64,000 nt of DNA from a virus (lineage: Duplodnaviria > Caudoviricetes), in IMG/VR virus record IMGVR_UViG_3300020166_000019, positions 1 through 64,000 of that record. The stretch is one strand, 5' to 3'. The translations under genes were made by a program, and so were the position numbers. Below are positions 1 to 64,000 of this stretch, piece by piece (positions within the stretch are counted from its first letter, which is position 1; each line of letters begins with the position of its first letter). The notes under the pieces were generated by a model that worked only from the letters and a program-made list of their open reading frames with translations, searched no databases and had not been told where the DNA came from.

Positions 1-1776
1 AATTCTTACATTATTACCTGCGCCCACTGAACTTGTAGATGTATTGATTACTATATTTTGTGTTTCATTCAAAATTTTACTACTATCTAAGTTTGTCATG
101 TTAGTAAGTAATCCTAGATACTGTACAGTAGTTTCTTTAACGATAAATCTACCACCGTTTTCAGGATTATCAACTTTTCTTATATATCCAATGGCATCTT
201 GTATAGTTACCGCATCTGGACCAGTGGATAAATCCCAGCCTGCCCCATTCCATAAATATACTGAAGGAGTTTCTGCATCTAAAATAGTTTCTCCGTCTAG
301 ACCGCCATTAAATTCTACATCAAAATATGTTGAACCTCCCTGTGAGTGACTATAATAACCATAAGGAGATTCTCCCATAAATGATGCAAGTCTAGGATCA
401 CTTGATAAATCTACAACTATTTCAGAAGAAATTTGAAAGTTGTCAACATCGTTCCAATTTGTGGTATAAAATGTAATAATATTACCCTGTCTAATTACTT
501 TAATTCTAGTATAGTCTGGAGACCATGAGCCGGAAGTTGAACCGGCAGTCATATTACTTTCTGCTATCATCCAGGTTGGATCCCATGGTCCATTTTCAGT
601 ATAGAAAACCCCCCAATGATTACTAGGGTTCTGTCCGCCTTTAGTTCTTGCAGCGACTAATGTTTTATTTATTGAACCTTCTCTGGTAAATGCTGCAATC
701 AAACCAATGGTATCATTATCACCGGCTGCATCTGATCTGACATTTGCGGAAAATACATAATCATTATATTTTTCAGGAGATACAAATCCGCCGCCGTACG
801 AAGTATTTGTAGGCTGAACAATTCTTGTTGGATTCTGTTGTAATGTCCAATCTGCTGCTTGCCCGCCCGGTGGTGTTCCACCTGGATAATATCCAGATCC
901 GTCAAATCTGTCCCATGAATTGAAAACATCTGCTTGTGAAGGGGGACTTATAACTTGGGTTGCTGCTAATGCTTCGTCGGCATCCCAAAACATTAAAGAT
1001 GGCTTTTCAGGAAGTGGAGTAATATTTATATATGCTTTTCCATTTGCTGTTTCTGTTCCATTAGTCACAATATAATCAAAACTAGCAGGCTGACCTGACA
1101 GTCCAGTGGAATTAAATTCTATTGTTCCTGAAGATAGTGATACTGTACCGCCAACTGGATTACTAACTGCAGTAACAGTTAATGTACGTCCCTGTCCATC
1201 GATATCATTATTAGATAAATTAGATGCTGATGTTAGTAATGTTTCACCTTGGCGCACACTTAACGTATCAGGTATTGCAATGATTGGAGGTATTGCAAGA
1301 ACTGTCATACTAACTGTTCCAGTCTCGTTTATATTAGAACTATTACGAACAGTATATGAAAAACTGGCAGCATTGCTACCTAATGTTCCGCTGGTAGATG
1401 TGAATTCTACATTAGATCCATTCAATACAACTGTTCCGTTAATAGGAGACTGCACTGATATCAATGTCAATGCATCAAGGTTTCCACTCCATTCATCTAC
1501 GCTTCCTGCTAAAATAGAGGCAACTGGTATAATCGTAGAATATGTCGTTATTACTTCAAATGTGTTATCTGCTAATAATATTCTGTAATTTGAAAGTCCG
1601 TAAAAATTTGATAGTGCTATTGGATCACCTGCAGACTTGCCTATCATGTCTCCCATAACATTTATTAAATCAGTTAAAGTTACGTTATTCAAATCCGCAA
1701 TATCAGCTGGCAATCGACTACTAAATTCTGCTACAATATCTGCTACTGAAATTTTTCCACTATTCTGTATTGGCAT
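1..1776 (-). CDS. Tail-fibre tip adhesin / receptor-binding protein with tandem cadherin-like (Ig) domains; runs off the window start (>=592 aa)
   Basis: Not in the ORF track. Read by hand from ATG at 1776, 2 nt after the fibre stop: MPIQNSGKISVADIVAEF...PIALSNFYG, an N-terminal motif typical of adhesins that follow S74-type fibres. Two Ig-like units (SPINGTVVLNGSNVEFT...ASFSYTVRN; NPVGGTVSLSSGTIEFN...ASFDYIVTNG), then a beta-rich domain (DNDTIGLIAAF). Open to base 1. Confidence 0.75.
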   Translation of the reverse strand, partial: MPIQNSGKISVADIVAEFSSRLPADIADLNNVTLTDLINVMGDMIGKSAGDPIALSNFYGLSNYRILLADNTFEVITTYSTIIPVASILAGSVDEWSGNLDALTLISVQSPINGTVVLNGSNVEFTSTSGTLGSNAASFSYTVRNSSNINETGTVSMTVLAIPPIIAIPDTLSVRQGETLLTSASNLSNNDIDGQGRTLTVTAVSNPVGGTVSLSSGTIEFNSTGLSGQPASFDYIVTNGTETANGKAYINITPLPEKPSLMFWDADEALAATQVISPPSQADVFNSWDRFDGSGYYPGGTPPGGQAADWTLQQNPTRIVQPTNTSYGGGFVSPEKYNDYVFSANVRSDAAGDNDTIGLIAAFTREGSINKTLVAARTKGGQNPSNHWGVFYTENGPWDPTWMIAESNMTAGSTSGSWSPDYTRIKVIRQGNIITFYTTNWNDVDNFQISSEIVVDLSSDPRLASFMGESPYGYYSHSQGGSTYFDVEFNGGLDGETILDAETPSVYLWNGAGWDLSTGPDAVTIQDAIGYIRKVDNPENGGRFIVKETTVQYLGLLTNMTNLDSSKILNETQNIVINTSTSSVGAGNNVRI

Positions 1777-1778
1777 AA

Positions 1779-4673
1779 TTAATTACCTTTCAGTTTTTCC
1801 ACTTCATCTTTTAACTCTTTGATAGCCTCTATTAATAATGGAACTAGTTTTTCATATTGTACTGTTTTATAGTCAGTTTCACCATCTAAACTAATCGGAG
1901 CAGTTTTAACCACTTCTGGTAGGATTTCTTCTACTTCCTGTGCACTAACACCTACTTGTCTTTCATCTGTGTTATATCCAAATTCAGCCGCTACATCATT
2001 TCCTTTATAGTAATATCCATTAATTTTATCTATTTTGTCTAATGCATTATCTATTTTACCTTCAAAATCTTTTAATCTTTCATCAGAATAGAATGCAGTT
2101 ATATCACCTGTTGCAGCAATTTCACCATCAACATGCAACTTCTTTGCAGGCGTTTCTATACCTACACCTAAATCGCCACCAATAGACATTGAATTTGTTG
2201 TTACTGAACCTACATCAGTTACCATTTGTAGATCCATCGAAGGTGCTACAGGAGATAAATCTATCCATGCTCCAATAGTTGTGGAATATACATATGCTCT
2301 ATCTTCTGTTAACGTATCATACCAAATATCACCGTCGCGTACATTTACAGTGGGAGCATTATCTGATAATATCACCGTTTTTCTGTTAAACGTTAGTAGC
2401 CCAGTAGTATTATCATATGACAGTTCGTCACTGTCCGTTCCTATCGCAATAGATTGTCTAGCACGTGCAGTTGTGAAATAAAGATTATTGGTACCTTCAT
2501 TTAAATCATCTGTTGTATGTGGTATTGGTCTATAAACATTGCCATCGTTTGTGAATTCCCATATATCCGTAGTTTCATTCCATCTAATCTGTGAATTGAA
2601 CAACGAACCTCTATTAACTTCAATTCCTGCATTTTCAGTTGGCGTGGAACCAGTATAATTACTATTCAATGTAATAATATTATCAGCAAGTAGAATTTCC
2701 TCTGTGTTAATAGTGGTAGTAGTTCCAGAAACTGTTAAATCACCAGATATAACAGTTGAGCCGGAAATATTTACGTCACCTGCAATATTAGTATTGCCAG
2801 TAGAATAATCAACCGTTAATTTATTTAATCCAGCGCCGTATTTAAAGTCGCCAGTTGAACCCAATTGCATACGGTGTGTGCCGGTAGTATAAAAATCTAA
2901 CTCATCGTTGTCGGCACCAGGTGCAGTTTCTGGAGTAATATATGTATCTTGATCTACATCTTTAACTCCTCCAAGTGATCCCCATGCTATTCCATCATAA
3001 CCTTCAAATATTGTATCGGATTCATTAAATCTTATTTGCCCTGCCGTTACTGTCACGTTACTTCCTGACTCACCAGGACGTTGTACAGTGGTTCCCACTG
3101 GAAGTTTTATTGCTGAGGTATTTTCGAAATCAGTATATCCTGCTATCGAGGTAACGCCGGAAGTAACTTCAACATTAAAGTTGCCTTGACCTATATCAAA
3201 TGCTGATCCATCAAATGTAAAATTAGCATCATCTTCTAATTCACCAGTTGCACCTACTATAACAATTCTATTATTTGTTAAATCTTCAACATTAACACTT
3301 GCTAATGTGGATTGGCTGTCAACATTCAATGTTCCTTTTATCTGTGTATCCCCAGTTGATACATCAACTGTGAAGTTGCCTTGACCTATATCAAATGCTG
3401 ATCCATCCATAGTAAAGTTGGCATCGTCTTCTAATTCGCCGGCAATACCTACTATAACAATTCTATTATTTGTTAAATCTTCAACATTAACACTTGCTAA
3501 TGTGGATTGGCTGTCAACATTCAATGTTCCTTTTATCTGTGTATCTCCAGTTGATACATCAACTGTGAAGTTGCCTTGACCTATATCGAATGTGACGCCG
3601 TCCATAGTAAAATTAGCATCGTCTTCTAACTCTCCAGAAATACCTGCTATAGTAATTCTATTATCTGTTAAATCTTCAACATTGACGCTTGCTAATGTTG
3701 ACTGGTCATCTACATCTAATGTTCCTTTTATCTGTGTATTCCCAGTTGATACATCAACTGTGAAGTTGCCTTGACCTATATCGAATGCTGATCCATCCAT
3801 AGTAAAGTTGGCATCGTCTTCTAATTCGCCATCGATACCTGCTATAATAATTCTATTATTTGTTAAATCTTTAACATTAGCACTTACCATAGTTGTTTGT
3901 CCATCGACATTAAAGTTACCAGACGTATACATGTCTCCTGCTGCGACATCAACTGTAAAGTTACCTTGGCCTATATCAAATGTTATACCATCCATAGTAA
4001 AGTTGGCATCGTCTTCTAATTCGCCATCAATACCTGCTATCGTAATTCTATTATTTGTTAAATCTTCTACATTAGCACTTGCAAATGTGCTCTGACTATC
4101 AACATCTAATGTACCAATTATATGCGTATCAGCAGAATCGACATCAACAGTAAAGTTGCCTTGTCCTATATTAAATGTTGTTGCGTCAAATGTAAAATTG
4201 GCATCATCTTCTAATTCACCATTTGTGCCCACTATAACAATTCTATTATTTGTTAAATCTTCAACATTAACACTTGATAATGTAGATTGCCCATCAACAT
4301 GTAATGTGCCATTGATAAGAGTATCACCAGTTGCATGAAAATTTCGGACAACTAAATCAGTACCTCGGGTACTCCAACTATCTAATGTTTCATCCCAAAC
4401 ATAAAATACATTATCTCCATTGCCTCGAAATATTTCAAATCCCACATCTTCTGTTGGGACACCAGTATGGTCATAATTCATACCCACAATAGGGTCTGCT
4501 ATGAATAAGTCAGTTGTGTCAATCGTAGTTACTGTTCCGTTAACATCTAGGTTACCTTGAATTACTACATCTCTATTAACTTTTAAATCTCTATTGATTT
4601 GTGCATCTTCTTGTACAATAACTCTTTCGCCGCTCAAAAACAGTCTATCACCAAATTTAATTTGTTCTGCCAT
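1779..4673 (-). CDS. Long tail fibre with 65-aa repeats and a C-terminal peptidase S74 intramolecular chaperone
   Basis: C-terminal GDITAFYSDERLKD...VGVSAQEVEEILPEVV...VQYEKLVPLLIEAIKEL is the S74 autocleaving chaperone signature. Start moved to MAEQIKFG at 4673. Confidence 0.85.
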   Translation of the reverse strand: MAEQIKFGDRLFLSGERVIVQEDAQINRDLKVNRDVVIQGNLDVNGTVTTIDTTDLFIADPIVGMNYDHTGVPTEDVGFEIFRGNGDNVFYVWDETLDSWSTRGTDLVVRNFHATGDTLINGTLHVDGQSTLSSVNVEDLTNNRIVIVGTNGELEDDANFTFDATTFNIGQGNFTVDVDSADTHIIGTLDVDSQSTFASANVEDLTNNRITIAGIDGELEDDANFTMDGITFDIGQGNFTVDVAAGDMYTSGNFNVDGQTTMVSANVKDLTNNRIIIAGIDGELEDDANFTMDGSAFDIGQGNFTVDVSTGNTQIKGTLDVDDQSTLASVNVEDLTDNRITIAGISGELEDDANFTMDGVTFDIGQGNFTVDVSTGDTQIKGTLNVDSQSTLASVNVEDLTNNRIVIVGIAGELEDDANFTMDGSAFDIGQGNFTVDVSTGDTQIKGTLNVDSQSTLASVNVEDLTNNRIVIVGATGELEDDANFTFDGSAFDIGQGNFNVEVTSGVTSIAGYTDFENTSAIKLPVGTTVQRPGESGSNVTVTAGQIRFNESDTIFEGYDGIAWGSLGGVKDVDQDTYITPETAPGADNDELDFYTTGTHRMQLGSTGDFKYGAGLNKLTVDYSTGNTNIAGDVNISGSTVISGDLTVSGTTTTINTEEILLADNIITLNSNYTGSTPTENAGIEVNRGSLFNSQIRWNETTDIWEFTNDGNVYRPIPHTTDDLNEGTNNLYFTTARARQSIAIGTDSDELSYDNTTGLLTFNRKTVILSDNAPTVNVRDGDIWYDTLTEDRAYVYSTTIGAWIDLSPVAPSMDLQMVTDVGSVTTNSMSIGGDLGVGIETPAKKLHVDGEIAATGDITAFYSDERLKDFEGKIDNALDKIDKINGYYYKGNDVAAEFGYNTDERQVGVSAQEVEEILPEVVKTAPISLDGETDYKTVQYEKLVPLLIEAIKELKDEVEKLKGN
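3160..4275 (-). repeat. ~5.7 tandem copies of a 195-bp (65-aa) coding repeat
   Basis: Unit SVNVEDLTNNRIVIVGxxGELEDDANFTMDGxxFDIGQGNFTVDVSTGDTQIKGTLxVDSQSTLA. GTTGCCTTGACCTATATC-like motif recurs near 3180, 3375, 3570, 3765, 3960 and 4155. Confidence 0.95.
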
Positions 4674-4706
4674 CTTTACTTCCCAATACAATGTTTTATA
4701 TAATTG

Positions 4707-4714
4707 TATTTATC
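4707..4714 (-). promoter_or_regulatory. T4-like late promoter (GATAAATA) for the tail fibre
   Basis: Variant of the gp55-dependent TATAAATA box, ~35 nt upstream of the fibre ATG. The same octamer recurs upstream of other structural genes. Confidence 0.65.
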
Positions 4715-4744
4715 AGTTATAGAATATATTATAGGATCCGAACC

Positions 4745-4775
4745 ACAACAAAACCCGGAAGCGAACTCCCGGGTC
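4745..4775 (-). terminator. Intrinsic terminator after the major capsid gene
   Basis: Minus strand GACCCGGGAG-TTCG-CTTCCGGGTT followed by TTGTTG; UUCG tetraloop. Confidence 0.85.
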
Positions 4776-4802
4776 TAATTATTTTAATCGTTTAAGTAAA
4801 AC

Positions 4803-5960
4803 TTATACGAATGCTAGGTTTGATACAGCGATTTTTGAAACATAATCTGCTGCGTTGCCTAGTGATGATGCTGTGTTTGTTAGCTCAACGTAACCGTAGC
4901 GTGTCATGAATGATACTACTGGCTCGAATGATGCTGGATCAACAACAACGCCTGATGACATTAGAGGTACATATGGGCAATAGAATGCTGCTGCATCGAT
5001 TTCGCCTTGACCTTTGTAGCCTAGAAGTACTGGTGCATCGTCTGCTGCATATGTGTTTACATAGATACGCATTGTGCCATTTAGAGTACCAACGAATTTT
5101 GTATTTGTTGGTGCTTCGAATGTGCCTTCTGTTGTACGTGCAAATGCTGATGTAGTTGCTGACTGTAGCACTGTTAGTGCTGACGGTGAAACAACTGCCC
5201 AGTTTGCTGCACCGCGACGAGTGCGCTGTGCTACTAGGTTAGCCTGCTGGTTGATTAGCGTTGCTAGAACTGCATGCTTGTCACCTACGAATGTTGGTGT
5301 ACCAGTGAATGTCTGTGACATGTCAAATGATGCGCCTTGTGTCGCTAGATTTTCTAGTGAACCTAGAACTTCTTGGTCGATTTCAGCAGTGATTTCCATA
5401 GCAAGTGCTGCCATGATTTCTGCTTCGATGTCTAGACCGTGCATTGCATTTGCGTCTTGTGCCGCTTCGAATGTCCAACGTGCTGATAGTTTGCGTGTTT
5501 TTGCTTCTACTGTCTGCTTTAGGACTTGGATTGACATACGGTTGCCCGCTGTGCCTTCCATTGATGCTGTTGCTGCTGGTGCGCCGTTTGCGTCACCTGA
5601 GTAGTTCTTTGCAATATCAAATGGTGATAGTGCTTCCGCGCCTGCTGTTACGCCTGCTGCTGTGTCTGAATAACGAACACGTAGCGTGTGGATTTGACCT
5701 ACTGGGCCTGTCATTGGCTGAACGCCGATGATTTCGTTTGCAATAACTGTTGGCATAACGCGACGGATAACTGGTAGGATCACTTTGTTTAGTGTCGCAA
5801 TGTTACCTGACTGTGTTGCGCCTGCTGTTGCTGACTCGTTAAGAGCAACTTTTGTATTTTCTAGAACTGATGACATAACGTCACGCTTTGTTCCTTCTAG
5901 ACCTTCTAGAAGTGCTTCACGTGTTGTGTCCCAGTTGTTACCTTCAAAAAGATTTTCCAT
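4803..5960 (-). CDS. gp23: Major capsid protein (T4 gp23-like)
   Basis: VQPMTGPVGQIHTLR, VEAKTRKLSARWTFEAAQD, AAFYCPYVPL and FMTRYG are conserved gp23 motifs. Confidence 0.97.
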   Translation of the reverse strand: MENLFEGNNWDTTREALLEGLEGTKRDVMSSVLENTKVALNESATAGATQSGNIATLNKVILPVIRRVMPTVIANEIIGVQPMTGPVGQIHTLRVRYSDTAAGVTAGAEALSPFDIAKNYSGDANGAPAATASMEGTAGNRMSIQVLKQTVEAKTRKLSARWTFEAAQDANAMHGLDIEAEIMAALAMEITAEIDQEVLGSLENLATQGASFDMSQTFTGTPTFVGDKHAVLATLINQQANLVAQRTRRGAANWAVVSPSALTVLQSATTSAFARTTEGTFEAPTNTKFVGTLNGTMRIYVNTYAADDAPVLLGYKGQGEIDAAAFYCPYVPLMSSGVVVDPASFEPVVSFMTRYGYVELTNTASSLGNAADYVSKIAVSNLAFV

Positions 5961-5984
5961 CTTTTTATCTCCTGTAATAAGTGT

Positions 5985-7094
5985 TTATAGTCCTGCTAAT
6001 TTCTTTAGCACAACAATATTAGCATCGTCACTTGATGTCTGTCGTGTATCAACAGATACTCCACGGTCACCAGTATGTTCTGTAACTTTGCTTTCAGTTA
6101 GGGTTGTTGTTTCTGCTTGCGCAGTAACATTTTCATTTAAAACTGCTGGTAGATATTTCTTAAAAGCAGTTTTTAGTTTTGAAGTTTTTACTGATTCTAA
6201 TAGGTCAGACATTACTCTGCGTTTCTCGCCTGCTAATGGTGATAATAGAGAATCCATCTCAGTCTTACGAGACATACGATCTTCCATTATACGCTGCTTA
6301 CGTGATGCTTCAGTAATAGCTGCTTCTTTATCAGCAATCATTTCTTCTAGTTCTGCAACTTTTTGCGCAGATTCGTTTAGTTTGCCGTTCATTTTTGCTA
6401 CTTCAGTGCCCTCATTCAATTGTGATGACATGAATTCGCCAGCAAATGCTTCAAACAACTTACGACCAAATTCGTTTTCTTTGGCTGCAGTGATGTCTTC
6501 TTTTAATGCTGTTAATTCTGAACGTAGAGCATTAGAAATTGTACTTTCTACTAACTCTGCTGAACGTTTAACAAATGATTCTTTTGTTTTCAAAAGAAGT
6601 TCTTTGCCTTCTGCTACCATGCGTACTTTAGTTTCTACTAATTCACGCTTGTCGTTATGGAACTCTGCTAATTCACGTGCAAGTTGTTTTGTAACAAACT
6701 CTTTAGTTTTATCTAAATTTTCTGCTACTTTTGTACGGTCATCACGTAGTTCTTTGACTTCGGTTGCAAGTTGAGAAGTAATGAATTTTTCAAGGATTTT
6801 AGCGTGTTCAGAAATTGCTTTCTTATACGCAACTCGTTCTGCGATTAGAGATTCGCGGTCAGTTTTAAATTCTTCCATCTCAGCACGGATTGCTGTTTCC
6901 AACATATTATCCATAGCTTCAACGATAACACCTTTATCATGTTCGAATTTTTGAGCGAACTCTTCACGCAACTCGGCTGTAATTTCCTCTCTTGCTTCAT
7001 TTAGTTTTGCTTCCATAGCCTCTGTAATAGCGGCACCAGCCTCTTCGGATAATGCGCCAGACTCTAGAAGGTTAGCAAGGATTTCGTTTGCCAT
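5985..7094 (-). CDS. gp22: Prohead core scaffolding protein (gp22-like)
   Basis: Coiled-coil, Glu/Lys-rich, many LxE sites; lies between the protease and the MCP. Confidence 0.85.
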   Translation of the reverse strand: MANEILANLLESGALSEEAGAAITEAMEAKLNEAREEITAELREEFAQKFEHDKGVIVEAMDNMLETAIRAEMEEFKTDRESLIAERVAYKKAISEHAKILEKFITSQLATEVKELRDDRTKVAENLDKTKEFVTKQLARELAEFHNDKRELVETKVRMVAEGKELLLKTKESFVKRSAELVESTISNALRSELTALKEDITAAKENEFGRKLFEAFAGEFMSSQLNEGTEVAKMNGKLNESAQKVAELEEMIADKEAAITEASRKQRIMEDRMSRKTEMDSLLSPLAGEKRRVMSDLLESVKTSKLKTAFKKYLPAVLNENVTAQAETTTLTESKVTEHTGDRGVSVDTRQTSSDDANIVVLKKLAGL

Positions 7095-7108
7095 TGTTGC
7101 TTCTCCTG

Positions 7109-7738
7109 TTAAAGTTTCAATTCACGAATGAATTTAACTATTTGTTCTGATAAGTGCTGTTGCGCAGCCTTATCACTGTGTGCATGTTGTGCGAGTTTCC
7201 ATGCTTGGTAACCGCCTTTCATGTTCATCAATCCCTCGTAGATCGCCTTTGGGTACGCCTCAGGTGCACTTGGTTGCGCTACGATATCTACTGTGACAAT
7301 TTCGAAGTTTTTCACATTTCCACTGTTATCAACTTCACCAGAACCTCTTGATGAGACACCTAATGTGGCGCCTGATTCGATTAATGTTCTAATGATGTTA
7401 CCCATGGGTGTAGGAACAATTTTCAATTTGCCATAGCCGTTGGGACCATCCATCCACATGTTCTCAATCATATGAGATACACGGTCAACATTTACTGTTA
7501 ACTCTGGTGGGTGATCACATTCTCCAAGAACTGGAAAGCCTTCAGAAATTTTCTTCTGAACACTTTCCACTGCTCTTGAGATTTCAGAAACTGGATAAAC
7601 ACGTTGGTTAGCATTTTTAACGCCGCCTTGGACGAAAATACCTTCCATGAACATACTCTTTTCACCATTTTCATTCTCAACGATGCGTGATTGCACGCCC
7701 GCTTGATTATGAGATAGTGTTTCAATAAGTATTGTCAT
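7109..7738 (-). CDS. gp21: Prohead protease (gp21-like)
   Basis: MEGIFVQGGVKNANQRVYP, LGECDHP, LGVSSRGSG and DIVAQPSAPEAY motifs. Confidence 0.95.
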   Translation of the reverse strand: MTILIETLSHNQAGVQSRIVENENGEKSMFMEGIFVQGGVKNANQRVYPVSEISRAVESVQKKISEGFPVLGECDHPPELTVNVDRVSHMIENMWMDGPNGYGKLKIVPTPMGNIIRTLIESGATLGVSSRGSGEVDNSGNVKNFEIVTVDIVAQPSAPEAYPKAIYEGLMNMKGGYQAWKLAQHAHSDKAAQQHLSEQIVKFIRELKL

Positions 7739-7762
7739 TGTATTTCTCCTGATCTCTGTGGA

Positions 7763-8554
7763 TTACTTTGCAGGTTTCATTGCCGGTGCAGATTTATTAC
7801 CTGACACATTAACGTTGCCTGTATTCATATCTTTTGCTGCTTCACCTGTGCCGCCTGATGTGTTGCCATCATTTGTTTTTACTGGTGCTGCACTTGAATC
7901 ATCGCCTGGACGCTTTGCGTTTGCATTGACTGTTGATGCTACGTTATCGCCATCATCACCTTCTGATGCTGATACCGGTGTAACATATTCGTTCAACTCT
8001 TCATCGTCTACTGACTCTTCTAAGTCTTCATCGTCTGATTCTTCTAGTTCTAGTTCGAATGATTCGTCCATGTCTTCATCTGAATCATCTTCCATGTCCA
8101 TGTCATCATCTTCATCTGAGTCATCACCTGCCATAATTTTTTCAAATTCTGCTTCTAGGTCTGCTAGTGCTGTTTCTAAATCATCTACGCGGGTTTCTAC
8201 ATCGTCGTCTGAATCACCTTCATTGTCGCCCATTTCTAGGTCATCTAATGCTTCATCATCTTCCATCTCATCTTCATCATAAAATTCTTCTGATTCGATT
8301 TCTTCTGCATCTGATTCTAATTCTTCTGTATCACTGTCTGCTTCTAGTGAAAGTTCACCTTCTTCTAGTTCTTCTTCTTCTGACTCATCTAGATCCTCAA
8401 GGTCTTCTTCTACAACTTCATCACTTTCGTTCAAAAGTTCCTCGTGGATTTGACGAGCGTTCTCTACGATGAAATCATGTAGTAGCTCTTCTGCTGCTGC
8501 ACGTTCTTCGTTGATAAGAAGTTCTAGTACTTGTTCTAGTTTGCTTCTTGACAT
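7763..8554 (-). CDS. Highly acidic prohead core protein
   Basis: Extremely D/E-rich with LxE sites; first gene of the head operon; strong SD (TAAGGAG). Confidence 0.7.
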   Translation of the reverse strand: MSRSKLEQVLELLINEERAAAEELLHDFIVENARQIHEELLNESDEVVEEDLEDLDESEEEELEEGELSLEADSDTEELESDAEEIESEEFYDEDEMEDDEALDDLEMGDNEGDSDDDVETRVDDLETALADLEAEFEKIMAGDDSDEDDDMDMEDDSDEDMDESFELELEESDDEDLEESVDDEELNEYVTPVSASEGDDGDNVASTVNANAKRPGDDSSAAPVKTNDGNTSGGTGEAAKDMNTGNVNVSGNKSAPAMKPAK

Positions 8555-8631
8555 ATTATGTCTCCTTATCTAAGTTAAAGCCACGCCAAAATAATAGTGG
8601 CAAGGTTGTAGAAACACTCTTGTTTCAAAAG

Positions 8632-8639
8632 TATTTATA
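8632..8639 (-). promoter_or_regulatory. T4-like late promoter TATAAATA for the head operon
   Basis: Exact T4 late consensus ~80 nt upstream of 8554. Confidence 0.75.
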
Positions 8640-8668
8640 AGTAAATTTTTAATTGTTTAGGAAATAGC

Positions 8669-8699
8669 AAAAAAACGGCTATTTTTAGCCGTTTTTTTT
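8669..8699. terminator. Bidirectional intrinsic terminator
   Basis: AAAAAAACGGCTA-TTTT-TAGCCGTTTTTTTT: hairpin flanked by A and T tracts. Confidence 0.8.
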
Positions 8700-8767
8700 G
8701 TCGTAGAGATATTTAGTTCACTTCGTATAGTTAAAACATACAATATAATTAAAATATTAAATATATT

Positions 8768-8983
8768 TTACATCTCTGCAGTAGATGAATCTGCTGAACC
8801 GCCATATTGTGTTTTTAGTTGTTCACTCTTTAAACTTTTTTCATAATTACGATAATCTCTAATTTTTCTAAGTTTAGATAAATGGCGTAAAGTCAAACGA
8901 ACCTTTCTGGTATCGTCTAAACTTGCAACTACCGACTTATCTTCGGCGGGATCATAATTTTCTTTTAATTCTGAATATCTCAT
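8768..8983 (-). CDS. Small head-associated protein
   Basis: Directly downstream of the portal; N-terminal MRYSELKE resembles a protease-cleaved leader; DDTRKVRLTLRHLSKLRK core. Confidence 0.7.
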   Translation of the reverse strand: MRYSELKENYDPAEDKSVVASLDDTRKVRLTLRHLSKLRKIRDYRNYEKSLKSEQLKTQYGGSADSSTAEM

Positions 8984-8991
8984 ATTAGTAT

Positions 8992-10671
8992 TTATACTTC
9001 CTCATCCGTTTCTGCATTTTCTGAGCCATCTATAACTGAACTATCTTCTGTATCATCTTTATCAGTTTCATCAAAATCAAAATCATTTCCTGTGAAATCT
9101 GAATCTGATGGCGCTGAGCCAATATCTTTCATACCAAAGTTTTCTTCATTATTAGAACTAATATCATTCTCTTCACGCCACATACGCTCATTTTCTAAGA
9201 TTTCATCTTTGGATAATCCCAAGAAACGCTCAAGTGCAAATCTCTTACTGATGTAATCAGCACCTTCAATACTAGAAAATACATTCATTGCAACTGCGTC
9301 AACTTCAGACTGACGGAATTTACCGAAGTTTTGTGGTTCATTGAATTTTATATTGAATAATGAACTTTCTACTTGAACACCACGATGCTTTAGAAACATT
9401 TTAAATTCTCTATCAAAATCGTCAATAAGTAATGATTGTATACGCTCACAGAACTTAGTAAATCTAAATTCTTCAATCATTGCAGTACCAACACGGCCAT
9501 CATTGTAAATTCCACTATCCCCGCCTTGACCAAGATATGATGTAGGTACACGCAATCCACGCATTAACTTATCATTGAAATATTTCAAATCATCAATCTG
9601 TCCTAAGTTTTCTCCACCAGGAAGAGTTTCAACTTTGGATCCACGGCCTTCCGCAGTTTGTGCAAAGAAATAATCTTCCATTATTGACAAAGGATTATAT
9701 GCACTATCAGTAATATTTTGCCCGCCGCCAGTCTTAGATGGAATACGTCTTTGATGTATTTCACCTTTAATACGTTCTAAATGTGCGCGGGCTTTATGTG
9801 TTGGCATTGAACCAACATCAATATAGAATACACGGCGTTCCGGCGCACGTTGTACACGATATATTAATATAGCATCTTCTAGTAACTCTTTTTGTTTATA
9901 TACTTTAAAAATTGGCTCTAGTATTGAATTACCGAAAGGCCAAAAACCATCAACCCCTTCACTCAGTGAAATATGAATAACATGATTAGCATCAACAGGA
10001 GTAGATTTTTGCTCATTCGCATGTCGTGCACCAGCGCCACTACTATAACCCTGCATTGTATTGCCATTTAATGATGGTGCGCCCATTGAGCCCACACCAT
10101 GATTTGTTAGTTTACTTTGGTCCGCAGTAACATTCATACTTTCAATGTTAATATCCATATCTTTAATATAGTATGCTTCTACTTTCTTGCCCTTACCTTC
10201 ATTGACAATTACTTTATCAACTTTTGCAGGATCAACCCAGTATAATTGATATGTTTCTGGGTCTCTGACAAACATTTGGTCGCCATATTTTATAGCATTT
10301 CTAAAAATGCGAAATATACGTTTGTTTAATTTGTTAAGGCTAACCCATTGTTTAAGTGTACGACTAATAATATCGCTTTCACTTTCGGTAGGTTCTTCAT
10401 TGTAGTTTATTTCAAACGGAATTTTATTCTGTTCATCTTTTAATGTAGAAAACTCAGCAATAATATCAAGTGCTGCATTTACTTCACTATCTAAATCCAT
10501 TTGATCATATTGGCCATACCGCTGAACACGATTGGGCTGCCCTTGATAAACTTCAGGTAACCAACTACTATAACGTTTATTAGACGCTTCACTTCCATTA
10601 TCAGTGTTTGTACTCGGTGACCGCTGCGGTAAACCATCATACGTTTTAAAATATTTTTTCCAAGTTGCCAT
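8992..10671 (-). CDS. gp20: Portal vertex protein (gp20-like)
   Basis: LLEDAILIYRVQRAPERRVFYIDVG, EDYFF, VETLPGGENLGQIDDLKYF motifs. Confidence 0.97.
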   Translation of the reverse strand: MATWKKYFKTYDGLPQRSPSTNTDNGSEASNKRYSSWLPEVYQGQPNRVQRYGQYDQMDLDSEVNAALDIIAEFSTLKDEQNKIPFEINYNEEPTESESDIISRTLKQWVSLNKLNKRIFRIFRNAIKYGDQMFVRDPETYQLYWVDPAKVDKVIVNEGKGKKVEAYYIKDMDINIESMNVTADQSKLTNHGVGSMGAPSLNGNTMQGYSSGAGARHANEQKSTPVDANHVIHISLSEGVDGFWPFGNSILEPIFKVYKQKELLEDAILIYRVQRAPERRVFYIDVGSMPTHKARAHLERIKGEIHQRRIPSKTGGGQNITDSAYNPLSIMEDYFFAQTAEGRGSKVETLPGGENLGQIDDLKYFNDKLMRGLRVPTSYLGQGGDSGIYNDGRVGTAMIEEFRFTKFCERIQSLLIDDFDREFKMFLKHRGVQVESSLFNIKFNEPQNFGKFRQSEVDAVAMNVFSSIEGADYISKRFALERFLGLSKDEILENERMWREENDISSNNEENFGMKDIGSAPSDSDFTGNDFDFDETDKDDTEDSSVIDGSENAETDEEV

Positions 10672-10691
10672 CTTTAATTCCTATAAGTCTT

Positions 10692-10720
10692 ATACTAACA
10701 TATTATTTAACATTTGTCAA
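10692..10720 (-). promoter_or_regulatory. Sigma70-type promoter upstream of the portal gene
   Basis: TTGACA-17 nt-TAGTAT on the minus strand. Confidence 0.5.
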
Positions 10721-10746
10721 TATAATATTAATTTATTACGTTTTTA

Positions 10747-12816
10747 TTAGTTCAATCGATTCACTAGGTCTTTGATACTTTGTACTAATGAATCAATTCC
10801 TGCGTTATGTTGTTTTGTTTCATCACTATTAAACCATTTAGGTAGAAGTAAATAATCATCTTTCATCTTGTCGGTCAAAGCTTCTTTCATCGCCGCTGCC
10901 ATTTTATGCTTATCTTCTGCCTTCAGTATTTGGTCTTGCATTACTGCTATCGCCGCTGTAAGATCATGATCCGCTAGTTCAATTACTCTCTGTACCGCTT
11001 CTAATTGTTCCAGTTTACGTGTCTCTGTAGCGGAAACACCCATACCGCCGTTCTCTCTGGTTTGATGTTGTAGTTGGAACGAAGCAGCCACGTCCTGGCC
11101 TTCTTCAAGGGCTACGCCTGCAATCGCGGGAACCTGCATTTGAGCGGCTTGAGCTCCTCCAGCCAGTGTCATATTCGCTATTGTACCAAGACTTAATTCG
11201 AATTTTCGAACACCGCCAGTAAATGAAGATGTCGCTGCAGCTAACGTTGCAGTTTCACGTGTTAATATCAATGATGATTCTACGAACTGATTTAATGTTG
11301 TACCTAAATCAGCGGCACTCAACACTAGTGTCTCAGTTGCCTCTGAGGCAATTTTAGCAAATCTTTGTGCTTCAATCAAGGAAACTATTGCTTTATCTTC
11401 GGTCGATGTTTCTACTGTACCTTTGTCAGCGTCCGCAATTGTCTGTCCCATTGTTGCTAATTGCGTAATGAGAGCGCGTGCCATGCCTTCATCTAAATTT
11501 ACCAATGCTTTATTTTCTCTTGCAAATTGTATTATCGACTCAAATTGTGGTCCCATGTTTGCATATAATGCATTTGCAGCGTCTGGTCCTTGTGTTCTAG
11601 CAGTCTCTGCCATTTGTGTTATAAGGGGTAAAAGTTTTTGACCAATTACATCACCTTGTAACTGCTGCGCAACATCTGTCTGTAAAAAGTCCTGTGTACT
11701 ACCCGCAGCCATAGCAGTTGCAATACCTGAACCTAATATAGTCCCCTCACCACCAAAACGTCCAACCATTGCTTCTACGTTTTTTCGCATTGCAGGTTCC
11801 ATTAGTGCCAGTTGCGATGCAAATTGGTCTTGTTTTAACGTTTCAGAAATCATATTAGCAGCATCTTGCAGATTTATTTTCATAACATTTGAAGTGGAAA
11901 CCACAGTGTCCATAAAATTATCCATGCCCATGCGCATTTGGTTATCTGATAATTTATCTAATTGTCCAATTGACCGCACAGATTCCATATATGTTCCTGC
12001 AATTTCAGCAACCTCACTAAACTCCATACCAAAGCGTTGCATCATGTCAGAATTGCCTTCGCCTGATTTTGCCAAAGTATTAGCAAACTGCATCGATGCC
12101 TTAACCCCAGTAATACCGACTGCTTGAGAAAATTGTCTTGTGAAATCTGCTGCTTCGCCAAAAGTAAAATTAGAACGTGATATAGTTTTTGATAATCCTA
12201 ATAAACCCGCTCCTGCGGAATCCATGCCTGCGAGTAAACCCGATTGTCTCATTTCTTGTGCTAGATTAAACCTATTTGTGGCGCCTGCAATTGTTTTGGT
12301 ATTTGCAGTTGAAACAACGCCCACAGCCGCCGCAACACCGGCGAGCACTGTTTTAACATCGCCCCACAAAGAACCCATATCGTTTGCAGAAGATTCAATG
12401 TTAGCACGTAAATTTGCTTCGGAAGTTGTCAGTCCTTGCTTTTCATAATCTGCTATACGCTTAGTAATATCTAATTGTCTTTTAGCAGTTCTATTTGTGT
12501 CACTTAATATATTAGTTAGTGATTTAAGAAATCCAGTTTGTTTTTTATTTGTGTTAGCATTAACTGCATCAGTTGCATTACCTTTTTTTATTGTAGTTTC
12601 AGTATTTTTGATTCCATTCAATAGCTCAGAAAGTTTGGCTGCTGATCCAGCTTCATCTCTTGATAAACTAGATAATGCTTGCATTATCTGCCGATTGATA
12701 TCAGTATTACTGCTAAATCCAGAATTTAGCGCATTTAGCACCTGACGCTGTGTTGCTTCATTGCTCCATTGTGGTACACCTGGACCCAAACCTGAAATAA
12801 ATACGTCTTCTGCCAT
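10747..12816 (-). CDS. Probable tail tape-measure / baseplate hub protein
   Basis: 689 aa, helical, A/G/M/Q-rich with a hydrophobic segment; divergent from gp26/gp51-like genes; size comparable to T4 gp29. Confidence 0.55.
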   Translation of the reverse strand: MAEDVFISGLGPGVPQWSNEATQRQVLNALNSGFSSNTDINRQIMQALSSLSRDEAGSAAKLSELLNGIKNTETTIKKGNATDAVNANTNKKQTGFLKSLTNILSDTNRTAKRQLDITKRIADYEKQGLTTSEANLRANIESSANDMGSLWGDVKTVLAGVAAAVGVVSTANTKTIAGATNRFNLAQEMRQSGLLAGMDSAGAGLLGLSKTISRSNFTFGEAADFTRQFSQAVGITGVKASMQFANTLAKSGEGNSDMMQRFGMEFSEVAEIAGTYMESVRSIGQLDKLSDNQMRMGMDNFMDTVVSTSNVMKINLQDAANMISETLKQDQFASQLALMEPAMRKNVEAMVGRFGGEGTILGSGIATAMAAGSTQDFLQTDVAQQLQGDVIGQKLLPLITQMAETARTQGPDAANALYANMGPQFESIIQFARENKALVNLDEGMARALITQLATMGQTIADADKGTVETSTEDKAIVSLIEAQRFAKIASEATETLVLSAADLGTTLNQFVESSLILTRETATLAAATSSFTGGVRKFELSLGTIANMTLAGGAQAAQMQVPAIAGVALEEGQDVAASFQLQHQTRENGGMGVSATETRKLEQLEAVQRVIELADHDLTAAIAVMQDQILKAEDKHKMAAAMKEALTDKMKDDYLLLPKWFNSDETKQHNAGIDSLVQSIKDLVNRLN

Positions 12817-12920
12817 AAACTTTCTCTCTTTTTTAGTTATATTAGCATATAATAATAGTGTTAAATACTATTATAATAAATAACTTATCAAATGTATTTA
12901 TCATCAGCAAAGGAAATACA

Positions 12921-13760
12921 ATGAATCAAGAAAATCCATTAATTAAATATTTTAGAAAACCAAAAATATATGTCACATTGCCAACTGGTGGAAAATTCAA
13001 TCCAGAATTAAAAACAACATTGCTTGATGAAGTAGGAGTTAGTGCAATGTCTGCTATTGATGAAATTTCACTAAGAAATCCAGAAGCGTTACTTAATGGA
13101 GAAGCAATTAAAAGTGTTATCGAAAGTTGTGTGCCGACTGTTGGCGATCCTATGCAATTATGTAATATTGATATAGAAGCATTATTCTTGGCAATTCAAT
13201 ATGCTACATACGGAAATGATCTGACACATGAACATACTTGTGAAAACTGCAAAGAAATCGCAGAATACAAAATAGATGTTAATGAAATACTCAATCGTTT
13301 TCCTAGTGTAGACTATATAGATCCAATTCTTTTCGAAGATGTTAATATTCATATTAGACCACCAACATTAGAAAATGTAACACGTATGGCTCTAATAGAT
13401 TTAGAACAGAAAAAAATCGTACAAAATTTACAAAAAGTAGATGATGATACTCCAGACATGGATATCGCAAGTAAATTTTATACCAGTTTTAAAAAAATTG
13501 CAACATTCAATGTTGATATGCTTGCAAATGCCATTAGTAGAATCGAATCACCTGATGCTATAGTAACAGATACTATGATGATATCCGAGTTTCTACAAAA
13601 TGTACCGACAAACGTAGTACAAGAATTGAATAAAGCAATTGAAAAAATTGCTGTAAAACCCGAAAACATAAACAAAATGCAATTCAAGTGTGGAAGTTGC
13701 GATAGTGTAGATGAAGTTTATCTGGAGATTAATCCTATAAATTTTTTAGAAGCTGGCTAG
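12921..13760 (+). CDS. Baseplate hub assembly protein (gp26-like) / tail assembly chaperone
   Basis: NPLIKYFRKPKIYVTLPTGG, MSAIDEISLRNPEALLNG, DIEALFLAIQYATYG and two CxxC pairs. SD AAGGA before ATG 12921. Confidence 0.75.
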   Translation: MNQENPLIKYFRKPKIYVTLPTGGKFNPELKTTLLDEVGVSAMSAIDEISLRNPEALLNGEAIKSVIESCVPTVGDPMQLCNIDIEALFLAIQYATYGNDLTHEHTCENCKEIAEYKIDVNEILNRFPSVDYIDPILFEDVNIHIRPPTLENVTRMALIDLEQKKIVQNLQKVDDDTPDMDIASKFYTSFKKIATFNVDMLANAISRIESPDAIVTDTMMISEFLQNVPTNVVQELNKAIEKIAVKPENINKMQFKCGSCDSVDEVYLEINPINFLEAG

Positions 13761-13978
13761 TATCAGCAAGTCAGCAAGAAATACAACAAAAATCAGAAAA
13801 ATATGAAAAAGAGCTTGACAAGTTTCATAAGGATATGTTAAAGTTAACATGGTATATGAGAGGAGGAGTAAGTATATCAGAATTATATGATATGGAAGCG
13901 AATCATATATCTCATATTACATCAATCGTTGAGGGCAATTTCGAACTTAGTAAACAAGCAGGAATGCCAATACTTTAA
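13733..13978 (+). CDS. gp51-like small hub-assembly ORF, possibly expressed as a -1 frameshift extension of the upstream gene
   Basis: The -1 frame is open from 13733 to 13978 (…LTWYMRGGVSISELYDM…NFELSKQAGMPIL). First ATG is at 13835; slippery run AAATTTTTTA at 13739-13748. Confidence 0.65.
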   Translation, partial: SYKFFRSWLVSASQQEIQQKSEKYEKELDKFHKDMLKLTWYMRGGVSISELYDMEANHISHITSIVEGNFELSKQAGMPIL

Positions 13979-13998
13979 CATCTAATATAAAACTAATA

Positions 13999-14006
13999 TA
14001 TAAATA
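13999..14006 (+). promoter_or_regulatory. Late promoter TATAAATA upstream of the structured non-coding region
   Basis: Exact T4 late consensus, although in an AT-rich context. Confidence 0.5.
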
Positions 14007-14069
14007 AAATACAAAACTAATATATTTCTAACATAGGCCAATAATATGACTAATATAACGTATAACATA

Positions 14070-14475
14070 GTGGGCCTGTTGATCGGATACCCGATTCGGG
14101 ATTGAGACTGCCAGTTGAAATAATCTGTCGCCGTCAGACTAGTGGGGATGAATTCCTGCAATCTTCTCGTAAACCACATATACAAGTATTCTAATTACAA
14201 CAGCCGCATCTCTAAAGGCGTGTGGTTGACCAGCTTAATAATATAACCGATGATAGGCTACTATAGCACTATCGGCTCTGTGATGTTTTTTAATGTATAG
14301 ATATCATAAGGGTGCCGTTGGGTCGTAAGACGCAATAGTGAATGACGAGGGAATCGCCAACCGACCTCGCTGTATCTGGCAGCTAGTTCACATACATTAG
14401 GTACGAAACATAGGACAGGATACAACCTGTTTATAGTTTTTTATCAATTGTCCTGGCAACAGGGCAATTGTGGAT
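14070..14475 (+). ncRNA. Large structured non-coding RNA candidate (family unknown)
   Basis: GC-elevated with no credible ORF. At least 8 stem-loops with plus-strand G-U pairs and GNRA loops (GTC-GTAA-GAC; CAATTGTCCTG-GCAA-CAGGGCAATTG). Confidence 0.6.
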
Positions 14476-14555
14476 ACTCTTCAGGACAGAATATATAAGA
14501 TTGACTATATTATAATATATAATACCATGTAATAATATTATTAATTTAAAAAACA

Positions 14556-14619
14556 AATACTGAATTAATTGAATGAGTGAAACGAAAGAAATTAATGAAA
14601 GTATTGGGTCTTTAGACCC
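14556..14619 (+). other. Hairpin with tandem G.A mismatches and a GAA triloop, followed by a GGGTC-TTTA-GACCC hairpin
   Basis: AATACT GA ATTAATT GA AT GA GT-GAA-AC GA AA GA AATTAAT GA A AGTATT. Confidence 0.55.
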
Positions 14620-14684
14620 TTAAAGATAACTACATAATTACTATAGTTAAATAGATAGTAATGATTATATAGAAATGGACAGAT

Positions 14685-15230
14685 ATGGCTAGCAAAAGTA
14701 AAACAAAAGGAAGTAGTTATGAACGTGATGTAGCTAAATTTCTAAGTGAGAAATATGGTGATAGCTTTGTACGTGTTCCTAATAGCGGTGCATACATAGG
14801 TGGAAGTAACTTCCACCGTGCACAACATTTAAGCGAAGGCCAAGTTCGTAGTTTTAAAGGAGATATTATTCCACCTGATAATTGGAAGTACTTCAATTGT
14901 GAGTGTAAAAATTACGCAGACTTTACATTTCACCACTTTTTTATGGATAAACATATACCGATCTTAGAAGAATGGATTGACCAATGTCTTGACGTTTCCG
15001 AAGATAACGATGTTAATATCATGTTCATTAAAATTACACGTAAAGGTCAATTCGTGTGCTATCCAGAATACATGTATCAAGCAGGATTTACAACAACCAA
15101 TTATACGATATATGAAAGTGCAAAGCATGGTAAATGGATTTTTGCTGCGTGGGATCCATTTTGGCAAAAGAATACAGATAAGATTAAAGATGCGTGTGTC
15201 AATGGATTTGACAAAAATTCTTTTTATTAA
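14685..15230 (+). CDS. Holliday junction resolvase (Hjc-like PD-(D/E)xK nuclease)
   Basis: KGSSYERDVAKFL, RVPNSGA, GDIIPP and ECKNY motifs. Confidence 0.8.
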   Translation: MASKSKTKGSSYERDVAKFLSEKYGDSFVRVPNSGAYIGGSNFHRAQHLSEGQVRSFKGDIIPPDNWKYFNCECKNYADFTFHHFFMDKHIPILEEWIDQCLDVSEDNDVNIMFIKITRKGQFVCYPEYMYQAGFTTTNYTIYESAKHGKWIFAAWDPFWQKNTDKIKDACVNGFDKNSFY

Positions 15231-15559
15231 CTTTCTAGATAAATCTTTAAAATATATAAACAAGTCATAGTTAAAAATAAGCTTATAGATAGCGCAGGTA
15301 AGAATGCAATATTTTTAACCAAAAGTACAAACAACGGAAAGAATACTAAACTCACTAAGACAAATATAATTGTCTCTTTTGCTAATTGTGAGAATACAGC
15401 AATATCAACTCCAGAATAGTACATAAAGAGTATACTAACTACACTAGTTAATGGTATACCTAGAATCAAAGCGCCCAACGTAGGATTTCCACGTTGAGCA
15501 ACAGTGACTACACTGGCGATAATAATACCACCAATTATTGATTTAAGTATGAATTCCAT
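15227..15559 (-). CDS. Small 4-TM membrane protein (DUF3147/GlpM-like)
   Basis: KSIIGGIIIA...LGALILGIPLTSV pattern; four hydrophobic helices. Confidence 0.6.
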   Translation of the reverse strand: MEFILKSIIGGIIIASVVTVAQRGNPTLGALILGIPLTSVVSILFMYYSGVDIAVFSQLAKETIIFVLVSLVFFPLFVLLVKNIAFLPALSISLFLTMTCLYILKIYLES

Positions 15560-15747
15560 TAGTCTTCTTTTGGAACTTTTCTTTTTGGAGGATTTCTAAA
15601 TTTATATTTCATATCTGCTGCATCAGTGCCCAACCCTTCAGGAATAGATTCTATTTTTCCACCCTTTTTCAAAAACTCTTTTACTGCCATTTCTGCATCA
15701 TTGCGGGCTTTTGTTGTCTTTTCAGTAGTCTGGCGGGTAATGCTCAT
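15559..15747 (-). CDS. SutA-like RNA-polymerase-binding small protein (62 aa)
   Basis: ARNDAEMAVKEFLKKGGKIESIP resembles the EFLxxGGK[VI]xxI core of Pseudomonas SutA. SD TAGGAG before ATG 15747. Confidence 0.55.
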   Translation of the reverse strand: MSITRQTTEKTTKARNDAEMAVKEFLKKGGKIESIPEGLGTDAADMKYKFRNPPKRKVPKED

Positions 15748-15770
15748 TAAAATTCTCCTATTATAAACTA

Positions 15771-15804
15771 TATTTATCATAACACAATATGTAAAAATTG
15801 TCAA
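15771..15804 (-). promoter_or_regulatory. Overlapping sigma70 (TTGACA-17-TATGAT) and late (GATAAATA) promoters
   Basis: Minus strand TTGACAATTTTTACATATTGTGTTATGATAAATA. Confidence 0.6.
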
Positions 15805-15837
15805 TAGAAAACCCAGCATTCATTGAATGCTGGGTTT
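15803..15837 (-). terminator. Intrinsic terminator
   Basis: AAACCCAGCATTCA-A-TGAATGCTGGGTTTTCTATT: long inverted repeat followed by a T tract. Confidence 0.8.
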
Positions 15838-15918
15838 ATGTCTCTATAATATAGAGAATACAATAAAAAGTAGTTGTAATGAGAGTTAAGAGGGTAACAA
15901 TCTATCTTTTTATGTATG
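15805..15918 (-). ncRNA. Candidate ~110-nt small RNA
   Basis: Bounded by a near-consensus sigma70 promoter (15924-15952) and the terminator; no SD/ATG-led ORF inside. Confidence 0.45.
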
Positions 15919-15923
15919 AGTTA

Positions 15924-15952
15924 AGTATAGCATATACTTATTATTATGTCAA
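15924..15952 (-). promoter_or_regulatory. Sigma70 promoter with extended -10
   Basis: TTGACA-taataataagtatatgc-TATACT (17 nt spacer, TGn). Confidence 0.7.
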
Positions 15953-15959
15953 CCTATTT

Positions 15960-16136
15960 CTACATATTATTTTTCTTTTCTTGAATTTCAGCTCGGCGAG
16001 ATTTGGTTAGTTTACCAATTTCACCAAGTGCTTTTCTAGCACGTGCCGCCGCCGCTTTAACACCCTTTTCTTCGAATGCTGCATGTTCCTTAACATATAC
16101 TTCAATTTGCTCTAAAATTTGATCATGGTTTGTCAT
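15960..16136 (-). CDS. Small basic Hc1/histone-H1-like DNA-binding protein (58 aa)
   Basis: Below the ORF-track cutoff: MTNHDQILEQIEVYVKEHAAFEEKGVKAAAARARKALGEIGKLTKSRRAEIQEKKNNM; SD TAGGAG. Confidence 0.7.
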   Translation of the reverse strand: MTNHDQILEQIEVYVKEHAAFEEKGVKAAAARARKALGEIGKLTKSRRAEIQEKKNNM

Positions 16137-16163
16137 TGTTTTCTCCTATATGACGGTATCTAT

Positions 16164-17942
16164 TTAAACACTGGGTTCTAGTGTTTCTGTTTCTTGTGCA
16201 AATGTAGTGAACCCGTTTTCTTTAACTACATTCAATACATCACTAACTCTGCCTACAAGTTCATCTCTATGTGATACTAGAAATAGTGAACGTCCACTAT
16301 CTCTTACCATTTTCTTTAGTACTGCGAGTGATGCTTCAACACCATTGGTGTCCATTCCACTGTCAATAAGTTCATCAATGAATAATACATTGATTGTGCT
16401 ATACAGTGATTCGAATATATCACGGAATGCCCATGATAAACCTAGAATAAGTCTATTACGTTCTCCTCTTGATAAATTATCAAAATCTAAATCTCTGCCC
16501 AATTCTGTAATTTCTACAGATAAATCACTTTGGAATCGTACTTCGTGAGGAAGTCCTAACTTGTCCAAATATGTTTGTAGTCTTGTATTTAAAAAACTTA
16601 AATTCTGATCTATAATCTTCTTCCGAATAAAACTATCTTTGTTTGTTAATAATTTCATAAGAAACTCTTGATGTTCACGATATGAAATCAATGTGTTCAT
16701 ATTAGTATAGTCCAATTCTTCAAGTGCACTATCTCTCATTTCATTGATTTGATCTTCGTATGGATCTTCAGTCAGTTTTTTCTGTTCAATTTGTTCTTCT
16801 AGTAATCTAACTGAGTTTTGATGTTCGTATGCATCATTTACGGTTTTATAAAAAACTACAGGCTTAGTACCAAGTTCGCCAATTTCTGTGACAATAGTTT
16901 CATGTTCTACCAACTGTTTATTATTTTCAAGTAGATTACTGGTTGCTTCCTGCTTTTGTTCTTCTTTTGCAGCAAGAATACTTTCTTGTTTATCATCATG
17001 CATTTCTTGTCCACATGCATAGCAAGTATGTTCTTTTAATAATTTGATTTCGTTTTTTAGTTTTGCAATAACTTTTTCTTGTTTCGCATCGTCTATGTTG
17101 AGATTATTTATCCAACGAACTGCATCATCTAAACGAGTCTTCTTTTCATTGTACTCCAAAATCAGTATATGGTTTTTAATCTCTTCATCAATGTCTATAT
17201 GTGATAACGCATCTAGGCCTGTTTCTAGGTCTTCGATATCTGTAAAATGCTTCTGTGACCATACACGTTGTCTACGTTCAATATCTTTAATGGATTTTAA
17301 AATACGTCCATTGGCATCTTCAATGGATTTAAGACGATATTCTTCGTCTTTAATCCGTTCTTTGGTTAATTTGATATCATCGCGTAAGCATTCCGCCTTA
17401 CGAGATAGTTCAGTAATGCCTAGTAGTTCCTCAATAATATCACGCTGATCACCCGCTCTCATACTAAGAAATGGTTCAGTGTATGTATTTAGAGCAACAA
17501 TATGTTTAAACATTGAATGTGAAATACCAATAATTGAATCAACTTCAACTTGAGTTTGTCGCATCTCACCTTGTGCTTCATCCTCAATATTGTTGATTTC
17601 AACATTGTCACGTTTCAGTCTGAATACATTTGGTGAACGCCCACGTTCAATGCGATACTCACTACTGTTAAATTCAAAATCAACAGTAACTAACATGCCT
17701 TTACCATTAGTTTTATTAATAAGGTTATTCTTTTTAATATTAGTTAAAGCATTGCCATACAAACCATATGATAGTGCATTAATAAGTGTGGTCTTGCCAG
17801 TTCCATTCCGTGACCCATCTCCTCCCAAGTCTAGGTTATTACCTAAAACCAGTGATAATGAATCTCTTTCTAAGTCAATCGCTTGTGTGACATTGCCTAC
17901 ACTCATAAAATTACGAATAGTAATATTTTTTATCTTTAGCAA
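16164..17942 (-). CDS. gp46: Recombination nuclease ATPase subunit (gp46/SbcC/Rad50-like)
   Basis: Walker A NGTGKTT, CYACGQ zinc hook, LSRGE signature, LFIDE Walker B, LVSH. Likely TTG start at 17942. Confidence 0.93.
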   Translation of the reverse strand: MLKIKNITIRNFMSVGNVTQAIDLERDSLSLVLGNNLDLGGDGSRNGTGKTTLINALSYGLYGNALTNIKKNNLINKTNGKGMLVTVDFEFNSSEYRIERGRSPNVFRLKRDNVEINNIEDEAQGEMRQTQVEVDSIIGISHSMFKHIVALNTYTEPFLSMRAGDQRDIIEELLGITELSRKAECLRDDIKLTKERIKDEEYRLKSIEDANGRILKSIKDIERRQRVWSQKHFTDIEDLETGLDALSHIDIDEEIKNHILILEYNEKKTRLDDAVRWINNLNIDDAKQEKVIAKLKNEIKLLKEHTCYACGQEMHDDKQESILAAKEEQKQEATSNLLENNKQLVEHETIVTEIGELGTKPVVFYKTVNDAYEHQNSVRLLEEQIEQKKLTEDPYEDQINEMRDSALEELDYTNMNTLISYREHQEFLMKLLTNKDSFIRKKIIDQNLSFLNTRLQTYLDKLGLPHEVRFQSDLSVEITELGRDLDFDNLSRGERNRLILGLSWAFRDIFESLYSTINVLFIDELIDSGMDTNGVEASLAVLKKMVRDSGRSLFLVSHRDELVGRVSDVLNVVKENGFTTFAQETETLEPSV

Positions 17943-17949
17943 AAGTAAT

Positions 17950-18552
17950 CTACCTCTCTCTTGCAAATGTTCCTGTTTGAATTGGATCTAGACTGATCTC
18001 GTTTATATTAACATATTCCGGTTGAGAAAGCAACCATAAAATAATTTCTGCGATATACCTTGTATCAATAAGTTTTCTATCCGGATGTTTTTTAATCACA
18101 TTTGGAGTAGTCAGACTTCCAGGAGATAGCAATGTTGTCTTGACATTAGAACCTCCTATTGCCATATAAGATAAATCTCTGTTATAGTTTTTCAATGCTT
18201 TTTTTTCAGTTGGGTATCTCCATGTTCTGCCCTTTACACCAGTATCAGCAGTGCTTCCAATATGTATGAAATGTGCAGCGATATCTGCCTCAACTATACG
18301 ACTATACATTGTTTCGGCTAACAATGTCTGTTGAAATTTCCACATTGCAGAATTGTTTATGAATACATTGAAACCTTCTGAAATAAAAAAATCAGCGAGA
18401 TTGTCCTGATTTGACTTATTTGTTAATTCCCAGCCATTTGACCTAGAAACATTAGTATAATCAATATTATCCATATCATCAAAAATATAACATATTTCTT
18501 TACAAAGTCCATAGTCTTTATTACCTGTTATTAAAATTTTTTTATAATCCAT
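17950..18552 (-). CDS. Short-chain dehydrogenase/reductase
   Basis: ILITGNKDYGL Rossmann start, FINNSA, IGS, YPTEK (YxxxK), LSPG. Confidence 0.75.
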   Translation of the reverse strand: MDYKKILITGNKDYGLCKEICYIFDDMDNIDYTNVSRSNGWELTNKSNQDNLADFFISEGFNVFINNSAMWKFQQTLLAETMYSRIVEADIAAHFIHIGSTADTGVKGRTWRYPTEKKALKNYNRDLSYMAIGGSNVKTTLLSPGSLTTPNVIKKHPDRKLIDTRYIAEIILWLLSQPEYVNINEISLDPIQTGTFARER

Positions 18553-19555
18553 TATAAATCTCTATTAACACATTAGTATCATAACTACCATCTAATGATG
18601 TTAATTGTGATAGAACAATCTGATCTATAGTTTCAAAATGAATTTCTGCTGATGTATCTTCTTCGTGTTCACTTGATTTAACGGGTACTAGTGTTATATC
18701 ACGCAATGAATATGTTTCAATAAATGTATCTTTGATAAAATTAGCTTCTTCATAAGAAATATCAATATCAAGTGAAACTTTAATTGTTGACTTAGGTAGT
18801 AAATATTTGTCAGGATCATCTAATAATCTTGAAAGTTTTATTGTCTTATATTTAGGGGCATCTTTCCATGTAAAAAATTCAGGTTCATTGTCCCATTCTA
18901 GGAACATCCAACCACGTTCATCGTCCCATGCATCCGAAAAGTTATGCGGGAATGCATTACCAGTATAAATTATTTTATCTTTTATTTGACGTTGGTGGAA
19001 ATGTCCTGTGAACACATAATCTTGGTGAGCAAACATTTCTCGTTTTAAGCCACCGTGGTCAGGCATTTCTACCATAGCATTTAATTTAAATGTGGGAAGT
19101 TCAAAGTGACCAAACATATACTTGGATTTTATCTTTGGTACTTTCTTCCATTCATCGCCTACTAGCCAACTTACAAGAGCAACATCTCCTATCACTGTAG
19201 TATCATCTATAACTGTAATATTTTCAAATTCTTTAGCAAACTCCACGCTACTAACTTCTCGGCTCTCACGATAAAACAAATCATGGTTGCCTTTAATGAA
19301 GTATATATTATCGAATGCATCATTCAGTTTTCTCAAACTTTCAATTGAATATTTCATTGTTGATATGTTCAAACTAGCACGATTATGGTGCCAATCGCCA
19401 CCGAAGATGCATGTTTCGCATCCCTTTTCACGTGCTTGTTCAATAAACCAATCAACAAAATCACTACAATCTTTATTATGTTGTTGTGCGTTATTACGCA
19501 TTCCAAAATGTATATCTGTAAAGTATGCTAATTTTTTGAATAAATTATCATTCAT
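18542..19555 (-). CDS. gp47: Recombination endonuclease subunit (gp47/SbcD/Mre11-like)
   Basis: TDIHFG, GGDWHH, GNHD, GHFE and TGHFH metallophosphoesterase motifs. Confidence 0.93.
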   Translation of the reverse strand: MNDNLFKKLAYFTDIHFGMRNNAQQHNKDCSDFVDWFIEQAREKGCETCIFGGDWHHNRASLNISTMKYSIESLRKLNDAFDNIYFIKGNHDLFYRESREVSSVEFAKEFENITVIDDTTVIGDVALVSWLVGDEWKKVPKIKSKYMFGHFELPTFKLNAMVEMPDHGGLKREMFAHQDYVFTGHFHQRQIKDKIIYTGNAFPHNFSDAWDDERGWMFLEWDNEPEFFTWKDAPKYKTIKLSRLLDDPDKYLLPKSTIKVSLDIDISYEEANFIKDTFIETYSLRDITLVPVKSSEHEEDTSAEIHFETIDQIVLSQLTSLDGSYDTNVLIEIYNGL

Positions 19556-20438
19556 CGTCTGCGTAAATCTCTTTAATAGTTTCTGTTGGTATTTGTTCGT
19601 CTGTAATATTAGTTCTAATAATCTTCTTCCACCGTTCTTGAGATTTCATTTCATGTTCAAGTTGTCTTGTCCAACTAGGAGCCTGACCTGACTTCTCTAA
19701 GAGATCATCTCTAATGCCTTGATTTTTCTTCTCAATATTAAGAACACGTGTAAATGAATTATTAACTGCTGCAGTGTAGTAAGCAAATGGATTATCTGAT
19801 TTTGCTTCATTAAACTGTAGACCAATCTGTGTCAACTGTAGTAAGGCTTGTCCTCTCATTTCATCAATATATGTGTAACCACGCCAGTTGCCACGCTGTG
19901 AATAACGTTCTACCAGTTTAATATACATATTTGCTAATGTAGCAGTAATTTTACCAGATGTCAAGTCAAATTCTTTATCTTTATTGTGATGAGATATGCC
20001 TACTTCGGCAACTTCGCCATTTCTAAGAATATAATGCTTGTACGGTGGAAAGTTTAATTTAACTTTGTGATCTGCTACTGTTTTGGGATTTAGTTTTCTT
20101 CCTGGTTCATCCGGAATATGTTCAAATGTCATAACACGAAATACCAATTCTTCTTCATTAAATGAAGATGCATCTACAGAAAAATCAATTTGTTTTTTCT
20201 TTTTATCTGTGTTCAAATCCCATGCTGCTTTTTGAATACGTGCTGCCCTTGTATTCCTCGCTACTTCTATTAATGAATTTAGTTCTGTTTTTATATCAAG
20301 TTCGCCAGAAACATTATCAATGATTACATCAAATTGATTGTATAGGTCATGATCTTCAAACCATGAAAAATTTGATTTAGAAATATGAATCTGCTTTAGC
20401 ATATCTCTGTTATTTAAGTAGTTTTGCCGTCTGGCCAT
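19548..20438 (-). CDS. gp55: Late-transcription sigma factor (gp55-like)
   Basis: YLNNRDML, NWRGYTYIDEM, FNEAKSDNPFAYYT, NIEKKNQ; adjacent to gp47 as in T4. Confidence 0.85.
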   Translation of the reverse strand: MARRQNYLNNRDMLKQIHISKSNFSWFEDHDLYNQFDVIIDNVSGELDIKTELNSLIEVARNTRAARIQKAAWDLNTDKKKKQIDFSVDASSFNEEELVFRVMTFEHIPDEPGRKLNPKTVADHKVKLNFPPYKHYILRNGEVAEVGISHHNKDKEFDLTSGKITATLANMYIKLVERYSQRGNWRGYTYIDEMRGQALLQLTQIGLQFNEAKSDNPFAYYTAAVNNSFTRVLNIEKKNQGIRDDLLEKSGQAPSWTRQLEHEMKSQERWKKIIRTNITDEQIPTETIKEIYADDE

Positions 20439-20466
20439 TTTTGTAGTCTCCTAATAAGTTAATATT

Positions 20467-20495
20467 ATTATACATTCTTTTTATTTATTTGTCAA
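20467..20495 (-). promoter_or_regulatory. Consensus sigma70 promoter for gp55-gp47-SDR-gp46
   Basis: TTGACA-17 nt-TATAAT, exact consensus. Confidence 0.8.
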
Positions 20496-20511
20496 CCTAT
20501 TTAATATATTC

Positions 20512-20544
20512 CAAATATACGTAGTTTATATTGTGATAAATACT
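20512..20544 (+). promoter_or_regulatory. Late promoter with a conserved 19-bp upstream element (copy 1)
   Basis: CAAATATACGTAGTTTATA-ttg-TGATAAATACT; same arrangement at 30150. Confidence 0.7.
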
Positions 20545-20567
20545 GATGTAATATAGGAGAAACAGTT

Positions 20568-21314
20568 ATGGCGTACAATCCATACAACGATCATCAGCCT
20601 GTTAATATCATTGATCCAAGTGATCGATTGCTATTTAGTGGAATACGAAAGTTTAACTTTCCGTATACCCCAACCATTAGTAATATGATTAATACAAATT
20701 ATACACAGGCTACTACAACTCACTCAAATTTTCAACAAGCATTCTTCGAATCTGCAGCAAATGCAACATTTTCTGTAACTGCACCTATATTGATTGAGAA
20801 TGAGGCCCAGGCATATCATATTTTAAGAGCATTGGACTTTTTTAGAGGTTCGATGAAAATGAGATTTGGTAAGATGGATAATCAACGTGGCTTGCCTCCC
20901 CCAGTATTGAGATTTAATGCACATGGTGTATTTCAAAATGTTCCTGTTGTGTTAACTGATTTTACATATAACTTGGATGCTGATGTATCTTATATAGAAA
21001 TAGATAATAAAAATACTGTACCACCGCAAGCGGGAGGAAATCGTCGAGACTCGACGATTTTAAATCGTCGAGGCGAAGTTCATGAGATATTAAGAAGAAA
21101 TGAACGTAGACCGGTAGAAGATGGCGTTATGACTGCAGAAGGAAAACTTAGTACACAAAATTCTAGTGGCACACCAGATGAAAAAATTAGATTACCAGTC
21201 AGTGGGGTCTTTGTATTTTCATTAATGGCTACATATTCTCCTAAGAATATAAGAGAGAATTTTACATTACAGGAATATCTTAGAGGAAATTTGAGAGGCA
21301 AAGGTTATGTATGA
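20568..21314 (+). CDS. Baseplate tail-tube initiator/cap protein (gp48/gp54-like)
   Basis: FPYTPTI, GLPPPVLRFNAHG.FQNVPVVLTDF; first gene of the baseplate operon. Confidence 0.6.
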   Translation: MAYNPYNDHQPVNIIDPSDRLLFSGIRKFNFPYTPTISNMINTNYTQATTTHSNFQQAFFESAANATFSVTAPILIENEAQAYHILRALDFFRGSMKMRFGKMDNQRGLPPPVLRFNAHGVFQNVPVVLTDFTYNLDADVSYIEIDNKNTVPPQAGGNRRDSTILNRRGEVHEILRRNERRPVEDGVMTAEGKLSTQNSSGTPDEKIRLPVSGVFVFSLMATYSPKNIRENFTLQEYLRGNLRGKGYV

Positions 21315-21597
21315 TAACAAATCACCATGGAGAAACACTCCAATATTATTTAATAAATTTTTAGATATACAAAAACCTAGATTTATAATTAAAGATCCAA
21401 TGGATATGGAATATACAATTCCACAAAGATTGAATAATAGACCTGATCTGTTGAGTTATGAGGAATATGGTACATCTAAATATTGGTGGGTATTCGCACA
21501 GCGTAACCCAGATTCTATACAAGATCCAATCAATGATTTTATTGCCGGCAAGACAATAAGAATACCTAGCAAAAATAATATAGATAGAATGGGCTAA
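21307..21597 (+). CDS. Baseplate wedge LysM-like protein (gp53-like)
   Basis: RPDLLSYEEYGTSKYWWVFAQRN...GKTIRIP. Confidence 0.8.
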   Translation: MYDNKSPWRNTPILFNKFLDIQKPRFIIKDPMDMEYTIPQRLNNRPDLLSYEEYGTSKYWWVFAQRNPDSIQDPINDFIAGKTIRIPSKNNIDRMG

Positions 21598-21600
21598 AAA

Positions 21601-24600
21601 ATGGCAGATGTTGCTAGAAATATAAGAAACAACAATCCTGGTAATATTAGAATTGGTAGCAACGATTGGGATGGTACTATTGAAGGAATTGATAACGAAT
21701 TTGTAACTTTTGCTACTCCTTCGATGGGAGTTAGAGCGATGGTTAAAACTTTATATACATACCAAGATAGACATAATTTATCTAATGTGAGAGAAATAAT
21801 ATCACGATGGGCACCATACGGAGAAAATGATACTGGTGCTTATATAGATTTTGTTTCTAAGAGAATGGGAATTGACCCTGATAAATCAATAGATTTAAAA
21901 ATAGATACTGATATTACTAAAAAACTAGTAAGCGCAATGATTCAAAAAGAAGGCGGCAATGACGCAACTGAATATTTTAAATCTCATGTTGAAAAAGGTA
22001 TACTACTAGCATCCACAACAGTAGAACCCGCAGCAAAAATACCTGCTACTACACCAAATACGACACAAACATCAAGACAAATTCCACCTGGCAGGGAACG
22101 AGAATCAGCCCCACGGTTAAATGAACTTGCTGATTTGGTTAATACGGATACAACAGATAGTGAAAGACCACAGTTAAATAAAGATAATGCATTCTTTAGT
22201 GCAAGTAATTTTTCAACACTACAAGAAATTATAAATGCTGCTGAAAAAAATAATATCTTCTGGGATAATGAACTTGATAATTATGAAAATTATTCATATA
22301 ACATAGAATTATTTATGGTCCCTAAAAATGATGCTAACGAGTTTAATAGATATAGATTAAGTACGTTTGAAACTGTTATAAAAGGTGGATGGCCAGGGGA
22401 TGACGTGGATTCAATCACTATAGCAAAAACTGCAACATCAACAGAATTTAATATAGAAAATTTAACTTTAGAAAATCTAGGTACAGGTTCTGGATCAGTT
22501 GCCAAAATGGTGGGGGTTGATAATCATCTTTCTTTTGATATAGTTCAAATTGGAAATACCGATCTCAATGATACTCTTCAAACTTGTGCAAATCTTATGG
22601 GATATCCAAGTATTGCAACTGCGGTTTATTTTATTAAAATCACGTATAAAGGATATGATATAGATAATCCTAAAAACTCTACCAGTTTACCATTGGTTAA
22701 AGTTGTGCCATTTTTATTAACTAGTCTAAATGAAATTTCTACCACCACGAGTTCAACAGGTACTACTACTAGTTTGACAGGAACAGCAGTTAATTATCTT
22801 GCAGCAACTCATACTATCAATACAACAAAACATGACATGACATTTGCCATTAAGCCTACACTGAATGAAACTCTTGATTCTTTTATTACAGAGTTAAACA
22901 AATCTTCTTTTAAAGGAACAAGTTATAATGCAGAATCGGAATCTAATTATGTAGATAGTTTTAATTTTGTTTTTAGTACAGATTTCAAAGAAAGATTCGC
23001 AGAATCTAAAGTAAATAATACCTTAGCAAATAAAAGTGCAGCAAATAATGATATTGCACGTAGAGCAAATGGGTTTAATATTGCAGAACAGATTGGACAA
23101 ACAACTGCTGGTATTAGTATTGCTCATTTAATCTATGATATCTGTATTCAATCATCTGATGTTAAAAACGCACTTCTAGTTAAAAGTCCAGGCTTTTCAT
23201 ATGCAGTCCGAATAATTCCAGAAGTTGTAATAAAAGAACATAATATGGTTACGAACAAAACAGCATACGATGTAACTTATTTTATAACTATGCATCGTGA
23301 AATAATAATACAGGATGTAGTTGACCAAAGTATAAAAATTTCTGAGACACGTAAATTACTAAGTGAAGTATTTGATAAGGGAAGATGCAGAAAGTTATAT
23401 TATTATGAGTATACTGGACTAAACGACCAGATATTAGACTTAACTATTTCTTTGGATCGGCAACTTATAAAAAGCTATGGAGCACCAGGTGATGAATTAT
23501 CATGGAATAGGTTCTTAAAAGGTAACACTGACTTGAGTAAATTATTAACTGCAGAACAGTTTTCTAAATACCGTGAATTAACTGGATTAACAAATAAACT
23601 TAATAATAAATTAAAAAAACAAAGCACTGATTTAGAACAAAAAAATGCAGATTTAAAAATCAGACAAGATAAGTTATTTCAGCGTACTCGACAATCAATG
23701 ATTGATAGAGAATTTAATACGGTTAGGTCGCCGGACGGGGCACAAGATGTTATGCAGCGATATCAGGACATTGGTGATAGTTACTCTAGCATGGCTGAAT
23801 TACAAAGACTTAATCCGGAATTGTTTAATGAAGTTCAAAAAGCAAATCAAGCTGATGATCTTAGATCAATCGGCTTAGCAAAAAGTGCTATTGAAAACGC
23901 TAATACTATAATTTCTAACACTAAATCAAGTATTAGTAATACTAATAAAAGTATTGTAGAACTGGAAAATACTACAAAAGAAAGACTAGGAATTTTAATA
24001 AATGAAAAACATCTAAAAAAACAAAACGAGTTTAATAAAAGTATTCGTTCTAATTTATTAAAACCATTAAATAATATATCTCTTGCTGAGGAATTGGGTT
24101 CTAATTTATTAGCAGATATTAATAAATTATCTGATACTGAATTTTCATCAATGATGGATGCAATTTCACTTAATAGTATTACATTTGAACGTGATGTTTT
24201 ATCACACTTTAGAAACGGTACTAGTGTTGCTTCATTTAGTTCTACTGATAGATCAAATGTAGATTTGGCTAGAAGTAAATTTTATGAATCTCTTGATGCT
24301 GATTTAAGTATGCAGCGTCTAAGCATGACAATTAAAGGTGATCCATTTTGGGTAGAGTATTATGTATCAGAGGAAACAAAACAAGAGAAATTCGGCACAA
24401 AGAATAGTTTAGATGATAATAAAGGGCATCTTTCAAATGTTAATGGAACTAATTTTCTTATGCTAGTTGTTAACAAAGCAGATGGTGTAGATGAATTTGA
24501 TAATATAAAAATTGATAATTTGGATATATTTTTATATATGGTTAAAAAGATACATAGTAAATTTAGTGGAGGACAATTTACACAAACCTTAGAATGTATT

Positions 24601-26580
24601 CGACAACCTATCCCATCAAACTTTAAATCGACCACTTTTGCGACTGGTATGGTAGATGGTGAAGGTGATAATATTAATAGTCGCGCAAATAACAATCTAT
24701 TTGATTTTGGTCCAGGTGGGGAGTTTGGAGGCGGTGTCAATCGCATAGGTGGCGGCAGAGGAAGTGATCCTAGTGTATTTGGTGATCCGTCCGGCCCAGG
24801 TGGAAATGATATAACTGGAAATGGTTTAACATCACCGCTATCTGATAGCGGCGTTGCTGAAGTTGGCAGAGGTGGCTCCTTAGATCCTAGGATTGTAGCT
24901 GAAAATAGTTTTAACAGAATGTCGGGCGCGTTATCTACACTTGCTACTACTATATCTGAATCTTCTTTGCCATCTGCTGACCAAGCATCTAGGCTGACAT
25001 CATTAATGAATGAAGCACAAATGGCCAGTAACTTTGGTTCTACCAGTGCAACAACCGCTGTTGCAAATGTAAAATCATTGATGCTAGATACCTTTGGTAC
25101 ACCCGAAGAGGCAAGTTTAATTTTACAAGAGTTAACTGATGATGGAGAAATAGTATCACCAGAATTAATAGCAATGTTAAATACACAGGTGTATGATGGT
25201 GAAACAGTTACTAATCCTACAGGGGTTGATGCAGCAGCAGTACTTGAAGTTATGACAGAGATTACAAATATTAATAATTTAAATACTAGTAGTGTCGATG
25301 AGATAGCATTGGATGTACCAGAATATATGACCCCAGTTGTAGATACTAGCATTGCAAATACTACTCCTCCTACAGGCATTAAATTGTCAAATTCTAACAT
25401 GATGTTAGATGGTTCACTTCCATTAGAGTCAACTGAAACATATTCTGATCCTGGAACTATACAAGTCGATACTAATTTAGAACAATTAGAATCATTAGAC
25501 TTGCCTAGTGAAGTAGTAAGTGGTTATAAAGATGCGCTGGAAACTAGGAATGGAATAACGGTAAGAAAATATATAGATAGTCTACCACAAGACCAAGCAG
25601 AATTATTGAATTCTATTGATAATCCTTATACTGTTAAAACACTTCCATATGATGCACCAACTATCGCAACGATAGCAGCAACTCCTTTAAAAACACCCAG
25701 AGAGGCAATTATGCAAGCAAGAATTGAAGATGCACAGACACAAATGATAGCACAAGCGGGCGGAAGTTATAATAATTTATCTGCTGATGAAAAACGTCAT
25801 TACGAAAATTTGAGTGATGCGTATGATGCGATTGATGAAGCCGCACAATTGGATCCCATTCGCAATGAGTCTAAACTACTTAAAATTAATGATGAGTTAG
25901 ATAAATCTATCAGAATATACAATGACATATTAGCAGGCGGTGACAGTGAATGGAGTTGGAATGAAAAACAAGCAGAAATAAAACAGGAAGAAAAAGATCA
26001 AGCAAAAGATAATGTAGCAGATTTATCTATTGATTCAGTCCAACCTGGTGCCAAAGAGGTTAGGGTTAATGCTGATGGTACAACTAGTGTGATTTTAGAT
26101 TCAACGTTGCCTACTAGTCCCAGTGAAGGTTATACTCTGCCTATTAATACTATTATTAATTCCATGGACGATACATTTGTTCCAACAGATGCACATATTG
26201 CTCAGTTTGAAGATGCACACCTAACACTTGGCAAATTGACCGGTCGGGTAGAGGAGGTGCAAATTAAAATAATACAACCTGATGGTACAATAATTGATGG
26301 TTGGGGAGTAAGTGTACGACCTGATCCTGCATTACTTGAAGAATATGGTTTTAATAGTGGGGTATTTTCAGAAGGTGAAACTGTAAGCGAAGATGACCCT
26401 AGATTTACTTTTATGACTAGGACTGATTTAAACAATATAAAACAACTAGTTGCTGATAAGTATCCATTAGTTGACCTACTGAACAATTTAAGTGAAGAAG
26501 AAATGTCAGAAGAAACCAAAGCCACGAGAATTAAAATCGCCATAGACCCATTTATAATTATTGAAGGCGATGAGGAATAA
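21601..26580 (+). CDS. Large baseplate hub protein with an N-terminal lysozyme-like domain
   Basis: N-terminal RNIRNNNPGNIR...IISRWAP..END..AY lysozyme-like domain. Central hub-like YEYTGLNDQILD and IKGDPFW...HSKFSGGQFTQTL. Long acidic C-terminus. Confidence 0.65.
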   Translation: MADVARNIRNNNPGNIRIGSNDWDGTIEGIDNEFVTFATPSMGVRAMVKTLYTYQDRHNLSNVREIISRWAPYGENDTGAYIDFVSKRMGIDPDKSIDLKIDTDITKKLVSAMIQKEGGNDATEYFKSHVEKGILLASTTVEPAAKIPATTPNTTQTSRQIPPGRERESAPRLNELADLVNTDTTDSERPQLNKDNAFFSASNFSTLQEIINAAEKNNIFWDNELDNYENYSYNIELFMVPKNDANEFNRYRLSTFETVIKGGWPGDDVDSITIAKTATSTEFNIENLTLENLGTGSGSVAKMVGVDNHLSFDIVQIGNTDLNDTLQTCANLMGYPSIATAVYFIKITYKGYDIDNPKNSTSLPLVKVVPFLLTSLNEISTTTSSTGTTTSLTGTAVNYLAATHTINTTKHDMTFAIKPTLNETLDSFITELNKSSFKGTSYNAESESNYVDSFNFVFSTDFKERFAESKVNNTLANKSAANNDIARRANGFNIAEQIGQTTAGISIAHLIYDICIQSSDVKNALLVKSPGFSYAVRIIPEVVIKEHNMVTNKTAYDVTYFITMHREIIIQDVVDQSIKISETRKLLSEVFDKGRCRKLYYYEYTGLNDQILDLTISLDRQLIKSYGAPGDELSWNRFLKGNTDLSKLLTAEQFSKYRELTGLTNKLNNKLKKQSTDLEQKNADLKIRQDKLFQRTRQSMIDREFNTVRSPDGAQDVMQRYQDIGDSYSSMAELQRLNPELFNEVQKANQADDLRSIGLAKSAIENANTIISNTKSSISNTNKSIVELENTTKERLGILINEKHLKKQNEFNKSIRSNLLKPLNNISLAEELGSNLLADINKLSDTEFSSMMDAISLNSITFERDVLSHFRNGTSVASFSSTDRSNVDLARSKFYESLDADLSMQRLSMTIKGDPFWVEYYVSEETKQEKFGTKNSLDDNKGHLSNVNGTNFLMLVVNKADGVDEFDNIKIDNLDIFLYMVKKIHSKFSGGQFTQTLECIRQPIPSNFKSTTFATGMVDGEGDNINSRANNNLFDFGPGGEFGGGVNRIGGGRGSDPSVFGDPSGPGGNDITGNGLTSPLSDSGVAEVGRGGSLDPRIVAENSFNRMSGALSTLATTISESSLPSADQASRLTSLMNEAQMASNFGSTSATTAVANVKSLMLDTFGTPEEASLILQELTDDGEIVSPELIAMLNTQVYDGETVTNPTGVDAAAVLEVMTEITNINNLNTSSVDEIALDVPEYMTPVVDTSIANTTPPTGIKLSNSNMMLDGSLPLESTETYSDPGTIQVDTNLEQLESLDLPSEVVSGYKDALETRNGITVRKYIDSLPQDQAELLNSIDNPYTVKTLPYDAPTIATIAATPLKTPREAIMQARIEDAQTQMIAQAGGSYNNLSADEKRHYENLSDAYDAIDEAAQLDPIRNESKLLKINDELDKSIRIYNDILAGGDSEWSWNEKQAEIKQEEKDQAKDNVADLSIDSVQPGAKEVRVNADGTTSVILDSTLPTSPSEGYTLPINTIINSMDDTFVPTDAHIAQFEDAHLTLGKLTGRVEEVQIKIIQPDGTIIDGWGVSVRPDPALLEEYGFNSGVFSEGETVSEDDPRFTFMTRTDLNNIKQLVADKYPLVDLLNNLSEEEMSEETKATRIKIAIDPFIIIEGDEE

Positions 26581-26583
26581 AAA

Positions 26584-28641
26584 ATGTTAAAAGATGAGAA
26601 TTTAAATAATTTAGCCGGTGCCTTAAAAAAAGATAAACTATCAAATCTTAACCCTGCCTTAAAAAATATACAAAGTGGTATATATCATGCTATAACTGTT
26701 AGTAATAAACGTGATGGATCGCCATTAGTTGATCCTGAAGGTAGAGGTAGAATAGCGGCATATGTTCCCAAATTGGGAGGCAACCCAGACAGTCCTTTAT
26801 ATTTTCAATATGCTTCTCCGTTCGCGGGTTCTAATTCCCAGGGTAGTTATGGTTTTCATGCGGTCCCGCCATCTGGTGGTATTACGATACTTGTATTCTT
26901 TGCTGATAATGGCGAATTAAGCGAGGGATATTGGTTCTCAGTAGTACAAGAAGTTCCTGATATTGCGGCAGGCGGGGCATCTGGATTGGCAAAAGTAGAT
27001 GGCACAGGGCAAGGTGAAGGTGCATTCAAAGATCAACCTAGTGCAAAAATAAATCATACTGAATTATCAAAGTTACACGGTGCTGATACATCATCAATTG
27101 ACGTAGGGGTAGAACCAATGCAAGTTGCCACTGATGTTAAGGATAGTGGACTAACTTCTAAATTAGATGGTAAAGATGGAATTATAAAAGTTATTGATGA
27201 CGGTGAAAATCCAGAAGATGAAGTTGTTACTGGTAGAAATCAACGTAATGCGTCTAATAATATCAGAAGTTCAAGTAGTAGAGATCAAATTTCTGACAAT
27301 CATCCAAGAAATATCAACACTGCTACACAGGGAATATATGCTGATGGTGTACGAGGACAAACTACAGCATCGCCAATTAGAAATGCAAGTTATAAAAATC
27401 CTAAACCTAATTCAGTATATGGTTTAAAAACACCTGGTTCAACAGTTCTTACAATGGATGACGGTAGTGTAGATGATGACGGTTTTGTTCATCCAAATCA
27501 AATCAGATTACAAACAGGATCAGGCGCCAGTGTTATATTAGATGGAACAAATGATTTAATTTATATGATTAATAGTACGGGTTCAGGATGGGTAGAAATT
27601 GGTTCCGGCGGCGAAGTTATGATATATGCACAGGGTTCACTTAGCATGAGAACGGAAAAAGATTTTAATTTACGTGCTGACCAAAATATTAATATTGAAG
27701 CAGCGGATAAAATAAACATTAAATCAGGAGATGATTTTCAATTAAATAGCGGAGATCAGATACATCTGAAAAGTGAAGGTTCACAGTTTTTTGACAGTGG
27801 TGGCAGTAATCATACTAAAGTAGGAAGTAATATGTATGTATCTACTGGTGGGTTATTGCATTTGAATGGTCCGCAAGCAGCGTTATCGCCTGGAATTAAT
27901 ACAGTATCGCACAGTGACATTCAAAATTTAGAATCTACAAAAATAGAAGAAAGTATTTTATCTACTATGGTATCACATGAACCTATGATTAGAAAAAAAC
28001 CAGCACCCGCAAATACTAGTTCAAGTTCAGAAGAAAGTGATACTGTTAATGGCGGTAAAATACCAGCAACTTTCGAAGATTCTAATAGTGTTGCTACAAA
28101 TGATAGCACCGTCGATCCAGACCAACAAAAAGTAAATGATCAAGAAATTGCAGAACAGGTTGGTAGCGGAAATGGGTTGGTAACATATGTTTCTGGATTT
28201 TCTGGTAGAACACGAAACAAACCTATTCAAAGTCAGTTATTTTCTATCTTAGAATCAGCAGCACAAAATGCTGGTGTCAACGTAGTAATATTCTCTGGTG
28301 GACAAGACCCGGCGGGTCCTGGCGCAAGACGTACAGGTTCTACACGCCATGATAACGGCTATGCTGCTGATGTTTGGTTATACAGTGGTCCCACCTCAGG
28401 TAGTAAACTAAGTTCTAGTAAAAGTTCTGATATACCAATAATAAAGAAATTTGCTAAAGCATGTTTTGATAATAACGCAAACGCGGTGGGTGTAGGTCCA
28501 GGTTATATGGATGATGTTGGTGTACATGTGGATATTGCAACATATAAATCTGATTCTGGTGTATGGGGGTCAACACATTCGGTTGGGTCTGCTTCTAGTT
28601 GGTTAATTGCAGCAAGAGATGAAAGTAATTGGAGAGCATAA
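26584..28641 (+). CDS. Baseplate central spike (gp5/VgrG-like) with a C-terminal M15-like peptidase
   Basis: DPEGRGRIAAYVP OB-fold start; beta-helix repeats (DFNLRADQNINIEA); C-terminal SGG...RHDNGYAADV...VHVD Zn-peptidase motif. Confidence 0.75.
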   Translation: MLKDENLNNLAGALKKDKLSNLNPALKNIQSGIYHAITVSNKRDGSPLVDPEGRGRIAAYVPKLGGNPDSPLYFQYASPFAGSNSQGSYGFHAVPPSGGITILVFFADNGELSEGYWFSVVQEVPDIAAGGASGLAKVDGTGQGEGAFKDQPSAKINHTELSKLHGADTSSIDVGVEPMQVATDVKDSGLTSKLDGKDGIIKVIDDGENPEDEVVTGRNQRNASNNIRSSSSRDQISDNHPRNINTATQGIYADGVRGQTTASPIRNASYKNPKPNSVYGLKTPGSTVLTMDDGSVDDDGFVHPNQIRLQTGSGASVILDGTNDLIYMINSTGSGWVEIGSGGEVMIYAQGSLSMRTEKDFNLRADQNINIEAADKINIKSGDDFQLNSGDQIHLKSEGSQFFDSGGSNHTKVGSNMYVSTGGLLHLNGPQAALSPGINTVSHSDIQNLESTKIEESILSTMVSHEPMIRKKPAPANTSSSSEESDTVNGGKIPATFEDSNSVATNDSTVDPDQQKVNDQEIAEQVGSGNGLVTYVSGFSGRTRNKPIQSQLFSILESAAQNAGVNVVIFSGGQDPAGPGARRTGSTRHDNGYAADVWLYSGPTSGSKLSSSKSSDIPIIKKFAKACFDNNANAVGVGPGYMDDVGVHVDIATYKSDSGVWGSTHSVGSASSWLIAARDESNWRA

Positions 28642-29283
28642 ATGATATATGATAAGAAAAAAGGTTCACTTTTAAATTTTATTCAATTACCATTACATAC
28701 TATAACTCCATATGGAACTTATCTAGGGACTGGTTATGATCCAACAAATGGAAATCCCACGTATATACTATCATATACACGTGTGACTACATTTCCAGTA
28801 AATCAACTTATATTTTCTAATTTGTCCAAAAATGCTATTATTAATGATGTTATTCCCACTCTTGAAATAAAAAATGGAATTATAGGTTATAACTATCAGA
28901 TTCCAGATGTAGAGTTTAGATACGGTTATATTACTGCTGCATCTAATAGAATTAGTATTAAAAGTCAAAAAATAACAAAACGCGCAGCACAAATAATTTT
29001 AGAAAAACAATTGCGTTCTATAGGCAATGTATTAGAAAGATTTGTGACGCAACCCTTAGGGCAACCACAATTTGATGCATTACTTCATTATTTTTATTAT
29101 GAAGGAATTGATAAAATACCTAATCATAATATTATTAATTTAATTAATAATCAAAAATGGTTTGATATAACAGATGAAATACAAAGTAATATTAAAAGAA
29201 AAAACGGCAAAGTCGATGAACGACTCGCCGCTTTAAGAATTGAGACTGCTAAAATTTTTAGTTATGTGCCTGGCTTTAGTTAA
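28642..29283 (+). CDS. Lysozyme-fold (GH24-like) baseplate protein, possibly degenerate
   Basis: [47 protein letters not shown] resemble phage lysozyme helices. Confidence 0.55.
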
Positions 29284-29878
29284 AAGTAGGCCTTTGATCT
29301 ATAACTTGGTCTACTAAACCATATGCAAGTGACTCTTGTGCATCCATAAAATTATCACGCTCCATGGCTGCTAACATTTCATCTAATGTTTTACCAGCAC
29401 TATTGTGTTTAACGTAAATTTCTGTCAATGAACGCTTCATTTTTAGAATTTCTTTAACCTGAATTTCCATATCAGTTGCCTGCCCACCGGCACCACCACT
29501 GGGTTGATGAATCATATGTCTTGCATTTGGTAAAATATATCTCTTTCCAGCAGCACCGGCGGCTGCCAATAATGATCCCATAGAACATGCTTGTCCCATT
29601 ACTGTTGTACTAACGTCAGGTTTAATAAATTGCATTGTATCATATATTGCCATACCAGAAGTAACTACTCCTCCCGGTGAGTTAATATAAAAATGAATAT
29701 CTTTGTCTGGGTTCTCACTTTCTAAGAATAGAAATTGTGCACACAACAAATCTGCCTGATAATCATTGACTTCTCCAGTTAGGAACAATACACGTTCCTT
29801 CAAAAGTCGTGAGAAGATATCATAACTTCGTTCACCGTTAGCAGATTGGTCTACGACCATTGGTACTAGATTAGGCAT
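29276..29878 (-). CDS. clpP: ATP-dependent Clp protease proteolytic subunit
   Basis: [31 protein letters not shown] (Ser), MIHQP (His), ERDNFM (Asp). Confidence 0.97.
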
Positions 29879-29881
29879 TAA

Positions 29882-30088
29882 TTATTCCTTGTTTTTTGTA
29901 GATTTAAGTTTTCGTATTTCTTCGTTTAGTTCTGTAATTCGATCATAGGCTGCATATAAATTTTTCTGAAGTTCATTTATTTCCAATCGGAACATTTGTT
30001 CTGTGGTGATTGTTTGCATTAATGGTACCTCACGATTTTTACTTTTTTTAAAAAGATCAAGTGGTATTATTTTATCTTTATCAGTCAT
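29882..30088 (-). CDS. Small coiled-coil hypothetical protein co-transcribed with clpP
   Basis: SD TAGGAG before ATG 30088; heptad pattern; TTGACA-17-TACTAT promoter upstream (~30111-30139). Confidence 0.6.
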   Translation of the reverse strand: MTDKDKIIPLDLFKKSKNREVPLMQTITTEQMFRLEINELQKNLYAAYDRITELNEEIRKLKSTKNKE

Positions 30089-30149
30089 TGATAATACTCC
30101 TAATATATTCATAGTATAGTAAAAATTATGTATTGTCAAGTACTTTTTT

Positions 30150-30182
30150 CAAATATACGTAGTTTATACGATGATAAATACT
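30150..30182 (+). promoter_or_regulatory. Late promoter with a conserved 19-bp upstream element (copy 2)
   Basis: CAAATATACGTAGTTTATA-cga-TGATAAATACT. Confidence 0.7.
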
Positions 30183-30213
30183 CTTAATAAAATATTTAAA
30201 ATTGAGAGACAAC

Positions 30214-30579
30214 ATGGTGGCAAAAACTATTTTTACAGGATTTAGTACAAAAAATAAAAAGGCAATAAATCATAATCTTTATGGTAAAGATTTAGTTATT
30301 GAAGATTTAATGAATAATTTAATGACACGTAAAGGTGAGCGTGTGATGATGCCAAACTATGGTAGTATAATTCATGATTTAATTTTTGAGCCATTAACTG
30401 ATGACGTAAAAGAAATAATTGGCATTGATATAAATTCTATTATAGATGATGATCCCAGAGTTTCTATTAATACTCTCAATATAACAGACGAAGACCATAG
30501 TATAAACATAAAATTATCAGTTTCTATTATTCCAACTGGTGAAGTAGTTGAACTAACAATAAATTTAGAAAGAGAATAA
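30214..30579 (+). CDS. gp25: Baseplate wedge subunit (gp25-like)
   Basis: LMTRKGERVMMPNYGSIIHDLIFEPL...DDPRV. Confidence 0.9.
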   Translation: MVAKTIFTGFSTKNKKAINHNLYGKDLVIEDLMNNLMTRKGERVMMPNYGSIIHDLIFEPLTDDVKEIIGIDINSIIDDDPRVSINTLNITDEDHSINIKLSVSIIPTGEVVELTINLERE

Positions 30580-30580
30580 C

Positions 30581-33500
30581 ATGAGCCAAGAAAGAGTTGA
30601 TAACTTATTCGCTAGTGAAAGTTGGAGCGCAGTATATACTGCATACACTAACATTAGTCTTAAAGCATATGATTTTGATACAATACGTGAAGCATTACTT
30701 GCTTACGTTCAACAAACATACCCTGATAAATTTAATGATTTCATTTCAAGTTCTGAATTTATCGCAATCTTAGATTTGGTTGCATACCTTGGTCATTCTT
30801 TATCCTTTAGATTGGATATGAATACACGTGAAAATTTCTTAGATACTGCTGAACGTAGAGAATCAATTCTTAGAATGGCAAAGAATTTGGGATATATTAA
30901 AACTCGTCCCATCAATGCACGTGGTTATATGAAAATCACTAGTGTAACTACTAATCAAGATGTCGCAGATAATGAAGGTAACTCATTAGCAAATACTACA
31001 GTCAATTGGAATGATGCAAATAATGCTGATTGGTATGAAAACTTTATAGCGATATTAGATTCATCTTTTGCTAAAAATTCTAAAGTACAAGATCCAGTGG
31101 CGTCTTTAAATGTTCTGAACGTAGAAAATAATATCTATGAAATAAACGAAAACCCTTTAACTAAGCGTATTAATTATCCTTTTTCTGCAAATATTTCAGG
31201 TAGTAGTAGAAAATTTGAAACTACCAAGGTAGAAATACTTGATGAAATTATCAGAGAAGCAGAACCAGTGGTTTCTAAAAATTTCACAATTATTAATCGT
31301 AACGATAATTTAGGACCAGCAAGTGATAGAACCGGCTTCTTTGTTTATTCAAAAGCAGGCGAAATGAATTTTAGTGATTATACGTATGATTTAAAACTAT
31401 CTAATAGAACACAAAATATTGATTTTCTTGATATTTCAAATACAGATGTTTGGATTCAACGCACCGATAGTAATAGAAATTACGTATCATCAGTAGCAAA
31501 AGTTGACAATGACAGTAGAGAAACTGCAATATATAATTCTTTGAGAACTGGCAGCGGCGATTTAGTGAGTGTGACAACTAATATAGATAATAGTATTGCA
31601 ATAAACTTCCCTGATGGTATTTTTGGTAATGCTGCATATGGTAATTATCGTATTTGGTTTAGACAAACTGATAATGAAAATTTCACTGTTAATGCAAATG
31701 ATATAGCAGAAGTTGCAATCACTGTCCCATATATTGGCGGTGATGACAGACCTTATGATTTAACATTGACGATGACAACTACAAGTGACTTTAGTGAAAA
31801 TTATGCTGCGGAAACATTCGAAAGTGTTAGACGTATAGCACCAAGAGCATACTATGCACAAGATAGAATGGTGAATGCACAGGATTATAACATCTACCCA
31901 CTTACTCTTGGATCAAATGTTGTAACAAAAGTAAAATCAATTAATACAACATTTTCTGGTAAATCTAGATTTTTTGAAATGGATGATGTAACTGGTCATC
32001 ATAGTAATTTAAGTGCAACCGGCACAGATGGAAGTGTGTTCTTAGAAGATGATATTATATCAATGAATATCAGATTTAATAGGCAAAATGGACAGATTGA
32101 TAATTTTATTAGAAATAAAATCACAGAAGTATTGAAACATCCAAGTTTGATGAATTTATATTATTTTGAAAATATGTATAACCCATCATCATCGATACTA
32201 TCTCCATCTTTGAACTTTTCTGTTCGAAGCACAAACTCTAGTATAATTGATACTACAACATCAAATTCATTGGGAACTGAGTTCCTATATCCTGGAGACC
32301 ACATTTTAACAAAGAGTACAAATGAAGAAGAATTGTCATGGACTAAAGTTAGAAGTATAGAATCAACTGTTGTTGGTTCTTCGGTAGATGCATATTATAT
32401 AGAAAATATTCTACCGGAAACTACAGGTAGTATTGAAAAAATAGTACGTGCGTATAGAACACGATTTGAAGCAGATGAAATAAAGAATATAAAAGTTAAT
32501 AAAATAGAAGACTTATCAGTTCAAAGTTTTATTTTGAAGTATGTTCCCAAAAGTAATACATCTATTTGGGAATGGAAAATACACGATGAAGAAAATGAAC
32601 CTGCATTGGTAGCAGGAGAAGATGTCTTTATAACATTTACATATGTTCCCGGTGTTAGAGAAAATGAAGCAGAATATATTGCTAGATTTACAGGTAAGAA
32701 AATAGTATTTGATAGTCTAAAGCAAGTAAAATTCTTTTATAATAATAATAAATTAGTTGTAGATAACGAAACTAATTTGGCAGAACGTGATAAATTATTT
32801 TTAAAATATTACACTACTATAAAAAGTGCAGGCACAGGTGCAGCAGAAGAGTTAATCAATATTGGTACTGCTAAAGTTAGTAACATTGTAGAACCGGGCG
32901 ACAATACAGTGACATTTGATGCAGATTTTGCAAACACTGGGGCAGTAATAACACATGAATTTGTTAATAATTCTCCATCATATGATGCAATAAGTACTAG
33001 ACATAAACTTATATCACCATTGGGCGGCGAGTATCCAATAACTCCTATCGCACCTACATCTGATACTGTTATTGGTGAATCTCCAGAATATACAGTTAGT
33101 TATGATAAAGATAACTTGAGTGATTTATTATCTTTAAATAGTTATGATGATATTCACCCTATTATTAATAGCGATGAATATGTGTATGCAAGTGCAAATA
33201 CAATAATTTCACACACTGGTAACATTGCACCAAATATTATATACACAACTAGTTACACAGATACTAAATTAGAATTAGAAGGTTTTAAAGGTAACGTAAC
33301 TGATGCATATTTTGATCTTGCATATCCTAATAATTTTGCATGGGTAGACTCATCCGAGTTACCAGTTGGCAAAACAATAGACACCGCATTACCAGGCGAT
33401 AATGGTGTACAAACTGACTTCGGTAGAACATATGACGGAACAAATTATGAATTTATTTTTACTAACATGAGTGCAAATGGCTGGTCAATACAAAATGAAT

Positions 33501-34924
33501 CAAATGATGGAACCGATCTAGATAATCCAGATAATGATGTATATTGGAAACAATTTGCTTTTGGTGAAATCGTTTTCCCAGCAACTAATATAAGTGAACA
33601 TAATATAGTATTGACAGATGTTAATAATAATTTAATTGATAAAAAAGATTGTGAAATTACACAAAACAACGGAGAATATACTATAGTTTTTTGGACGGTT
33701 GATCCGGGTATAGGCAGTGATGTGAATGTTAAAAGTCTTGGAGGAACTGCACAATTCTCAGATTTCTCAGTGAGAGTAGAGCGTAGTCTTGCCCCAATGG
33801 GGTCTGATAGACTTGAAGCATATGATGATGTAGAAACATATGTATATGATTCATATATTACACCTGCAGGTTATATTGATTATACAAAAGTTAAATTGAC
33901 AAGTGTAAGCAATGATCGTAATCCACATGGTATGTTACAAGTTTTAACTAACCGGGGTAATGTAGATAACCCTGAGTTAGGAGACATATCAGAAGTAGAA
34001 TTCTCTCATATCGTATTAGAACAATACACCGATACTGATAATATTGTTTATGAACGTGTAAGTAATAGAATTGTTGCTACTAATCAATCACAGAATGATA
34101 GAATACCAGAAACAGCAATTATCAGGTTCTATATAGAGAGTAATGACCTTGATATTAATGAAGGCGAATGGCAAAGACGTTCTGGATCTGGATGGGAAGC
34201 ATTGCCCACTAGTCAATATTCACTTGTGAATGCTCCTGCAAAAGACAAAATAATTTATGCTGGTAATCAATATAGAATTGTTATAGGCAGAAGTTATGTT
34301 GAGGATAAATTCATGTCCTTCAGATGGGACCATTATGCTGATATTGATAAGAGAATTGATCCAAGTACAAGTAATATAATTGATATGTATATATTGGGAA
34401 CTGATTATGTTAGAAGAGTGAATGCTTGGATAGATGGCGGCTTTTCAGATATTGTTCCAGTAGCACCAAATAACTATGAATTAACTAATATTATGGAAAC
34501 TATTGAACATAAGTCTAGTATATCAGACCATATCAGTTATATCCCAGTTAAGTTTAAATATTTGTTTGGTTCGTTTGCTGCTGCTGAAAACCAAGCGGTA
34601 TTTAAAGTTGTTAAAAAAGCAGGAACATCATATAGTGATAGTGAAATAAAAACTGCAGTTGCAAATGCAGTTAATACATTCTTTGATATAGATAATTGGG
34701 ATTTTGGAGAGACATTCTACTTCTCAGAATTAGCATCTTATATTCATACATCGTTACCTAATTATATTTCTTCAGTTGTAATTACACCAAAATACGGAAC
34801 TAGCACGTTTACAAATTTGCTAAGTATTACTAGTGAACCTACAGAAATTTTCTTGAGTATAACGACATCTGAAGATGTTAAAATTATATCAAGTATTGTA
34901 GCATCAGAATTATTAGGCGAATAA
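30581..34924 (+). CDS. gp6: Large baseplate wedge protein (gp6-like)
   Basis: YDFDTIREAL, FNDFISSSEF, RENFLDTAERRESILRMAKNLGY, FPDGIFG, QDRMVNAQDY motifs. Confidence 0.85.
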   Translation: MSQERVDNLFASESWSAVYTAYTNISLKAYDFDTIREALLAYVQQTYPDKFNDFISSSEFIAILDLVAYLGHSLSFRLDMNTRENFLDTAERRESILRMAKNLGYIKTRPINARGYMKITSVTTNQDVADNEGNSLANTTVNWNDANNADWYENFIAILDSSFAKNSKVQDPVASLNVLNVENNIYEINENPLTKRINYPFSANISGSSRKFETTKVEILDEIIREAEPVVSKNFTIINRNDNLGPASDRTGFFVYSKAGEMNFSDYTYDLKLSNRTQNIDFLDISNTDVWIQRTDSNRNYVSSVAKVDNDSRETAIYNSLRTGSGDLVSVTTNIDNSIAINFPDGIFGNAAYGNYRIWFRQTDNENFTVNANDIAEVAITVPYIGGDDRPYDLTLTMTTTSDFSENYAAETFESVRRIAPRAYYAQDRMVNAQDYNIYPLTLGSNVVTKVKSINTTFSGKSRFFEMDDVTGHHSNLSATGTDGSVFLEDDIISMNIRFNRQNGQIDNFIRNKITEVLKHPSLMNLYYFENMYNPSSSILSPSLNFSVRSTNSSIIDTTTSNSLGTEFLYPGDHILTKSTNEEELSWTKVRSIESTVVGSSVDAYYIENILPETTGSIEKIVRAYRTRFEADEIKNIKVNKIEDLSVQSFILKYVPKSNTSIWEWKIHDEENEPALVAGEDVFITFTYVPGVRENEAEYIARFTGKKIVFDSLKQVKFFYNNNKLVVDNETNLAERDKLFLKYYTTIKSAGTGAAEELINIGTAKVSNIVEPGDNTVTFDADFANTGAVITHEFVNNSPSYDAISTRHKLISPLGGEYPITPIAPTSDTVIGESPEYTVSYDKDNLSDLLSLNSYDDIHPIINSDEYVYASANTIISHTGNIAPNIIYTTSYTDTKLELEGFKGNVTDAYFDLAYPNNFAWVDSSELPVGKTIDTALPGDNGVQTDFGRTYDGTNYEFIFTNMSANGWSIQNESNDGTDLDNPDNDVYWKQFAFGEIVFPATNISEHNIVLTDVNNNLIDKKDCEITQNNGEYTIVFWTVDPGIGSDVNVKSLGGTAQFSDFSVRVERSLAPMGSDRLEAYDDVETYVYDSYITPAGYIDYTKVKLTSVSNDRNPHGMLQVLTNRGNVDNPELGDISEVEFSHIVLEQYTDTDNIVYERVSNRIVATNQSQNDRIPETAIIRFYIESNDLDINEGEWQRRSGSGWEALPTSQYSLVNAPAKDKIIYAGNQYRIVIGRSYVEDKFMSFRWDHYADIDKRIDPSTSNIIDMYILGTDYVRRVNAWIDGGFSDIVPVAPNNYELTNIMETIEHKSSISDHISYIPVKFKYLFGSFAAAENQAVFKVVKKAGTSYSDSEIKTAVANAVNTFFDIDNWDFGETFYFSELASYIHTSLPNYISSVVITPKYGTSTFTNLLSITSEPTEIFLSITTSEDVKIISSIVASELLGE

Positions 34925-34927
34925 AAA

Positions 34928-37900
34928 ATGGCAAATAATAAAATTTATAATCTCTTACCAGCGCATCTACAAAATAAAGAATTAGAAACAATTTTTGATT
35001 CAACACTAGAAAGAGCATTTTCTAAGGGTAGTATAGAAAAGACTAATGCTTTTATTGGTAGAAAAGAAAAAGGCGTTTATAGTGAAACAGATGCATATGT
35101 ATCATTTCCAGAACATCTTTTCCAACGAGACAATTATGGGTTTGAACCGGTATTTTCAAATACTGATATCGGAGACAATATATTTTATGATGACTTACTG
35201 AATTCTATGTATAATAAAGGTTCATTAACCAATGACCATAGAAGATTATTTAAATCAGATACATATACTATTAACTTACCAATTGATATCGATAAGTTTA
35301 TTAATTGGGAATTATATTATTGGGTAGACAATGGATTTACTAGTGAATATGCATTATATGAATTTGCAGAATACCAAGCAGGAGTTACTGGTTGGATAAA
35401 ACAAAAACCATATATACTCAAAAGTAATTCTGAATATCTATTGGATGAATATTTGCCAAATGAATCATTTGGAGAAATTGGCGATTATGCTGTTGTAATC
35501 AAACAGTCAAGTCTAGTTTATTGGAAAAAAGATAGCATTGAAGGATGGGCCCGTGTTGGTTCTGACGATCCTGGAGCCTCATCATTTACTGCATCTGACC
35601 AAAGACCATTATCTCCTACATTGGGTGATACATATGTAAATATAAATGAATTAAGAATAACATTACTGCAAAATCAAAATGAAACTTTTATTCTTAAAGA
35701 TACAATATATGATAGATGGAATATTGACGTAAACCCTTATGCACTACGCTTTTCAGATACATCTGAGGGATTAATAAGTTTAATAGAATACAGAAGTAAT
35801 GCACAAGATAGCACGCCTGATTGGGAACTATACGATGGTGAGCAATTCGTATTTAATCTAGGGAATAGTAACGACACACATTACATAACAATTGATAAAA
35901 ATACAGATAGAACAACCAAAACAAATTGGTGGAGTGACAGAAATTCGTGGTATCATTATGACGATATCCGTATGTATATCACTGACGACAGTAAATCTTA
36001 TGTGGAACAAGCAAAGCGGCCTATTATTGAATTTGATAAGAATTTAGAATTAAGCACAGAGAGTAGTTCTGCTGTTTCTTGGTCGGTCCCAACATTTAAA
36101 ATATATGACAACGAATTAAATTATTTAAATGATTACATGATATTTCATTATGTAGAAGATGAAGATAGTGTTGTAGATAAGTTCTTGTCAATACGTGCAC
36201 TACTAACACCCGGTGATTATGCGAGTGAATTTACATTTAATATAGAAATGCCAGTAGACGCTAGTTTTAAGGTGGGTTCAAATTATCATACTCTATACAT
36301 CAAATCAGAATTTGATTATAGAAACCTAAGACACGAATATGGTACCGCAACACATTCACAATTATCTCTACTACAAGAACCCAAATCATCAGAGACAATA
36401 GATGTATATGTGGATGGTATCATACAAATAGGAAATTATGTATACAGTTCTAATAGTATTATATTCAATACTCCAGTTACTGGGTATGTATATGTTGACT
36501 TTACTACAAAAGACAATGTAGTAGTTGACGGCGATGGTTCATGGCAACGTATTGATCCTGCACTTGAATATAATCCGGATAACTTATTTCACAATAACAC
36601 AAACTTTACATTCTCTACTATGTATGAGCATATGTTGCGACAGTTATCAACAACAATAGGGTTATCAGGAAATCCAAATGCTGTAAACAATTACCGAAAT
36701 ATCGGCGATAATACTGATAAGATGCGTAATAATAAGTATGGTTCTGTAATGGTTCGTAATTCAATCGATATCAAAAATGCATATTTCTCAATTACACGTG
36801 ATGATTATGATCCGTTTGCTGCAGTTGAATATCTATCAGTTTCATATAATAATTATAAAAACAAATTAATAACAACCATACAGGAAATACTTTCAGACGC
36901 AGGAAGTGAAACAAAGTCTGATGATCTTATCCTCGACGAGGCTATTGCACAAATTGCACTTATTAAGAGAGAAAATATAAGTGTCTTCTCTGGTAGTCGT
37001 ATGATAAATTTTGGTAGTTTTCCAACGCATTATATAACTGGCAATGTAGATCCAGTTATTCCTGGATCAGTTACACAATTTATACCCAATAGTATATCTA
37101 CTGAAATAGTGGATGATAAAAATGTTTCAGTTTATGTTAATGGTATACTAGAAACTAATGTCACTATAATAAATGGTATTGAGATTTCATTTAATGATAG
37201 TGTTATTGCAGAAGGCGATGTTATTGAAGTTAGATATTTTAAATTATTACAAGAAACATTTATTCCGCCGAGTGCATCTAAACTTGGTATCGCTGCGGTT
37301 TATAATCCTGGATATGTAGTTGACCAAGAATTTGATACACCACAAGTAATGATTGTAGGACATGATGGTTCTAGGATGCTTGCCTGGGGCGACAGAACTG
37401 ATGAAATTATATTATTATTTGAAAAATTAGTATATAATCGCATAGATAAAAATTCAGTAACTACTTCTCTTAGAAATATATCTTATGGCATGTACAGAGA
37501 TAGTGATACTGAATATTCATTGAATGAGAAAAAGTTTACAATGTATCCATTCTTTAAGAAGTGGATGTTAAGAAACAACATTGACAATTTATATAATACT
37601 GATTATGATTTTAATGATTACAAAACATGGAATTATCGTGCAAGTAATGATGCCTCACCTGGCTATTGGAGAGGAATCTTTAAATATGCTTATGGTACAG
37701 AAACTCCACTAATAGAACCATGGGTAACTATTGGTTATAGTATTATTCCTGATGGATTTGAAACCAATCCTCTTAGATATTCAGATCCAGACTTTTGGAA
37801 TATGTTAAAGACAACTTATTCAACAACATGGCCAATTCCAGTTGACTCAACTGGTAATCTCAGAGATATTAATGATTTATTCTTTAATTCTCAATTAACA

Positions 37901-40900
37901 CCTAATGATATCTCAGATATGGATCAAGATTGGGAATTCGGAGACGGATCACCAGTTGAAATGGCATGGAGACGTAGTAGTGAATATCCATTTATTGAAT
38001 TCTTATTATCAATGCTTACTAAGCCATTTAAAATAATTGATACATATTCAACTGAGTTGAATAATATTATAAAAATATATCATAAAGTAGAAGGCATCAA
38101 CACTGATACGATTAAAAACGAACAAAATGGTTATGAATTTAAATTAGGATCAAAATTAGGCGGCTTTGTTAATAACTTTAAGTTAAGTAGTGAGAATTCA
38201 GCATTATCTAATTCTAGATATACTGAAATACCCAGAGATAATTATGATTTGTTTATACATACCGGAGAACCAAATCGTAGTGAAAGTTTTAGTGCCATTG
38301 TTTTAGAAAAAGTTTCATTAGATGAATCACACCCAATATACACTTTATCGGATATAGCATCTTATAGGCAAGGTGATATTGTGTATAATTCATCAGATAC
38401 TAGATATTATAAACGAAAAGTTATATCACCGACAGATAACGAAATATCTGCAGTAATCAATTTTGACTACGATGGTTGGACTTTAGTTTCGCAGCCCGAA
38501 GTTAAAAAATATGGATACAGAATTAACGGATTTGATGAATTCAATCCTCAATTTTACAGTATGGATTGGGATAAAACATCAGCACCCAAATCATGGAGTA
38601 CATTAGGCGACAAAGCATTAATAAATGACTGGCAATCAGGATCTTTTTATCCACTAGATTCTTATATAATTCATAATGAGGTTGCATATATATCACTTGC
38701 AGATCACACCGGTTCTCTATCATTTAATGATGACTTGGCAGATTACTGGAAACGTTTAGTAACATGGCCTAGAGTTAATCAGGTAACTGCAAATGGTTAT
38801 AAAGAAACATTACCAGATCAAATTCGCACACATAATTATGGTAATATATTATATTCATTGGATGAAGTTGCACAATTACTAATCGGTTACCAAGATTATT
38901 TGAATGCAGTTGGGTGGAGTTTCACTGATTCAAATGAGTTGGGCGAAAATGTAGATTTCGAAAATTTATTAATTAAATTTCTAGATTGGAGTGCAGATAA
39001 ACATGACATTGGTGAATTTATCACATTAACTCCTATCTTATTATCCGGACGTTTTTCAGCACCTTATGGTGTTGCAAGTGTACAGAGAGAAACAAATAAG
39101 AATTTCTACAGAGTGTTAGATAGTGTTGGTAGACAAATTCCCAATACAGCAATAAAATTTTATTCTGATGGCGATGCAATCATGTGGGAATCGACTATCC
39201 CAATCTATGGGATGAAAATTGATATTGTCGATGTTGAACATGCTTATGTAGTTGATAGGGTTGACAATTACGGTGATGTAATTTACGATCCAATTTCACA
39301 TAATAGAAATCTACGTATGATAATTGATTGTAATAGAACAAGTGACTGGGATGGAACACTCAGTGCAGATGGGTATATTGTATACCAAAATACATTAATA
39401 CCAAACTTTGAGACCATGGTTGCTGATTCTAAATTCCACAGAGATACTATTGTAGACCAAAGTTTATCAAATGTTAATATTATTAAGGCAAGCCACATTG
39501 GATTTACACCCAGAACTTATCTATCAAATCATTTAATAGAACGTGAATCTCAATTGGAATTTTACAAAGGTTTTATCTCAGATAAAGGAACATATAATAG
39601 TTTAAATAATATTGTCAATAATAATTCTAACTTTGATGGAGTGCGTTCAAACGATGTGTGGGCATTAAAATTAGGCGAATATGGAAACTTGAATAGAAAT
39701 GTATCAGTTAGTAAAAGTATTAATACAAAATTAGTATATAGTGATCCATATTCTATAGAATATGATAATCAAACATTGTTTGAATATAAAACAACCAAAA
39801 GAACTACACCTATAAAAACTACTGGATATGTAGATAGTAAAGATGTAAATTATATTGTAAGAAATGCAACAATCTTAGAAACAACAGTAAGTGAGAATTA
39901 CTATGAAGGTGATCTTGCTTGGGTACAATTTGATAATCTCAGAGATTGGGATGTGAGAAAACTAAGTGAGATAACAGAAATATCATATGTTGGTGAAACA
40001 CAAGATTCACAATTGTATATTGTTGTCACATCAGAAGTTGATACCACTGACACTGTATATTTACGCATAATTAATGATGAAATTGATCCAATATTGAATG
40101 GATATTATAATTTTGTAGATGATGGCATTGAAATATTAGACGGTACAACTGTTTATAAGTATCTAGTATTTGATACTGACTTTGAACCGGTAACAGTTGA
40201 GATTGATACATCATCACAAAATAGTATATTTGTCCCCACAAGCGATAATGCTGGCGTTGAAGCAATCAGTCTGAATTCAAATGTACAGATTATTGAAGGT
40301 GAATTTTTAGTAATTGATGGTGTTAGTTACACTTATATTGATGATGGAATAAACATTAATGCAGGTATCAATATTGGTGGTGCTAATGCAACACCAAACC
40401 CAATTATCAACGCCGGCGAACAGATTTCTATTGTTGTTTATGATCAAAATGATATTATAAAAAATACAAACACATTAATAACATTTAGTGGAAATAACAT
40501 ACATGCAACCAATAATGTAACTTCGTTGTCAGGAGATGAGATCACTATCAATGGTAATTTAATTACTATTGAGAATATAGATAATGGAGATATCGAAGCA
40601 ACCTCAACTTTATCAGTAACAGATAATATCAGTTCTGGTTCTACACTAAGTGTACAAGTAGGATCTTCTGCTGCATCAAGTTACACAATAAAGGATATTG
40701 AAATAGTTGGAACAGTGACATCTCCAACATTTGATCAAACTAAATCTATACAAATTAATGGGCAAACAATAGCATTTACTCACAGTGGCTCTACAATAAC
40801 ATTATCTGATATGGTAGATACTATTAATGCATCTCCTGTAAATGTTACAGCGCAAGACATATCAAATCATCTTGTTATAACTACATCAGAACCATCACTT

Positions 40901-43900
40901 GTAATACAAGGACAGACTGCAATAGAATTGGGATTAATTACCACTTCCCCAACTACACATTCAAAATTAGGTAACCTAGCAGCAGAGATAGATTCGCAAG
41001 CAGATGTCAGTGCTAGTATTGTTTCTAACAAATTGGTTATATCTACGCTATTGGATACGATGGAACTTGGTGGATTTGAGTTTAATTTATTTGGTTTCCC
41101 TAGTAGGACCTACCGATCAGAATTAGATCCTACTGCTAATAGTATTGCACAACAGATAAATGATTTAAATATCTCGGATATTAGTGCAGAAGTTGAGGGC
41201 GGCAAATTAAAAGTAATATCACTTGGTGAAAGCCTAACAATAGAAGAATCAGTTGTTGCTGGCTCTATGTTACGTTTGGGGTACACTTTAACTACTATAA
41301 CTTCTAGTATGTTTGATTCCATAATAGATGATATAAATTCTATATTGTCACTTGAAACTGATTTGGTTGCATCAAAATCATTTAACAATAGATTGTTAAT
41401 ATCAGGAGATGAATTTAAAGCAACAATTACAAATACACTCGGTGATCCATTAACTGATTTAGGAATATCCGAAGGGGAATATTTAACTTCGGGTCTAACA
41501 AATTCATCACTTCTTACATTTAGAGATATAATTAATCAACAATCATCTACGTTAACAGCAAGTATATCATCTGATGGACGTTTCATTATAACAAGTCCGG
41601 CATTACAATTATCTTTTGCTGGCACTTCTCAAAATTTGTTAGACAAGATAGGGTTTTACACAGAATATACCAGTGTTACCAGTAATGCAAACTTTAAAGT
41701 TATGAGATGGAAATCAGTTAGATTTACTCCAGGATATAATGGTGCGACATTTGATGAATTCTATAATGATTTAGGATTAAATACTGCTAGTAAAATATGG
41801 GCAGACTCATATCCCGGTCTAAACGATTGGGCAGTACTGAATAGAACCGCGATTGGTAATATTGAAATTGTTAATAGAAAAGCAAATGAAGTAGATGTTA
41901 GCAATGTTAACAGAGTTATCGTAACAGATGGAGAAGAACATATAATTCATACATTGTATGATCCGCTAAACTTAAAATTACCTGGCAAAGTCATGAAAGA
42001 TATTGATTATGTAGATTGGAATGATCCTGCTAAGTATGATGAATATCTAAGTAACGATTTGTGGTTAGAAGAACATTTAGGTGAAATTTGGTGGGATACT
42101 ACTAGCACACGTTTTTATAGATACAATGATTATGGTGATGCCAATGGCAATATCTCGGTTGAGTATGCAATGCGTAACTGGGGTAAAATTGTTGACGGTT
42201 CGGTAGTAGAGATCAAGCAATGGGTTAAGAACAATGTACTTCCTGTTGGTATTACTTGGTTCAATCAAGAAAAAGAATGGGATCCAGTTAAGAATAAAGA
42301 AGTAACTACATTTTATTATTGGTCATCAATTGGCACATTGCCACGCTATGAAAAAGAATATAGCACAGATGAAATTAAGATGATAATTGAGTCTGGCCAG
42401 ATAGAAAATAAATTTTTACCAATTAATACCAATACTATTATTATTAATAATAATAATAATAATAGGAATGTTGATGGTATAATTGATGTAGTAACTGAAT
42501 ATAGCGTTAAATCAAATAATCAAGATAGACACCTTGATTGGGAATTATTATCACGTGAATCTAGCAAACCTATTATGCAAAGTTACTTGAAAGATTTCAA
42601 AAATAGTATTGCAGATTCTAAAATTGAAAATTTAAAACAAATTATAATCGATTATCCTAATTTAGACAATGATGGAGCATTACTTTCAATTGATTTCTTA
42701 CTTGACTTAACGTTGGACGATCTTGCAATTTCAGTTAATAATGAGTTTTTGGAACTTACAAACTTTAGTCTAAACGGCACCGAATTAAGAATTAATAACA
42801 CATTCAATGTTATATTAGGTGATGTTGTCAGAGTTTATCAAGTGGGCGCGATCTCTAATTCTTGGTATAAAAATTTATCAAAGGCTAGAACTAATTTTGC
42901 ATCAATTATTAATGGAATGTTGGATACTAAATTACTAGAGACAGAATATCCTTTTTATGCAGATTATATTAAGTTAGACCATTACATTTTCAATTCAATA
43001 GATTGGTACAAACATCCAGATTACAAAGAAATAACTCAATTTGAATATCTAAGTAATACCCGAGATATTGATATGATTAGTATGTTTAATTCTGGTATTC
43101 GTTCTTTTGGCATAGTTAATCCAGAATATGAAGAGGTTTACTTTGGTTATGGATCGCCAGAAGAAATTACTATGGTTAACAAGATTGGCGGCGCATTGAA
43201 TATAAATTTCAATAATATTGTATTACCAGGACAGACTGGAAATTCAGGTTCTATTTCGCAGTATTATACTAATGTTATTAATGTGCAAATACATGAATTG
43301 ATTAATATGATTTATTCATATTCAAGTAATGATGTCATTAAAGATTTATTCTTTGATATGTTGTCATATACTTATACTGAAAAAGAACATCCAGACTGGT
43401 TATTCAAAACAAGTTATATTGACTTAAAACTAATGAATAAACCGTTACGACAGTATGCGATTTACCAACATGATACTTTTGATGATACAATTGAGTATGT
43501 AATGGAAGCAAAACCATATCATGTTAAACTTAGAAACATTGATAGAATTTATCCTTTAAATGAACCAGTTATCGCAGATGTAGATGCCCTTCATCATGTG
43601 AATTTAAGAATTGACTTGGGCGGCGGCTATAGTAGATATAATTATAAAACATATGATGGCGGCGTGGCACCAAACGATGAGCATCCAAATATCGAAGATG
43701 GCAAATATGATCAAGGCGCATTGTTACGCCAACCATATGATGTTACTGCTGAGAAAGGTGGAATTGATACTGGCGTTGTAGATAGTAGAATTTTAGAGTC
43801 TGCTATTGTAAGAGTAGATGAATATGATTCGAGTGTTGTAGATGGGATCGGAGATTCAGTCATTGACAAACGTTCATTTATAGTATATGATACATTTGGG

Positions 43901-44227
43901 AGAGGCCACTTTATGCATAGTGTCGATACTGATACTGTGGTTGCAGTTACTAGTGAACATGGCTACCGTAATATTGAGATTTCAGATGAATCGAAATTTA
44001 GATATGCGGAAGAAAATACAGTATATCTAATCATAGTTGAAAATACTGATAAGAAAATAGAGTTTATGCATTATAATAAAAAAGATGGAAGTGTATTACA
44101 AATTAATGAGCGTGGATTATTCAACGGTACATGCTTAGATATACAAGTCGGTGATACTGTACATATAGTATCGGCTATTGAAACGATACAATTTATGACA
44201 GAACAAGCAGATAAGCATAAAATATAA
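34928..44227 (+). CDS. Giant virion structural protein (3099 aa), probable baseplate wedge/gp7-like scaffold
   Basis: Uninterrupted ORF after gp6; IDIDKFINWELYYW, WEFGDGSPVEMAWRRSSEYPF, WLFKTSYI, YVMEAKPYHVKLR blocks. Confidence 0.7.
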   Translation: MANNKIYNLLPAHLQNKELETIFDSTLERAFSKGSIEKTNAFIGRKEKGVYSETDAYVSFPEHLFQRDNYGFEPVFSNTDIGDNIFYDDLLNSMYNKGSLTNDHRRLFKSDTYTINLPIDIDKFINWELYYWVDNGFTSEYALYEFAEYQAGVTGWIKQKPYILKSNSEYLLDEYLPNESFGEIGDYAVVIKQSSLVYWKKDSIEGWARVGSDDPGASSFTASDQRPLSPTLGDTYVNINELRITLLQNQNETFILKDTIYDRWNIDVNPYALRFSDTSEGLISLIEYRSNAQDSTPDWELYDGEQFVFNLGNSNDTHYITIDKNTDRTTKTNWWSDRNSWYHYDDIRMYITDDSKSYVEQAKRPIIEFDKNLELSTESSSAVSWSVPTFKIYDNELNYLNDYMIFHYVEDEDSVVDKFLSIRALLTPGDYASEFTFNIEMPVDASFKVGSNYHTLYIKSEFDYRNLRHEYGTATHSQLSLLQEPKSSETIDVYVDGIIQIGNYVYSSNSIIFNTPVTGYVYVDFTTKDNVVVDGDGSWQRIDPALEYNPDNLFHNNTNFTFSTMYEHMLRQLSTTIGLSGNPNAVNNYRNIGDNTDKMRNNKYGSVMVRNSIDIKNAYFSITRDDYDPFAAVEYLSVSYNNYKNKLITTIQEILSDAGSETKSDDLILDEAIAQIALIKRENISVFSGSRMINFGSFPTHYITGNVDPVIPGSVTQFIPNSISTEIVDDKNVSVYVNGILETNVTIINGIEISFNDSVIAEGDVIEVRYFKLLQETFIPPSASKLGIAAVYNPGYVVDQEFDTPQVMIVGHDGSRMLAWGDRTDEIILLFEKLVYNRIDKNSVTTSLRNISYGMYRDSDTEYSLNEKKFTMYPFFKKWMLRNNIDNLYNTDYDFNDYKTWNYRASNDASPGYWRGIFKYAYGTETPLIEPWVTIGYSIIPDGFETNPLRYSDPDFWNMLKTTYSTTWPIPVDSTGNLRDINDLFFNSQLTPNDISDMDQDWEFGDGSPVEMAWRRSSEYPFIEFLLSMLTKPFKIIDTYSTELNNIIKIYHKVEGINTDTIKNEQNGYEFKLGSKLGGFVNNFKLSSENSALSNSRYTEIPRDNYDLFIHTGEPNRSESFSAIVLEKVSLDESHPIYTLSDIASYRQGDIVYNSSDTRYYKRKVISPTDNEISAVINFDYDGWTLVSQPEVKKYGYRINGFDEFNPQFYSMDWDKTSAPKSWSTLGDKALINDWQSGSFYPLDSYIIHNEVAYISLADHTGSLSFNDDLADYWKRLVTWPRVNQVTANGYKETLPDQIRTHNYGNILYSLDEVAQLLIGYQDYLNAVGWSFTDSNELGENVDFENLLIKFLDWSADKHDIGEFITLTPILLSGRFSAPYGVASVQRETNKNFYRVLDSVGRQIPNTAIKFYSDGDAIMWESTIPIYGMKIDIVDVEHAYVVDRVDNYGDVIYDPISHNRNLRMIIDCNRTSDWDGTLSADGYIVYQNTLIPNFETMVADSKFHRDTIVDQSLSNVNIIKASHIGFTPRTYLSNHLIERESQLEFYKGFISDKGTYNSLNNIVNNNSNFDGVRSNDVWALKLGEYGNLNRNVSVSKSINTKLVYSDPYSIEYDNQTLFEYKTTKRTTPIKTTGYVDSKDVNYIVRNATILETTVSENYYEGDLAWVQFDNLRDWDVRKLSEITEISYVGETQDSQLYIVVTSEVDTTDTVYLRIINDEIDPILNGYYNFVDDGIEILDGTTVYKYLVFDTDFEPVTVEIDTSSQNSIFVPTSDNAGVEAISLNSNVQIIEGEFLVIDGVSYTYIDDGININAGINIGGANATPNPIINAGEQISIVVYDQNDIIKNTNTLITFSGNNIHATNNVTSLSGDEITINGNLITIENIDNGDIEATSTLSVTDNISSGSTLSVQVGSSAASSYTIKDIEIVGTVTSPTFDQTKSIQINGQTIAFTHSGSTITLSDMVDTINASPVNVTAQDISNHLVITTSEPSLVIQGQTAIELGLITTSPTTHSKLGNLAAEIDSQADVSASIVSNKLVISTLLDTMELGGFEFNLFGFPSRTYRSELDPTANSIAQQINDLNISDISAEVEGGKLKVISLGESLTIEESVVAGSMLRLGYTLTTITSSMFDSIIDDINSILSLETDLVASKSFNNRLLISGDEFKATITNTLGDPLTDLGISEGEYLTSGLTNSSLLTFRDIINQQSSTLTASISSDGRFIITSPALQLSFAGTSQNLLDKIGFYTEYTSVTSNANFKVMRWKSVRFTPGYNGATFDEFYNDLGLNTASKIWADSYPGLNDWAVLNRTAIGNIEIVNRKANEVDVSNVNRVIVTDGEEHIIHTLYDPLNLKLPGKVMKDIDYVDWNDPAKYDEYLSNDLWLEEHLGEIWWDTTSTRFYRYNDYGDANGNISVEYAMRNWGKIVDGSVVEIKQWVKNNVLPVGITWFNQEKEWDPVKNKEVTTFYYWSSIGTLPRYEKEYSTDEIKMIIESGQIENKFLPINTNTIIINNNNNNRNVDGIIDVVTEYSVKSNNQDRHLDWELLSRESSKPIMQSYLKDFKNSIADSKIENLKQIIIDYPNLDNDGALLSIDFLLDLTLDDLAISVNNEFLELTNFSLNGTELRINNTFNVILGDVVRVYQVGAISNSWYKNLSKARTNFASIINGMLDTKLLETEYPFYADYIKLDHYIFNSIDWYKHPDYKEITQFEYLSNTRDIDMISMFNSGIRSFGIVNPEYEEVYFGYGSPEEITMVNKIGGALNINFNNIVLPGQTGNSGSISQYYTNVINVQIHELINMIYSYSSNDVIKDLFFDMLSYTYTEKEHPDWLFKTSYIDLKLMNKPLRQYAIYQHDTFDDTIEYVMEAKPYHVKLRNIDRIYPLNEPVIADVDALHHVNLRIDLGGGYSRYNYKTYDGGVAPNDEHPNIEDGKYDQGALLRQPYDVTAEKGGIDTGVVDSRILESAIVRVDEYDSSVVDGIGDSVIDKRSFIVYDTFGRGHFMHSVDTDTVVAVTSEHGYRNIEISDESKFRYAEENTVYLIIVENTDKKIEFMHYNKKDGSVLQINERGLFNGTCLDIQVGDTVHIVSAIETIQFMTEQADKHKI

Positions 44228-44245
44228 TACGTATATAACTAAAAT

Positions 44246-44253
44246 GATAAATA
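44246..44253 (+). promoter_or_regulatory. Late promoter GATAAATA
   Basis: Intergenic TGATAAATAC, preceded by TACGTA as in the 20512 and 30150 copies. Confidence 0.6.
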
Positions 44254-44289
44254 CTTTAAGTTCTGATATAACAAAGAAGAGAGACCGAA

Positions 44290-44964
44290 ATGTTTAATGA
44301 TGATGTAACATCCCAGATAATTGGTAAAGTAAAAATATATGATAAAGATACTGGAAAAGTACTCTTAGAAAAAAAGAATGCTATTCACCCAGGTAATATG
44401 GCTTATATTCTTGCATCTGCTTTAGCAGGCAAACCAACAAGTGTAAACTCTGCTGGTGCTCCTCCGATAGTAAATTGGATGGCTTTCGGTAATGGAGGTA
44501 GCAATTCTACTTCTACATTAGAATATCGTGCACCTAGAGTTTTTGGTAACTATGATCAATTACCCATAACGTCAAGTAATTCTACACTTTATTCAAAGAT
44601 GTATGAACAAGAAACTGTTAATACTGTATACTATGCAGGCCAAGCAATGGATAGCATAGAATCAGTTCCAGAAAATACTGCAAAGATTGTATGTTCAGTT
44701 GAAGTAAACCACTCTGCATATGAAGAAGCAGTTAAAACAGTTGATCCAAGTTTATCGTTGCCCGAAACAGATAGTTCACCTGATACACAGAGTACAAATG
44801 CTTTTACTATAGATGAAATTGGTCTTATGTCTGGTGTTACCAGTGACAGATTTATGGATGAATCAAAAACAACAATGTTGACTCATGTTACATTTCACCC
44901 TGTTTTATTATCATCTAATAGAACAATTATCATAGACTATACCATAACAATTCAAGTAAATTAA
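44290..44964 (+). CDS. Baseplate / fibre-attachment structural protein
   Basis: KKNAIHPGN, MAFGNGG, FTIDEIGL, LTHVTFHPV...IDYTITI pattern. Confidence 0.6.
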   Translation: MFNDDVTSQIIGKVKIYDKDTGKVLLEKKNAIHPGNMAYILASALAGKPTSVNSAGAPPIVNWMAFGNGGSNSTSTLEYRAPRVFGNYDQLPITSSNSTLYSKMYEQETVNTVYYAGQAMDSIESVPENTAKIVCSVEVNHSAYEEAVKTVDPSLSLPETDSSPDTQSTNAFTIDEIGLMSGVTSDRFMDESKTTMLTHVTFHPVLLSSNRTIIIDYTITIQVN

Positions 44965-44974
44965 GGAGTGGTGG

Positions 44975-46048
44975 ATGTCCCCGCAAAGTTATCCCCTAAG
45001 TAGCCAATTCACATCTGATGATTTTAATTTGTTAGCAAATGATATTAATGAAATCGTTGGTATTGGTGCAGGCGATGCAGGTTATGGTCAAAATCAATTA
45101 TTTGTTAATCATGTCAACAAAGGACAAAGATTAATGAAGAAAAACTGGATGGACCTTTTTTACGCTATAACTTTTGCAGCATCACATCAAGGAACAGAAC
45201 TTACAACTCCTGCTAATATATATGAAGGTGATTTTGAAACACTTGATGATATAGTTTATCATAAAGATACTATCGAAGCAGATATAAAAACTATTAGGCA
45301 AAATAAACTTCAATCTGATATAGGAAAAATGTCACTACAGAATAACGTGTCTAGTGTATTACAGACTTATGGAAATCCTACTGAAATTTCAGATCCAGAT
45401 ATGATATGGCTAACTTCAAATATTGGCAAGAACATGGTATTTAAAACTTCATTTGATACCGATGATGCACGAAGATGGCACTTTAATGCAGGCGGTGATA
45501 TTAGAATTTCTGCAGAATTATTGATAGACAGTGCACTATTATATATTCCTAGTATTGCTTGGTATAATCTTTTTAACTCAATCGGCGTTGTAATCATTAA
45601 ACATTCCGAAACTGTTTCTTCTAATCAGATTGGTTTGCCCGGACCTGGATTTAACGGACTAACTACAGAATGGCAAACTATTTACACACGTGTTTATTCT
45701 GAATTAGAAAGTCCAAGTTTCTTTGGTAATTCTGTTACGATTTATGCAAAACTTTCAGATAATGGCGGTATAGAAATAGATTTGACATTAACCAATTGTG
45801 ACACAATTGGCGGTAATAATGGATATAATGGATATAATGGATATAATGAATACAGTGATTATTATTGCGGCGCAGGTGTATTAGATACTGATCCAATAGG
45901 AACTACAAATGGACCATTTGTATCTGGTGAACTATCTGTTAGAATTTCACAAAAAAGAGCGGATGATGCACACAGTAGTAATTTGGGAGTTGTTACTGAA
46001 ATGCCAATTTATAGCATACTATCTTATATCTCAGAAATAAACAGTTAA
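44975..46048 (+). CDS. Virion structural (tail-associated) protein
   Basis: GDAGYGQ and DARRWHFNAGGDIRIS motifs; located in the late operon; contains an NGY repeat. Confidence 0.55.
   Translation: MSPQSYPLSSQFTSDDFNLLANDINEIVGIGAGDAGYGQNQLFVNHVNKGQRLMKKNWMDLFYAITFAASHQGTELTTPANIYEGDFETLDDIVYHKDTIEADIKTIRQNKLQSDIGKMSLQNNVSSVLQTYGNPTEISDPDMIWLTSNIGKNMVFKTSFDTDDARRWHFNAGGDIRISAELLIDSALLYIPSIAWYNLFNSIGVVIIKHSETVSSNQIGLPGPGFNGLTTEWQTIYTRVYSELESPSFFGNSVTIYAKLSDNGGIEIDLTLTNCDTIGGNNGYNGYNGYNEYSDYYCGAGVLDTDPIGTTNGPFVSGELSVRISQKRADDAHSSNLGVVTEMPIYSILSYISEINS
45818..45853 (+). repeat. 9-bp tandem repeat (AATGGATAT)x3 plus one degenerate copy
   Basis: Encodes NGYNGYNGYNEY. Confidence 0.85.
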
Positions 46049-46064
46049 TTATTTTAAATTAGTA

Positions 46065-46093
46065 TTGACATTTTAACCTTGTTATGCTATTAT
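46065..46093 (+). promoter_or_regulatory. Sigma70 promoter (extended -10) heading the glyco-modification cluster
   Basis: TTGACA-ttttaaccttgttatgc-TATTAT. Confidence 0.65.
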
Positions 46094-46122
46094 TGATAGT
46101 ATTAATATAGTGGAATTATGCA

Positions 46123-46467
46123 ATGGATGATTTGGAAGATATATTATCGTATAGAAATACGATGCGAACATTTAACCTAAATAAAAAGGTTATGCAAGAT
46201 AAAGTTTCTAGTATTCTAATACATCATGAAAATGGTGGATCGTTTGATATTACTCAGGAACTTATTGGGTTCTTAAACTATGCAGTACAAAATAACAAGA
46301 CAAGTATCGTTGTTCTTGATAGGAATAATTTGCCTATAAAAATAAATGATATTAGTAAATTATTGGAAACCATATCTAGTAAATATTTTGAAGCAATCAA
46401 TGACTTTTATATACAGTATGAACAATTGCGTAGTTCATCTAATATTAAGGTAGCATTAGAAATATAA
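46123..46467 (+). CDS. Hypothetical protein
   Basis: 114-aa ORF, translationally coupled to the next gene. Confidence 0.7.
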   Translation: MDDLEDILSYRNTMRTFNLNKKVMQDKVSSILIHHENGGSFDITQELIGFLNYAVQNNKTSIVVLDRNNLPIKINDISKLLETISSKYFEAINDFYIQYEQLRSSSNIKVALEI

Positions 46468-47327
46468 TGAATGGTATAATAATATTTTCACACAACAATG
46501 GATATATTGATTATGTAAAGATAGCATGTGCAAGTGCAGGCTATGCTAGAAGAAATTTGTCTGGATTTGATGAAATATGTTTAATTACAGATGAAGAATC
46601 ATTATCAGATAATAAAGAATTAGTTGATATGTATTTTGATAGAGTTATAAAAATACCAGTCCCTAAAGATTCTACTATGCGTATGTATCATGACACTCAT
46701 AGTAATAAAGAACCAGCTAAATTTATCAATACTAATAGAGGCAATGTATATGACTTATCACCATATGATGAAACTCTAGTAATCGATTGCGATTACTTTG
46801 CCATGACCAATGTATTAGATGGTGTATGGGGAAGTAAAAATGATTTTATGATTACTAAGAATTACTCTGATATTAGTAATGATACTAAAAATGATATTAC
46901 TAAAATATCTGATACTAGTATTGATATGTATTGGGCAACAATACTTTACTTTCGAAAGAGTGAATTTTCTAAAACATTATTTAAATTGGTTGATATCATA
47001 AAAAATAATTGGCAGTGGTATTATATAAGATACTCATGTAATATAAAGTTATACAGAAATGATCATACATTTTCAATAGCATTGCATATTATTACCAATG
47101 GTAGTAATGATACTGTGCCGGAATTGCCCATGCATCGATTAATGAATAGTTTTGATACAGATAAAATTTTTAGAATTGATGGACCTGCTAATATATTAAT
47201 GTTAACTGCGATGAATAAAAAATCCAAAAACATGGTCAGACTTCAACAATCTGATTTGCATATTATGAACAAACAAAGCATTCTGAATCATATAGATAAT
47301 TTCTTTGAATACGGTGATTGTAAATGA
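46467..47327 (+). CDS. GT8-like nucleotide-diphospho-sugar transferase
   Basis: YDLSPYDETLVIDCD (DxD), WATILYFRK, RND, LHIMNK. Confidence 0.75.
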   Translation: MNGIIIFSHNNGYIDYVKIACASAGYARRNLSGFDEICLITDEESLSDNKELVDMYFDRVIKIPVPKDSTMRMYHDTHSNKEPAKFINTNRGNVYDLSPYDETLVIDCDYFAMTNVLDGVWGSKNDFMITKNYSDISNDTKNDITKISDTSIDMYWATILYFRKSEFSKTLFKLVDIIKNNWQWYYIRYSCNIKLYRNDHTFSIALHIITNGSNDTVPELPMHRLMNSFDTDKIFRIDGPANILMLTAMNKKSKNMVRLQQSDLHIMNKQSILNHIDNFFEYGDCK

Positions 47328-48172
47328 GTAAAGGTTATATTATAATTGCACAAAATTCTGATGTTGATTATTTACGTATGGCATATGCATTAGCGTTGAG
47401 CATTAAGGCAACGCAAGATGTGAATTCTGTATGTTTATGTGTTGATAATACAACAAATGACAGATTGGAACAAAAGCATTTTGATGTATTTGATTACGTT
47501 ATTGATATACCCTGGGATGATGATGCGTTATCTTCTAAATGGAAAATAGAAAACAAATGGAAGTATATTCATATGTCGCCATTTGACCAAACTATTATAC
47601 TTGATTCAGACCAGTTGTTCACTGCATCAGTTGATCATTGGTGGGATATTTTAAACAAATATGATCTGTGCTTATGTTCAAACCCAAGAACATTTAGAGA
47701 CCAACCCATAACAAGTGATTACTATCGTAAAAAGTTCACATCTTGTGATTTACCTGATGTATATAGTAATTTTACTTACTTTAACAAATCTACAAAGTCA
47801 TTCAGTTATTTCCGTTTGGTACAAGATATTATGGAAAATTGGAACTATTATTATACTATATTTTTGAATGATCAAGGACAGGATTGGATAAGTGCAGATG
47901 TTGCATTTTCTCTTGCTGCAAAGTTGCTACAAATAGATTCTATTAATACTGACATTCCAGTGCTTAAATTTATACATATGAAAAGTTATGTACAAGATAT
48001 ACCAAAAAAAAGTATATCCTCTAATTGGAATAAAACACTACCAAGTTATGTAACAGATGATTTGAGAATTTTCGTTAACAACCAGGAACTATTATTGCCG
48101 TTTCATTATGTAGAAAAGGATTGGCTTACAGATACTATTATTAAAAAGTATGAGGACATTTTCTATGTTTGA
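47324..48172 (+). CDS. GT8-like nucleotide-diphospho-sugar transferase (paralog)
   Basis: AYALALSIK, SPFDQTIILDSD (DxD), FIHMK, PFHYVEK. Confidence 0.75.
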   Translation: MSKGYIIIAQNSDVDYLRMAYALALSIKATQDVNSVCLCVDNTTNDRLEQKHFDVFDYVIDIPWDDDALSSKWKIENKWKYIHMSPFDQTIILDSDQLFTASVDHWWDILNKYDLCLCSNPRTFRDQPITSDYYRKKFTSCDLPDVYSNFTYFNKSTKSFSYFRLVQDIMENWNYYYTIFLNDQGQDWISADVAFSLAAKLLQIDSINTDIPVLKFIHMKSYVQDIPKKSISSNWNKTLPSYVTDDLRIFVNNQELLLPFHYVEKDWLTDTIIKKYEDIFYV

Positions 48173-48740
48173 GTGCGTAAATAATTCAAATAATTTAGAT
48201 GATTGTAAGATAGTATATTTTGATACTACTGGGAATATCCAATCAATTGAAAACCGTATAATACAAGACAGTGAAAATATATATGTATATTTCAGAACAT
48301 CTGACATTAGTATTTTCTTAGATGGGACTACGAACATAGATGATTATCATATCATTTATAAAAATGACACAATGAGTTACCACATTGTTCGTAAAGATAG
48401 CAAAAAACTTATATCTATAAAAAATAACTTTACAAAAAAATTAGAAATACATAAAGAGCCTACTATTATGATTGACATTACATACAGAGGATTTTCATTT
48501 CAATTAGTTGAAGATATTTTAGGTCAAACTGAGTTGCTAAAAAGACTTAATCAAAATTTTTATGTTACATTATATGAAGAACCAGATTTTATTATTGACA
48601 CAATAAATTTAAACTATGAAAATTTAATTTCTGGCGAAAGATATCTAATTGATTACCAACATAAATATAACAAGATAAGTATGTATATAACTCAAGAATT
48701 ATTAAAAACTTACTCACTGGAGGATAAAAGAATAGCATGA
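48165..48740 (+). CDS. Hypothetical protein
   Basis: ORF overlapping both neighbours; SD GAGGA before ATG 48165. Confidence 0.6.
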   Translation: MFECVNNSNNLDDCKIVYFDTTGNIQSIENRIIQDSENIYVYFRTSDISIFLDGTTNIDDYHIIYKNDTMSYHIVRKDSKKLISIKNNFTKKLEIHKEPTIMIDITYRGFSFQLVEDILGQTELLKRLNQNFYVTLYEEPDFIIDTINLNYENLISGERYLIDYQHKYNKISMYITQELLKTYSLEDKRIA

Positions 48741-49693
48741 CTACAATTACCATAAAACACTTAGATATATTTTATCTTAGCTATGATGAACCCAACAAAG
48801 AAGAACATTATGCTGACTTATTAAAAAAATATCCACAAGCAAAACGTATTGATGGAGTTAAAGGATTTGACAACGCACATAAAGCTTGTGCACGTGCTAG
48901 TAATACAGACAGATTTATAACTATTGATGGTGATAATATTGTTGACAAAAAATTCTTTGATCTTGTATTGAATTTTCCTGAGAATACAGATTTAAGCCGC
49001 AGTGTCATATCCTGGGGAGCAAAGAATTTAACCAATGGCCTAGTATATGGCAACGGTGGCATTAAATGTTGGCCTGTTAAACTTGTATTAGATATGAAGA
49101 CACATGAAAATGCAGATAATGAAACTAAGAAACTAGATTTCTGCTGGGACTTAGATTACAAGCAAATGAATAATACTTATTCAATGATATTCAACAGTGG
49201 ATCTCCATTCCAAGCGTTTCGTAGCGGATTCCGAGAAGGTGTTAAGATGTCTCTGGATGAAGGCAAAATTATTGATCCCTCTAAATTTAAAACTAAAGTT
49301 TGGCCAAAGAATTATCATAGATTACTTACCTGGTGTAACATTGGGGCAGATATAGAAAATGGGCTATGGTCAATATACGGAGCACGATTAGGGTGTTATA
49401 ATATAAATTTTGATGGTAATTTTACTGCTGAAAGTATTAGTGACTATGATTGGTTCAAATCATATTTTCATAACGAAATATATCCACAGTTTGTATCGGA
49501 TGATTCTGAAACTGATTTTGACTTATTATATGATAAAACATTAGAATTGGGAGACAGTCTAGTAGATAAGTTGGGAATGGAATTATGTGATCCAACTGTA
49601 GAAATGTCAAACTTTTTTAAATTAGTATACGTAAATCCCAAACGTGTATGGAATCCACTGGCAACTGAAAAATCAACCGGTTGGGACAAATAA
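48737..49693 (+). CDS. GT-A-fold glycosyltransferase-like protein (SYDEP family)
   Basis: DIFYLSYDEPN, RIDGVKGFDNAHKACA, FITIDGD (DxD), LVYGNGGIKCW, AFRSGFREGVKM. Confidence 0.7.
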   Translation: MTTITIKHLDIFYLSYDEPNKEEHYADLLKKYPQAKRIDGVKGFDNAHKACARASNTDRFITIDGDNIVDKKFFDLVLNFPENTDLSRSVISWGAKNLTNGLVYGNGGIKCWPVKLVLDMKTHENADNETKKLDFCWDLDYKQMNNTYSMIFNSGSPFQAFRSGFREGVKMSLDEGKIIDPSKFKTKVWPKNYHRLLTWCNIGADIENGLWSIYGARLGCYNINFDGNFTAESISDYDWFKSYFHNEIYPQFVSDDSETDFDLLYDKTLELGDSLVDKLGMELCDPTVEMSNFFKLVYVNPKRVWNPLATEKSTGWDK

Positions 49694-49896
49694 TATTATA
49701 CACCGTACGATAATTATGGTTAAGAAAATCAGATTATTGTATAAACCAGTAGATGAAGTAGCAAAAAGAAAATACTAAACATGGATATTATTTTAATTGC
49801 AGTAATCTTTTCAGCATTGATCGGATACTGGGCAGAGAGGGTACTGCTAAGGCTAAGAAAGAACAAATGAAAAATAAAAAAGATAAGAGTATATAA

Positions 49897-51471
49897 ATGG
49901 GACAATATGAAGACGAAGCAATTGATGCGAGAGAATCACTGAACAAGATATCGGCATCAATGTGTATGGCCAAATGGTTACAAGTAAGTTTACATTTACC
50001 TCAGGGTAGAACCCACAGTTGCTATCACCCACCAACACACTCAATTCCATTAAATGAACTAAAAAAAGATGTGGGCGCACTACATAACACTGAGTTTAAA
50101 ATGCAAGAGCGCAAGCAAATGTTAAACGGTGAAAGACCTGCCGGATGCCAGTATTGCTGGAATGTAGAAGATGCGCCGGATGCACCGTCGGGTGGACGAT
50201 TGAGTGATCGGCATTATCGTTCAAGTGAATGGTGGGCACAAGAAGCGTGGAATGAAGTAGTTAATAATCCATTCGATCACAAAATTACTCCACGATATGT
50301 AGAAGTTAATTTTAATCAAGCATGTAATCTTAAATGCAGTTATTGTGCACCACACTTGAGCACCGCCTGGGAAGACGATATTAAAAAACACGGTAATTTT
50401 AAATTTGCTAGTGGAACAGTACATAATGATATTCCTACATTAAAAAAAGCGGGTTGGATGCCACTTGATGTTGCACGAAAGGATAACCCATACGTTTCTG
50501 CGTTTTGGGAATGGTTCCCTGTGGTATACAAGGATTTGAAAGTCTTTCGTATGACAGGCGGCGAACCTCTTATGGATAAAAATACATTTAAGATTTTAGA
50601 TTATGTGAATAGTAATCCCAATTCTTCATTAGACTTGAGCATCACATCTAATATGTCACCGCCGGATCCAAAACTGTTTGATAGGTTTATAGAAAAGATA
50701 AAAACACTAGAAGAAGTTAGAGTATGGGAAGATCCAGATAAATTTAATTCAGATTCTGGTAATAATTGGTATGTAGCACCTGCTTGTAAACACTTTAGTT
50801 TATTTGTAAGTGTTGACAGTGTGGGTAAGCAAGCAGAATACTTACGTGACGGACTAGACTTTGATACAATGTATGAAAACTGTCGAAGATTTCTAAGAGA
50901 GACTAGTGGCACTGAAATATCATTTATTAACACATTTAATTTACTAAGTATTCCAAATTTAAGGGGATTCTTACAAATGATATTAGATTTAAGAGAAGAG
51001 TTTGGTTATGATAACCAAGATGACTTTTCATTTCAACCACCAGACCATAATGGATATGTTCACCCACCGTTTATACGAAAAAAAAGACAGAGAATATGGT
51101 TTGATATTCCATACTTACGCTTTCCAGACTGGATGACAATTCAATTAGCAGACGATATGCTACTTGATATGATACAAGACAATATCAACTTTATGAAACA
51201 GAATGTACTGTCAAATGAGGATTATAATATATCATATAATGGGTTTAAAAATTACGAAGTCCTAAAACTTGAACGAGATTTATCTTGGGCAAAACAAGGA
51301 ATAAACATGAGTGATGAACAATTAAGTATAAATATTATTAAATTCTATGAATACTTTACTGAGTATGATCGTAGGCGTGGTAAAAACTTTTTAGATACGT
51401 TTCCAGAAATGACTGAATTTTGGAATGAATCTAAAGAAGAATATGAGGAAAATCATGGCAAGAGACTTTAA
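49897..51471 (+). CDS. Radical SAM enzyme with an N-terminal twitch-like Cys domain
   Basis: CNLKCSYC, TGGEP; N-terminal CMAKW...SCYHP...CQYCW. Confidence 0.88.
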   Translation: MGQYEDEAIDARESLNKISASMCMAKWLQVSLHLPQGRTHSCYHPPTHSIPLNELKKDVGALHNTEFKMQERKQMLNGERPAGCQYCWNVEDAPDAPSGGRLSDRHYRSSEWWAQEAWNEVVNNPFDHKITPRYVEVNFNQACNLKCSYCAPHLSTAWEDDIKKHGNFKFASGTVHNDIPTLKKAGWMPLDVARKDNPYVSAFWEWFPVVYKDLKVFRMTGGEPLMDKNTFKILDYVNSNPNSSLDLSITSNMSPPDPKLFDRFIEKIKTLEEVRVWEDPDKFNSDSGNNWYVAPACKHFSLFVSVDSVGKQAEYLRDGLDFDTMYENCRRFLRETSGTEISFINTFNLLSIPNLRGFLQMILDLREEFGYDNQDDFSFQPPDHNGYVHPPFIRKKRQRIWFDIPYLRFPDWMTIQLADDMLLDMIQDNINFMKQNVLSNEDYNISYNGFKNYEVLKLERDLSWAKQGINMSDEQLSINIIKFYEYFTEYDRRRGKNFLDTFPEMTEFWNESKEEYEENHGKRL

Positions 51472-52945
51472 AAATGGCGAAACACTACACCAATTCAAAG
51501 AACGTGTAATTGATACTATAAGTGATAGTTATTGTGCTGCAAAATGGTACAATGCAACTATTTGGTTAGGCCACGGCCAAACTGCAAGTTGCCATCATCC
51601 CCCTAGTCATAAAATTCCTTTGGAAGAATTGAAAGATAATCCATCCGCAATTCATAATACTATGCATAAGAAAAAGTTGCGTAAAATGATGCTTAATGGT
51701 GATCGTCCCAGTGAATGCGAATATTGTTGGAAAATTGAAGATATGGGAAAAAATCACATCAGTGATCGTACCTTCAAAACAGAAACAGTTCCAGAAGATA
51801 AAATTTTAGAAAGTGTGTCGGCGAAATGGGATGATAATCCGACACTGACAACACTTGAAATATCGTTTGATAGAGCATGCAATCTCAAATGTAGTTATTG
51901 TAATCCTACATTCAGCACTGCGTGGGTAAAAGATATTAATACATATGGACCATATGTTGATATTCAGAGTGATGGCCGCGGACACTTTGAAACAAACGCT
52001 CCCTGGGCTGAACCTCCAACCAAGAGAGAAGAAGATAATCCATATATCCAAGCCTTTCATAAATGGTGGGATGATGAATTATCTGAAACATTGGATGAAA
52101 TTAGATTGACTGGTGGCGAACCAATAATGCACACTGGTACTTGGAAACTATTTGATTGGTTCGAAGCTAATCAAGATTCTGAAATGAGATTTGCTATTAA
52201 TAGTAATCTTTCGCCTGATTCACCTAAGGTATTAGACAAACTAATTGAAAAGGCACAGTTTATAAAAAAATTATATATATATACATCAGCAGAAGCGACA
52301 AAAGATGCTGCTGAATATATTCGTGATGGGCTAAACTATGATCTATGGAAAAATAATATGGATCGTGTTATGAATGAAACAAATGCCGGAATGCACATGA
52401 TGATGACAATTAATTCATTATGCTTGCCGACAATAACTGATTTCTTAGATGAAATGTTAGATCTAAAAGAAAAATGGGGACACAGGGCACCGATGTTGAG
52501 TTTAAATATACTTAGATTCCCATCATTCCAAAGTGCTGCTATTCTGCCTCCAGAATTGAAATCTATATACAAAGAACAATTACAAGATTGGTTTTTAGGA
52601 GAACGTGCACAAAAATTATGTGGCGACATCGAAAAAGCTAATATTGCAAGACTTATTGATTATCTAGATATAGTAAAGACTCCTCATAAGAATACATCTG
52701 AAACTGAAAAATTACACCATGACTTTAAAACGTTTTATACGCAATATGATATTAGAAGAGGCAAGAATTTTTCCGAAACATTCAAGGGGCCGTTAGCAGA
52801 CTGGTTCGAATCTATCGATATTATAGTTCCAACAAAGAAAGAAATCTTAGATCGTACATTTGTTTCTAGTATGCCTGCAAGACTCAGAACTAGCCCATCA
52901 ACTGTTGAACAATATTCTGGCGGCGACGATGATCATGAGATTTAG
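51455..52945 (+). CDS. Radical SAM enzyme with an N-terminal twitch-like Cys domain (paralog)
   Basis: CNLKCSYC, TGGEP; CAAKW...SCHHP...CEYCW. SD GAGGA before ATG 51455. Confidence 0.88.
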   Translation: MARDFKNGETLHQFKERVIDTISDSYCAAKWYNATIWLGHGQTASCHHPPSHKIPLEELKDNPSAIHNTMHKKKLRKMMLNGDRPSECEYCWKIEDMGKNHISDRTFKTETVPEDKILESVSAKWDDNPTLTTLEISFDRACNLKCSYCNPTFSTAWVKDINTYGPYVDIQSDGRGHFETNAPWAEPPTKREEDNPYIQAFHKWWDDELSETLDEIRLTGGEPIMHTGTWKLFDWFEANQDSEMRFAINSNLSPDSPKVLDKLIEKAQFIKKLYIYTSAEATKDAAEYIRDGLNYDLWKNNMDRVMNETNAGMHMMMTINSLCLPTITDFLDEMLDLKEKWGHRAPMLSLNILRFPSFQSAAILPPELKSIYKEQLQDWFLGERAQKLCGDIEKANIARLIDYLDIVKTPHKNTSETEKLHHDFKTFYTQYDIRRGKNFSETFKGPLADWFESIDIIVPTKKEILDRTFVSSMPARLRTSPSTVEQYSGGDDDHEI

Positions 52946-52949
52946 ATAG

Positions 52950-55061
52950 ATGTTTATCCATATTGATTATACTCTTCGTGAATGTATCATTGAATTTGTA
53001 CTATCTGAATTTAAAAATAAAAGAATATATGAATTGGATTCTGTTGCAAAACAACAAATGGATGACATTGTTGATTCATTGGTAGATGATATCATACTTC
53101 TGATAGGGGGAAATAACGATCTATATGCTTATAAGAGTAGAGAATTTAATACAACACTTGTTGGTAATCATTTTAAAATAAAAATATATACCGGTATATC
53201 TAAAAAAATTGCAAAAAATAATTACAAGTTAGCAGAACAATATTTGACAAATAGTTTTGCTGTACTTGAGCCAATTGAATTTGAAAATGACTGGTGCCGT
53301 GTCGAAGTTTATCGTTACATCGATGCTCCGAACGTTGAAAATTTATTATACTCAGATGCAATAATAGATATTGATGATATTAATAACAAGTTTGTTAGGT
53401 ATGTTATTAATACCTATTATTCATCTATTGACGAACATGAGGATTGTTACTATTGTTATGATAGTAATATGAGCAATTTTGTACTATCAACCGATGGCGA
53501 ATTGACAAATATTGATTTTGATTTTATTTCCAAATATTCTTATCATCAGATGATACACGATGTTGTCTGGCAATGGTGCACATTCATGTTCTTAGATAAT
53601 GATAATCCTCGACACGATAATAAAAATTCATATACATTGTCTTACATAGAAAATGGCAATGATATTTTTTCATTGGCAAACAGATTAATAGATGAAATCT
53701 ATAAGAAAATTAGTAAAAATAGGCCTGATAAAAAGTTACAAATACCGTTACCATCAGCACCATATACAGACTCAGTTCAAAATGAAATAACTGAATATAA
53801 TAAAAAACAATTGATGGCTCAATACAAATTTAATTATCTGGGAAACCAGAATGCAAATCCAATGTTTGAACATATGGCAAACTTTATAATGGATCATGAT
53901 TGTACTAATATTCTAGATATAGCGTGTGGACATTCTAGAATTAATGAATTCCTAACTGATCACCAGTATACGCTACACGGAATAGATAATGATACTGGTG
54001 CTGTAGAATACGCAAATATTTTGTATCAAGACGATGATAATATCAATATATTTAATGATGATATTATGGAGATGATAGAAAGAGACACTGATGATAATTT
54101 TGATTGCATAGTTATATCAGGATTTTTGTATTATATGAAACCCGGAGCATTTAAATATTCTCCTAATGAGTTCATTGAAAAACTGGTTGAGAAGTTCAGT
54201 CCACAATACATTTTGGTATGTGAACCTCGCCCTAGTAAATCTTATTTAACCAGTGACTTATCTGAAGTATTCAGTTCTTGGCGTTATCAAAGTAAATTCT
54301 TTGATTTGAATATACGTATGGGAGAACGAGTTGTGTATGCTTTACATACAGATACCAGACGATCAATATACGAAAGGGATATAGTAGCAGAATTTAATCC
54401 AGACAGTATACATAATCATCGTAAAGAACCCGATTATGATGATTCATTATTGTATAATAATGTTTATTTGACTAATACTGAAACACTTAAAGATGTAATA
54501 CCATCTGATGCAACACATTATATTAGTGTGTGTGGTGGACTTAAATGTGTATACCAAGCGTGTATGGATTGGGAGCCAGGAAGAGATTTCAAAATGACGT
54601 ATATTGATGTTGTTCCAACTGCATTGGACTTTAGAATGTATTTTGATTTTCTGTACCCAAAAATTAGAAATCTAACAGATGTTGCAAAATTCTATAAAAA
54701 AGACATTAATTCAGATGTATGGTTTGCAATGGGCGAAGGTAGACATCTATCAGAAGCAAATAATGTGTTATACGAGCAACTTGAATATTTGAATATACAA
54801 GATAAATGGGATGATTTTATTCAAGCATATAACAAAATTGATAAAGAATACATAAGAATAGATGCGGTTAGTGATATTATTACACTTAATAATATTATTA
54901 AGAATGATACATCATCTAAACTATTTTGGTATAGTAATATACATGATTGGCATCAGTTTAGATACACGGAGGAAGACTTTGCTAGGTGGAAAGAAATACT
55001 ACTGACATCTAACAATATAAAATTATTAGGTAAGGTACCTCCGTTTACGAGTTCTCCATAA
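52950..55061 (+). CDS. Multidomain protein: kinase-like + class I SAM methyltransferase + C-terminal Rossmann-like domain
   Basis: YDSNMSNFV...NIDFD (APH/choline-kinase-like); ILDIACG, GIDND, FDCIVISGFLYY (methyltransferase). Confidence 0.6.
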   Translation: MFIHIDYTLRECIIEFVLSEFKNKRIYELDSVAKQQMDDIVDSLVDDIILLIGGNNDLYAYKSREFNTTLVGNHFKIKIYTGISKKIAKNNYKLAEQYLTNSFAVLEPIEFENDWCRVEVYRYIDAPNVENLLYSDAIIDIDDINNKFVRYVINTYYSSIDEHEDCYYCYDSNMSNFVLSTDGELTNIDFDFISKYSYHQMIHDVVWQWCTFMFLDNDNPRHDNKNSYTLSYIENGNDIFSLANRLIDEIYKKISKNRPDKKLQIPLPSAPYTDSVQNEITEYNKKQLMAQYKFNYLGNQNANPMFEHMANFIMDHDCTNILDIACGHSRINEFLTDHQYTLHGIDNDTGAVEYANILYQDDDNINIFNDDIMEMIERDTDDNFDCIVISGFLYYMKPGAFKYSPNEFIEKLVEKFSPQYILVCEPRPSKSYLTSDLSEVFSSWRYQSKFFDLNIRMGERVVYALHTDTRRSIYERDIVAEFNPDSIHNHRKEPDYDDSLLYNNVYLTNTETLKDVIPSDATHYISVCGGLKCVYQACMDWEPGRDFKMTYIDVVPTALDFRMYFDFLYPKIRNLTDVAKFYKKDINSDVWFAMGEGRHLSEANNVLYEQLEYLNIQDKWDDFIQAYNKIDKEYIRIDAVSDIITLNNIIKNDTSSKLFWYSNIHDWHQFRYTEEDFARWKEILLTSNNIKLLGKVPPFTSSP

Positions 55062-55076
55062 ATAATAAATAATTAT

Positions 55077-56063
55077 ATGAGTAATATTATTAATAATACA
55101 ACATCTTGGTCACTTTTTTCCAATGCAAAAAAATCTTATAATAGTAACTACGGCCTTTGTGGCCAAATAATACATCATGGTGATCCAAATATTGAAGAAC
55201 GTTATACTAGTGATTATGATACTAGAACCGATCTGTCAGATGTGAACTATATAAAATCTAAAAAACATATATTGTTTTTTGGTGATAGTTTCACATACGG
55301 ACACGGCATCAGTGGAAAACACACCATTACTAATGTAATGCAACACAAGATGAATGATGATTATATATTAATTAATCTAGGTAAGCCTGGGGCAAGCGGC
55401 GATAAAGTAGTAGAAATTTTTTGCCAATGGATGAATTGCGAATATGCTGATAACGTACATACAGTTGTTGTCAATTTTCCAGATCATTCTCGGAATACAT
55501 TGACACGGACAGTAAATTTTAAAGAATGGGGAAATAAGAGATTACAATTGTATGATGATATGGTTAACCCCAATGCTGACATGAGTTTATTGCCAAAATT
55601 TGTAGCATCTGGCTATGCCGACATAATAAAAGAGGAAGAGGCAAAAGAAATTCACGCCGCCTATTATAAAAATTTTTGTACTCCAGTACTAGATTTAAAA
55701 CGATATGAAAAAAATTTATTATTATTAACAACATTGTGTAAGCTCAACAATTTAAATTTAATTTCATGGCATTGGTATAGTTATTTAAATGCTTTTGAAC
55801 CACCCTATCATGAGTATGCTATAAGTGATAATAAAATTTTTGAAAACATAATACAAAATTTACAGAAATCTTTTTCTGAACAAGGATTAATTTACAAAAC
55901 CATCATTGATATTCGTGAAAAAGTTAAATTAGAATATAACACTCAATATGGAAAAGAAGATCCAAACAAACTGCATCTGCGCCTCGAAGATGGACACTTT
56001 AGTAATAAAGGGAACAAGATATTATCTGAAATAATTTATGACACACTTAAAGGAATTATTTAA
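55077..56063 (+). CDS. SGNH/GDSL hydrolase-like protein
   Basis: FFGDSFTYG, NLGKPGAS, DGHFSNKGN. Confidence 0.7.
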   Translation: MSNIINNTTSWSLFSNAKKSYNSNYGLCGQIIHHGDPNIEERYTSDYDTRTDLSDVNYIKSKKHILFFGDSFTYGHGISGKHTITNVMQHKMNDDYILINLGKPGASGDKVVEIFCQWMNCEYADNVHTVVVNFPDHSRNTLTRTVNFKEWGNKRLQLYDDMVNPNADMSLLPKFVASGYADIIKEEEAKEIHAAYYKNFCTPVLDLKRYEKNLLLLTTLCKLNNLNLISWHWYSYLNAFEPPYHEYAISDNKIFENIIQNLQKSFSEQGLIYKTIIDIREKVKLEYNTQYGKEDPNKLHLRLEDGHFSNKGNKILSEIIYDTLKGII

Positions 56064-56675
56064 ATGACTACTAGCAATACCAAGTACATTGTTAACGCAT
56101 TGCAAAAATCTAATATCAATATATTGCCATATGAATGGATGCACATCGAAAATATATTTTCAGATGAATATTATAAACTATTAAAATCCACCCCATTAGA
56201 AGAAGTACAAAAAATGTTGATAGATGATTTTAATGATCCAGATGTATTCGACACTGTTATTGAAAAATTTACTGGTGCACCGTTAAATGGTGATACAATT
56301 AATAGTATATATGCTTTTTGGCAATCACACGGCAAAGGCTACACTTTGAAACCACATGAAGATGGTGAAACTCGTATTTTTACTTTCACTATATATCTTG
56401 CTGATAATAATGATTATCCTGAAGCCGGCACTGCTGTATATGAAGTAAACGAGAATACAAAAGAGTACAAAACTGTGAGTATGATACCATATACCATGAA
56501 TAGTGCAATGCTTATTGCGCCGTGTAAAAAGAGAACGTGGCACGGTGTTAATATGTTAGAACACAATATAAAAAGAGATAGTATAGTTTTAGTATTTGCA
56601 ACACATAAATGGGAGCCTGGCCAAATGCATTATGCTGATTGGAAATCTGGGATAAGTGTGACACATGTTATATGA
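56064..56675 (+). CDS. 2OG-Fe(II) oxygenase
   Basis: PHED (HxD)...TWHGV...RDS: facial triad plus the 2OG-binding Arg. Confidence 0.8.
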   Translation: MTTSNTKYIVNALQKSNINILPYEWMHIENIFSDEYYKLLKSTPLEEVQKMLIDDFNDPDVFDTVIEKFTGAPLNGDTINSIYAFWQSHGKGYTLKPHEDGETRIFTFTIYLADNNDYPEAGTAVYEVNENTKEYKTVSMIPYTMNSAMLIAPCKKRTWHGVNMLEHNIKRDSIVLVFATHKWEPGQMHYADWKSGISVTHVI

Positions 56676-57117
56676 AGAAATAGATGGATGGCGTTGTGTT
56701 GTAGTTGTGAGTAGCGATTCTAGATTACACTTGAATCAAAATGCAGTTGATGGTGTAAAAATATCAGATGATGATATAAATTTAATGCGAAGCGATGTAT
56801 ATTATAACTTTAAAGTACTAGCAAATGATTTTGACGGTGTTAAAAATCAATGGTTGGATTACCCTCACATCCAATATTTAACTAATGCATATGAATTCAA
56901 TTCGGTGGAACGAGCCGTAAATATTCCATATAGTAATCTTATATCATTGGACTTGGATAGTAATCCAATGGCTATACATCAAAAAATGGGAAGTATATCT
57001 TTTGGTTGTGGTGATTGTGGTGATACATTTTTTTCGTATGGGTCATCAGAATTAATCTTCAATGGACTGTTTCAAAGCTTTTCGGGCAGCGGTTCTGGAA
57101 GTATTTGGGTGAGATGA
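56665..57117 (+). CDS. Hypothetical protein
   Basis: 150-aa ORF overlapping the oxygenase stop. Confidence 0.55.
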   Translation: MLYEEIDGWRCVVVVSSDSRLHLNQNAVDGVKISDDDINLMRSDVYYNFKVLANDFDGVKNQWLDYPHIQYLTNAYEFNSVERAVNIPYSNLISLDLDSNPMAIHQKMGSISFGCGDCGDTFFSYGSSELIFNGLFQSFSGSGSGSIWVR

Positions 57118-57130
57118 TTGTTATCTTTCT

Positions 57131-57916
57131 TTAAATAATTTTCACATAATTCAATCTAGTCTCTTTAATGTCAGGATTCCCCCAAACAGTGCTGCAATCT
57201 TTGACTTTTGCAGTAATACTAAAAATTCCAGTCATATCTGATAATTCATCTTTGGTAGTAAAGAATGAAACGCGATTACCATCGGGAGTAATAGCATTTA
57301 TATTCCATCCAGCCCAAGCAGTTGCCTGACGTTTAGACATAATCTCAATATCTATAGTAACTTTATCATCTTTACTTCCAACGTATTCAGAACCAACCGA
57401 ACGTTCTTCTAATTTCTTTTTATTAGTATCACGTTTTACATATTCAGGAATAAAAGCAATAATGCCCATATGCTTTTGAATATATAATTCATCATCATTT
57501 TCTGCCAAAAATTCATGAATACTGGTTTCAAAATCGTTCATATTATCACCGAGAACTTTGAACATAAATTCCATATTCAGATTATCAAGCATTGATTGTG
57601 CGGCATTCAATAACTCAGTATCTTCTAGAATATTTGGAACTACCTCTTCTAATGTTTGAATAACATGTCGATTACTTTCTTTAATACGTGTGTACCGCTG
57701 GACTTTTTCACCATCTTCAATTTTAGTAACAAAGTCAGACTTTCCACCACGTTTTAAATATTCGCCGTTAATACGTTGTGCTGCAATGGCCAAAGCAAGA
57801 ACTTCTTGTTTTGTTTTTGGTTTAATATAAGCACCATTTTCTTTTAATTCTGGATTACAAAACTTGATAGGATCAATCATTTTATAAAGGTCGTTTATTT
57901 TATTAAGATTGTTCAT
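57131..57916 (-). CDS. Hypothetical protein with a probable C-terminal OB-fold
   Basis: SEYVG..DDKVTIDIEI...ITAKVK...ETRLNYVK beta pattern. Confidence 0.6.
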   Translation of the reverse strand: MNNLNKINDLYKMIDPIKFCNPELKENGAYIKPKTKQEVLALAIAAQRINGEYLKRGGKSDFVTKIEDGEKVQRYTRIKESNRHVIQTLEEVVPNILEDTELLNAAQSMLDNLNMEFMFKVLGDNMNDFETSIHEFLAENDDELYIQKHMGIIAFIPEYVKRDTNKKKLEERSVGSEYVGSKDDKVTIDIEIMSKRQATAWAGWNINAITPDGNRVSFFTTKDELSDMTGIFSITAKVKDCSTVWGNPDIKETRLNYVKII

Positions 57917-58971
57917 TATTTATCCTTTTTAATTTCGTTGTGATACGCTTTATTTTTTGCACATGTTTTTATACATCCAGGTAAATGTAAATCATTATAA
58001 GGATGCCAACTTTCTACTAATAATTTTTTATACCACGGATGTTCTAGAACTTCATCTATGCTTTTATCTTTTAAACTATTCCACTCATTACCTTGTGTTG
58101 CTAATTTTTCTAACATTTTATCATTGTTGTATAAAGTATTATCCCAAAGAAAACAACATGGCCATAAAGTTAGATCATTTGCTATAAAAATTTCGCCTTC
58201 GTGTATATATTTACAAATAATACTATTAGTTACAGTTGAGATCTTTTCTTCATCAAGGCGGTTGCGTTGATATTCTTCAATAAAATTATCTAATTCTTTG
58301 ACTACATCTACTTTACTATGTTGTTTTTTACCTGTTGTGGTAATTGTTTTTTCTATTTTCTTATTTTTCTTACCTAATTTAACAAGCCAATCATCCTCAC
58401 TATTACGCATACCGGTACGAATACCAAAATTAAAACCTAAAGATTCTGCATGTTTTCTGGCAGTTTCAAGTTCATGTTCGTTATGATCAAATACAATATA
58501 TATCCACCCTGCTGAATCACTTGCCGCTGTTTTTGCAAAAGCTTCCATATTGCGTTTTACAACATTCCATTTTGTATTTACACGATATATGTGATTTGTT
58601 TCTTTGTGTCCGTCTACACAAAAATGAATATGTAACCTACCAGGATTTTCTGCTGAAATGCGTCCTAATTCTTCCCACCATTCAACAGTATTATATCCTC
58701 CGTTTGTACTATACTGTACATAGCCGCCGCAGCTAATAAGATATCTAGTCATTTCTAAACAATCAGGATTTACAATAGGGTCACCTAATACTCCGCAAAA
58801 TTTGAATTTTACTCCTGAATAGTCATCCACTGGAAATAGTCTTTGTAAATCTTGCAATGAAAAACTATTTACTACTAATTTATCTATGTTTAATGTTCTA
58901 GAACAACCCGGACACGCTGCATTACAATCGCTTGTAATTTCAAGCTCGACTTTTTTTAAATCTTTTAACAT
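57916..58971 (-). CDS. Radical SAM / SPASM-twitch enzyme
   Basis: ELEITSDCNAACPGC, GVLGDP, STNGG; C-terminal IFIANDLTLWPCC...CIKTC. Confidence 0.88.
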   Translation of the reverse strand: MLKDLKKVELEITSDCNAACPGCSRTLNIDKLVVNSFSLQDLQRLFPVDDYSGVKFKFCGVLGDPIVNPDCLEMTRYLISCGGYVQYSTNGGYNTVEWWEELGRISAENPGRLHIHFCVDGHKETNHIYRVNTKWNVVKRNMEAFAKTAASDSAGWIYIVFDHNEHELETARKHAESLGFNFGIRTGMRNSEDDWLVKLGKKNKKIEKTITTTGKKQHSKVDVVKELDNFIEEYQRNRLDEEKISTVTNSIICKYIHEGEIFIANDLTLWPCCFLWDNTLYNNDKMLEKLATQGNEWNSLKDKSIDEVLEHPWYKKLLVESWHPYNDLHLPGCIKTCAKNKAYHNEIKKDK

Positions 58972-58987
58972 TATTTAATAGGACCAA

Positions 58988-59185
58988 TCATTGAATCTTC
59001 TCCACCATATCAGCCGCACGATCAAAATATTCAGAATATGTTTCTCCGTCTAAGAGAACTTGCCACTTTTCGAAAAGATCACTATCGACAAAATTCCAAT
59101 TAATTTCACCGCTTTCTTTTTTGTTTTCTGGGATATAGGTTAGATTAATCAAATCATTGCAAAACCAAGCGAATGTAGCATCCAT
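58988..59185 (-). CDS. Small hypothetical early protein
   Basis: 65-aa ORF coupled (TAATG) to the upstream ORF. Confidence 0.65.
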   Translation of the reverse strand: MDATFAWFCNDLINLTYIPENKKESGEINWNFVDSDLFEKWQVLLDGETYSEYFDRAADMVEKIQ

Positions 59186-59337
59186 TATACTGCCTCCACT
59201 TTGTAACTACGAACTTCAGCCCATTCACCACTGTTACTAAGACTAGAATGTAATGAACGTGCATTTTCATATGTCAAACCACTGACATGCATACTGTCTG
59301 CATTTTCACCAAAGTTCTTTGCTGCTACTGACCACAT
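59185..59337 (-). CDS. Small hypothetical early protein (50 aa)
   Basis: Not in the track: MWSVAAKNFGENADSMHVSGLTYENARSLHSSLSNSGEWAEVRSYKVEAV; SD TAAGGAG. Confidence 0.65.
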   Translation of the reverse strand: MWSVAAKNFGENADSMHVSGLTYENARSLHSSLSNSGEWAEVRSYKVEAV

Positions 59338-59370
59338 AATGTTCTCCTTAACTATCTAACTTATACATTC

Positions 59371-59399
59371 TTTATAGAGTGATTCGCAATGATTGTCAA
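59371..59399 (-). promoter_or_regulatory. Early sigma70 promoter with CGAATCA (GANTC) in the spacer, copy 1
   Basis: TTGACA-atcattgCGAATCActc-TATAAA. Confidence 0.8.
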
Positions 59400-59402
59400 G
59401 AT

Positions 59403-59597
59403 TTAATACAACCATTCCTGTAGTTTTTCGTAAACAAACGAATAGTCATTGTTGATTACGTCAAGTTCTTCTTCTGTGGCTTCAACGCCATTGATAACAG
59501 CAGATTCAATATACGCATCGCAGAACTTAGGATAGTCTGCCATGTCAACACCTTCAAATTCGATATCAGTTACTTTTGTGAAATCTATAATATTCAT
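59403..59597 (-). CDS. Small acidic hypothetical early protein
   Basis: 64-aa ORF directly downstream of its own promoter. Confidence 0.7.
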   Translation of the reverse strand: MNIIDFTKVTDIEFEGVDMADYPKFCDAYIESAVINGVEATEEELDVINNDYSFVYEKLQEWLY

Positions 59598-59628
59598 ATT
59601 ATCTTCTCTTTCTTTTGATTACTTAACT

Positions 59629-59657
59629 AGTATAAAGTGATTCGTTGGATATGTCAA
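59629..59657 (-). promoter_or_regulatory. Early sigma70 promoter with CGAATCA in the spacer, copy 2
   Basis: TTGACA-tatccaaCGAATCActt-TATACT. Confidence 0.8.
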
Positions 59658-59694
59658 CCAAATAAAAACTCAAAATGTTTGTTCATCTTTTTCA

Positions 59695-59856
59695 TCAATT
59701 TATTCTCACTGCTTTTATATTATCTAAACTCGCACCAGTATACTTACTCGCACTGCCGCCTATCATAAATGCTTTTTCACGTGCTGAGTATTCTGTCATT
59801 GCATATTGATATCCAAGAAAGATATTATTGTAAAATATTTGCCAAGTATAAATCAT
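59695..59856 (-). CDS. Small hypothetical early protein (53 aa)
   Basis: Not in the track: MIYTWQIFYNNIFLGYQYAMTEYSAREKAFMIGGSASKYTGASLDNIKAVRIN; SD GGTGGAG. Confidence 0.6.
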   Translation of the reverse strand: MIYTWQIFYNNIFLGYQYAMTEYSAREKAFMIGGSASKYTGASLDNIKAVRIN

Positions 59857-59867
59857 CAAACTCCACC

Positions 59868-60065
59868 TTAACTATATTTTTCTACATGAACAACAAATCC
59901 AACTTGACGATTTGGATCATCGGCATCATGCCCGCTATCGTGTGCAATTGGCCCACGAATGTGCGTATCGCGGTCTGGCCGCCCAGTTTCTTTTGTATTG
60001 AAACCTTCGATATACGAAAGAGCCTCTTCTTTTGTTTTGAAGAAATAACTGTTTTTCTTGTGCAT
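59868..60065 (-). CDS. Small hypothetical early protein
   Basis: 65-aa ORF with SD TAGGA, downstream of promoter copy 3. Confidence 0.6.
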   Translation of the reverse strand: MHKKNSYFFKTKEEALSYIEGFNTKETGRPDRDTHIRGPIAHDSGHDADDPNRQVGFVVHVEKYS

Positions 60066-60093
60066 GATGATTTCCTATCTAACTTATACATTC

Positions 60094-60122
60094 TTTATAA
60101 AGTGATTCGTCAATAATGTCAA
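60094..60122 (-). promoter_or_regulatory. Early sigma70 promoter with CGAATCA in the spacer, copy 3
   Basis: TTGACA-ttattgaCGAATCActt-TATAAA. Bases 60075-60109 are nearly identical to 59352-59386. Confidence 0.8.
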
Positions 60123-60134
60123 CCTTTTTCCCAA

Positions 60135-60142
60135 GATAAATA
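60135..60142 (+). promoter_or_regulatory. Late promoter GATAAATA for the SGNH-carbamoyltransferase operon
   Basis: Intergenic, ~33 nt upstream of ATG 60176. Confidence 0.5.
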
Positions 60143-60175
60143 ACTACGAATATAATAAAGAAGGATTTATAAAAT

Positions 60176-60907
60176 ATGTTATATGCGAATGGATGTAGTT
60201 TTACATACGGTACTGGTCTAGCAAACAAAGTAGATGCTTGGCCTTATGAATTGGCAGAACTATTAGGATTTGATAGAGAACAAACACAAACTGAAGCAGA
60301 CCGTGGAGTTTCAAATGGTTACATTGTACGAACCACTATTAAAACAGTCAGCGATTTACTTGCAGATGGTGAGAAACCATTTGTTGCTATTGGTCTAACA
60401 TCTCCCAGTAGAAGGGAGCATTTTATTGAATCAGCAAATTTATTAATACATAATATACCTTCACCTGAGTATCAGGGCAATGTTAGATTAGATGAAAATA
60501 CGAACAAAGAACTAGCATTATTAAATTCACTTTATATGAAGCATTTTTGGTCGCCGGTATACGATTTTCATCAATATATAATTCATATTATTACTGTACA
60601 AAATTTTTTAGAGAATGCTGGATTGGAATATGTTATATTTAATTCATTAAATTTATCTCCCAATCTTATTGATCCTACAAAATTTTCAAAAATATGTGAA
60701 GATTTTGAAATGAGTAATGTAATGAAACAATTAGACATGACCCATATATACGAAGAACAAACATTTTTTACATATATGTATGACAAGGGACTATTTTTTG
60801 AAGCAATTGACGATGAAAGATATATGCATCCCAATGCCGAAGCACATAAAGATTGGGCTAAAATTATATTCAATGATATAGAACGAACAAGATCGGGTAA
60901 TGGATAA
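60176..60907 (+). CDS. SGNH hydrolase-like protein
   Basis: YANGCSFTYGTG, GVSN, YMHPNAEAH. Confidence 0.7.
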   Translation: MLYANGCSFTYGTGLANKVDAWPYELAELLGFDREQTQTEADRGVSNGYIVRTTIKTVSDLLADGEKPFVAIGLTSPSRREHFIESANLLIHNIPSPEYQGNVRLDENTNKELALLNSLYMKHFWSPVYDFHQYIIHIITVQNFLENAGLEYVIFNSLNLSPNLIDPTKFSKICEDFEMSNVMKQLDMTHIYEEQTFFTYMYDKGLFFEAIDDERYMHPNAEAHKDWAKIIFNDIERTRSGNG

Positions 60908-61176
60908 TGTATATATATTGTATATCAGATGGTAGCGATTTATGTAAGTTTGGTTTCAGTAATAATCCAGAAAAAAGGCTCAAAGCATTACAGACTGGAA
61001 ATGCAAAAAAATTAAATATTATTGAAACAATTTATATAGATGGTGATGTTAATAAATTAGAGAAAAAACTACACAGGGAATATTCACACCGTCGTGTACA
61101 TGGTGAATGGTTTAATGCTACTCCAGAAGAAGGAAAAGAAATGTTAACCTGGTTTGAAATACATTACATTAATTGA
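60907..61176 (+). CDS. Stand-alone GIY-YIG (T5orf172/MUG113-type) nuclease domain
   Basis: YIYCI...KFGFSNNPEKRLKALQTGN...EKKLH...GEWF. Confidence 0.8.
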   Translation: MYIYCISDGSDLCKFGFSNNPEKRLKALQTGNAKKLNIIETIYIDGDVNKLEKKLHREYSHRRVHGEWFNATPEEGKEMLTWFEIHYIN

Positions 61177-61184
61177 GAATTATT

Positions 61185-61442
61185 ATGGGAATTAAGACTA
61201 TTTTTGAAATATTAGATGCGTGGCATACTGAACGCAAGAGACACGATGACAAAACGTTTAAGCAATGGCTCAAACATGTCGGTGGATTGTGGACATCTAA
61301 AGAAGAATGGAAAAAAATAGGCAGATTAGAAACTTGGAAGCCAGTAGTTGAAGATACTGGAAAAGGTATAGGCAAAATGTTTATAATAAAAGTTCTCACT
61401 GTAATAATATTAATAATACTAGTAAATTTAGGAATAGAATAA
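61185..61442 (+). CDS. Hypothetical protein with a C-terminal TM helix
   Basis: ORF ending MFIIKVLTVIILIILVNLGIE. Confidence 0.55.
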   Translation: MGIKTIFEILDAWHTERKRHDDKTFKQWLKHVGGLWTSKEEWKKIGRLETWKPVVEDTGKGIGKMFIIKVLTVIILIILVNLGIE

Positions 61443-61444
61443 GA

Positions 61445-61558
61445 ATGAAAAAAATATGGCAAATAATAATTTATCCTTATACATTGTATAAAGAGAAAAA
61501 ACGATTAAAAAAACGTTTAGCAGAACTACGTAAGCGTGATCCGTTTATATATAAATGA
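61445..61558 (+). CDS. Small basic protein (37 aa) coupled to the carbamoyltransferase
   Basis: MKKIWQIIIYPYTLYKEKKRLKKRLAELRKRDPFIYK; ATGA overlap with the next gene. Confidence 0.6.
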   Translation: MKKIWQIIIYPYTLYKEKKRLKKRLAELRKRDPFIYK

Positions 61559-63090
61559 TTGTATTAGGTATATCAGGTGCATTAAACCATGATGCTGCGG
61601 TCAGCGTCATTGATGATGGTAAAATTCTTTTTGCCAGTCATAGTGAACGCTATTCTAAAATAAAAAATGACCCTAACTTGAATGCAGAAATAATTCAAGA
61701 AGCTCTCTCGTATGGTCGCCCTGACGTTATAGCGTGGTACGAACGTCCTGTAATAAAGAAGTTTAGACAATTTGTATCTGGTCAATACAATCTTGCGTTT
61801 GATATAAATGAATTACCCAGTAAGTATCTTAAACAATTTACCGAGTTAAAAGATATTCCAATTAAATATCAATCACACCATTACACTCACGCGGCCAGTG
61901 GATACTTCACTAGTGGATATAATGATGCAGTTATTGCTGTTATTGATAGTATAGGTGAATATGAAACTCTTACTATATGGAAAGGTGTGGGAGAAACACT
62001 AACTAAAAAATATACACAATCGTATCCCAACTCAGTTGGTTTATTTTATAGTGCTATGACACAACGTCTTGGCTTAAAGCCTCAGGAAGATGAGTATATA
62101 CTTATGGGTATGGCTGCATATGGCGACCATACAAGACAGGTTAGAGGTCGTACAATAGTTCAGCACATTTATGATACGCTAGATATACGTTTAAATGACA
62201 CTAATCCTCCATTATTTAATATTGTAAGTTTCAAAAAAAATTTACATCGTGGATGTAAATGGTTCTTGCCAGAGTTAACTACCGAACAAGATTATTTTGA
62301 TATTGCTGCAGCAACACAAAAAGTTTATGAAGATATATTAAGTGAAATAATAAACTATATAACAACTAAATTTGGTTATCATAATAATTTAGTTATTATG
62401 GGAGGTTGCTCTCTTAACTGTAGTGCGAATAATTTAATAACAGGAAGATTTAAAAATGTTTGGATAATGCCAAATCCAGGCGATGCTGGTAGTTGTATTG
62501 GCGCATCGCAAAAATTCTTCGATACTAGAATCAAATGGGAAACTCCTTATCTAGGTCATAATATAGAAGGTAGTTATCCAGTAGAGAAAGCATTGAATGC
62601 ATTACTTAATGGTGATATTATTGGCATTGCAAATGGTCGTGCAGAGTTTGGTCCACGTGCATTAGGTAATCGTACTCTTACTGCTGACCCACGTGGAGAA
62701 ACAATTAAGGATAGAATGAATGAAATTAAACGTAGGCAAAAGTTTAGACCATTCGCACCAATGATACTAGAAGAAGATGTACACGATTATTTCATTATGC
62801 CAGAAAACATTAATAGTTCGCCTTATATGCAATTTGTTGCTAAGTGTAAACATCCACTTGATTTTCCTGCAATTATACACGAAGATGGAACCTCACGTGT
62901 GCAGACAGTTAACAAACAACAGCATCCAGGATTATATACATTGTTGACCAAGTTTAAAGAAAAGACTGGTTGTCCCATGCTTGTGAATACATCATTAAAT
63001 ATTAAAGGTCAACCTATAGTTAATGATATAAACGATGCTCAAGAATTTTCCAAGCATTATGGTATAAAAGTCTTTACATCAGATGATTAA
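61555..63090 (+). CDS. O-carbamoyltransferase (NodU/CmcH/TobZ family)
   Basis: HDAAV, SERYS, HHYTHA, LMGMAAYG, GGCSLNC, EFGPRALGNR, KRRQKFRPFAP, DGTSRVQTV, NTSLN. Confidence 0.93.
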   Translation: MIVLGISGALNHDAAVSVIDDGKILFASHSERYSKIKNDPNLNAEIIQEALSYGRPDVIAWYERPVIKKFRQFVSGQYNLAFDINELPSKYLKQFTELKDIPIKYQSHHYTHAASGYFTSGYNDAVIAVIDSIGEYETLTIWKGVGETLTKKYTQSYPNSVGLFYSAMTQRLGLKPQEDEYILMGMAAYGDHTRQVRGRTIVQHIYDTLDIRLNDTNPPLFNIVSFKKNLHRGCKWFLPELTTEQDYFDIAAATQKVYEDILSEIINYITTKFGYHNNLVIMGGCSLNCSANNLITGRFKNVWIMPNPGDAGSCIGASQKFFDTRIKWETPYLGHNIEGSYPVEKALNALLNGDIIGIANGRAEFGPRALGNRTLTADPRGETIKDRMNEIKRRQKFRPFAPMILEEDVHDYFIMPENINSSPYMQFVAKCKHPLDFPAIIHEDGTSRVQTVNKQQHPGLYTLLTKFKEKTGCPMLVNTSLNIKGQPIVNDINDAQEFSKHYGIKVFTSDD

Positions 63091-63130
63091 TATGTTATAA
63101 TGATATTAACTGTTAATTTATGGGTTACCT

Positions 63131-64000
63131 ATGGCATACGATTGTTTTTTTATTACTGATGAATTATCTGTTCAATCAATTGAACAGTATAAAAAAGTAT
63201 TGACACAGATTCCAAATGCACAGTTGGTAAAATCAAATGACCCATCTGATATCAACAGTTTATATACAGAAATAAAAAAGAATGTTAATACTGAATACTA
63301 TTGGGCAATTGATAGTGAAATAGATACATTTGACTTTGATTGGGAATTTAAACCTTCAGATTGGGATAACGAATTACCGCATATATGGAGTACTGGCACC
63401 AGAAATATTTATGGCACGGATGTGGGTATTAGATTAATACATAAAAATCACGATGCAGGTATGATTGAAAATGATTTATACTTATTATCTGGTAAGTATG
63501 TTATGCATGATATGTTAAAATATAATCCTATTGGTAAACAACATGATATAATTTATCTAAGTTATGATGAAGAATTTGCTGATGAACACTATCAAAAATT
63601 ATTAGAAAGATTTCCTTTTGCAAAAAGAGTTCATGGTGTTTCTGGGATTTTCAATGCACATAAAAAAGCAGCATTTCTCGCTGAAACTGATATGTTTTAT
63701 GTGGTTGATGCAGATGCAATAATAACTTCAGATTTTAATTTTGATTATTATGCACCAAAATGGGATAGAGAAACTGTGCATGTATGGCATTCATTGAATC
63801 CAATTAATGATCTAGTATATGGCTATGGTGGTGTTAAATTATTTCCAACTAACTTACTACGTAATGCAAATGATTGGAACATAGATTTTACTACTAGCAT
63901 ATCTAGCAGTTTTAAGTTGATGGAAGAAATATCTAATATAACTAATTTTAATACTGATCCTTTTAGCACTTGGAAAAGTGCGTTTAGAGAATGTGCTAAA
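63131..64000 (+). CDS. GT-A-fold glycosyltransferase-like protein (SYDE family, duplicated domain); runs off the window end
   Basis: Not in the track: MAYDCFFITD...YYWAIDSE...DIIYLSYDEEFADEHY...RVHGVSGIFNAHK...FYVVDADA...LVYGYGGVKLFP...WKSAFRECAK. Paralog of 48737..49693. Confidence 0.75.
   Translation, partial: MAYDCFFITDELSVQSIEQYKKVLTQIPNAQLVKSNDPSDINSLYTEIKKNVNTEYYWAIDSEIDTFDFDWEFKPSDWDNELPHIWSTGTRNIYGTDVGIRLIHKNHDAGMIENDLYLLSGKYVMHDMLKYNPIGKQHDIIYLSYDEEFADEHYQKLLERFPFAKRVHGVSGIFNAHKKAAFLAETDMFYVVDADAIITSDFNFDYYAPKWDRETVHVWHSLNPINDLVYGYGGVKLFPTNLLRNANDWNIDFTTSISSSFKLMEEISNITNFNTDPFSTWKSAFRECAK

Follow-up and report, generated by a model that had tools for sequence, protein, structure and literature searches.

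A conserved, highly structured non-coding RNA gene of uncultured marine jumbo phages

Positions 14065-14493 (plus strand) of the window, the 64,000-nucleotide stretch of IMG/VR record IMGVR_UViG_3300020166_000019 that was analysed, are the gene for a conserved, highly structured non-coding RNA. The gene is a single-copy, syntenic cassette of a clade of marine jumbo myophages. Judged by the comparisons below, the RNA appears to be a new family, outside every catalogued one, and its fold, as read from its homologues, is clearly maintained by selection. Its body is built from ~17 helices and two pseudoknots, with GNRA loops and a large number of invariant unpaired bases (Table 1).

Identity and distribution of the RNA gene

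The sequence-only reading had described a folded plus-strand RNA with an excess of G·U pairs, in a GC-elevated stretch lacking a credible ORF, and had reasoned that a real RNA should fold better than shuffled sequences, be retained in relatives and covary there. GC content is indeed raised, at 0.431 over 14065-14493 vs 0.335 in the whole window and 0.117 over 14494-14570. No credible ORF was found in 30 representatives (longest stop-free run, median 61.5 aa), the stop-free runs differ among them in strand and frame, and the substitutions lack codon 3-periodicity (0.209/0.202/0.224). The plus strand is the RNA strand, because G·U far outnumbers A·C (73 vs 10 cells on the plus strand of alignment A3), and the alifold energies point the same way (-77.7 on the plus and -47.3 on the minus strand). 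As a single sequence, 14060-14480 folds better than shuffles on the plus strand only (-123 kcal/mol, z -2.39, 1 of 100 shuffles equally good; z +0.32 on the minus strand). The same reading had placed the RNA in the only large intergenic gap, which is incorrect, as 58972-59768 and 60908-61554 are likewise without ORFs of at least 100 aa.

The expected retention in relatives was found. The RNA is present in ~95 viral contigs and in 96/96 metagenome pattern matches; pattern scans on the H10 hairpin returned 32 viral contigs, and 31 of 40 related loci were matched. A total of 108 full-length copies were collected, 53 of them distinct, with 30 representatives below 93% identity. Covariance model R1, built from the 3' core, detected exactly one copy in each of five records, which include a complete genome of 342,607 bp. 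The RNA is conserved more strongly than the neighbouring proteins, with ~70% nucleotide identity over ~600 nt where the neighbouring endonuclease protein is only 58-64% identical.

The closest cultured relatives of the carrier clade are PA5oct, Atu_ph07 and Rak2-like phages. With blastn, neither the region nor a divergent member matched any of 50,697 GenBank phage records. Neither nhmmer nor covariance model R1 matched the syntenic PA5oct locus or nine distant loci (L032, L033, L035-L041), and in the whole records of PA5oct, 121Q, Atu_ph07 and SCTP-2 the best E value of covariance model R1 was 0.54, with the syntenic place empty. In 121Q, a Rak2-like phage, this 3'-domain model reached a best E of 1.6, which is not significant. 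PA5oct has four listed ncRNAs, and they lie away from the syntenic locus (PMC7318152). Searching 596 Gb of genome contigs with a 16-base pattern yielded high-GC bacterial matches only, which we attribute to chance (a few hundred expected, by our own estimate). L077, L099, L116 and L125 were also discarded as chance matches, as was L286, which is GC-rich and in which covariance model R1 finds nothing.

Searching the whole window against Rfam 15 (4227 models, including group I/II introns, RNase P, tmRNA, 6S, GOLLD, ROOL, HEARO, OLE and raiA) gave no match at the gathering score, and at E ≤ 10 the region 13700-14750 gave only a chance match to CRISPR-DR44 (E 6.1, minus strand, outside the RNA). 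The same library detected alpha_tmRNA (122.6 bits) and manA RNA in the genome of a relative. ARAGORN found no tRNA or tmRNA genes in the window. The earlier remark that tmRNA, RNase P and intron hallmarks are missing therefore stands, and the Rfam comparison, proposed then as the way to tell a novel from a known RNA, points to a novel one. Literature searches found no description of an RNA at 14065-14493. Over 10,000 candidate viral RNAs have been reported from IMG/VR (Fremin et al. 2023, PMC10690425); the locus goes unmentioned in passages of that paper, and the family may already figure in its supplementary tables as an unnamed candidate.

GOLLD and ROOL are large, ornate phage and prophage RNAs with Rfam families of their own and are the subject of a cryo-EM paper (10.1101/2024.12.08.627333). 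They resemble the jumbo-phage RNA in being large, intricately folded, phage-carried ncRNAs with many helices, GNRA loops and pseudoknots, without a known partner or function, and conserved above neighbouring genes. The jumbo-phage RNA differs in having no sequence or structure match to them at E ≤ 10, in its smaller size (~400 nt), in not lying beside tRNA genes (none in the window), in its fixed synteny behind a baseplate-hub gene, and in its CTAATA array and R1/R2 repeat. The tRNA gene region of phage T4 holds stable RNAs of 120-140 nt among the tRNA genes, together with the homing nuclease gene segB. There, too, a phage RNA gene of unassigned role lies beside a free-standing gene for a GIY-YIG or other homing-type nuclease, and this nuclease gene varies among related phages, whereas the T4 RNAs are far shorter than the ~400 nt here and sit among tRNA genes.

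Secondary structure and covariation

A hand-built model of 102 pairs in 17 helices, two pseudoknots included, was scored on 29 diverse sequences (alignment A4). In this model 93.5% of cells are paired, vs 34-43% when the partners are slid, and none of 500 shuffles matched the observed value in four of five measures. Covariation in relatives is extensive, with two-sided changes at 50 of the 102 pairs. The pairing of the 3' core, including pseudoknot 1, was confirmed on alignment A4. Of nine stems listed from the sequence alone, eight covary in the 29 homologues, and the ninth, ACAGG/CCTGT at 14415-30 (H9), proved clade-specific. That first list did not include helices Pa, Pc and H2, either of the pseudoknots, or the R1/R2 repeat.

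Individual elements differ in how they vary. Pc is neither supported nor refuted by covariation because it is invariant. The outer CCG/CGG part of H5 is only 59.8% paired. In the three-way junction (14338-91), two-sided changes occur in 5/6, 2/4 and 3/5 pairs of its three helices. H10 is 89.1% paired, with two-sided changes in 3 of 12 pairs; the pair at alignment columns 489-514 is CG in 21 sequences and UA in 5, and G·U occurs at two positions (12 and 18 sequences) where the opposite strand would give C·A. A closing helix proposed by RNAalifold, which would pair CAUA at the 5' end with UAUG beyond H10, was dropped, since covariation places those 3' bases in an extended H10 (489-514). By eye, the alignment suggests that in L102 Pa has moved to GCAG/CTGC. 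The long invariant unpaired runs (GGUGCCGUUG, AUCGYCAACCGAC and UCUUCUCGU.AACCAC) would fit tertiary contacts or a bound partner. A consensus scan marked a terminator-like site at 14413-14432 plus a T-run, and H9 is terminator-like in several clades.

Table 1 Features of the RNA gene and its surroundings in the window. Slashes separate the two strands of a helix; two-sided changes are pairs in which both bases change.
Feature	Position	Strand	Description
CTAATA array, four boxes	13982-87, 13993-98, 14017-22, 14050-55	+	directly upstream of the folded body
RNA gene	14065-14493	+	predicted ends (nhmmer and alignments A1, A2, A4); ACATAGTGG at the conserved 5' edge, then the folded body, H9, H10 and repeat copy R2
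5' domain	14070-14177	+	Pa over H1 and Pc; Pc around H2 and H3
Pa	14070-73/14174-77	+	97.4% paired; closes over H1 and Pc
H1	14081-86/14091-96	+	two-sided changes in 4/6 pairs
Pc	14097-14105/14162-69	+	invariant, 99% paired; encloses H2 and H3
H2	14106-11/14130-35	+	two-sided changes in 3/5 pairs
H3	14142-48/14153-59	+	two-sided changes in 3/7 pairs
H4	14201-08/14221-28	+	apical CUCUAAAGG; two-sided changes in 6/8 pairs
Junction GACCAG		+	after H4; holds the 5' strand of pseudoknot 2 (14231-33)
Pseudoknot 2	14231-33 with 14376-78	+	100% paired; one covarying pair, UA in 18 and CG in 11
H5	14247-60/14264-75	+	inner part: two-sided changes in 6/8 pairs, 95.7% paired
3' core	14278-14399	+	39 pairs, 93.0% paired vs 31-44% slid; two-sided changes in 21 pairs
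H6	14278-84/14303-09	+	two-sided changes in 6/7 pairs; loop forms pseudoknot 1
Pseudoknot 1	14291-98 with 14392-99	+	99% paired; 4/7 pairs covary via 2-4 pair types
Invariant GGUGCCG		+	between H6 and H7, in the 3' core
H7	14318-24/14329-35	+	GNRA loop; 100% paired; two-sided changes in 2/6 pairs, rest invariant
Three-way junction	14338-43/14386-91	+	hairpin a 14347-56/14362-68, hairpin b 14369-73/14379-83
Repeat copy R1	14412-22	+	within hairpin H9 (5' arm plus loop)
H9	14415-19/14426-30	+	ACAGG/CCTGT; hairpin in some clades only; T-rich run after
H10	14444-14471	+	12-bp hairpin, GCAA loop, invariant 3' arm GGGCAAUUGUG
Repeat copy R2	14483-14493	+	direct repeat of R1; unpaired, at the edge of the AT-rich stretch
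AT-rich spacer	14494-14570	+	GC 0.117; sigma-70-like TTGACT (14501-06), 16 nt, TACCAT

Flanking elements, synteny and transcripts

Three to six CTAATA boxes lie within 120 nt upstream of the RNA in 28/28 representatives, and in the complete relative (G001, 342.6 kb) the sole four-box CTAATA cluster is found upstream of the RNA. The hexamer was rejected as a general promoter, as it is unenriched window-wide (30 found vs 21.8 expected). The late box TATAAATA that the sequence-only reading had pointed to, at 13999-14006, is not conserved, occurring upstream in only 5 of the 28 representatives that all carry CTAATA boxes. The array could be transcribed as a 5' leader, or it could have a regulatory or promoter function. 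In L300 a promoter-like site (TTGACA-17-TAGTAT) lies upstream of five boxes, which would therefore be transcribed. A protein-sequestering sponge of the CsrB/RsmZ type would carry a short binding motif many times in unpaired positions; the CUAAUA boxes recur three to six times in each of the 28 representatives, with the promoter-like site of L300 as the one pointer to their transcription.

The stop codon of the upstream ORF (13976-78) is conserved in all clades, ~90 nt before the RNA, and the RNA directly follows the baseplate-hub gene in 82 of 84 assessable metagenome loci and throughout a tabulation of loci. In L300 boxes, RNA, H10/R2, spacer and leader stay linked although the neighbouring genes are different and the hub gene is missing. 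The downstream gene is swapped between clades: a PDDEXK_15 gene in the window and in only 13 of 50 assessable metagenome loci, a SegE-like GIY-YIG nuclease gene elsewhere. The adjacent 'resolvase', proposed earlier as a working partner of the RNA, is a swappable homing-type nuclease, and that partnership was not upheld. A conserved leader with an invariant hairpin precedes the downstream nuclease gene. The strand of transcription switches at 12816/12858 and near 15230. These phages encode gp46/47-like genes, members of a T4-related replication and recombination set.

H10 is flanked by a 9-13-nt direct repeat, R1 and R2, whose copies change together by clade (GGACAG, GGGACAGA, GGAACAAGT, TGACAAG, TATCAAG, GGCAT.TAT and GGTAAT). 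The longest exact string shared by R1 and R2 of one genome is 7.0 nt on average and at least 7 nt in 21 of 30, compared with 4.5 nt between genomes and 4.1 nt with shuffled R2. We found no consistent third segment complementary to R1/R2, and the copies were accordingly rejected as alternative partners of one RNA arm. They were also rejected as a genome-wide motif (15 found vs 17.6 expected) and as phased DNA sites, given a spacing of 51-77 nt without helical phasing. At transitions R1 mostly holds G or U (10 vs 1, a crude tally with some alignment artefacts). The 70 nt after R2 have a mean GC of 0.20, vs 0.42 in the RNA body (30 representatives), and better sigma-70-like sites (TTGACA-17-TATAAT) occur in the AT-rich spacer of other clades. 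The spacer could be a promoter region or, in a rival reading, a DNA unwinding element.

In RNA-labelled libraries from three studies, assembled contigs cover the RNA at a depth of 2-9, with the flanking genes equally covered and DNA carry-over possible. In two of these studies contigs end at hairpin H9 (14413 and 14424), a weak hint of the RNA 3' end. Contig cover in X17 is missing at 14425-14570, which is uninformative on expression.

Possible roles of the RNA

We give about an even chance to a discrete, stable RNA that works in trans as a folded particle, be it a protein-binding scaffold, a decoy or a catalytic RNA. Its compact pseudoknotted body would be the functional core, and the CUAAUA boxes on the 5' side and R1/R2 around H10 would be single-stranded sites at which a partner docks, one that evolves in step with each phage lineage. 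In most phages the RNA would be transcribed by read-through of the late baseplate-hub mRNA, in L300 from its own sigma-70-like promoter, and the 3' end would lie at, or shortly past, the H9/H10 region. The behaviour of the RNA as an independent cassette, with the downstream gene swapped and a different neighbourhood in L300, speaks for this reading. The gap between the upstream stop codon and the first box (13982) is too short for a promoter in most phages, so that a discrete gene would require processing from a longer transcript. Action in trans does not specifically account for the R1/R2 co-variation: a lineage-specific partner is assumed ad hoc, and a complementary RNA segment was not found. 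A role at an origin is the better fit for the repeat and for the AT-rich stretch.

Such an origin role, the primer RNA raised by the sequence-only reading, is the main rival, and we consider it possible though rather unlikely. The RNA would resemble ColE1 RNA II or T4 oriF as an R-loop primer: transcription would run through the body into the AT-rich stretch, exposed R1 would pair with the template strand at R2 behind the polymerase, a persistent R-loop would be nucleated in the 12%-GC unwinding element, and the hybrid RNA would be cut to give the leading-strand primer. Pairing of the RNA with template DNA would require R1/R2 identity without an RNA partner, which matches copies that co-vary between clades and lack a complementary RNA segment. 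ColE1 RNA II works in this manner with two G-runs, one in an upstream loop and the other close to the origin. Here, likewise, a folded RNA of several hundred nt lies upstream of an AT-rich region, and exposed R1 (arm and loop) has the same sequence as R2 near the putative start, a feature that permits template pairing and no more. RNA II is absent from the matching Rfam models, and there are differences: an R1/R2 spacing of 51-77 nt rather than roughly 245 nt, a phage rather than a plasmid, no antisense regulator seen, and priming that is putative here. A G/U bias of R1 (10 vs 1 in the crude tally) would still allow wobble pairing with the complement of R2, R2 borders the stretch of GC 0.117 (mean 0.20 over the 30 representatives), and the CTAATA array is unique in the complete genome, as expected of an origin-specific element. 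The strand switches on either side of the RNA recall active T4 origins, which are located near such switches (PMC3016281). The comparison of these uncultured phages with T4 oriF/oriG extends to T4-related replication and recombination genes and to a promoter-to-AT-rich layout, with the 12%-GC stretch after R2, a putative promoter in the window and a consensus match in L300. The T4 origins, as described there, span ~100 bp with no specific RNA sequence or fold, in contrast to a conserved 17-helix RNA. R-loop formation in T4 is reportedly independent of specific sequences (PMC3016281), so that a 17-helix, double-pseudoknot RNA far exceeds what the known phage mechanism needs. Further points against priming are the good sigma-70-like promoters of the AT-rich stretch in several clades, which with the conserved leader after them mean that the stretch may simply be a promoter region, and the H9 hairpin and T-run, which in several clades form a terminator-like site before R2 is reached. 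Cumulative GC skew in the complete relative (342.6 kb) has a local minimum near 178 kb and no extreme at the RNA, which lies at 185.8 kb; this is weak evidence because skew mostly follows transcription and gene orientation.

Action in cis is improbable. The RNA would then serve the late baseplate-hub mRNA both as a long structured 3' UTR that lends it stability and as an insulator that halts read-through at H9, and together with the downstream leader it would control the mobile nuclease gene. Its position directly behind the hub gene in 82/84 loci, the lack of promoter room of its own in the window, the terminator-like H9 and the homing-type nuclease behind a conserved leader with an invariant hairpin all suit this role. 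Yet the RNA persists regardless of the nuclease that follows; in L300 it has a promoter-like site of its own and no hub gene beside it; PA5oct shares the hub gene and has no detectable RNA copy; and an RNA of ~400 nt, whose two pseudoknots are joined by unpaired runs that are long and invariant, goes far past known stabilisers and insulators. It seems to us decidedly improbable that the RNA is a ribozyme that processes itself, or resembles an intron in degenerate or permuted form, cutting or joining at R1 and R2 to free the H10 piece or set the 3' end. Size, pseudoknots and invariant junction bases are ribozyme-like, R1 and R2 are alike and might each serve as substrate, the neighbouring gene is for a free-standing homing nuclease as beside some phage introns, and the order H6 5', pseudoknot 1 5', H6 3', H7, pseudoknot 1 3' resembles the group I order P3-P7-P3'-P8-P7'. 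Where P4-P6 would belong in that layout, between the H6 5' strand and the pseudoknot strand, only ~6 nt are found. The RNA also has no Rfam intron or ribozyme match at E ≤ 10 and no internal guide complementary to the repeat was found; assembled RNA-library contigs contain no joined or spliced form, weak evidence because contigs drop rare forms. No gene is interrupted, the upstream ORF ending at 13978 in all clades, and a group I intron defined by host-gene interruption was rejected on this conserved stop and on a downstream gene that differs between clades. A retroelement template RNA (retron, DGR or DRT-type) was dismissed for want of a reverse transcriptase gene: RVT_1 (PF00078) is absent from 5/5 records, the complete genome included, with controls positive in 3 of 14 genomes. 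That the stretch is a chance GC-rich island or a decayed protein gene instead of a functional RNA is scarcely credible; raised GC is all that speaks for it, and the RNA is better conserved than the neighbouring proteins. Both are refuted by the missing ORF and codon periodicity, by the 50 pairs with two-sided changes and by the covariation of the 3' core.

To our knowledge, large RNAs with comparably conserved architecture are rare. The rRNAs, RNase P, group I/II introns, tmRNA, GOLLD, ROOL and OLE each pointed to important biology. The RNA described here is a core single-copy gene of jumbo phages that are widespread, marine and uncultured. An alignment across the clade, a secondary structure backed by covariation, its two pseudoknots included, and a covariance model that works now open the family to annotation, Rfam submission, folding and tests of catalysis, multimers and protein binding. 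The co-varying repeat beside the AT-rich stretch gives a concrete, mutable handle on whether a structured primer RNA acts at a jumbo-phage origin, and origin usage is listed as an open question by the T4 field itself (PMC3016281). A sequence-defined, RNA-structure-dependent origin of giant T4-related phages, in which the RNA would fold while being transcribed, the R1 loop would lock a persistent R-loop at R2 into the neighbouring 12%-GC unwinding element, the invariant loops would recruit the replisome and the CTAATA array would time firing, is a doubtful proposition at present; if true, it would be a phage counterpart of ColE1 RNA II, far more elaborate than the plasmid RNA.

Structure and conservation of the intergenic RNA

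Almost certainly, 14065-14493 encodes a conserved, structured non-coding RNA on the plus strand, and its family is absent from Rfam. The description of 14060-14480 in the sequence-only reading agreed with the window sequence, and the properties it claimed were borne out: GC is raised (0.431 over 14065-14493 vs 0.335 for the whole window) and no conserved ORF is present. Codon periodicity is absent. The plus strand folds better than shuffled sequences (z -2.39; -123 kcal/mol), an advantage not shared by the minus strand (z +0.32). The G·U signature of a plus-strand RNA was recovered as well (73 G·U vs 10 A·C cells), and the reverse-complemented alignment folded much more poorly; given both observations, we assign the RNA to the plus strand. 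The suggested Rfam search returned no matches at gathering thresholds across the window and none relevant at E ≤ 10 on 13700-14750. ARAGORN found no tRNA or tmRNA gene.

Searching viral contigs with both flanking proteins yielded 40 loci, 31 of which matched the 706-nt gap, at about 70% identity over about 600 nt even with the flanking endonuclease only 58-64% identical in protein. Patterns drawn from invariant runs retrieved 32 and 98 stretches; nhmmer placed the RNA in 64 of the 68 new loci, and the remaining four were rejected as chance matches of high GC. Full-length copies total 108 (53 distinct; 30 representatives at <93% identity). A metagenome scan recovered the RNA in 96 of 96 stretches, giving 72 distinct near-full-length sequences. 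The baseplate-hub gene precedes the RNA in 82 of the 84 loci that could be assessed; sequencing runs containing the stretch were labelled marine, estuary and marsh. A covariance model limited to the 3' core (model R1, distinct from the repeat copy R1 below) detected exactly one copy per record in five records, including a complete genome, and nothing in PA5oct, 121Q, Atu_ph07 or SCTP-2. No match was found by blastn against GenBank phages.

Conservation and covariation in relatives, proposed earlier as a check, are both present in alignments of the retrieved copies. RNAalifold, run on 20 sequences, gave 79 predicted pairs, of which 27 show compensatory changes, and a full model built by hand on 29 representatives (alignment A4, 536 columns) contains 17 helices and 102 pairs. 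A4 was not fitted to the structure, and 93.5% of cells were paired vs 34-43% when 3' partners were slid by 1-3 columns, a control that flatters the model somewhat because these sequences had served in part to derive the structure. Both-side changes affect 50 pairs, in 338 cells vs 111 in shuffles. For four of five measures the observed value was reached by 0 of 500 shuffles; the fifth, further pair types, was not distinguished from shuffles (75 of 500). Pseudoknot 1 has 8 bp, and on alignment A3 the seven modelled pairs are 99% paired, four covarying with up to four pair types. Pseudoknot 2 (3 bp) is 100% paired and includes one pair that covaries (UA 18, CG 11); this support is thin, since clade largely accounts for the split. 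Pc and much of H10 are invariant, so covariation speaks neither for nor against them.

The stretch was present in 20 run rows from eight studies, seven of the rows being RNA libraries. Assembled contigs from the four RNA runs examined (depth 2-9) cover both the RNA and its flanking genes; they place the stretch in RNA libraries but do not demonstrate a transcript. In two studies contigs end at hairpin H9 (14413 and 14424). A consensus scan called this hairpin terminator-like; these stops are a weak hint of the 3' end of the RNA.

Features of the RNA, its surroundings and the complete relative G001 (window positions unless a contig or genome is named)
Feature	Position	Strand	Description
Baseplate-hub protein (T4_baseplate)	12858-13760		T4-like gene
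-1 frame extension	13733-13978		Open for 81 codons, 52-93% aa identity, overlaps hub stop
Putative slippery heptamer A_AAT_TTT	13739-13745		In hub frame, within CCYRYAAATTTTT(Y)
5' domain			Closing helix Pa spans H1 and Pc; H2 and H3 inside Pc
A-rich linker			After 5' domain, before H4
H4			Tip is conserved CUCUAAAGG
H5			Between H4 and H6
H6			Loop pairs with 14392-99 (pseudoknot 1)
GGUGCCG			Invariant, between H6 and H7
H7			GNRA loop and conserved R·G mismatch
Three-way junction			Loop of its second hairpin and GAC(Y)AG (3' of H4) form pseudoknot 2
Repeat copy R1	14412-22	+	In arm and loop of small hairpin
Repeat copy R2	14483-93	+	Unpaired
Leader hairpin AGGTC-TTTA-GACCT	14606-14619		Invariant; at leader's end, just upstream of whichever nuclease gene
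tmRNA / manA RNA region of G001	L282:1167-1489 and L282:4861-5059		G001 about 281.2 kb and 284.9 kb

The cassette around the RNA and its phage

The reading frames of the baseplate-hub gene upstream of the RNA point to a probable programmed -1 frameshift at its end. The hub frame overlaps a conserved -1 ORF (81-106 codons) at CCYRYAAATTTTT(Y) in 27 of 27 assessable representatives, in most of which the first -1-frame start codon lies at least 100 nt inside the conserved part. Pfam gave nothing in the extension. In the PA5oct hub gene, read by eye, T_TTT_TTC stands at the corresponding position and the -1 frame is likewise open. The -1 frame is open and conserved up to 13978, and the true intergenic gap is 13979-14684. 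Two further stretches of the window without ORFs of at least 100 aa (58972-59768 and 60908-61554) had no Rfam matches.

Three to six CTAATA boxes lie within 120 nt upstream of the RNA in all 28 representatives, and the late box TATAAATA named in the sequence-only reading proved not to be conserved, being upstream in just 5 of the 28. CTAATA is not a general signal (30 copies in the window vs 21.8 expected), and the sole four-box cluster in the complete G001 genome is the one at the RNA. H10 is flanked by a direct repeat of 9-13 nt (copies R1 and R2, spaced 51-77 nt apart without phasing), whose copies shift in concert between clades: their longest exact match averages 7.0 nt within a genome (at least 7 in 21 of 30), 4.5 between genomes and 4.1 with shuffled R2. 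The motif is not genome-wide, and a search for a third segment complementary to R1/R2 found none. Directly 3' of R2, GC is 0.117 in the window and averages 0.20 over 30 representatives.

Beyond this AT-rich stretch, all 30 representatives share a conserved leader-like module of about 90 nt (about 14555-14625), possibly a translational operator or else a component of the RNA system itself. The gene that follows varies: PDDEXK_15 (181 aa, 14685-15230) in the window and in 13 of the 50 metagenome loci that could be assessed, and at other loci a 145-aa SegE-like GIY-YIG nuclease (PF19835, E 1.5e-35; L093:5708-6145) in the same slot. Holding different bare nuclease domains by clade, the slot beside the conserved RNA gene resembles a site for free-standing homing endonucleases. 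One metagenome contig (L300:7000-8260) carries the whole cassette elsewhere, without the hub gene, comprising five CTAATA boxes, the RNA, H10/R2, spacer and leader; the leader stem is swapped for GGAAAC/GTTTCC, still complementary and with the same loop. The relocated cassette comes after an ORF of 1800 aa and a T-run hairpin, and a promoter-like TTGACA-17-TAGTAT site lies upstream of the boxes. Its intact relocation behind such a site suggests that the cassette is self-contained and that the boxes are transcribed.

The 78,433-base IMG/VR record, whose first 64 kb form the window, is about 22% complete (CheckV). T4-like genes in the window include the portal (Portal_T4) and gp46/gp47-like recombination nucleases; the nearest cultured phages by gp46 are Pseudomonas phage PA5oct (51% aa), Atu_ph07, Phosso, SCTP-2 and Rak2-like phages. 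The complete genome of the relative G001 (342,607 bp) has terminal repeats and encodes a permuted tmRNA of alphaproteobacterial type (RF01849, 122.6 bits; RF04321, 114.4 bits; ARAGORN tag ANDNYQPEMAMAA), a manA RNA (59.8 bits) and 10 tRNAs. Given the T4-like genes, the size of this relative and its tmRNA type, the phage is a marine jumbo myophage, with hints that the host is an alphaproteobacterium. The syntenic place in PA5oct (L262:10020-12210; 75.7-77.9 kb), between a RusA-like resolvase and the baseplate-hub gene, consists of about 2 kb with tiny annotated ORFs only and long ORF-poor stretches; it has no detectable homology to the RNA, and the four ncRNAs published for PA5oct all lie outside it.

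Possible roles of the RNA

Closest in kind are GOLLD and ROOL, likewise large, ornate phage RNAs of unknown role, but by Rfam search the RNA belongs to neither, nor to any other Rfam family. A literature search found no description of it; it may be listed unnamed among the supplementary candidates of Fremin et al. 2023 (PMC10690425), who predicted over ten thousand candidate RNAs from IMG/VR.

The main rival explanation, advanced in the sequence-only reading, is that the structured RNA primes a replication origin via an R-loop. The repeat makes this concrete, as the hairpin-displayed RNA copy is complementary by sequence to the template strand at R2, which borders the unwinding-prone AT-rich stretch. 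ColE1 RNA II has the same layout, with a displayed upstream RNA copy and a second copy near the origin. That AT-rich stretch, however, equally resembles an ordinary promoter region, and GC skew gives no signal at the RNA locus in the complete relative. The cassette layout also resembles T4 origins, described in PMC3016281 as a promoter plus an unwinding element, but according to the same paper T4 R-loops require no specific RNA sequence or fold. We consider priming unlikely. A template for reverse transcription was excluded for phage-encoded enzymes.

We favour, with roughly an even chance of being correct, a stable folded RNA that would act in trans, as a protein scaffold or decoy or as a catalyst. 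Its architectural complexity and long invariant unpaired runs point this way, as do the single-copy behaviour of the cassette, its independence from the following gene and the promoter-like site in L300; a cis-acting UTR or insulator is improbable, and slightly more improbable still is a ribozyme that processes itself or a relic of an intron. As a trans-acting RNA, it would offer its repeated unpaired motifs as docking sites.
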